Shown here: positions 1 to 32,649 of the stretch, piece by piece | Numbering within the stretch: the first letter of the stretch is position 1 | Layout: the number at the start of each line of letters is the position of its first letter | From: Pseudomonadota bacterium | GTDB lineage: Bacteria; Desulfobacterota; Desulfobacteria; Desulfobacterales; RPRI01 | Direction of reading: 5' to 3' | DNA length: 32,649 nucleotides | Assembly: GCA_043825875.1 (NCBI GenBank) | Contig: JBDRRF010000012.1 | Coordinates: 1-32,649 of the forward strand | Notes under the pieces: model-generated | Database searches by the model: none | The model's input: the letters and a program-made list of their open reading frames with translations, nothing else | Told to the model about the DNA's origin: nothing | Program-made: the position numbers and the translations under genes

Positions 1-137
1 CAACCATGTCAAGCATTATTTTCTATTTTCAGTCACTACATTGGCTTTTCGACAAACCGCATACTATAATATCAAATAGTTAGATAGTTATGACCGCCAA
101 ATATAATAGATTTTTGCCTGTTTTTGTCGAACTTGGG
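1..137 (-). mobile_element. Possible terminal region of an insertion sequence (IS1634/IS4-like) extending left of the window
   Basis: Minus strand begins CCCAAGTTCGACAAAAA (from 137) and carries TGTAGTGAC (32-40) and an inward-facing TTGACA (7-12). Internal inverted repeat TTCGACAAA (48-56)/TTTGTCGAA (123-131). Resemblance to IS1634-type ends is from recall; no transposase is in the window. Confidence 0.4.
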
Positions 138-500
138 TTAATTCTTCAGATGGTTGTACGATTTTCTTTACCGGCCCTTTTACGGTTCTGCCATTGTAAA
201 GATGTGAGTGTTCCCATTCACGTTGTATAACTTTTGGTATGTCTGGCACAGGTGATGAGCTGGTTTCAATAAGTTATTTCATTTAAGTAATATATATCGT
301 AATAACAAATCATTATATGGCTTAAGAGTATAAAAAAGAAGCCATCATGGCAGATTCCGTTTCATAAATGATATGCAATGGCCATGGATTTGCTGGAAAC
401 ATGCCTTGACTTTAGGTTTATTTTACCTGATAAGAAATTTGTAAAGGCTGGCTTAAAGATATTACATTTTTAATTATTTATTGCTGGAGATTACCTTCCC

Positions 501-941
501 ATGAATTCTATATTGAAATATTGCATAATATTAGGAAGCTTACTTGTTTTTTCCCCTGTATTTGTTCAGGCCGAAACGCTGTTTTCCGATAATAAATCTC
601 AAACAGATATTTTACGTGCTGATAATGCCGAATTGAAAGCCGAACTTACAACTCTAAAACGTGAGTTGGCTGACAGTAAATATCTTCATGCTCTTTCAAA
701 AAGGACTTTGAAACAATTTAAAGATACTTCCGCCGAATATACCGAACTTGAAGCAAAATACAATGAAACTGCTGAAATTCTAACCAAACAAAATAAAAAA
801 GTTGGTGTGCTTGAAGATGAGGTGGCTAATCTTTTGCGCCAAAATAATATCATGTGGTTTTTTAGCGGAGTTGGTGTTTTTTTATTAGGTTTTTTAATAG
901 GATATAGCGCCAGGCGTGAAAAAAGAAAATCATTATTATAA
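501..941 (+). CDS. Exported/membrane-anchored coiled-coil protein resembling the TIGR04211 (YgiM-like SH3) family but apparently lacking the SH3 domain
   Basis: N-terminal signal peptide ending VQA-ET, central coiled coil, C-terminal TM WFFSGVGVFLLGFLIG and basic tail RREKRK. GGAG upstream. Confidence 0.65.
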   Translation: MNSILKYCIILGSLLVFSPVFVQAETLFSDNKSQTDILRADNAELKAELTTLKRELADSKYLHALSKRTLKQFKDTSAEYTELEAKYNETAEILTKQNKKVGVLEDEVANLLRQNNIMWFFSGVGVFLLGFLIGYSARREKRKSLL

Positions 942-1007
942 AGGTTTTTTTGGACTTTAGCCTTTAATCACAATATATAAAAACATATATATATAGAAAG
1001 TTAACTT

Positions 1008-2648
1008 TTGGATATAAAAACAGATTATTTAATAATCGGAAGTGGTGTTGCCGGGCTTACTTTTGCGTTAAAAGTAGCTGACTATAAAAAGGTTGCCATT
1101 GTAACAAAAAAAGAAATTATGGACAGCAACTCAGCGCTTGCACAGGGAGGAATAGCGTCGGTATTCGGTACGCTAGATTCTTTCGACCTTCACATTCAGG
1201 ATACCCTTGATTCAGGAGATGGCCTTTGCAACAGAGAGGTTGTTGAAATGGTCATTAAAAACGGGCCTGAACGGATATGCGAGTTAATTGACCTTGGGGT
1301 TCAGTTTAATCTCAACAATAAAGGGGCTTCCGAAAACATAGCGACTGAACTTGATCTTGGCCGCGAAGGCGGGCATTCACAAAAACGTATTGTGCATGCA
1401 AAAGATATGACGGGCATAGAGATAGAAAGAGTTCTGGTTGAACATGTTAAAAACCATAAGAATATTATTCTGTTTGAAGATCACATTGCAATTGATCTTG
1501 TCACATGTTCAACACGTATGAAAAGAGGTCTTGTTACAACAACCCACGAAGATTATTGTTGCGGAGCCTATGTTCTTGACACGAAAAAGAATAAAGTTAA
1601 AACATTTTCCTCAAAGAAGACTGTTCTTGCTACCGGCGGGACAGGAAAGGTTTACCTTTATACCAGTAATCCTGATGTCGCAACCGGTGATGGAATTGCT
1701 ATGGCATACAGGGCAGGTGCAACTCTTGCTAATCTTGAATTCGTTCAATTTCATCCTACTTGTCTTTATCATCCTGATGCCAAGAATTTTCTTATTTCAG
1801 AAGCCGTAAGAGGCGAGGGAGGAATTTTGCTAAATTCTTCGGGTATGCCTTTTATGCAAAAATACAGTCCATTAAAAGATCTTGCCTGCAGAGATGTGGT
1901 AGCGCGCGCAATAGACACGGAACTGAAAAAAAGCGGAGAAGACTCGGTATTTCTTGATATATCCCATAAAAGTTCAGGGTTTGTAAAAGATCGCTTTCCT
2001 AATCTTTATGAAAAATGTCTGATGTTCGGAATTGATATGACCGCTGAACCTATTCCTGTTGTTCCGGCAGCCCATTACATGTGCGGAGGTGTTGTAACTG
2101 ATATGTTCGGAAGAACCGATATTCACAACCTGTATGCGATTGGCGAAACGGCTTGCACCGGGCTTCATGGCGCAAACAGGCTTGCTAGCAATTCTTTGCT
2201 TGAAGCACTTGTATATGCACAAGCAGCCGCAGGAGAGTCTTTAAAAGTAATCAATTCGCCCGAATTTAAAACTTTTCCTGACAGCCCTGAATGGGATGAA
2301 GTTGGTACAACAGATAGTGATGAACTTATCATGGTTACACAAAACTGGGATGAAATCAGAAGATGCATGTGGAATTATGTAGGAATAGTGCGTTCAGATA
2401 AACGTCTTGCCAGAGCAAAGAGACGCATAGAAATTATTCAAAATGAAATCAGTGAATACTACTGGAATTTTAAAATCAGTGCAGATCTTGTAGAACTTAG
2501 AAATATTGCGACTGTAGCCGAGCTTATAATAAAGTGCGCCATGCACAGAAAAGAAAGCCGGGGTCTTCACTATACCCTGGAATATCCGGATCGTGATGAT
2601 TCGAGATGGCAGAAAGATACCATCATCAGACGTCAATTTCTGAATTAA
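1008..2648 (+). CDS. nadB: L-aspartate oxidase
   Basis: FAD-binding GSGVAG, AQGGIA, REGGHS, QFHPT, SEAVRGEG, HYMCGG, GLHGANRLASNSLLE, ESRGLHY. 546 aa, TTG start. Confidence 0.96.
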   Translation: MDIKTDYLIIGSGVAGLTFALKVADYKKVAIVTKKEIMDSNSALAQGGIASVFGTLDSFDLHIQDTLDSGDGLCNREVVEMVIKNGPERICELIDLGVQFNLNNKGASENIATELDLGREGGHSQKRIVHAKDMTGIEIERVLVEHVKNHKNIILFEDHIAIDLVTCSTRMKRGLVTTTHEDYCCGAYVLDTKKNKVKTFSSKKTVLATGGTGKVYLYTSNPDVATGDGIAMAYRAGATLANLEFVQFHPTCLYHPDAKNFLISEAVRGEGGILLNSSGMPFMQKYSPLKDLACRDVVARAIDTELKKSGEDSVFLDISHKSSGFVKDRFPNLYEKCLMFGIDMTAEPIPVVPAAHYMCGGVVTDMFGRTDIHNLYAIGETACTGLHGANRLASNSLLEALVYAQAAAGESLKVINSPEFKTFPDSPEWDEVGTTDSDELIMVTQNWDEIRRCMWNYVGIVRSDKRLARAKRRIEIIQNEISEYYWNFKISADLVELRNIATVAELIIKCAMHRKESRGLHYTLEYPDRDDSRWQKDTIIRRQFLN

Positions 2649-2718
2649 TTCCTATTACTCCGGAATCCAAACAATTCCAACTCGAATCTATAGATTTTAA
2701 AACAAGGTTTTAAAACAA

Positions 2719-2759
2719 AAATTCCGCTGCAAGCTAAAAATAAGCATACAGCGGAATTT
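2719..2759. terminator. Probable intrinsic terminator between convergent nadB and dnaK
   Basis: Inverted repeat AAATTCCGCTG (2719-2729)/CAGCGGAATTT (2749-2759). The upstream A-run gives a U-tract on the minus (dnaK) strand. Confidence 0.7.
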
Positions 2760-2781
2760 CAATTAGTATATTTAATAGGGT

Positions 2782-4716
2782 TTATTTTTTGTCGTCTTTT
2801 ACTTCTTCAAAATCCGCATCCACAACATCTTCTTCACCTTTTGCCTGTCCCTCATGTGAAGGGCCGCTGTCTCCGGCTGCCTGCTCTTCGCCGGCCTGAC
2901 CTTGCTGTTGAGAAGCCTCCTTATACATAGCTTCCGCAAGTGTGTGTGATGCCTGGGTCAATTCTTCAGTCATTTTATTGATTTCGGAAATGTCTTCACC
3001 CTCTATAGCTTTTCTGAGTCGGCCAATGGCATCGTCAACACTGGTTTTTGTTGACGCATCTACTTTATCTCCCAGATCCTTTATGGATTTTTCGGTTGAA
3101 TAAATCAGTGCATCGGCATTGTTTCTGGCTTCAACAAGCTCTTTTTTCTTCTTGTCATCTTCGGCATGAAGCTCTGCATCTTTGATAAGTTTGTCTATCT
3201 CTTCCTTTGATAATCCGCTTGAAGCTGTAATCTGAATAGACTGTTCTTTGCTTGTAGCCATGTCCTTTGCCGAAACATTTACTATTCCGTTTGCGTCTAT
3301 ATCGAATGTAACTTCAATCTGCGGCACACCTCTGGGAGCCGGTGGTATTCCAACAAGCTCAAAACGCCCCAGAGTTTTGTTGCCGGCGGCCATTTCTCTT
3401 TCTCCCTGCAGAACATGGATAGACACTGCTGGCTGACTATCGGCGGCTGTTGAAAATGTCTGGCTTTTTTTCGTGGGGATCGTTGTGTTTTTTTCAATAA
3501 GCCTGGTCATAACACCGCCCAAGGTCTCAATACCCAGAGATAAAGGTGTTACATCCAGAAGAAGTACGTCTTTCACATCCCCCTTAAGGACACCACCCTG
3601 TATGGCAGCTCCTATGGCAACAACCTCATCGGGATTAACGCCTCTGTGAGGCTCTCTCCCGAATAATTTCTTTACACGCTCCTGAACAGACGGCATACGA
3701 GTCATGCCACCAACCAGAATAACCTCATCAATCTGATTGGCTGAAAGGCCAGCATCCTTCATGGCAACCTTGCAGGGTTCTTCCAGTTTATCAAGAAGAT
3801 CTGCAACAAGACTTTCCATTTTAGCCCTTGTCATTTTCAGGTTAAGATGTTTGGGCCCGCTGGCATCAGCTGTAATAAACGGAAGATTAACATCGGTTTC
3901 CATAGATGTTGAAAGCTCCATCTTTGCTTTTTCAGCAGCTTCTTTAAGTCGTTGCAACGCCATCTTGTCACTTCTAATATCAATGCCGGATTCTTTTCTG
4001 AATTCAGCGGCAAAATAATCTATTAGCCTTAAATCAAAATCTTCACCACCAAGATGAGTGTCACCGTTTGTGGCTTTCACTTCAAAAACGCCATCCCCGA
4101 TTTCAAGGACAGATACGTCAAAAGTGCCGCCGCCAAGATCAAATACGGCTATTTTCTCCTCTTTTTTCTTGTCAAGACCGTAAGCAAGAGATGCGGCAGT
4201 AGGTTCGTTTATAATTCTTAAAACATTCAGGCCTGCTATCTTTCCTGCATCTTTGGTTGCCTGCCTCTGGCTGTCGTTAAAATAAGCAGGAACAGTAACA
4301 ATAGCATCAGTTACTTTTTCTCCAAGATAATCTTCAGCGGTTTTTTTAATATTCGCGAGTATGTATGAAGATATTTCAGCAGGGCTTAAAGGTTTACCCT
4401 GAAGATCTATGCTCACATCTCCGTTACTAGCCTGCTTGATTTTATACGGTAGTATCTTAGCGTCTCTTTGAACCTCAGCAGAGCTAAATTTGCGGCCAAT
4501 CAGCCGTTTTACCGCATAGACCGTATTCTCCGGATTTGTTATTGCCTGCCTTTTTGCTATCTGGCCGACAAGCCTTTCACCACTGCTGGATATAGCAACA
4601 ATAGATGGTGTAGTTCTACCTCCTTCGGCATTTGTTATTACTTTAGCTTCTCCACCCTCCATAATTGCTACACATGAATTTGTGGTGCCTAAATCAATAC
4701 CAATTATCTTGCCCAT
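2782..4716 (-). CDS. dnaK: Molecular chaperone DnaK (Hsp70)
   Basis: [44 protein letters not shown]-terminal DADFEEV. GGAGG RBS. Confidence 0.99.
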
Positions 4717-4770
4717 ATTATATCCTCCTTGGACGTTTAATCATTATATATTTAAACATTATTGTTGTTT

Positions 4771-5370
4771 TTAGTTATTATTATCGGTTTTTCCTTTGGA
4801 TACTATAACCATGGAAGGCCTGAGCAGCCTGTCATGAATCATATATCCTTTCTGAAATTCAGATATTACAGTATTGTCGGGATGTTCCTGACTTTCTTCC
4901 TGCATCATAGCCTGATGGAAATTCGGATCAAAAGGTTTGCACAAAGATTCTATGGGTTTTACTCCATAATTTTCAAAAACCTTTTTAAACTCATTTAGTG
5001 TCATGTTAATTCCATCCACAATGCAACTGTTTACTTTCTCATCTGTTGGTGTTGAACTTATCGCCCGTTCCAGATTATCTACCACACATAGTAATTCACT
5101 TAAAATGCTTTCATTAGCATATTTTCTAAATTCGCTCATTTCACGCGAACTCCGTTTCTTATAGTTTTCAAAATCGGCGGAAACCCTTAAAAAACGTTCA
5201 TATGATTGTTTTGCTTCAAGCTCGGCAGTCTTAAGCTTTTCCTCCAGCGGATCAGAAACTGTTGTTTTTATATCATTTTCTGTAACATTTTCCGTTTCAT
5301 TATTATCAGGCATCTCTTCGTCTGAACTATCGCCGTCAATAGAAATATTGATTTTCTTTTTGTTAGTCAT
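4771..5370 (-). CDS. grpE: Nucleotide exchange factor GrpE
   Basis: ADFENYKKR, VVDNLERA, FDPNFHQA, QKGYMIHDRLLRPSMV. Directly upstream of dnaK. Confidence 0.97.
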   Translation of the reverse strand: MTNKKKINISIDGDSSDEEMPDNNETENVTENDIKTTVSDPLEEKLKTAELEAKQSYERFLRVSADFENYKKRSSREMSEFRKYANESILSELLCVVDNLERAISSTPTDEKVNSCIVDGINMTLNEFKKVFENYGVKPIESLCKPFDPNFHQAMMQEESQEHPDNTVISEFQKGYMIHDRLLRPSMVIVSKGKTDNNN

Positions 5371-5463
5371 TTCTAAACCTTCTCGCTCCGGGCATGTTAA
5401 TCAATATATTCCTTTTATTTGTTGTCCATATCAAAATATGTTGAAAAGTTAATCATCAAATGA

Positions 5464-5491
5464 AAAATAAGACTATTTAAAGCAATGTCAA
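5464..5491 (-). promoter_or_regulatory. Candidate grpE-dnaK promoter, TTGACA-N15-TTATTTT
   Basis: Minus strand TTGACAttgctttaaatagtcTTATTTT. The same motif and spacing occur upstream of clpB. Confidence 0.55.
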
Positions 5492-5565
5492 GGACTAATT
5501 ATTGCATTTTATACGACAAAAGAGGGTAAGTTTTATGTTGGGACAAATTTGAAGAACTTTCTAAT

Positions 5566-5640
5566 TTTGCTTAAATCCAAGGAAGGGGATAATTTCAACA
5601 GCAGGAAAATGTTGAATATTTAAAGCATAGGTTGGCCGAA
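5566..5640 (+). repeat. Decayed, internally deleted copy of the 142-bp MITE-like repeat
   Basis: By hand alignment, 5566-5621 matches the interior of the 27751 copy at 41/56 nt ungapped. After a 21-nt deletion, 5622-5640 matches at 14/19 nt. Confidence 0.6.
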
Positions 5641-5672
5641 TGCTCTCTGCTATTAATTTAAGAAGCTTGTTA

Positions 5673-5771
5673 GTTGCCGGGATCAACTGCGACACAAACC
5701 GCATTACTTATCGCTGCTTCCTTCCAGACCTGACGAGGTTCGTAACCGTTTGTTGCGCAGTGTCCGGCAAC
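5673..5771 (-). ncRNA. ffs: Signal recognition particle RNA (small bacterial 4.5S type)
   Basis: Minus strand contains the conserved domain IV motif GTCAGGTCTGGAAGGAAGCAGC within a long hairpin closed by GTTGCCGG/CCGGCAAC. Mature ends approximate. Confidence 0.93.
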
Positions 5772-5962
5772 TAACAAGCTTCTCAAATTAAATAACTGCT
5801 ATTTGCAGCAATGCATTTTTTTCAGCATATACTCTTTATATGGTTTTTTTCAAGCAAAAGTTTATCAATAAAAAGAATTATTGCTAAAATCGATCAATTA
5901 TGATGAACTTATAAAAAGTTCATATAGTTTGATAGATATGGGTACAGATAAAATTATAAATT

Positions 5963-7435
5963 ATGCGCAGTTTTATAAATGATTCAGGCAACTGTTTAAT
6001 ACGGAAAGTAAAAAAGACTGTTTCCGAATACAATATGATTCAAAAAAAGGATTGTGTGCTTGTCGGGGTTTCCGGTGGTGCTGATTCTGTAGCTCTGGTT
6101 CATATTTTAAATGAAATTACTTCACTATTTTCAATAACGCTTGGCATAGCCCACCTAAATCATTCTCTTAGGGGAAATGAATCTGATGATGATGCCAGCT
6201 TTGTCATTTCTTTATCAGAAAAGCTACATCTGCCCTGTTTCATTGAAAAAAAAGATGTATTTAAATACAAGACAGAAAACGGGCTTTCGGTTGAAGAAGC
6301 CGGAAGGCTAATGCGGTATGCCTTTTTTGAAGATATTGCAAAAAGAGAGGGTTTTAACAAAATTGCCCTGGGGCATACAGCAAATGATAATGCAGAACTT
6401 GTATTAATGTACATGCTACGCGGAAGCGGTCCTTTGGGTATTTCGGGCATACCTCCTGTGAGGGGTGGTCTGAAAAATAATTTATTGGTTATTCGGCCTC
6501 TTATAAAAACACTTAGATCGGAAATTGAAGAGTATCTTTCGGCCAAATACCTTTCACATGTTGTTGATCAATCCAACATGGATGAAAAATATTTACGAAA
6601 CAAAATCCGTCATAATCTTATTCCGCTTTTAAGGGATGATTATAATCCCAAAATAGTAGAAACTTTAAACAGACTTGCTTCAATAGTACGTTCTGAAAAC
6701 GAATGGATAGAAAGTAATCTTGCTGCTGATTTTAACACATTAAACCTAAAGGAAGAAACAAACAGTATCGTATTTTCCGTTTCAGGCATAAAAAATCTTC
6801 ATCAGGCTGCGAAAAAAAGAATAATCAGAATGGCAATTTCAAAAATAAAAGGCAATTTGAGACGCATTACTCTTGCACATTTAGAGCTTTTGTCAGCCCA
6901 GCTTGATAGCGATTCGGATAAATGGAGCCTTGACCTTCCAGATCGCATAAGGGTTTCAAGAATCGGGGAAAGGCTTGTTATCACAAAAGAGAAAAGACCG
7001 TTGCGCAATATTTCTCTCAAGCATGCCGATAAAGAACAGACAGTTTATAATTATGTAATCAATAAGCCCGAATGTATAATTGCCAAAAAAGAGGGCTTTA
7101 AAATACAATTTTCCGAGATAAAAGATAAAAATCTTGAAAATATTTTCAACTCAGAGCCGGGCCTAGCTTTTTTTGATATGGACAAAATATGCTTTCCTTT
7201 AGTATTAAGAAATTATCTGCCCGGAGATCGTTTTACTCCCCTTGGAATGTCCGGCTCACAAAAGGTGGCAAGGTATTTGATAAATAAAAAAATAGCAGCG
7301 GAAAGTCGCATAAAAGTTCCTGTGATACTAAGTAATAATAAAATAATCTGGTTGGCGGGGCATATTATTGATGATTTAGTTAAAGTAACTCCAAATACCG
7401 GAAAAATACTTAAAGCGGAACTTTTGCTTGCCTAA
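5963..7435 (+). CDS. tilS: tRNA(Ile)-lysidine synthetase
   Basis: PP-loop SGGADS, HLNHSLRG, GHTANDNAE, IRPL, RNKIRH and a TilS C-terminal domain. Upstream of ftsH. Confidence 0.96.
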   Translation: MRSFINDSGNCLIRKVKKTVSEYNMIQKKDCVLVGVSGGADSVALVHILNEITSLFSITLGIAHLNHSLRGNESDDDASFVISLSEKLHLPCFIEKKDVFKYKTENGLSVEEAGRLMRYAFFEDIAKREGFNKIALGHTANDNAELVLMYMLRGSGPLGISGIPPVRGGLKNNLLVIRPLIKTLRSEIEEYLSAKYLSHVVDQSNMDEKYLRNKIRHNLIPLLRDDYNPKIVETLNRLASIVRSENEWIESNLAADFNTLNLKEETNSIVFSVSGIKNLHQAAKKRIIRMAISKIKGNLRRITLAHLELLSAQLDSDSDKWSLDLPDRIRVSRIGERLVITKEKRPLRNISLKHADKEQTVYNYVINKPECIIAKKEGFKIQFSEIKDKNLENIFNSEPGLAFFDMDKICFPLVLRNYLPGDRFTPLGMSGSQKVARYLINKKIAAESRIKVPVILSNNKIIWLAGHIIDDLVKVTPNTGKILKAELLLA

Positions 7436-7491
7436 TATCCAATTATGATTATTATTGATGTAAAAATAATATTGTACGGAGGTTAAATATA

Positions 7492-9339
7492 TTGAATCCA
7501 TTTTATAAGAACCTGGCTTTATGGATAGTCATTTCTCTGATGGTTGTTATGTTGATCAGCCTTTTCAATCAACGCCAACTTGGGGAAAACAGCTTAATTT
7601 ATTCCAAATTTATTGCTATGGCTGAAAATGAACAAATCAGGGAAGTTACTATACAGGGCCAGGATCTTTATGTTATTGATACAAATAATAATAAATATAA
7701 GGTTTATGCTCCACTAGATAGTGACCTCATTAAAATTTTAAGGGAAAAAGGCGTATCAATAACAGCCAAACCCCCCGCCGATAATCCCTGGTATATGTCT
7801 CTTCTAGTTTCCTGGCTCCCGATGATAATTCTTATCGGAGTATGGATATTCTTTATGCGTCAAATGCAGTCCGGTGGTGGAAAAGCCATGTCTTTCGGCA
7901 AAAGCCGAGCGCGACTTATGTCTGATACATCAGAAAAAGTTACCTTCGAGGATGTTGCCGGGATAGAAGAAGCAAAAGAAGAGCTTAGCGAAATAGTGGA
8001 ATTTTTAAAGGAACCAAAAAAATATACCCGCCTTGGTGGTCGTATACCAAAAGGCGTGCTTCTTATGGGCCCTCCGGGTACAGGCAAAACACTTCTTGCG
8101 CGTGCTATTGCCGGAGAAGCCGGAGTTCCATTTTTCAGCATAAGCGGTTCTGATTTTGTGGAAATGTTTGTGGGTGTCGGGGCCTCCCGGGTAAGAGATC
8201 TTTTTATCCAGGGGAAAAAGAATGCACCGTGCATAATATTTATAGATGAAATAGATGCTGTGGGCAGACACCGCGGAGCAGGTCTTGGAGGAGGTCATGA
8301 TGAAAGAGAACAAACCTTAAACCAGCTTCTTGTTGAGATGGATGGTTTTGAATCCAATGAAGGTGTTATCCTTATTTCTGCTACAAACCGTCCTGATGTT
8401 CTTGACCCGGCGCTTTTAAGGCCAGGCCGTTTCGACCGTCAGGTTGTAGTATCTTTACCTGATATAAAGGGTCGTGAAAAAATACTTCAGGTACATATGA
8501 AAAAATCTCCTATTGCACCCGATGTAACTCCGATTATTCTTGCAAAGGGAACTCCGGGATTTTCCGGGGCAGATCTTGAAAACCTTGTTAATGAAGCGGC
8601 TTTGTATGCTGCAAAAAGAAACAAAGATAAGGTCGAAATGATTGACTTTGAAGATGCCAAAGACAAGGTTTATATGGGGCTTGAGAGAAAGTCAAAGGTC
8701 ATAAAAGATGAAGACAAGAAAACTACGGCATATCACGAAGGTGGCCATGCAATTGTGGCCCGACTCCTGCCAGACACTGATCAGATAAACAAGATAACAA
8801 TAATACCCAGAGGACGTGCTGCAGGCGCAACCTGGTTTCTTCCCGAAGAAAGAGATTTTAAATACAAAGACCAGCTTGAAAGCCAGCTTGCCATCGCTTT
8901 CGGAGGGCGCGCCGCAGAAGAGATTGTTTTCGGCCGATTAAGCACAGGTGCATCCAATGATATAAAGCAGGCAACCGAAATCGCACAACTGATGGTCCGT
9001 GCATGGGGAATGAGCGATGAAATAGGCCCACTCTCTTATGCAAAAAATGAAGAGCAAATATTTCTCGGACGTGAAATTTCCCAGCACAGAGATTATTCAG
9101 AGGAAACGGCAAGAAGAATTGATGCCGAAATAAGCAAACTTATAAAAAAATCATATTCGACAGCGAAACAAATCCTTAATGATCATATGGATATTCTGCA
9201 CAAGCTTGCTGAAATACTGATTGAAAAAGAAACGGTTATGGGAAAGGAACTGGATGAGCTTATTATTTCCATGAAACCGGGTGTTATTCTGTCTTCCTAC
9301 GATTCAGAGGAAGATAGTAACAAACCGCCTGATGCATAA
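7492..9339 (+). CDS. ftsH: ATP-dependent zinc metalloprotease FtsH
   Basis: Two N-terminal TMs, Walker [28 protein letters not shown], zinc motif HEGGH. TTG start with GGAGG RBS. Confidence 0.98.
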
Positions 9340-9348
9340 ATATTTACA

Positions 9349-10215
9349 ATGGCATCTTATAATATAGCCTGGGGCTCACACAGACTTACTCTGGGAAATA
9401 CCACCCGCATAATGGGTATAGTAAATATTACTCCGGATTCTTTTTCGGACGGCGGATTATTTTTCAACCCTGATTCAGCGATTGCTCATGGAGAAAAGCT
9501 TGCCCAACAAGGTGCCGATATTCTTGATATAGGCGGTGAATCCTCGCGTCCTTTCTCAGAACCTGTTTTGGAAAAAGAAGAAATCAGACGGGTTATTCCG
9601 GTTATAGAAAAGCTTGCAAAACGCATTTTGATTCCTATTTCCATTGATACTACCAAAGCTATTGTTGCCAAGCATGCTATTGATGCAGGCGCAAGTATTA
9701 TAAATGACATAAGCGCATTGCATTCCGATGAAAAACTCGCCGAAGTTGCAGCAAAACACGGGGTTCCTCTCATTCTGATGCATATGAAAGGAACGCCTGA
9801 AAACATGCAGCTTTCTCCTTGTTATGATAACCTTTTTGGAGAAATTAAAAATTATCTTAAAGATGCGGCAGAAAAAGCAGTAAATTACGGAGTAGATAAA
9901 TCAAAGATTATTATTGATCCGGGAATCGGTTTTGGCAAAACAATTGAACATAATCTTCTGCTTATAAAAAATCTGAGCGAATTAACAGAACTTAATTTTC
10001 CGATTCTTATAGGAGTTTCCCGAAAAGCTTTTATAAGAAATATTCTTAAAAACAAGACAAAGAACGAATTAAAGCCTCAAGATCCTGCTGTTGAGACCGG
10101 CACACAGGCAGCTATTGCTGCAGCTGTTTTGGCCGGAGCGCATATAGTAAGAGTGCATGATGTTGCAAGTACTGTTTCAACTGTAAGGATTATTGACGCA
10201 ATAAAAAAGGACTAA
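9349..10215 (+). CDS. folP: Dihydropteroate synthase
   Basis: MGIVNITPDSFSDGG, DIGGESSRP, DPGIGFGKT, SRK, VRVHDV. Confidence 0.97.
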   Translation: MASYNIAWGSHRLTLGNTTRIMGIVNITPDSFSDGGLFFNPDSAIAHGEKLAQQGADILDIGGESSRPFSEPVLEKEEIRRVIPVIEKLAKRILIPISIDTTKAIVAKHAIDAGASIINDISALHSDEKLAEVAAKHGVPLILMHMKGTPENMQLSPCYDNLFGEIKNYLKDAAEKAVNYGVDKSKIIIDPGIGFGKTIEHNLLLIKNLSELTELNFPILIGVSRKAFIRNILKNKTKNELKPQDPAVETGTQAAIAAAVLAGAHIVRVHDVASTVSTVRIIDAIKKD

Positions 10216-10220
10216 CTCTT

Positions 10221-10985
10221 ATGTTACTTGTAATCGATGTCGGGAATACAAACATTGTCATGGGAATTTATGACGGCGATAAACTTCTGAGGGACTGGCG
10301 TATCCGCACAGAACATAATACAACCGAAGATGAGTTTAATGTGCTTGCAAATGGCCTTTTTACAACAGGCGGTATAAATCCGGCAGATATCGAAAAAACA
10401 ATAATATCATCTGTTGTTCCGCCTCTTGTAATAATTCTGGATTCTTTCTGCCGTAAATATCTTGGCCATGCGCCTTACTGGGTGGATGCCAAATCCTACC
10501 CTGATATGCCGATTATGAGTGGCAACCCTTCCGAAGTCGGAGCCGACAGGATAGTAAATGCCGTAGGTGCATATGAAAGATATAAAACAAGCCTGATTAT
10601 TATTGATTTTGGAACAGCCACAACCTTTGATGCAATATCTGAAAAGGGGGAATACCTTGGAGGTTCAATAAGTCCTGGAATAATGATAGCAGCGGAAGCG
10701 CTTTTCCAAAAAGCCTCCAAACTGCCGCGGGTTGAAATATTTGTTCCTCCGGATAAAGTTATAGGCACAGATACTGCCAGCTGTATGAAATCAGGAATTA
10801 TTTTCGGCTATGCAGGACTTATTGATGGTGTGGTTACCAGAATGAAAGCCGAAATGGGAACAAATCCAAAGGTAATTGCTACAGGAGGTCTTGCACGTCT
10901 AATGTTTAATGTAGCAACAACTATAGAAGTCGTTGAACCCGGCCTTACGCTGGAAGGGTTAAGGATAATAAGTATGAGGATCTGA
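10221..10985 (+). CDS. coaX: Type III pantothenate kinase
   Basis: LVIDVGNTN, SSVVP, VGADR, IDFGTATTFD, YLGGSISPG, ATGG, LTLEGL. Confidence 0.95.
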   Translation: MLLVIDVGNTNIVMGIYDGDKLLRDWRIRTEHNTTEDEFNVLANGLFTTGGINPADIEKTIISSVVPPLVIILDSFCRKYLGHAPYWVDAKSYPDMPIMSGNPSEVGADRIVNAVGAYERYKTSLIIIDFGTATTFDAISEKGEYLGGSISPGIMIAAEALFQKASKLPRVEIFVPPDKVIGTDTASCMKSGIIFGYAGLIDGVVTRMKAEMGTNPKVIATGGLARLMFNVATTIEVVEPGLTLEGLRIISMRI

Positions 10986-11005
10986 AGAAAAGGCTTTTAC
11001 TTGAT

Positions 11006-11034
11006 CGCTTGAATCCTGGAATCCCCTGGCCATT
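11006..11034 (+). repeat. Solo remnant of the octamer-repeat arm found at 21369-21397
   Basis: CGCTTGAATCCTGGA matches CACTTGAATCCTGGA (21369-21383) at 14/15 nt. Lies in a convergent intergenic region. Confidence 0.4.
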
Positions 11035-11084
11035 AACTTTAGCTGATGGAAGTTGATTTGCTTATTACAATATAGAGTTACGAC

Positions 11085-12020
11085 TCAAAGCTTTTTATCT
11101 TTTATATATCCTATAAAACCTTTAATGCTGTTTGTAAGAAATATCATCTCCCTTTCTTTAACGGCAGAGTCCATATCAAAATAACCTGAAAGAAAAGGAT
11201 CTTTTCTTAAAAGTGCCTCAGCACACCGGGAAATCAAATCACCATCAACTGATTTTTCAACTTCGCCAGTTATAACTTTTTTCCATAAACCAAGCTGATC
11301 CTGATGCTGTTTCAGCATAGTTATAGCATTTTCTTCTAAACTAAGATGTCCATAACAAATCTTAGATGGGTTCTTTGATATAAGATCGTCAATACTCTTA
11401 TAAGCAAGTTCATAAAAAAATTTGGGTGGTGTCGCAGGACGCATACAAAAGCCGCCTGAAGGCAGGGAATAATATACTCCTCCGGCTTCTCCGGCAAAGA
11501 GATAATCTTTGTATATATAACTTACATGGTGGATGGCATGTCCCGGAGTTATAACCGGAGTAATTGAATCATGTTTAAATTCTTGCGCACCAACAAGGCG
11601 GTCAATAGGAACCGGGCTAATCGGACCGTATGCTTTGGCAATGTCACCAAGAGTCTTTATCGTGCCTTTCCATAATCTTTCAGGATCAGCAAGATGCGGT
11701 ATTCCATCCTTATGGCAAATAATAGGAGTACCGGCAAAACGACTGGCTATTTCTGCTGCTGCACCTGCATGATCTACATGAATATGTGTTAAGAATATAT
11801 AATCAAGATGTGTTACCCCGGCTTCTTTAAGGGCATCAAGCAAAGCCTGTGCTGTTGAAGATGACCCGACATCAACTATAAAAGTTATATCTCCTTTATA
11901 AAGCCATGTCCCAATAAAATTTTCAAAACCTGCCGCAACAGGAGGAAGTGTTATTAAAAATAAATTTTCGTTAAATTTTGTAATTTTATAATTTAAATCC
12001 AATTCCGTCATTACCATCAA
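11085..12020 (-). CDS. MBL-fold metallo-hydrolase
   Basis: THIHVDHAG (HxHxDH), TPGHAIHH, LFAGE, CYGH. Confidence 0.9.
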   Translation of the reverse strand: MMVMTELDLNYKITKFNENLFLITLPPVAAGFENFIGTWLYKGDITFIVDVGSSSTAQALLDALKEAGVTHLDYIFLTHIHVDHAGAAAEIASRFAGTPIICHKDGIPHLADPERLWKGTIKTLGDIAKAYGPISPVPIDRLVGAQEFKHDSITPVITPGHAIHHVSYIYKDYLFAGEAGGVYYSLPSGGFCMRPATPPKFFYELAYKSIDDLISKNPSKICYGHLSLEENAITMLKQHQDQLGLWKKVITGEVEKSVDGDLISRCAEALLRKDPFLSGYFDMDSAVKEREMIFLTNSIKGFIGYIKDKKL

Positions 12021-12100
12021 TCTCCAGCTTATTTTCTCTAAAAAACCAACTAAATTACTATATCCTTGCGAATATATAAACTTAACACCTTATGAGTTTT

Positions 12101-12952
12101 TTAAAATACTATACCTGCATAACCCACAAAACTGTCTGAAGGGCTTTTATCATAGCTTGTTTGGTAAGTAATTAGTTTTGCCTTTGTTGCACCAAGCTCT
12201 TTGGCAGTACTTATAGCAGTTGCCGCAGCTCCGGAACAGCAGGCGTTTTCATTTAGCAATGCTTCTTCAATTACTTTCTCAGGATTCATTTCAAGCATTG
12301 CATCTATTGCTTTTTTATCATTTTCGTTTTTCACCCAATTAAGGGCTTTTTGTCCGTTTCCCTTGGAGACAAAACCATAATTAACACCATAATGAGTAAG
12401 ATCAGTTGATCCCAATACCGCAACTTTAAGGCCAAGGGCAGTTGCAATTTTGACGGCATCCTTTCCTATTTCAAAAGATGCTTTAACCGGCGGAACCCCC
12501 ATGGGAACAATTTTAACATCTTTAAAAAAGTATTTTATAAACGGAAGCTGAAGCTCTATTGTGTTATCCTGGGTAAATCTTTGAGCGGTTTCAATTTGGA
12601 AAGAATATATTTTTGAAAGTTCTTCAGCTATTTCCTCCTGGATTTTTATATCACCAAAAGGTGTTTCCCAGGCCCCCTCTTTCATAAGGTAATTCGGAGA
12701 GCCTTTGTGAAGGTGCATTCCAAATATAAAAATAACATCAGGCTGTTGTTCTTCAGAAAGTATTTTAATAACATTGCATGCAATGCTTCCGGAAAAATAC
12801 CAGCCTGCGTGAGGAACAATACCTCCTGTTTTTTTTATTCCGGACAAATCCTGAATTTTTGCTTCACTAATAAATGATTTAATTTGCCTTTCACATTCTT
12901 TAGCGCCTGACGGATACCAGCTTCCGGCAAAAACAGCTTTTCTTGTTTTCAT
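12101..12952 (-). CDS. amrB: AmmeMemoRadiSam system protein B (MEMO1 family)
   Basis: RKAVFAGSWYP, VPHAGWYFSG, WETPFG, IELQLPF, STDLTHYG, SFVGYAGIVF. Confidence 0.9.
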   Translation of the reverse strand: MKTRKAVFAGSWYPSGAKECERQIKSFISEAKIQDLSGIKKTGGIVPHAGWYFSGSIACNVIKILSEEQQPDVIFIFGMHLHKGSPNYLMKEGAWETPFGDIKIQEEIAEELSKIYSFQIETAQRFTQDNTIELQLPFIKYFFKDVKIVPMGVPPVKASFEIGKDAVKIATALGLKVAVLGSTDLTHYGVNYGFVSKGNGQKALNWVKNENDKKAIDAMLEMNPEKVIEEALLNENACCSGAAATAISTAKELGATKAKLITYQTSYDKSPSDSFVGYAGIVF

Positions 12953-13038
12953 GATAAATCTCCAATATGAATAAAAAGCAAATATACGCTCCCTCTAACA
13001 TATTCTTTAGCCAGTCTGTTTCCGATTTTATTTTTCAT

Positions 13039-13067
13039 AAATTAACAGTCACATTGGTGTTTGTCAA
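13039..13067 (-). promoter_or_regulatory. Candidate sigma70 promoter for amrB
   Basis: Minus strand TTGACA-N17-TAATTT, about 87 nt upstream of the amrB start. Confidence 0.4.
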
Positions 13068-13243
13068 ATTATGGATCTTAGCAATTTATCAAATATTATT
13101 AGGGAAGCCATTTTTAAAATTTAAAAATTATTGCAAAAAACTGCCAATAGATTTATATAATTTAGAATTATTTTAAATAAAAGTTGAGAGTTAAGAGTCT
13201 TAGGTTTCAATGTAGGTTTGGTTATTATTCTTTGGAGAACATT

Positions 13244-16200
13244 ATGAATTATTCCAATAATCAGCAAGTAAAGTATTTCGATTACATTAACAGATTTCTT
13301 TCAATCTCTGATTTGGACACACTCTTAGATACTATTTGCAAGGAAACGCCTGCACTGATGAACGCCAAAGATTGCTCAATCTTTCTTATTCCAACCCTGT
13401 TAAAAGAAAAACAAAGTTCAGATATGTTGAATAAGCAAGACGGGACATCTGTCCTGGCTTCTTCTCTAAAAACAAACTATGTGGTTTTGGCTAAGACAAC
13501 GCGAGATAATTTTAAGCCGTATGTAGGTAAAGCCTATTATAGTGAAGGCTTCGGACTGACCGGATACATATTCAAAACCGGAAAATCACTAAACATAAAT
13601 GACATGGGAGATCATAATGAGCTGAATAATATTGATCCCGAATTACATTGGAAAGATGCCTACAGAGGTAGTGAAGAGCGTTTCAGGGGGAAAAGGAAGA
13701 AACCTTATATAGGCGTACCCCTTAAAATAGGACAGAAAATTCTTGGAGTAATACGGCTTGGTGAACCTCTTGTTGGTGATTCCTTTTTTCCCATGGCTCT
13801 GTCCGGATTAGAATCTTTTGCGGCAATATTAGCAAATGTGATTGAAAGAATCAGCTCTTTGCAGCATCTCAAGTCATCTATTGACAGTCTCATTATGATT
13901 GGATCATTAAGGGTCAAACAAACCATATATGATGCTATCGTTAAAGAAGCCGCACTGTTGATTGGTGCCGAAAATTGTGAACTTTACCTCCTCGACAGAT
14001 ATGGAGAACAGATAGTTCTTAAGGCTGCAACGGAAGGATATCTGAAGCAATTACTTGAATCACAAAATACAAAAGCTTATCAACGAGGCGTCGGTTTAAC
14101 CGGATGGATATTCAAAACAGGGAAACCATTGTATATTCATAATGTTGAAGATTATACCCGATTACAAACACTATCGGACCAGGATTTGGAAAATGTTTCA
14201 AATGGTACGGACATAAATGATGAGACAGAAAGAAAAATTAAATGGGGTGATATTGATGGACAATATAAGAGCAGAGCTACCCCATACCCGCGCTTTATTG
14301 GTGTACCGGTTAAATCAGAGATGGGTGAGGTAATAGGTGTATTAAGGGCTTCATCACCGAAAGAAAAGGAAGTATTTTTGCACAAGCAGGATATGATGTT
14401 ATTGCAGAATATTGCAGATAATATATCCGTTATATTTTTCAATGAGCGGCGTGAAAGCCTTTATAATACTCTGATTGAAATAGGTACAATATATGATCGT
14501 GATAAACTATTTAAATACGTAGCAGATAGGGTTCCTCACCTGATTTGGGGAAGAGGGTGTTCAATATTTTTAAATGACCCAAGGTCGAATCTCCTCAATT
14601 TGGCATACAGTAGTAGTAAGTCATTAATAGGGACAGATAAAAAGTTAATGAGCATGACGTATAAATATGGGGAAGGAAAAACCGGATTAGCTGCTGAGAT
14701 AGGGAGAACGTTGGTAGTCAACTACTATGGCAAAGGAAAACTAATATCAGAAAGAATGAAAGAGGACTTCGAGAAGTATAAACTAATCTCACCTGAAATA
14801 TGCATACCCAGATACATCAGTGATGAAAGTGATGATCACGTGGGAATTGTAAGAATGATGAGAAATGAGTCGGATGATAAGCCTTTTTCTGAACAAGAAA
14901 TCGAAAAGTTCTTTCATTTTTGCGATGACGAACTCTCGTATAGAGAGGGAGGACTTCCATCGCATAAAGGATCACTTTGTGAGACAGGGGAAAAAGGTGA
15001 CTCAAACTCCTTTTTTGCACTACCAATAAAGTTAAAAACAGGGGCAGAGGATCTGTTGGGTGTAATAAGAATTGCACGTACATCCGAATCAGTGAGGTTT
15101 TCCGATCATGATATTGAACTGCTTGAGTCCATTACCGGTAGATTAACGACGGCCCTTGAAATTGAAAGAGCAATGAGCAAGACCCGCGAGAGTCTCAAAA
15201 TTCTAAGCGATATCAACTCAAAAATAAAATATTTTTTTGATACAGGCGAAATTCTTGAAGAAATTTTAAAAGCCGTAACGGAAGGTTTGGGATATGAGTT
15301 TGCAACCATTCAACTCGTTGATGTTGAAAAAAACACTATCTATACGGCAAGGGCCAGGGTCAATCCAAACGTACAAGGTGCAATGGACCCAACTCCATGG
15401 CTCAAAATATCTCATCCATTAAATCCTCCGGAAGGAGAAACTAGAGACATCCATGCATATGTTTTGATGGAAGCAAAAAAAGCCATTGTTGTAAAAGATT
15501 TTGACATCCATTTTGACAGATCAATTTATGAAAAATATGGTCATAAAGATCTTGTGAGGGCATTTGTCCCGATTATCGCTTACGAACCCGAAACAGGAAA
15601 ATCTATTGGCACCTTAGAAGCCGCACATAATATTTTTCATAAAGCCCACATTGACGACCAGGAGCTGGAAATGCTTCAAGCTATAGCCAACCAGGCGGCC
15701 ATCGTCATTGAAAATTATAATCTTCTGCAAAAGAGCCGAATTGATGCCGCCAAAACGTTTCATTCCTTTAAAGGAAAGACAAGTGCGATTAGAGGACAAA
15801 TAGACAACTTGGAAGATTGTCTTAACAAGTCCGGTGGAAAAAATGCCTCAGCTATAATCAATGACCTTAGAAATGCTGCCAAGGCAATAGATAAAATCTG
15901 TAAGCGCCTTATCGATATCTCAACGCCGAAGAGAGCAAAGAGAGAAACAATAAATTTTTCTACGTTGATCAGTGACGTTGTTGCTTTTCGAAGATCCGAC
16001 ATTAATATTGATGGCCCTCACATATCGGATACATTGCCGCTTATTGATCTTGATAAAGAATCACTCAGGGAGGCATTGAATGAGATCATAAATAATAGCA
16101 TTGCGGCGGCGTTGAATCGAAAAAGAAATTGCGTAAATATAACAATAAAGGTGACCTCTGTTACAAATGATATAATATCGCAATTACCTGTTAACACGCC

Positions 16201-16444
16201 TTCTCAGGTTAAAACCCGCTTCAAAAATGGAGGTATAAAAATCCTGATTGAAGATGATGGGCCAGGCATATCTATCCACCATAAACAGCGTATTTGGGAA
16301 TTGGGATTTTCTAAGGTAACAGGAGGAAACGGCATCGGCTTATTTCAGGTGGCACAGATGGTTGAAGACCATAAAGGAATATGCTATGAAGATGGACAAG
16401 TTGACAAGGGTAGCAGGTTTAATATTTTATTCCCGGTTTTATGA
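13244..16444 (+). CDS. Cytoplasmic multi-GAF sensor histidine kinase (about 4 GAF + DHp + HATPase_c)
   Basis: Repeated GAF motifs (CSIFL...GxGLTGxIFKTGK...IGVP...LGVIR), putative H-box FHSFKGKT, N-box EIINNS, G1 EDDGPGI, F/G2 ELGFS..GGNGIGL. No obvious TM. ATG 13244 with a GGAGA RBS is preferred over the TTG at 13184. Confidence 0.88.
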   Translation: MNYSNNQQVKYFDYINRFLSISDLDTLLDTICKETPALMNAKDCSIFLIPTLLKEKQSSDMLNKQDGTSVLASSLKTNYVVLAKTTRDNFKPYVGKAYYSEGFGLTGYIFKTGKSLNINDMGDHNELNNIDPELHWKDAYRGSEERFRGKRKKPYIGVPLKIGQKILGVIRLGEPLVGDSFFPMALSGLESFAAILANVIERISSLQHLKSSIDSLIMIGSLRVKQTIYDAIVKEAALLIGAENCELYLLDRYGEQIVLKAATEGYLKQLLESQNTKAYQRGVGLTGWIFKTGKPLYIHNVEDYTRLQTLSDQDLENVSNGTDINDETERKIKWGDIDGQYKSRATPYPRFIGVPVKSEMGEVIGVLRASSPKEKEVFLHKQDMMLLQNIADNISVIFFNERRESLYNTLIEIGTIYDRDKLFKYVADRVPHLIWGRGCSIFLNDPRSNLLNLAYSSSKSLIGTDKKLMSMTYKYGEGKTGLAAEIGRTLVVNYYGKGKLISERMKEDFEKYKLISPEICIPRYISDESDDHVGIVRMMRNESDDKPFSEQEIEKFFHFCDDELSYREGGLPSHKGSLCETGEKGDSNSFFALPIKLKTGAEDLLGVIRIARTSESVRFSDHDIELLESITGRLTTALEIERAMSKTRESLKILSDINSKIKYFFDTGEILEEILKAVTEGLGYEFATIQLVDVEKNTIYTARARVNPNVQGAMDPTPWLKISHPLNPPEGETRDIHAYVLMEAKKAIVVKDFDIHFDRSIYEKYGHKDLVRAFVPIIAYEPETGKSIGTLEAAHNIFHKAHIDDQELEMLQAIANQAAIVIENYNLLQKSRIDAAKTFHSFKGKTSAIRGQIDNLEDCLNKSGGKNASAIINDLRNAAKAIDKICKRLIDISTPKRAKRETINFSTLISDVVAFRRSDINIDGPHISDTLPLIDLDKESLREALNEIINNSIAAALNRKRNCVNITIKVTSVTNDIISQLPVNTPSQVKTRFKNGGIKILIEDDGPGISIHHKQRIWELGFSKVTGGNGIGLFQVAQMVEDHKGICYEDGQVDKGSRFNILFPVL

Positions 16445-16455
16445 GGAGAATGACT

Positions 16456-17274
16456 ATGCCGCGTATATTGGTTGTCGAAGATGACTCTGATCAATTGCGA
16501 GCTTGTGTTACGCGATTGGAAAGGTCGACTGCAAGACATATAATTGACACAGCTACCAATCCGGAAGAAGCGATTCGCAAGCTGCAAAATAAACAATACG
16601 ATATTGTTATTACGGACTTAAGAATGCCTTCTGACGAATATGAAGGTTTCATGGTAATTCTGGACATAAAACGCAAGGACCCCTTGTTCGAAAGGACCAA
16701 AGTCATAGTTTGGACCGTAGTAGGCGCTCAAAGGACTGAGCAAGATATAGATGCTATAAGACACGCACTCCGCTTAGGTGTCTCTGATTATATTATTAAA
16801 GATTGGGATCGGCATCTCGAATTGCTTGAAAAAACCATAGATAAGATACTATTGCAGTCATCTTCACTGCCACCTAGAGTATGTACTATCAGAGGACAAG
16901 TGTTTTTAGCCTGTCCTTATGATGAACATCACGATCAGATTTGCGCAGAACTGAAAAATTTAGAAAACCAGGTTAATTATGGCTTCGTTCGGGCGGATGG
17001 CTCCTTTCAAGATACATACCTTAAAGAGATCATCACTACACAAATTGCAGAATCTGAATTTGTTGTCGCATTTATAAGTGGATTAAATGGCAATGTCATG
17101 TATGAGCTTGGCCTGGCTCACGGGATGCAAAAAAGGGTTATCATCGTAAAAGATGAAAACACAAACGTGTTGTCAGATCTGGGGGGGATAGTATATATTC
17201 CTTACAAGAAAGATGTGGCATTACAACTTCCCGGCAAGATAATTAAAGCACTTAATGATCTTAGTTGCCACTAG
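16456..17274 (+). CDS. Response regulator: REC domain fused to a nucleoside 2-deoxyribosyltransferase/TIR-like output domain
   Basis: REC motifs ILVVEDD, DIVITDLRMP, WT, DYIIK. C-terminus VFLACPY...RAD...IAESEFVVAF...NGNVMYELGLAHGMQKRVIIV...SDL...YIPY. Start could be 16441 (ATGA overlap with the kinase), 16450 or 16456; GAGGAG at 16443-16448 favours 16456. Confidence 0.82.
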   Translation: MPRILVVEDDSDQLRACVTRLERSTARHIIDTATNPEEAIRKLQNKQYDIVITDLRMPSDEYEGFMVILDIKRKDPLFERTKVIVWTVVGAQRTEQDIDAIRHALRLGVSDYIIKDWDRHLELLEKTIDKILLQSSSLPPRVCTIRGQVFLACPYDEHHDQICAELKNLENQVNYGFVRADGSFQDTYLKEIITTQIAESEFVVAFISGLNGNVMYELGLAHGMQKRVIIVKDENTNVLSDLGGIVYIPYKKDVALQLPGKIIKALNDLSCH

Positions 17275-17328
17275 TTTAAAAATTCTTCTTCTTAATTAGT
17301 TTTGACTTTAGACGTCAGGAGGCCTGAG

Positions 17329-18252
17329 ATGAATACATACATAGGGATTGATCTTGGGGGTACTAAAATAGCTGGTATTCTGGTTGATTCCAAACATGAT
17401 ACAATCTCCGAAGTCACCATGGGTACCGATAACAGAGATGAAACAGCGGTGATTGACTGCGTCAGGTCAGTAATAGATCGTTTGTCAACCGAGAAAACAT
17501 GTTCTTCAAATCATCTAACCGGTATCGGCATAGGAATTGCCGGGCATGTTGATTTTGAGAAAGGGACGGTTATTTACTGCCCCAATCTTCCAATAGAAAA
17601 TCTTAATCTTAAAGCTATTTTACAGAAGGCATATAATATACCTGTATTTATCGAAAATGATGCTAATGCAGCCGCAATTGGTGAGAAGTACTTTGGCCAG
17701 GCGGCGGAAAACGGTAACTTTGTTTGTGTTACCTTAGGAACCGGAATTGGTGCCGGAATTTTTATCAACGGTAAATTATACCGGGGGTCTACTTGTGGGG
17801 CAGGAGAGTTGGGGCATATGATCCTTGATTTTAGTCTTGATGCCCCAGTCTGCGGTTGTGGTAATCGTGGTTGCTTTGAGGCTTTGGTGTCAGGCACAGC
17901 AATTGCTCGCATGGCAGAAACCGTTTTTTCAAAAAAGAATATCACTGCCTATGATGTAGCAAAAATGGCTCAAACCGGAAATTTACAGGCCATTGAAATA
18001 TTCAATCATGCCGCCCGGATTATCGGCATTGGGTTCGCTAATATAGTCAATCTTTTCAATCCTGAAAAAATTATTGTTTCCGGATCATTGGCCCAGGCTG
18101 AAGATCTTTTTTTGAAACAAGCCATAAAAATCATGATGAAACGCACTTTTTCCACTAATGCCAAGTCTGTGGCCGTCGTCAAGTCTTCTCTTGGCAATCG
18201 TGGCGGAGTACTAGGCGCAGCAGCTCTTGCAATTCAACACTGTAATAGATAG
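17329..18252 (+). CDS. ROK family sugar kinase (glucokinase-like)
   Basis: IGIDLGGTK, ENDANAAAIGE, TLGTGIGAG, GELGH, Zn motif CGCGNRGCFE. No N-terminal HTH. ATG 17329 follows AGGAGG. Confidence 0.92.
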   Translation: MNTYIGIDLGGTKIAGILVDSKHDTISEVTMGTDNRDETAVIDCVRSVIDRLSTEKTCSSNHLTGIGIGIAGHVDFEKGTVIYCPNLPIENLNLKAILQKAYNIPVFIENDANAAAIGEKYFGQAAENGNFVCVTLGTGIGAGIFINGKLYRGSTCGAGELGHMILDFSLDAPVCGCGNRGCFEALVSGTAIARMAETVFSKKNITAYDVAKMAQTGNLQAIEIFNHAARIIGIGFANIVNLFNPEKIIVSGSLAQAEDLFLKQAIKIMMKRTFSTNAKSVAVVKSSLGNRGGVLGAAALAIQHCNR

Positions 18253-18397
18253 TAGTTATCTTAGCTACAATAAAATTTAAATGCGCTATAATTAAGTTCA
18301 TTGCATTCTTCGCCAAATTGAAGGTACTAATATAGTGCTGTACTTTTAGTAATGTGCATTTTGCTTCCTTCAGATTTCTAATACTTTTGTTCTCCAA

Positions 18398-18425
18398 TTG
18401 ACATAGCGTTTTCTGTGTTTATTTT
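18398..18425 (+). promoter_or_regulatory. Candidate clpB promoter, TTGACA-N15-TTATTTT
   Basis: TTGACAtagcgttttctgtgtTTATTTT, with the same spacing as the grpE upstream motif. Confidence 0.55.
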
Positions 18426-18509
18426 AATAAAGGCAAATAACTATCCGGTAATAAACAAAAAGAGATTAACAAAAGCAGTTTAAATATAATATAAAATCAG
18501 GAGGCATTT

Positions 18510-21092
18510 ATGCGTTTTGATAAATTTACGATAAAATCACAAGAGGCCATAGGCAATGCGCAATCATTGGCCTCAAAAAATAATAACCAGCAGATAGAAC
18601 CCGAACATATGCTTTCTGCAATGTTAAGCGAGCAGGAAGGTATCGCAAGAGCAGTGTTAAACAAGCTTGGTGCTTCGCCTGATTCTGTTGCAAAAGAAGT
18701 TGAATCTTCGATTGAAAGATTTCCTAAAGTCAGGGGGGCCGGAGAAGTAAGTATTTCACAGCGTTTAAAAAATGTGCTTGATTCGGCTTTTGCAGAAGCC
18801 GATAAAATGAAAGATGAATATGTGAGTACCGAACATGTTCTTCTTGCCATATCTGATGAACGTGATGGTGAAGCATCCAAGATATTGAAACGCTATAATA
18901 TTACACGCGATTCGATATTAAAGGTTCTAGTGGATGTTCGCGGAAACCAGAGAATAACAGACCCAAATCCTGAAGAAAAGTACCAGGCATTAGATAAATA
19001 CAGCAGGGATCTTACAGACCTTGCAAGGCTTGGAAAGCTTGATCCGGTAATAGGAAGGGATGACGAAATAAGACGTATTGTGCAGGTTCTTTCCAGAAGA
19101 ACAAAAAACAACCCCGTTCTTATAGGAGAGCCGGGAGTTGGAAAAACCGCAATTGTAGAAGGACTGGCCAGAAGAATTGTGGAAGGAGATGTTCCCGAAA
19201 CTTTAAAAAACAGGCGGCTTGTTTCTCTTGATATGGGCGCATTGATAGCAGGCGCAAAATACAGGGGGGAATTTGAAGACCGCTTAAAAGCAGTTTTAAA
19301 GGAAGTAGAAAAAGCCGAGGGTGATATAATTCTGTTTATAGACGAGTTGCACACTCTTGTGGGAGCAGGAGCTGCAGAAGGATCAATGGATGCATCCAAT
19401 ATGTTAAAACCGGCACTTGCAAGAGGTACTCTTCGCTGTGTGGGAGCAACAACCTTAAATGAATACAGAAAATACATAGAAAAAGATGCCGCTCTTGAAA
19501 GAAGATTTCAGCCGGTAATGGTAAATGAACCAAGCGTTGAAGACACTATTTCAATTCTGCGCGGACTTAAGGAAAAATACGAAGTACATCATGGTGTAAG
19601 GATTATGGATTCGGCCATTATTGCAGCAGCCACTCTTTCCCACCGCTATATTTCAGACAGGTTCTTGCCTGATAAGGCGATAGATTTGATCGATGAATGC
19701 GCATCCAAATTAAGGATAGAAATTGACAGTATGCCTTCTGAAATTGATGAAATTCAGCGCAGAATCACTCAATATGAAATTGAGCGGGTAGCCTTAAAGA
19801 AGGAATCGGACCAGTCATCCAAAGACCGGCTTACAAAAATCGAAGCAGAGCTTTCCGATCTTAATGAAGAAATTAATGTAATGAAAGCGCACTGGAATAA
19901 GGAAAAAGAGCTTATACAGGTTATAAGAAAAATAAAAGAAGAAATCGAACATCTGGGAACAGCAGAACAGCAGGCAGAAAGAGAAGGCAATCTTGCCAAA
20001 GTTGCCGAGTTAAGATACGGAAAAGCCGCTGATCTTAGAAAACGTCTTGATGATGCGAATAAAAATCTTGAGTTGTTGCAAAACGAAAGAAAGATGCTCA
20101 AGGAAGAAGTGGATGACGAAGATATCGCAGAAGTCATATCCAAATGGACGGGAATTCCGGTCAGAAAAATGCTTGAGAGTGAAAGGGAAAAACTTGTAAG
20201 AATGGAAGATCGTCTGGCATTAAGAGTTATAGGCCAGGATGAAGCACTTGAGGCGGTTTCAAATGCCGTCAGAAGAGCAAGGTCAGGGATGCAGGACCCA
20301 AACAGACCGATAGGTTCATTTATATTCATGGGCCCCACAGGGGTTGGAAAAACCGAGCTTGCCAAAGCGCTTGCAGAGTTTATTTTTGACAGTGAGCAGG
20401 CAATGGTAAGAATTGATATGTCGGAATATATGGAAAAACATTCTGTATCAAGGCTTATCGGAGCGCCTCCCGGCTATGTTGGTTACGATGAAGGAGGATA
20501 TCTCACAGAAGCGGTCAGAAGAAAACCTTACTCGGTAGTACTTTTTGATGAAATAGAAAAAGCCCACCAGGATGTTTTTAATGTTCTTTTGCAGATTTTG
20601 GATGACGGCAGAATGACGGATGGCCACGGAAGAACCGTAGATTTTAAAAACACCATTATTATAATGACTTCTAATGTCGGAAGCCAGTGGATACAGGAAC
20701 TGGGAATATCAAGACGTGATGAGATGGAAAAAAAGGTTACGGAAGTATTAAAGGCAAGTTTTAAGCCTGAATTCTTAAACAGGATAGATGAAACAATAAT
20801 TTTTCACAACCTTTCGCCGGAACAAATCGGAGAAATAGTAAAAATTCAGATTAAAAAACTTGAGGCAAGGCTTGCTGAAAAAAATATCAACCTTGTTTTA
20901 TCAGAGGATGCCATAAAGCTTATTGTAGATAAAGGCTATGACCCGGTATATGGAGCGCGTCCGTTAAAACGAGCTATCCAGAAATATCTGGAAAACCCTC
21001 TTTCGATAGAAATACTTAAAGGGGAAATCAAAGAGGGAAGCATGGTCAAAGCGGAAGTTTGGGGTGATAATACTATAGTTTTTAATCATTAA
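18510..21092 (+). CDS. clpB: ATP-dependent chaperone ClpB
   Basis: Clp N-domain, two AAA+ modules ([16 protein letters not shown]), AKYRGEFE, long coiled-coil M domain, [24 protein letters not shown]. Confidence 0.98.
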
Positions 21093-21122
21093 GGATCATA
21101 TCCAAAAGAATTGATCCAAATG

Positions 21123-21397
21123 AAGGGTTCAAGGGGTCCAGGGGCCAAGGATTCGAGTGAAATGATTAAAAATTATAAAGCGGTAAGTGTTTGGCAAAAA
21201 CCGTAAAAGCTTTGTTTGCATATGGCTCAGGTTTGTGAATTGGAAACCCAAATGATGATATCTGGTGACTTGGGTTATGTGGGATAAGAGAGGTTTCAGG
21301 AAATAAGAGAGGAGATAGGGGGTGTCGAGAGAAAGCTAAAAGCGATGATCAAATCCCTGGAAAACAAACACTTGAATCCTGGACTCCTTGAACCCTT
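21123..21397. repeat. Inverted arms of degenerate tandem octamers enclosing a decayed gene
   Basis: Left arm AAGGGTTCAAGGGGTCCAGGGGCCAAGGATTCGAGTG (21123-21159). Right arm CACTTGAATCCTGGACTCCTTGAACCCTT (21369-21397). The arms are complementary apart from one extra 8-mer unit and 2 mismatches. Confidence 0.8.
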
Positions 21398-21428
21398 TTT
21401 TCCAATTAATTGGCAGAACCATCATTAA
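21162..21428 (+). pseudogene. Decayed four-helix-bundle protein (23S rRNA IVP/TIGR02436-like)
   Basis: Hand translation: MIKNYKAVSVWQKP*KLCLHMAQVCELETQMMISGDLGYVG*ERFQEIREEIGGVERKLKAMIKSLENKHLNP... Family-like VWQK, ELETQ and DLGY are present, with two in-frame TAA (21204, 21285). The conserved core (QIRRxAVSIPSNIAEG) is missing. Confidence 0.75.
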
Positions 21429-21443
21429 TAACGCAAAATTTTC

Positions 21444-21484
21444 AAACCCCCGGCGAAAATTTATTCGTCGGGGGTTTTCTTTTC
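21444..21484 (+). terminator. Intrinsic terminator-like hairpin overlapping the 3' end of the opposing gene
   Basis: AAACCCCCGGCGAA (21444-21457)/TTCGTCGGGGGTTT (21464-21477) followed by a T-rich tract. Confidence 0.65.
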
Positions 21485-21904
21485 GTTCTCTGTTTTAGGC
21501 AGTATTTCCGACCGGATTTCGGAATAAAGCTTTTGTGTTTCATGCAAAATCCGGTTTTCGGTTTCTTGTTTTGCCTTGTCAAGAATCAAATCGCTTTCAT
21601 GCTTTGCTTCTTTTATGGTTTCAAAAAGTTTTTGTTCCGCTTCTTGTAAGAGATTTTCTCTGGAAGCTTTTAAACCGGATTGGTTTTCATTAATGTTTTT
21701 GTTTATCTCTTTTATCTCACTAATAAGAGTTTCTTTTTGTATCTTAAGATTCTCCAATTCTTCCGAGAGCTTTTTCTTATGGCCTTTCAAAAAATCAATG
21801 AGCGGTTTTGCGGCAAACTTTACAAACAGCAAAAGCAAGATCACAATGTTTGCCAATAGTAAGGCAGAATCTGATAAATATTGCATAATATTGGAATCCA
21901 TCAT
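21461..21904 (-). CDS. ATP synthase F0 subunit b/b'-like protein (orphan)
   Basis: N-terminal TM ending NIVILLLLFVKFAAKPLIDFL, followed by a long charged coiled coil (EAKHESDLILDKAK). 147 aa. Confidence 0.7.
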   Translation of the reverse strand: MMDSNIMQYLSDSALLLANIVILLLLFVKFAAKPLIDFLKGHKKKLSEELENLKIQKETLISEIKEINKNINENQSGLKASRENLLQEAEQKLFETIKEAKHESDLILDKAKQETENRILHETQKLYSEIRSEILPKTENEKKTPDE

Positions 21905-22012
21905 ATTTCATTAAGATATTTACAAGCTTAGGTAACATGTGATAGTTTTAGAGAAATTTTCCCAAAATACAAGCTTTAAAGTGTAAGGAAAGCTAAAAAA
22001 ACTTAAATACAT

Positions 22013-22154
22013 GAGCCACTTTCAAAACGTTTCAGTTTGGTCAAGCTCAAGGCGGGAGAAAATTTCAACCACAGGAATACATTTAGTATTTTGAGGATTG
22101 AAATTTGAGCCCAACGCAGAGATCGGCCAAAATGGGGCGTTTTGAAACTGGCTC
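22013..22154. mobile_element. 142-bp MITE-like palindromic element, copy 1
   Basis: 17-bp terminal inverted repeats GAGCCACTTTCAAAACG/CGTTTTGAAACTGGCTC (1 mismatch) and an internal hairpin. 139/142 identical to 27751-27892. Flanks ACAT/GCAT. Confidence 0.85.
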
Positions 22155-22170
22155 GCATCTATACTAAATT

Positions 22171-23160
22171 ATGTTGACTTCAGCATCTGAAAAACTGAAT
22201 AAATTCTACAGCCATTTTACAGGCAAAGATAATGTGCTGGTTTTAATAAATGCCGATCCCGATGCTATTGCCTGCGCAATGGCGGTTAAAAGACTTTTAT
22301 GGGGAAAGGTAAACAGTGTTACAATTTCAAATATAAATATAATAAAACGCCCTGATAACCTGGCAATGATAAGATTGCTTGGCGTAAATCTTGTACATAT
22401 AAATCAGATAGACGGGAAAAAATATACCCGTTTTGTAATGGTTGATTCACAGCCAAATCATAATGAGGCTTTCTCAAAATTTAAATATAATATCATTATC
22501 GACCATCACCCTGAAACAAATTATGAAGCTGAATTTAAAGATATAAGGCCTCAATATGGCGCAACCGCAAGTATACTTACCGAATATTTAAGAGCTGCAA
22601 AGATAAAACCTGCATATAAGCTTGCAACTGCTTTGTATTATGCCATTAAGATTGATACCAGCGATTTTGAAAGAAAAGCTGTGGTTGAAGATATCAAAGC
22701 TTTTCAGTTTCTTTTCAGACATGCAAATATTAATATTGCCAGAAAAATAGAGCAGGCGGAACTGAGCTTAGGCTTTTTGAAATACTTCAAATACGCTCTT
22801 GAAACCATGAAAAAGCGTAAAGGGAAAATATTTGTTCATGCAGGACAAGTTGTTAATCCGGATATCTGTGTACTTCTGGCAGATTTCTTTATGAAAGTCA
22901 GTTATATAAAATGGAGTATCGTTTCCGGCATATATAATGATGTTCTTGTGGTTATTTTAAGAAACGATGGTTTACGAAAAAATGCAGGCAATGTTGCAAA
23001 AGATGCTTTCGGAAATTTAGGTTCTGCGGGAGGGCATAAAAGCATGGCAAGGGCCGAATTTCCCGTTTCAGCTTTAAAGGATAATCTTGACCTTGCAAAC
23101 GATGAAATGGTTTTAAAGTGGATAATCACCAGGATAGAAAAAAAGCCCCGCAAAAAGTAA
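22171..23160 (+). CDS. DHH family phosphoesterase
   Basis: ADPDA, MVDSQ, IIDHHP, GATASI, IDT, C-terminal DHHA1-like SAGGHKSMA. Confidence 0.9.
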   Translation: MLTSASEKLNKFYSHFTGKDNVLVLINADPDAIACAMAVKRLLWGKVNSVTISNINIIKRPDNLAMIRLLGVNLVHINQIDGKKYTRFVMVDSQPNHNEAFSKFKYNIIIDHHPETNYEAEFKDIRPQYGATASILTEYLRAAKIKPAYKLATALYYAIKIDTSDFERKAVVEDIKAFQFLFRHANINIARKIEQAELSLGFLKYFKYALETMKKRKGKIFVHAGQVVNPDICVLLADFFMKVSYIKWSIVSGIYNDVLVVILRNDGLRKNAGNVAKDAFGNLGSAGGHKSMARAEFPVSALKDNLDLANDEMVLKWIITRIEKKPRKK

Positions 23161-23180
23161 CGGGCTCTTATAATAAAAAG

Positions 23181-23948
23181 ATGTCCGTTACAATACTTGG
23201 TTCCGGAACTTGTGTCCCGTCACTTAAAAGAAGTTCCTGTTCCGTTTTGATTGAAACAGGAAAAATAAAAATTCTCATTGACTGCGGTGCAGGCACTATA
23301 AGAAGGCTTCTTGAAAACGGCACCCAAATATATGACATATCACATATTTTAATAAGTCATTTTCATCCCGACCATACAGGAGAATTAATATCTTTTCTTT
23401 TTGCCAATAAATATCCTGACGGCAGCAGACGCAAAATGCCTTTGTCTATAATCGGTGGGCAAGGGGTATTAAATTTTTATGCCGGACTTAAAGCAGTATT
23501 TGGTAACTGGATAGATCTTATGCCTTGTGTTTTAAATATAATTGAACTTGATACTTATAAAAAAGATATGCGATTAGATGATGCTGTTTTAGAATATACG
23601 CCGGTAGAACACAACGAAGAAAGCCTTGCTTATAAGGTTACCGGAAGCAATGGTTGTAGTATTGTTTATTCGGGTGATACTGATTATTGTGATAACCTGA
23701 TTGAAATTTCTTATAATGCGGATTTATTGATCTGCGAATCTGCTCTTCCGGATGAATTAAAAGTTAATGGGCATTTAACGCCTTCTGTTGCCGGTGAGAT
23801 AGCTGCCAAAGCAAAGGTTAAAAAGCTTATTTTAACTCATTTGTACCCGGAATGTGACAAGGTTGATATCAGGGCTCAATGCAAAAAAACCTATCCCGGC
23901 GATCTTATAATAGCCGAAGATCTGATGAAGGTATATCTGCCGGGGTAA
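23181..23948 (+). CDS. MBL-fold hydrolase, ribonuclease Z/BN-like
   Basis: TILGSG, LIDCG, SHFHPDH, YSGDT, LLICES, GHLT, LILTHLYP. ATG 23181 is preferred over the GTG at 23118, which overlaps the upstream gene. Confidence 0.88.
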   Translation: MSVTILGSGTCVPSLKRSSCSVLIETGKIKILIDCGAGTIRRLLENGTQIYDISHILISHFHPDHTGELISFLFANKYPDGSRRKMPLSIIGGQGVLNFYAGLKAVFGNWIDLMPCVLNIIELDTYKKDMRLDDAVLEYTPVEHNEESLAYKVTGSNGCSIVYSGDTDYCDNLIEISYNADLLICESALPDELKVNGHLTPSVAGEIAAKAKVKKLILTHLYPECDKVDIRAQCKKTYPGDLIIAEDLMKVYLPG

Positions 23949-23989
23949 TTCACATAAGCATAAACAATGAATGAGGAGAAAAAAATCGG

Positions 23990-24673
23990 GTGAGATATTA
24001 TCCGGTAAATCTTGATATTAAAAACCGACCATGTCTTGTGGTGGGAGGCGGAGATGTTGGCACACGTAAAGTCATGACTCTTTTGGAATGTGGCGCTTTA
24101 GTGACTGTCGTAAGCCTTGCCGTAAGCAATAAACTGTTAAATCTTGCAGAAACCGGGGTGGTTGCATTAAAAAAACGTGCCTATGTTGAGTCCGACCTTA
24201 ATGAAATGTTTCTTGTTATATGCGCAACTGATAATGAGACACTTAACAGGCAGGTAAGTATGGATGCAAAAAAGTTAAATATGTTATGTAATGTTGCCGA
24301 CAGGCCCGAAGCCTGTAACTTCATTCTTCCGGCGCTTGTAAAAAGAGGCGATCTTATAATAGCTGTTTCAACTTCGGGGAAAAGCCCTGCATTTGCAAAA
24401 AAAATAAGAAAAGATCTTGAGAAACAATATGGCGATGAATATGCCCGGTTTTTAAAACTTATGGGAGCTGTCAGGAAAAAACTTTTAAGTACAAAACACG
24501 AACCTGAAGCTCATAAGCATCTTTTTGAAGAACTGATAGATAAAAATCTTGTTCAGATGATAAAAGATTCTGACACTGATAAGATTAATTCCGTTCTTTT
24601 TGAAGTTCTTGGAAAAGGATATGAATTTTATGACCTTACAAAGCAAAAAGACCACGGTATAACAAATGAATGA
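23990..24673 (+). CDS. sirC: Precorrin-2 dehydrogenase / sirohydrochlorin ferrochelatase (SirC/Met8-like)
   Basis: YYPVNL, VVGGGDVGTRK, ATDN, CNVAD, FILPA, VSTSGKSPA. GTG start; same gene run as hemA. Confidence 0.88.
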   Translation: MRYYPVNLDIKNRPCLVVGGGDVGTRKVMTLLECGALVTVVSLAVSNKLLNLAETGVVALKKRAYVESDLNEMFLVICATDNETLNRQVSMDAKKLNMLCNVADRPEACNFILPALVKRGDLIIAVSTSGKSPAFAKKIRKDLEKQYGDEYARFLKLMGAVRKKLLSTKHEPEAHKHLFEELIDKNLVQMIKDSDTDKINSVLFEVLGKGYEFYDLTKQKDHGITNE

Positions 24674-25484
24674 TCTGATAATTATAACCAGTTTGCTGTA
24701 TATATTAAGCGCTGCGGGATATATTTTATTTTTATTTCTACAGAAGCAGTATTTTCACAGGCTTGGCCACATATTTCTTGCATTAGGCTTTTTTTGCAAT
24801 TCAATACTGATAGGTTATCAGTACGCAAAAACAGGCCAATTGCCTGTGAGAAATTTACATGAAACACTGCTTATTACAGGTTGGGCGATTGCCGGGGTTT
24901 ATTTTGCTTTTCATTACAAATTTAAAATTAAAATTCTTGGCGGATATGCCGCGTTTCTCGCTGCTTTATCTCTTGTTGCTGCAATGCTTGCTTCCGGAAA
25001 ATATGTTGAATCGCAACCGATTTTCAATAGTATCTGGCTGATAATGCATGTTGTTTCAATATTTATCGGCCATGCCGCTTTTGCGCTGGCCTGCGGGCTG
25101 GGTCTTTTGTACATTGCCCAGGAAAATGCCATCAAGAAAAAAAAGCACGGCTTTTTTTACAAGCGGCTTCCTTCGCTTAATTTGCTTGACAGTATCGGTT
25201 ACGCCTGCATAATAGCCGGTTTTACTTTACTTACCGCAGGACTTATAACCGGCTTTGTTTATGCCAAGGTAGTCTGGGGAAAATTCTGGAGCTGGGATCC
25301 TAAAGAGGTTTGGGCCGGCATAACATGGTTGTTATATGCGGCACTTCTTCATGGTCGATTGACTATTGGCTGGAGAGGAAGAAAAGCTGCGATAATGGCT
25401 ATCATTGGATTTGTGGTTGTACTTTTTACTTTTTTTGGAGTTAATTTTCTTCTGAAAGGGCATCACGTAGTATTTACACGATAA
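24666..25484 (+). CDS. ccsA: Cytochrome c biogenesis CcsA/CcsB (HemX-like) membrane protein
   Basis: Multiple TMs, WLIMHV, RLPSL, WWD motif WGKFWSWDPKE, GWRGRK, C-terminal His. Confidence 0.88.
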   Translation: MNDLIIITSLLYILSAAGYILFLFLQKQYFHRLGHIFLALGFFCNSILIGYQYAKTGQLPVRNLHETLLITGWAIAGVYFAFHYKFKIKILGGYAAFLAALSLVAAMLASGKYVESQPIFNSIWLIMHVVSIFIGHAAFALACGLGLLYIAQENAIKKKKHGFFYKRLPSLNLLDSIGYACIIAGFTLLTAGLITGFVYAKVVWGKFWSWDPKEVWAGITWLLYAALLHGRLTIGWRGRKAAIMAIIGFVVVLFTFFGVNFLLKGHHVVFTR

Positions 25485-25505
25485 CACCGGGTGCTTAAAA
25501 TATAT

Positions 25506-26783
25506 ATGCTTGAAATTGTATTGCTTGGATTAAATCATAAAACCGCTCCGGTGGAAATAAGAGAGTGTCTTGCTGTTTCAAAAGACGAAACAGCGGCTAT
25601 GCTTGACGCCATTAAAGAAGCGGATTCAATAAATGAAGTCGTGCTTTTTTCAACATGCAATCGTGTTGAAATATTAATGGCGGTTAATGATAAAGCAATA
25701 GCGGTTGATACAGCAAAAAAACAACTTTCGGCATTTAAAAACGTACCTCTTTCCAAATTCGAACAAGCAATTTATGTTTACGAAGGCGAAGAAGCCGTTC
25801 GTCACATATTCAGGGTTGCATCTAGCCTTGATTCTATGATGATAGGCGAGCCTCAGATTTTAGGGCAGATAAAAGAAGCTTACCATATTGCAACAATAAG
25901 AAAAACTTCCGGAGTGATATTAAACAGGCTTCTACATAGAACTTTTTTTGTGGCAAAAAGAGTAAGAACCGAAACCGGAATTGGTGGCCATGCCGTTTCT
26001 ATAAGCTATGCGGCAATTGAGCTTGCCCGTAAAATTTTTGGATTGCTCGAAGAAAAGAAAGTACTTTTGATAGGCGCAGGAGAAATGGCTGAAATTGCTG
26101 TTGAGCATCTTATCAGAAACAAAGTAAAAGAAATTTTTATAGCCAACAGAACATTAAAAAATGGGCTTGAGCTTGCAAGAAGATTCGGTGGTAGTATTAT
26201 TTCTTTTGAAGAGATCCCCGAATTTATTAAACAGGTGGATATTATTATAAGCTCAACAGGCTCACCCGATATAATAATTACAAAAGATCAGGTAAAGCAT
26301 ATAATGCCTGACAGAAAAAACCGTCCTCTTTTCTTTATTGATATCGCAGTTCCAAGAGATATTGATCCTTCAATAAATAAGATTAATAATACTTATGTGT
26401 ATGATATAGATGATTTAAATGGTGTTATTGATGAGAATATCGAAGATAGAAACAAAGAGGCCATCAAGGGTGAAAGAATTATTGATGAAGCGGTTATCAG
26501 CTTTAAAAAATGGTATGACAATCTTGGCGCTGTTCCTACCATTGTAGAGTTAAGAAATAAAATTGATTTAATCGTATCAGAAGAAATTGATAAAACCATG
26601 CAATCCATCAATCTTTCTGACAGGCTTTCGGAAAGCGACAGGCAGGCTTTGGGCAGGATGAAAAATGCCCTGATAAACAAAATTATGCATAATCCTATTC
26701 ATTTATTAAAAAAAGACGGCTGTCACTCAAGCAATTCAATATATATTGATGTTGTTCGCAAATTATTTAAACTTGATGATTAA
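25506..26783 (+). CDS. hemA: Glutamyl-tRNA reductase
   Basis: GLNHKTAP, STCNRVE, SLDSMMIGEPQILGQ, GAGEM, ANRT, DIAVPRDI. ATG 25506 is preferred (GTG 25491 possible). Confidence 0.97.
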   Translation: MLEIVLLGLNHKTAPVEIRECLAVSKDETAAMLDAIKEADSINEVVLFSTCNRVEILMAVNDKAIAVDTAKKQLSAFKNVPLSKFEQAIYVYEGEEAVRHIFRVASSLDSMMIGEPQILGQIKEAYHIATIRKTSGVILNRLLHRTFFVAKRVRTETGIGGHAVSISYAAIELARKIFGLLEEKKVLLIGAGEMAEIAVEHLIRNKVKEIFIANRTLKNGLELARRFGGSIISFEEIPEFIKQVDIIISSTGSPDIIITKDQVKHIMPDRKNRPLFFIDIAVPRDIDPSINKINNTYVYDIDDLNGVIDENIEDRNKEAIKGERIIDEAVISFKKWYDNLGAVPTIVELRNKIDLIVSEEIDKTMQSINLSDRLSESDRQALGRMKNALINKIMHNPIHLLKKDGCHSSNSIYIDVVRKLFKLDD

Positions 26784-26805
26784 ACCATTAAAACTGGAGG
26801 CTGAT

Positions 26806-27744
26806 TTGAAAAAAATTGCATTTCTGTTTCCCGGACAGGGATCACAAAGCGTTGGCATGGGGCTTGATTTTTATCAGGAATTTGTTTTTGTTAAAGAGAT
26901 TTTTGAAATGGCTTCGGAAATATGTAAAATGGACTTTTCAAAGCTGTGCTTTAAAGGCCCTATGGAAGATCTGACACAAACAATCAATCTTCAGCCTTGT
27001 GTAACAGCAGTAAATCTTTCATGCCTGTCAGCCATTGAAAAAGAAGGCATTGTACCGGCTTTTTCTGCCGGGCACAGCCTGGGAGAATACAGCGCTCTTT
27101 GTGCAGCTAAAGCAGTTTCAAACGAGGATACAATTAAACTTGTTTTTAAACGCGGGCAGCTCATGCACCGCGAATCGCTTAAGCATAAAGGAGCCATGCA
27201 TGCGATAATCGGTCTGTCTATAGAAGATGTTGATCAGATAGTATCGGAAATACAAAATAAGGGTATTGTATCAGTTGCAAATCATAACACAAAGACTCAG
27301 ATCGTTATAACCGGCGAACCGGAAGCAGTACAAAAAGCTTCTGATATTGCATGTGAAAAAGGCGCAAAGGCAATACCGTTAAAAGTTAGCGGGGCATGGC
27401 ATTCCGAATTAATCAGAGGGGCGGAAGAAGAGTTTATAGAATATCTTGACACGGTTTCTTTTAAAAAAACCGTAACACCTGTTATCCACAATGTAAGTGC
27501 TGATATCTCATCGGAACCTTCAGAAATAAAAGACCTTGTTGGAAAACAGTTGTGCAGCCCGGTAAAATGGTTTGATTCAGTCAACAGATTGATCAATGAG
27601 CAGGTTGAAATATTTGTTGAAATCGGGCCAGGCACAGTGCTGACCGGGCTTGTGAAAAAAATCTTGCCAAAGGATTATCCTTTTAAAGCATATAGTATCA
27701 ACTCGTTAAAAAATTATGAAAATTTTATAAATGAAGTCAAATGA
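26806..27744 (+). CDS. fabD: Malonyl-CoA:ACP transacylase
   Basis: FPGQGSQ, GHSLGEY, VANHN, VSGAWHS, PVKW, EIGPG. TTG at 26806 follows GGAGG. Confidence 0.96.
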   Translation: MKKIAFLFPGQGSQSVGMGLDFYQEFVFVKEIFEMASEICKMDFSKLCFKGPMEDLTQTINLQPCVTAVNLSCLSAIEKEGIVPAFSAGHSLGEYSALCAAKAVSNEDTIKLVFKRGQLMHRESLKHKGAMHAIIGLSIEDVDQIVSEIQNKGIVSVANHNTKTQIVITGEPEAVQKASDIACEKGAKAIPLKVSGAWHSELIRGAEEEFIEYLDTVSFKKTVTPVIHNVSADISSEPSEIKDLVGKQLCSPVKWFDSVNRLINEQVEIFVEIGPGTVLTGLVKKILPKDYPFKAYSINSLKNYENFINEVK

Positions 27745-27750
27745 GCCATA

Positions 27751-27892
27751 GAGCCACTTTCAAAACGTTTCAGTTTGGTCAAGCTCAAGGCGGGAGAAAA
27801 TTTCAACCACAGGAATACATTGAGTATTTCGAGGATCGAAATTTGAGCCCAACGCAGAGATCGGCCAAAATGGGGCGTTTTGAAACTGGCTC
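27751..27892. mobile_element. 142-bp MITE-like palindromic element, copy 2
   Basis: Same TIRs as copy 1 with 3 substitutions overall. Flanked by a perfect 4-bp direct repeat CATA (27747-27750, 27893-27896). Confidence 0.87.
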
Positions 27893-27898
27893 CATAAT

Positions 27899-28123
27899 TG
27901 ATGAATTCGCAAAAAGTCCCCAAACCGTCATATTGGCGAAAGAGACTGTGTCGCAATTAGAAAAAATGTCATTCCGAACGCATGTGAGGAATCTGAACAT
28001 TCTGAATTTATTGAAACCAAGATTTCTCGCTTCGCTTCGAAATGACACAAAAATGAATTATGGCACAGTCCCGAAAGCCGGCATGACGAAACAGGGATTT
28101 TAAGACTTTTTACAAGCCCATCA
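27899..28123. repeat. REP/MITE-like outer element interrupted by a nested insertion
   Basis: Imperfect terminal repeats GATGAATTCGCAAAAAGTC/GACTTTTTACAAGCCCATC (14/19). The internal hairpin CGTCATATTGGC-GAAA-GCCGGCATGACG is restored when the insert is removed. Confidence 0.7.
27943..28071. mobile_element. 129-bp nested palindromic MITE-like element
   Basis: Ends GACTGTGTCGCAATT/AATTATGGCACAGTC. Internal inverted pair GTCATTCCGAACG..GAGGAATCT/AGATTTCTC..CTTCGAAATGAC. Flanked by direct repeat CGAAAG (27937-27942, 28072-28077). Confidence 0.78.
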
Positions 28124-28381
28124 GCATTGATTATCCGTATTTTCTGTGGGTTCAGCCCAAATTATATGCTTTTTGTTGATAAACAGGATTTTCCCTCCGC
28201 ATTCTTTGGAAAAGGCATCAACCATGACTACAAACGGGGCATCGGATTTTGTAAAAATATCGGAAACCCTCTGATTTAAAGAAAGATTTATCTTTCCTTG
28301 AAAGATTGATCCATCCGAAGTCTTGATTGTAACTTCTCTGTATTTTGCTTTGTAATTAGTGCCCGGTGTTTTTTTGTCCAA
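28121..28381 (-). CDS. Small hypothetical protein, predicted beta-rich (DUF6812-like from recall)
   Basis: 86 aa, TTG start with AGAGGTG RBS. Pattern VTIKTSDG..FQGKIN..RVSD..PFVV..LFINKKHIIW. Confidence 0.7.
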   Translation of the reverse strand: MDKKTPGTNYKAKYREVTIKTSDGSIFQGKINLSLNQRVSDIFTKSDAPFVVMVDAFSKECGGKILFINKKHIIWAEPTENTDNQC

Positions 28382-28643
28382 TTTTTCACCTCTTTCTTTT
28401 GTTTGAGCCCTTATTTGTGATAGACTTGCATAAGTTCATCAACAAAGCCCGGAAAAAATAAATTAAAATAAGGGTTTTAAATTAAAATTTTTAAGAAAAA
28501 TAACTGGAAAAAATAATATCTGATATTATATTTATAATAACAAAATATTTGGGGAAACACCATATTACAAAATACAAATAGATTCAATAATTAAAATGTA
28601 TTATAATAATTTAAAATAGTTTTTTAAAGAAAATTATCTTTAC

Positions 28644-28670
28644 TTGCAATTTCCTTTATGGTAATTGCAA
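28644..28670. promoter_or_regulatory. Palindromic operator-like site upstream of dksA
   Basis: TTGCAATT-N11-AATTGCAA, 40 nt before the dksA ATG. Confidence 0.35.
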
Positions 28671-28710
28671 CAATGCTCTATAGATAATTTATTCGGAAAA
28701 AGGACTTGCT

Positions 28711-29073
28711 ATGAATAAAAAAGATGTTGAATATTTCAGGAAGTTTTTGACAGAACGCTTGGAAGAACTTTTAAATCAGGCCGATAGTACTGTTTCCGGG
28801 ATGACTGATCCAAAAGAAAATTTTCCTGATCCTACAGACAGGGCATCTCTTGAGGCGGAACGCAATTTCTTACTTAGAATAAGAAACAGGGAGAGTAAAC
28901 TTATTTATAAGATCAAAGCTGCTCTTGAGCGTATAGAAAACGGCACATTTGGAATATGTGAATCTTGCGGAGGTGATATTTCCGTTAAACGCCTTAAGGC
29001 AAGACCGGTAACTTCTCAATGCATAGATTGCAAATCAAAAGAGGAGGTGTTGGAAAAAGCTCTTGGATTATAG
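28711..29073 (+). CDS. dksA: RNA polymerase-binding transcription factor DksA
   Basis: Coiled-coil tip DPTDRA (DxxDxA), C4 zinc finger CESC...CIDC, RLKARP. Confidence 0.94.
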   Translation: MNKKDVEYFRKFLTERLEELLNQADSTVSGMTDPKENFPDPTDRASLEAERNFLLRIRNRESKLIYKIKAALERIENGTFGICESCGGDISVKRLKARPVTSQCIDCKSKEEVLEKALGL

Positions 29074-29935
29074 TGATAACAGGAGCATAGATCTCCATAT
29101 TCATTCTAATGCATCGGATGGAACATTTTCTCCGCAGGAAATTATTGCGCTAGCGCAACGCTTGCGCCTTTCTGCAATTGCAATCACAGATCATGATACA
29201 ATTGATGGCTCGAAAGAAGCAATCGTATCGGGTATTCCTTCCGAATTAAATTTTTTAACCGGTGTGGAATTAAGCGCCGAACCTCCTTTGTCTTTTCAAT
29301 TCTCTGGCAGTTTTCATATACTGGGCTATTCATTTCGCACTGACGATCATACCCTTAATAATACACTTCATACCCTTAAGGCAGCCAGGAAAAACCGTAA
29401 TCCAAAAATAATTGAGCTGTTAAACAATCTTGGGTTTGATATTACAATCGAAGAAGTAATAGCTCTTGCTGGCGAAGGGCAGATTGGCAGACCTCACATT
29501 GCGACGCTTATGATGAAAAAAGGCTTTGTTGAATCGATAAGTAAAGCTTTCGACAAATATCTTGGAAGAGGAAAACCGGCATACGTTGACAAATACCGGC
29601 TTGAATGCAGTAAAGCGCTTGAAATGATTACCGGCGCAGGAGGTGTTCCCGTTATTGCCCATCCCTCGCTTTTTACCATTGGCGAAGGGAAAAATTTTGA
29701 GGACCTTATAGCCGTTTTAAAAGATATGGGCTTAAAGGGTATAGAAGCATATTATCCCGAGCATTCAAAAGATAAGATATCTTATTATGTAGAAATAGCA
29801 AAAAAACACGGTTTATTGTTAACAGGAGGCACGGATTTTCATGGGTCTTTGAAACCTGATATCAGCATGGGATCAGGAAGAGGAGATTTTCATGTGCCTT
29901 ATTTACTATATGAAAATCTGATAAAATCAGTATAG
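29063..29935 (+). CDS. PHP domain metal-dependent phosphoesterase (TrpH/YciV-like)
   Basis: DLHIHSNASDG, AITDHD, GVELS, HILGY, GRPHIA, AHP, GIEAYY, TGGTDFHG. Confidence 0.92.
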   Translation: MDYSDNRSIDLHIHSNASDGTFSPQEIIALAQRLRLSAIAITDHDTIDGSKEAIVSGIPSELNFLTGVELSAEPPLSFQFSGSFHILGYSFRTDDHTLNNTLHTLKAARKNRNPKIIELLNNLGFDITIEEVIALAGEGQIGRPHIATLMMKKGFVESISKAFDKYLGRGKPAYVDKYRLECSKALEMITGAGGVPVIAHPSLFTIGEGKNFEDLIAVLKDMGLKGIEAYYPEHSKDKISYYVEIAKKHGLLLTGGTDFHGSLKPDISMGSGRGDFHVPYLLYENLIKSV

Positions 29936-29990
29936 GTTGTCTATTTTTTGCAACCCATTAAAAGCAGTAAAAAACAATAGGGAAATTCGG

Positions 29991-30710
29991 ATGCAGAGGG
30001 CAGAGCTTTTTGAATTAGAGGAAAAACTCTCATATAAATTTAATAATATAAACCTGCCTGAAGAGGCTCTTCGCCACAGTTCATTTGTAAATGAACAGTC
30101 AAACGCAAAATTACGGGATAACGAACGTCTGGAATTTTTAGGAGATGCAGTTCTTAGTCTTGTTATTGGCCACATTATTATAAATCGTTTTCCGGAATTA
30201 GACGAGGGGGATCTTTCCAGAGTTCGTTCAAATCTTGTCAATGAATTGCAGGTTGCGGCAGTTGCACGTTCTTTGGATCTTGGCTCTTATATTCAGCTGG
30301 GCAAAGGAGAATTCTTATCCAATGGCAGCGATAAAAATTCAATACTGGCCGACACATTTGAAGCAGTAGTAGCAGCAGTATATCTTGACGGAGGATATGA
30401 TAGTGCTTTTAAAATAATAGAAAGCATTTATCTGCCCATAATACAATCAAACGGCAAATCTGCTGCGGCCTGTGATTACAAAAGCAAAATCCAGGAACTG
30501 GTTCAAACCGGTCAGGAAGTAAAACCGGTTTATAATGTTATTGAAGAAAGCGGCCCTGATCATGATAAAATATTTAAAGTTGCGCTAACGGTTAATGATA
30601 TTCAGACAGCAGGATGCGGCAAAAGCAAAAAACTAGCCGAGCAGGAGGCCGCCCGCAAAGCGATAGATATTCTCACAAACGAAAGTAGCCCAAAGGGTGA
30701 TGAACAATAG
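29991..30710 (+). CDS. rnc: Ribonuclease III
   Basis: Signature NERLEFLGDAVL, ADTFEA, dsRBD DYKSKIQE...GPDH...GKSKKLAEQEAA. ATG 29991 is preferred over the TTG at 29937. Confidence 0.97.
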   Translation: MQRAELFELEEKLSYKFNNINLPEEALRHSSFVNEQSNAKLRDNERLEFLGDAVLSLVIGHIIINRFPELDEGDLSRVRSNLVNELQVAAVARSLDLGSYIQLGKGEFLSNGSDKNSILADTFEAVVAAVYLDGGYDSAFKIIESIYLPIIQSNGKSAAACDYKSKIQELVQTGQEVKPVYNVIEESGPDHDKIFKVALTVNDIQTAGCGKSKKLAEQEAARKAIDILTNESSPKGDEQ

Positions 30711-31719
30711 AGATTTTATAATTCCTGTATTTGTTCCCCACGCAGGATGCCCTCATCAATGTATTTTCTGCAACCAAAACACAGTAACCGGAATAAAACC
30801 AAGTATACCTTCACCTGATGATCTTGATAATATAATTGCAACTTTTCTTAAATATAAGGGAAGTAAAAGAAACAGAGTACAAATTGCATTTTACGGCGGT
30901 AATTTTTTAGGCATAGATACTGACATAATAAAACAACTTCTTGTAGTCGCAACAAAGTATGTGACTAAAGGCATTATTGACAGCATACGTTTTTCAACCC
31001 GCCCCGATACCATTGATGATTACAAACTTGATATTGTAGAAAACTTTCCTGTTAAAACAATTGAACTTGGAGTGCAATCTATGGATGATTCCGTGCTGTT
31101 GGCGGCTAAGCGCGGACATACATATTCGGATACAATAAATGCGGTTTCTTTGCTTAAAAAAAGAAATTTTGAAACAGGCATGCAGATGATGATCGGTTTG
31201 CCCGGTGATGATGAAAGCAAATCAATTGCTACAGCAAATCAAATATCAGTACTTCGCCCTGATTTTGTAAGGATATATCCTACCCTGGTATTATCAGGAA
31301 GTACTCTTGCAGTATTATATAATAAAGGAAAGTATGAGCCGCTTTCTCTTGAGCAGGGAGTATTGATTGCAAAAAAAGTATATCTTGTATTCAAAGAAAA
31401 TAATATCAAGGTTATCCGAATGGGTTTGCAGGCTACAGATGATCTTAAAGAAGGTTCTTCTGTTATTGCCGGGCCATACCATCCGGCTTTCGCTCATCTG
31501 GTATATTCGGAAATCTTTTTAGATAATATCATCATGATGTTAGAATCCAAAGATATGAAGTCCGAAAACATAATAATCAAAGTTCATCCGAAAAGCATTT
31601 CAATAGCAAGAGGTATAAAAAATAAAAACATTCAAACAATAAAAGAATTGTTCGGAATAAAATCTATAGATGTTATGCCGGATATATCTCTTTCGCGTGA
31701 TGAAGTTAAAAAATGCTGA
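30697..31719 (+). CDS. Radical SAM protein (Elp3/YhcC-like)
   Basis: CPHQCIFC (CxxxCxxC), FYGG, STRPD, IELGVQS, RGH, MIGLPG, RIYP, AGPYHPAF. Overlaps the end of rnc. Confidence 0.9.
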   Translation: MMNNRDFIIPVFVPHAGCPHQCIFCNQNTVTGIKPSIPSPDDLDNIIATFLKYKGSKRNRVQIAFYGGNFLGIDTDIIKQLLVVATKYVTKGIIDSIRFSTRPDTIDDYKLDIVENFPVKTIELGVQSMDDSVLLAAKRGHTYSDTINAVSLLKKRNFETGMQMMIGLPGDDESKSIATANQISVLRPDFVRIYPTLVLSGSTLAVLYNKGKYEPLSLEQGVLIAKKVYLVFKENNIKVIRMGLQATDDLKEGSSVIAGPYHPAFAHLVYSEIFLDNIIMMLESKDMKSENIIIKVHPKSISIARGIKNKNIQTIKELFGIKSIDVMPDISLSRDEVKKC

Positions 31720-31915
31720 TTTTAGGCTTGACTCTTACCTTTTAATGCTAAATAATTGTCACTATCTTTAACATTTTCAGGTAATATTATGGCTATCGGA
31801 GATAAAATATTAAATTTAAGAAAAGAAAACTATTGTTCATGTTATAGACAGTTTGCTAAGAGATGCCAAAGCAAGAAAGACCTATGCAGTGCAATAGTTT
31901 GCACAGGAGAATATC

Positions 31916-32119
31916 ATGGAGCAAATACAATATATTTCTGATGAGAATAATAATATAACCGGCGTTATTGTGCCTATTGATCTTTGGCAGGAACTACAGT
32001 CGGAGAAAGAGACCGCTTATCTTCTAAAAAGCGAGACAATGAAAAAACGACTGCTGGAAGCAAAAAATCGCAAGAAAGGAATACCTTTTGACGAAGCCTG
32101 TAAAAAGCTTGGAGTTTGA
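31916..32119 (+). CDS. Type II antitoxin, YefM/Phd-like (short form)
   Basis: ETAYLLKS..MKKRLLEA resembles the YefM toxin-neutralising segment. AGGAG RBS; overlaps the downstream toxin. Confidence 0.8.
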   Translation: MEQIQYISDENNNITGVIVPIDLWQELQSEKETAYLLKSETMKKRLLEAKNRKKGIPFDEACKKLGV

Positions 32120-32357
32120 TCTTGCCGGTTTTGAAGACCTGTCGTGGTGGATTGAAAAAGACCGGAAAAAAGCCCTCAAAATTGTTAAGCTTATCAAAGA
32201 AATCCAGCGTGATCCGTTCCATGGAACCGGCAAGCCGGAACCCTTAAAACACGAGCTGACAGGTTGCTGGTCAAGACGTATTGACCTTGAGCACAGACTT
32301 GTTTATCAGGTAATCAACGAAAAAATCAGAATACTTGCCTGCCGTTATCACTATTAA
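32088..32357 (+). CDS. yoeB: Txe/YoeB family ribosome-dependent mRNase toxin
   Basis: PFHGTGKPEPLKH, WSRRIDLEHRLVY, C-terminal CRYHY. Confidence 0.93.
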   Translation: MTKPVKSLEFDLAGFEDLSWWIEKDRKKALKIVKLIKEIQRDPFHGTGKPEPLKHELTGCWSRRIDLEHRLVYQVINEKIRILACRYHY

Positions 32358-32607
32358 ATCAAGCAGAAGCCGCTGTAGTACTTGCCATACTATCCAAATA
32401 ATTTAGCAAAAAAACATTTGCTTTTCATAAAATCTTCTGATAAACACCAAAAACTTATTTATAATTACTATTTAGTTGATTTGTAAAATACTGCTTTGGT
32501 GATTTATTGTTGCCGGCTGCTGAGTGCTGATTGTGTTCTTTATTTCTTGTTTGTTGCTTCTGCTCCCCGGCTATTGATACCAGATATAAAGCTAAAGGAG
32601 CACTGCA

Positions 32608-32649
32608 ATGAAAAGAATTCTTCTTTATTTGTTCCTGTTGGTCGGCCTG
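32608..32649 (+). CDS. N-terminus of a probable exported protein (truncated by window end)
   Basis: AAGGAG RBS, then ATG and a signal-peptide-like MKRILLYLFLLVGL, open to the end of the window. Confidence 0.6.
   Translation, partial: MKRILLYLFLLVGL

What the first reader, a model, noticed from the sequence alone, without database searches (positions are those of the whole stretch)
13244..18252. Three-gene module: multi-GAF kinase, REC-NDT/TIR-like effector and ROK sugar kinase
Seen: three co-oriented, tightly packed genes (the kinase stop abuts or overlaps the regulator start; 54 nt to the ROK ATG) sit between housekeeping amrB and clpB, bounded by AT-rich spacers. None of the three has a DNA-binding domain. 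Established: NDT/TIR-like Rossmann folds cleave N-glycosidic bonds of nucleotides or NAD+ and act as effectors in conflict systems (e.g. retron RcaT/Ec86 effectors, Thoeris/CBASS TIRs); ROK enzymes phosphorylate sugars. Inference: a cytoplasmic small-molecule sensor phosphorylates and gates a nucleotide glycosidase, while the ROK kinase makes or removes a sugar-phosphate signal or product. This could be a non-transcriptional two-component metabolic or anti-phage circuit; I know of no description of it.
Basis: partly seen in the sequence, partly recalled or inferred. Interest (0 to 1): 0.8.

Follow-up and report, generated by a model that had tools for sequence, protein, structure and literature searches.

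The report
Kinase-controlled TIR/NDT-like response regulator
A cytoplasmic sensor kinase sits directly in front of a response regulator whose output is not a DNA-binding domain but a small nucleotide- or NAD-cleaving-type domain, and the sugar kinase gene behind them probably just arrived with them.

Summary
Three co-oriented, tightly packed genes lie at 13244-18252: a soluble 4xGAF histidine kinase, a REC + TIR/NDT-like response regulator, and a ROK sugar kinase. None has a DNA-binding domain. AT-rich spacers separate them from amrB and clpB.

They form a sharply bounded 5.2-kb block (13179-18381). None of the three genes was found in 16 congeners.

The regulator's C-terminal domain folds confidently as a TIR/DrHyd-type Rossmannoid (MilB Z 14.1, DNPH1 13.4, TIR 13.2). 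Its family-invariant Glu aligns on the YELG motif of Rcl/DNPH1. Distant relatives of this domain are fused to conflict-system modules (EAD, bacterial Death-like, CHAT, TIR_2). In other proteins the same output cassette is driven by a GAF array instead of REC.

My reading is a two-component pair with an enzymatic, non-transcriptional output.

The three-gene circuit is not supported:
- No biochemical link to ROK was found.
- No contig was shared between ROK and regulator orthologues.
- The site is not a defence island.

Kinase "orthologues" share only the GAF array, not the transmitter. The REC-TIR-like architecture is already in databases but I found no study of it. This is a new variant of a known kind, of moderate interest.

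The parts
12953..13243 (.). AT-rich spacer (GC 0.258) between divergent amrB and the kinase. It is the presumed promoter region. Similarity to the closest congener G008 ends at 13178.
13179..18381 (+). Genome-specific 5.2-kb block holding exactly the three genes. It has no terminal repeats, and its composition is typical of the genome.
   Evidence: blastn breakpoints; repeats; tetranucleotide distance at the 47th percentile of 851 windows
13244..16444 (+). Soluble sensor histidine kinase of 1066 aa: four GAF domains, a divergent DHp with H-box FHSFKGKTSAI, and an HATPase_c domain.
   Evidence: Pfam GAF 137 bits in 4 stretches, HATPase_c 41 bits; NCBIfam AtoS-like over residues 866-1085 of the 1086-aa ORF translation from TTG 13184, i.e. 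846-1065 of the 1066-aa protein; per-region identities
15761..15763 (+). Codon of the presumed phospho-accepting His (residue 840 of the 1066-aa protein). It is the only invariant DHp residue across the aligned kinases.
16456..17274 (+). Response regulator of 272 aa (alternative ATG at 16441): REC (about residues 1-137), a linker, and a TIR/NDT-like output domain (about residues 145-270).
16615..16617 (+). Codon of the REC phospho-acceptor Asp54 (272-aa numbering), invariant in 25 of 25 aligned two-domain relatives.
17104..17106 (+). Codon of Glu217 in the motif NGNVMYELG. It is invariant in the family and aligns on the YELG motif of Rcl/DNPH1.
17329..18252 (+). ROK-family sugar kinase of 307 aa, glucokinase-like, with no N-terminal HTH. 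It is the only ROK in this genome.
18253..18509 (.). AT-rich spacer (GC 0.280) before clpB. Similarity to congeners resumes at 18382-18390.

Best explanation
This is a two-component pair with a non-transcriptional, enzymatic output.

Proposed mechanism:
1. The soluble kinase reads a cytoplasmic small molecule through its four GAF domains.
2. It autophosphorylates on His840 and transfers the phosphoryl group to Asp54 of the regulator.
3. Phosphorylation of REC drives dimerisation, or relieves inhibition, of the C-terminal TIR/DrHyd(NDT)-like domain.
4. That domain, with Glu217 as catalytic residue, cleaves an N-glycosidic bond of NAD+ or a nucleotide. This depletes the metabolite or produces a signal (growth arrest, stress or conflict response).

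The ROK kinase is a co-resident gene, probably co-transcribed, that arrived or was kept with the pair. It most likely acts as an ordinary hexose kinase and not as a part of the circuit.

Shown: gene order and packing, domain content, fold, conserved residues, and restriction of the block to this species.

Inferred: phosphotransfer, activation by dimerisation, the substrate, and the physiological role.
For: Pairing of kinase and regulator:
- The kinase stop and the regulator start overlap or lie 11 nt apart, with a GGAG before the start.
- REC keeps Asp54 and Lys115 in 25 of 25 aligned relatives.
- The kinase keeps an H-box His and HATPase_c.
- The kinase shares its four GAFs at 43-60% identity with 8 metagenomic kinases, but its DHp at only 12-23% and its CA at 22-34%. 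Its transmitter is therefore a different module from theirs, as expected if it is matched to this unusual regulator.

Output domain:
- PF10137 scores above its cut-off.
- The AF2 model of the domain has pLDDT 90.7.
- Foldseek's top hits are MilB, DNPH1/Rcl, NDT and TIR-STING at E about 6e-5 to 1e-4.
- VIA-align gives Z 14.1 for MilB (rmsd 2.5 over 125 residues), Z 13.4 for DNPH1 and Z 13.2 for a TIR.
- A profile of the domain alone hits Rcl/DNPH1 (E 0.002) and Cap12 (E 0.014), with NsNVmYELG laid on SLGVGYELG.
- P20, N77, N79, E83 and G85 (domain numbering) are invariant in both domain alignments (32 sequences, 12). D47 is invariant only in the 32, and F16, V80 and D107 only in the 12. This fits an active site.

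Input logic:
- The same tandem output cassette (51% identity over 297 aa, E 8e-100) is headed by REC in P0016 and by a 3xGAF array in P0126. P0046 has 5xGAF plus the cassette.

Theme of the wider family:
- Of the 35 relatives scanned, 19 carry REC, and 10 of those 19 also carry EAD1/7/8, bDLD1, CHAT, TIR_2 or PNP_UDP_1.
- Relatives in Desulfobacterota carry TPR-S.

ROK:
- It has intact ROK motifs in its sequence.
- It is the only ROK in G000; 0 of 16 congeners have any ROK.
Against: - No phosphotransfer, dimerisation or enzymatic data exist. The complex-prediction tool never ran.
- The PF10137 match covers only profile positions 77-118 of 119. PF05014 is below its cut-off. Sequence matches to solved NDT/TIR proteins are weak (E 0.002 or worse).
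- The full-length model has pTM 0.54, so the arrangement of the two domains is not defined.
- In the one distant REC + CT locus with context (L058) there is no kinase within 7 kb. Published analyses describe receiver domains in conflict systems without kinases (PMC7159879 and PMC8195603, passages read).
- Contexts of the 9 full-length regulator orthologues (48-57% identity) could not be fetched, so conservation of the pairing is untested.
- All three genes share the same presence/absence pattern. That also fits a functional three-gene unit.
Confidence: 0.55

Rival explanations
1. One reading: an integrated three-gene circuit. The ROK kinase makes or removes a sugar or sugar-phosphate that is the signal for the GAF kinase or the product of the glycosidase.
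For: - All three genes lie in one sharply bounded block (13179-18381).
- None of the three was found in the 16 congeners searched.
- The gap between regulator and ROK is 54 nt, with no terminator-like site.
- Each gene has its own small set of metagenome-only orthologues.
Against: - No contig length is shared between the 13 ROK orthologue clusters (55-68% identity) and the 10 regulator clusters. This includes 4 ROK contigs and 4 regulator contigs of 4 kb or more. It is indirect evidence that depends on a word-based search.
- ROK enzymes act on hexoses and amino-hexoses: the best NCBIfam match is the ROK glucokinase subfamily, 218 bits against a cut-off of 260. NDT/TIR-type cleavage releases ribosyl or deoxyribosyl products (my own knowledge).
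- No ROK was seen in any architecture or neighbourhood of the wider family that I looked at.
Confidence: 0.15
2. A dedicated anti-phage abortive-infection system. The GAF kinase senses an infection cue (for example a nucleotide signal) and the phosphorylated regulator depletes NAD+ or nucleotides to stop the cell.
For: - The output domain is weakly related to CBASS TIR effectors, PycTIR and PDC-S35 (E 4e-5 to 3e-3) and to Cap12.
- Relatives are fused to EAD, Death-like, CHAT and TIR_2 modules of conflict systems.
- L058 lies beside an AEP-TOTE primase and an HD-CE protein.
- The block is an accessory, species-specific insertion.
Against: - The flanks are housekeeping genes: coaX, MBL, amrB, clpB.
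- No PADLOC model matches the kinase or ROK.
- There are no mobile-element genes or terminal repeats in or beside the block.
- Its composition is typical of the genome.
- No cyclase, reverse transcriptase or other known defence partner was found in the window.
Confidence: 0.2
3. The C-terminal domain is not an enzyme. It is a nucleotide-binding or oligomerising adaptor, as many TIR and SLOG domains are, so the regulator acts by binding a ligand or a partner protein.
For: - TIR/DrHyd/SLOG domains include non-catalytic sensors (PMC9503650, passages read).
- In tandem forms the second copy lacks the Glu.
- Sequence matches to solved enzymes are weak.
Against: - A constellation of polar residues (P20, N77, N79, E83, G85) is invariant in both domain alignments, 32 sequences and 12.
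- The Glu aligns on the YELG motif of Rcl/DNPH1.
Confidence: 0.15
4. The kinase and the regulator are neighbours but not partners. The receiver works without a kinase, as proposed for receiver domains in conflict systems.
For: - PMC7159879 and PMC8195603 (passages read) describe receiver domains among effectors without histidine kinases.
- L058 has no kinase within 7 kb.
- Kinase orthologues and regulator orthologues share no contig length.
Against: - The start/stop overlap or 11-nt spacing fits translational coupling.
- REC has a complete acceptor pocket.
- The kinases that lack the regulator also lack this transmitter, which removes the apparent conflict.
Confidence: 0.1

Closest known systems
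Response regulators with enzymatic outputs (CheB methylesterase, PleD/WspR GGDEF, RpfG HD-GYP, RssB-type adaptors)
   Same: An N-terminal REC gates a C-terminal non-DNA-binding domain, and the kinase gene is adjacent. REC is intact.
   Different: The output here is a TIR/DrHyd(NDT)-type Rossmannoid domain. My searches found no characterised response regulator with such an output.
PF10137 TIR domains of CBASS Cap12 (TIR-STING) and Pycsar PycTIR effectors
   Same: The Pfam family scores above its cut-off. The fold is shared (SfSTING TIR Z 12.8). There is a profile match to Cap12 at E 0.014.
   Different: There is no STING or cyclic-nucleotide-binding sensor and no cyclase gene nearby. Activation would come from REC phosphorylation instead of a nucleotide signal. 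The match covers only the C-terminal third of the Pfam model.
DrHyd/NDT superfamily N-glycosidases (Rcl/DNPH1, MilB, BcmB, nucleoside 2-deoxyribosyltransferases)
   Same: These give the best structural matches (Z 14.1-12.8) and the best sequence-profile match, with the Glu motif aligned.
   Different: PF05014 is below its cut-off (17.5 against 28.8). Identity is 10-21%. The N-x-N-V-x-Y-E-L-G motif replaces the enzymes' S/D-x-G-x-x-(Y/F/W)-E motif. The substrate is unknown.
REC + TIR/DrHyd-like effector proteins of NTP-dependent conflict systems (Kaur et al. 2020 eLife, PMC7159879; Kaur et al. 2021 eLife, PMC8195603; passages read)
   Same: The same REC + CT cassette is fused to EAD1/7/8, bDLD1 and CHAT in distant relatives.
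   Different: Those receivers are described as occurring without histidine kinases. This protein has no EAD or Death-like adaptor, and it has a kinase gene directly upstream.
Multi-GAF proteins fused directly to the same output cassette (P0046, P0126)
   Same: A GAF array acts as input and a TIR/NDT-like domain as output.
   Different: In those proteins the fusion is direct and the cassette is tandem. Here the two are linked through a kinase-REC phosphorelay. The GAFs are only about 20-25% identical.

Membership tests
Two-component system (histidine kinase + response regulator) | Kinase with an H-box His in a DHp domain and an HATPase_c catalytic domain | tested here: met
   HATPase_c 41.1 bits against a cut-off of 26.4. 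AtoS-like match over residues 866-1085 of the 1086-aa ORF translation. The His is invariant in 9 of 9 aligned kinases. No HisKA Pfam model matched.
Two-component system (histidine kinase + response regulator) | REC domain with the acceptor Asp and the conserved Lys | tested here: met
   PF00072 62.6 bits. D54 and K115 are invariant in 25 of 25 sequences. The model shows a canonical five-unit beta-alpha fold.
Two-component system (histidine kinase + response regulator) | Phosphotransfer between the two proteins | not testable with these tools
PF10137 CAP12/Pycsar TIR effector family | Pfam score above the gathering threshold | tested here: met
   29.5 against 24.7 bits, but only profile positions 77-118 of 119 are matched.
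CBASS / Pycsar systems | A cyclase gene, and a cyclic-nucleotide sensor domain on the effector | tested here: not met
   Pfam found no cyclase or sensor domain in the three proteins or in the 23 other ORFs of the window. PADLOC PycTIR reaches only E 0.0029.
Nucleoside 2-deoxyribosyltransferase / DNPH1 (PF05014, DrHyd) | Pfam score above the gathering threshold | tested here: not met
   17.5 against 28.8 bits.
Nucleoside 2-deoxyribosyltransferase / DNPH1 (PF05014, DrHyd) | The fold, with a Glu at the position of the nucleophile | tested here: met
   Z 14.1 for MilB and 13.4 for DNPH1. YELG aligns on YELG of Rcl/DNPH1. That this Glu is the nucleophile in Rcl/DNPH1 is recalled, not tested.
ROK sugar kinases | PF00480 over its cut-off, no HTH, and the Zn/ExGH motifs | tested here: met
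   249 bits over residues 13-312. The sequence shows CGCGNRGCFE and GELGH; the motif definitions are recalled.
ROK glucokinase subfamily (TIGR00744) | Score over the curated cut-off | tested here: not met
   218.4 against 260.35 bits.
Known anti-phage defence systems (PADLOC-DB v2) | A significant match of the components to a system model, and a defence-island context | tested here: inconclusive
   The kinase and ROK match no model. The regulator gives only weak matches, E 3e-6 (REC part) to 3e-3. The neighbours are housekeeping genes.
Retron with NDT-like effector | A reverse transcriptase gene and ncRNA beside the effector | tested here: not met
   No reverse-transcriptase family was found in any of the 26 ORFs scanned. 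The ncRNA was not searched for.

The most novel reading that the evidence does not exclude
This could be the first example of a histidine-kinase-gated TIR/DrHyd enzyme. In that reading it is a phosphorylation-triggered NAD+/nucleotide glycosidase switch that joins classical two-component signalling to the effector chemistry of bacterial immunity. The four-GAF array would read a nucleotide or metabolite alarm. The co-inherited ROK kinase could belong to the same circuit.
Probability: 0.2. Interest if true: 0.8.

Novelty: new variant of a known kind. Interest (0 to 1): 0.45.

Why it matters
TIR and NDT-like enzymes are known to be switched on by nucleotide signals, by target recognition or by filament assembly. 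Control by a phosphorelay has not, as far as my searches reach, been shown.

If the regulator is an Asp-phosphate-gated NADase or nucleotide glycosidase, two things would follow. It would add a new output class to two-component signalling. It would also give a simple, switchable model for how these domains are activated by dimerisation.

The finding also shows the same output cassette wired to REC in some proteins and to GAF arrays in others. That is a clean case of input-domain swapping.

The sugar-kinase part of the original idea is most likely incidental.

Tried and rejected
Contexts of orthologues:
- The genome-contig scan gave 11 loci. Only L058 covers both domains, at 25% identity.
- The metagenome-contig scan gave 7 loci, all REC-only matches.
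The neighbours of the 48-57% regulator orthologues, the kinase relatives and the 55-68% ROK orthologues therefore stay unseen.

Comparing contig lengths across the three orthologue lists, as a stand-in for adjacency, gave no shared length. This is weak negative evidence only, because sources and gene callers differ.

Whole-genome searches:
- 400 Desulfobacterota beyond G000: no two-domain regulator, no kinase relative, and no ROK closer than 42% identity. Only a few candidates per genome were scored.
- 301 Planctomycetota: 11 have the C-terminal domain, and only G439 has it fused to REC.
- 301 Acidobacteriota: 5 have the domain, none fused to REC.

Other searches and tests:
- Plasmid collection, tblastn: no match.
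- Earlier scan notes by place and by sequence: nothing.
- RNA evidence: no RNA holder is listed. The RNA run that was laid covered only conserved clpB parts.
- The PDB profile search with A3 returned only receiver domains, because the alignment kept the REC columns. I repeated it with the domain-only alignment A5.
- No terminal repeats, tRNA-like ends or transposase mark the block.
- Recent foreign origin was rejected on composition.

Papers not held: Burroughs et al. 2015 NAR and Burroughs & Aravind 2020 J Bacteriol. What they say on receiver-TIR/DrHyd fusions could bear on novelty.

Full report
**Observation**

- The kinase runs from 13244 to 16444. A GGAG lies six bases before its ATG.
- The kinase stop codon TGA (16442-16444) overlaps an ATG at 16441. 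It lies 11 nt before the ATG at 16456, which also has a GGAG in front and is the start used by the protein databases.
- The ROK ATG at 17329 lies 54 nt after the regulator's stop.
- The simple scan shows no terminator-like site between these two genes.

Pfam results:

| Protein | Family | Score |
|---|---|---|
| Kinase | GAF | 137 bits, 4 stretches |
| Kinase | HATPase_c | 41 bits |
| Regulator | REC | 62.6 bits |
| Regulator | PF10137 CAP12-PCTIR_TIR | 29.5 bits (cut-off 24.7) |
| Regulator | PF05014 Nuc_deoxyrib_tr | 17.5 bits (cut-off 28.8, not passed) |
| ROK | PF00480 | 249 bits |

No DNA-binding family passes for any of the three. The neighbours are housekeeping genes: nadB, dnaK, grpE, tilS, ftsH, folP, coaX, an MBL hydrolase and a Memo/AmrB gene on one side; clpB, a DHH protein and haem genes on the other. 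The two flanking spacers have GC 0.258 and 0.280, against 0.391 for the genome.

**A discrete, species-specific block**

The cluster names of ClpB place the genome among relatives of Desulfobacterium (Desulfobacterota).

Search results for each gene:

| Query | Genomes searched | Result |
|---|---|---|
| Kinase | 40 relatives (16 congeners, 24 of the same order) | no match at E <= 1e-20 |
| Regulator, full length | the same 40 | REC-level matches only; one separate C-terminal-domain match, in G013 |
| Regulator, C-terminal domain alone | 41 including G000 | matches in 6, all but G000 in other architectures |
| ROK family (PF00480) | 16 congeners | none has any ROK |
| ROK paralogues and PF02685 glucokinase | G000 | this is the only ROK; no PF02685 |

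DNA comparison with the closest congener G008 shows similarity ending at 13178 and resuming at 18382. The genome-specific segment is therefore 13179-18381, which is exactly the three genes.

amrB and clpB are not adjacent in the relatives I fetched. I took 6 amrB loci, chosen from the 11 congeners that have amrB, and 5 clpB loci; each stretch reached 3-12 kb beyond the gene or to the contig end. In G008 the amrB flank holds HEAT-repeat, CsgG-like and DDE-transposase genes. Some G008 neighbours of both flanks lie together on another G000 contig. The block thus sits at a rearrangement point.

It has no terminal repeats, and its tetranucleotide composition is ordinary (47th percentile of 851 windows). 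It is therefore not a recent arrival from a compositionally distant donor.

Contigs of two other studies (X2 and X3, possibly one data set filed twice) are 94-97% identical and bridge both the left junction and the kinase/regulator junction. They come from a very close strain, so they support the assembly and not evolutionary conservation.

**The regulator**

An exhaustive search of 1.84 billion representatives found 9805 matches, nearly all through REC, and only 2 with E <= 1e-30. The word-indexed search found 9 full-length orthologues at 48-57% identity and one fragment, all from metagenomes.

A looser family of two-domain proteins at 21-30% identity exists. Across 25 aligned sequences these residues are invariant: the acceptor Asp54, Lys115, and in the output domain Pro154, Asp181, Asn213, Glu217 and Gly219.

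Evidence on the output domain:

- Modelled alone, it is confident (pLDDT 90.7, pTM 0.86).
- Foldseek ranks MilB CMP N-glycosidase, Rcl/DNPH1, nucleoside 2-deoxyribosyltransferases and TIR-STING first, at E about 6e-5 to 1e-4.
- VIA-align gives Z 14.1 (MilB, rmsd 2.5 over 125 residues), Z 13.4 (DNPH1), Z 13.2 (an IL-1R-family TIR) and Z 12.8 (SfSTING TIR). These rows are within about one Z unit of each other, so NDT-like and TIR cannot be separated by fold alone.
- A profile of the domain alone (A5, 12 sequences) hits Rcl/DNPH1 best (E 0.002), then Cap12 (E 0.014). The family motif NsNVmYELG is laid on SLGVGYELG of Rcl. I recall that this Glu is the nucleophile of Rcl/DNPH1; that is recollection, not a test.

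The domain therefore belongs to the TIR-DrHyd-SLOG clade as defined in PMC9503650 (passages read), near the border between DrHyd and the PF10137 TIRs.

The full-length model folds both domains well (pLDDT 89.5) but leaves their mutual position open (pTM 0.54). The linker is of lower confidence.

**What the relatives say**

I scanned 35 relatives with Pfam, chosen from the 150 listed because their matched stretch reached the C-terminal domain. Nineteen carry REC. Ten of those 19 carry a further module:

- EAD7 (3)
- EAD8 (1)
- bDLD1 (1)
- CHAT (3)
- PNP_UDP_1 (1)
- TIR_2 (1)

These are the adaptor and effector modules of the NTP-dependent conflict systems of Kaur et al. (PMC7159879; passages read). 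That paper also notes receiver domains among effectors but no histidine kinases. PMC8195603 (passages read) says the same.

Two relatives have no REC but a GAF array in front of a tandem copy of the output domain: P0046 with 5 GAF stretches and P0126 with 3. The tandem cassette of P0126 is 51% identical over 297 residues (E 8e-100) to that of P0016, which is headed by REC. So the same output is driven by REC in some proteins and directly by GAF arrays in others. In this window the two inputs stand in series.

In the tandem forms the second copy lacks the Glu. This suggests that the domain works as a dimer, as I recall NDT-type enzymes do. That is the basis for proposing activation by phosphorylation-driven dimerisation. 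It is an inference.

Other contexts:

- The C-terminal domain is fused to TPR-S in two Desulfobacterota relatives.
- In the Planctomycete locus L058 the REC + CT gene lies near an AEP-TOTE primase, an HD-CE protein and a second receiver, with no kinase within 7 kb.
- The protein atlas holds auto-named clusters of REC + PF10137 proteins (61 and 56 members) and of REC + TIR_2 proteins.

**The kinase**

Eight metagenomic proteins match over their full length at 42-51% identity. A per-region comparison shows where the likeness lies:

| Region | Identity to this kinase |
|---|---|
| Four GAF domains | 43-60% |
| DHp | 12-23% |
| Catalytic (CA) domain | 22-34% |

Only the His is invariant in the H-box (FHSFKGKTSAI here; HQLRN, HEARN or HKMNN in the others). 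These proteins are therefore relatives of the sensor, not of the transmitter. Because the DHp sets partner choice (established knowledge), they should serve other regulators. This removes the apparent conflict that none of them shares a contig with a regulator orthologue. The transmitter has no close paralogue in the genome (best full-length matches 23-26% identity).

**ROK**

The protein has the ROK fold family over its whole length, no HTH, and the Zn and ExGH motifs in its sequence. It is closest to the ROK glucokinase subfamily but below that model's cut-off (218 against 260 bits).

Thirteen orthologue clusters at 55-68% identity, all from metagenomes, are followed by a gap to 39-44%. None of their contig lengths equals that of any regulator or kinase cluster. 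This includes four ROK contigs and four regulator contigs of 4 kb or more, where a neighbour should have been seen. This is an indirect test of my own and depends on word-based searches.

I know of no chemistry that links a hexose kinase to the ribosyl or deoxyribosyl products of NDT/TIR enzymes. The shared presence/absence pattern and the short gap are all that speak for ROK as a part of the system.

**Defence?**

PADLOC gives no match for the kinase or ROK. For the regulator it gives only weak matches, to CBASS TIR effectors, PycTIR and PDC-S35 through the Glu motif region (E 4e-5 to 3e-3). The site holds no other defence or mobile-element genes. The effector theme of the wider family keeps a conflict role possible, but the context here does not favour it.

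**Verdict**

The best-supported reading is a two-component pair with an enzymatic TIR/DrHyd-like output, gated by Asp phosphorylation and fed by a cytoplasmic four-GAF sensor (confidence about 0.55). ROK is most likely a passenger.

Literature searches for such a regulator found nothing beyond the comparative-genomics remarks cited. Two key papers were not held.

It is a new variant of a known kind. The architecture is in databases. What is new here is the adjacent kinase with its own distinct transmitter module and the evidence of input-domain swapping. The function is untested.

Noticed in passing
window 23118-23948 (+): An MBL-fold ORF with a below-cut-off match to Anti-Pycsar Apyc1 (35.6 against 50 bits). 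It overlaps the end of the DHH ORF at 22171-23160. It is probably an ordinary MBL hydrolase.
   Followed up: no
G000 contig C22:15715-17406 (-), locus L076:6716-8407: A 564-aa ORF with a partial TIR/NDT-like domain at its C-terminus by my domain HMM (E 8.6e-9). No Pfam family matches. It is the only other protein in the genome with this domain.
   Followed up: partly
proteins P0016, P0126, P0046 (relatives, not in the window): The output domain occurs as a tandem pair whose second copy lacks the invariant Glu. The same cassette (51% identity over 297 aa) is headed by REC in one protein and by a GAF array in another.
   Followed up: partly
window 13546-13616 and 14086-14156: A 71-nt direct repeat at 70% identity lies inside the kinase gene. 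It corresponds to the GLTGxIFKTGK stretch of GAF1 and GAF2, a trace of internal duplication.
   Followed up: no
L039 (G008:C84) 7451-8881: The closest congener has a DDE_5 transposase and HEAT-repeat/CsgG-like genes where this genome has the three-gene block. The amrB flank is a rearrangement point in the genus.
   Followed up: partly
G016:C11:10491-13072: clpB of this congener reads as two open frames (residues 1-360 and 361-860). It is either a broken gene or an assembly error.
   Followed up: no
window 21461-21904 (-): A 147-aa ORF with no Pfam family, 58% identical to its counterpart in G011, and only faint PADLOC matches.
   Followed up: no
window 10500-21500, runs X1-X3: The exact sequence is held by a groundwater metagenome run. 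A strain about 95% identical is held by marine/seawater runs of other studies, so the organism is not confined to one habitat.
   Followed up: partly
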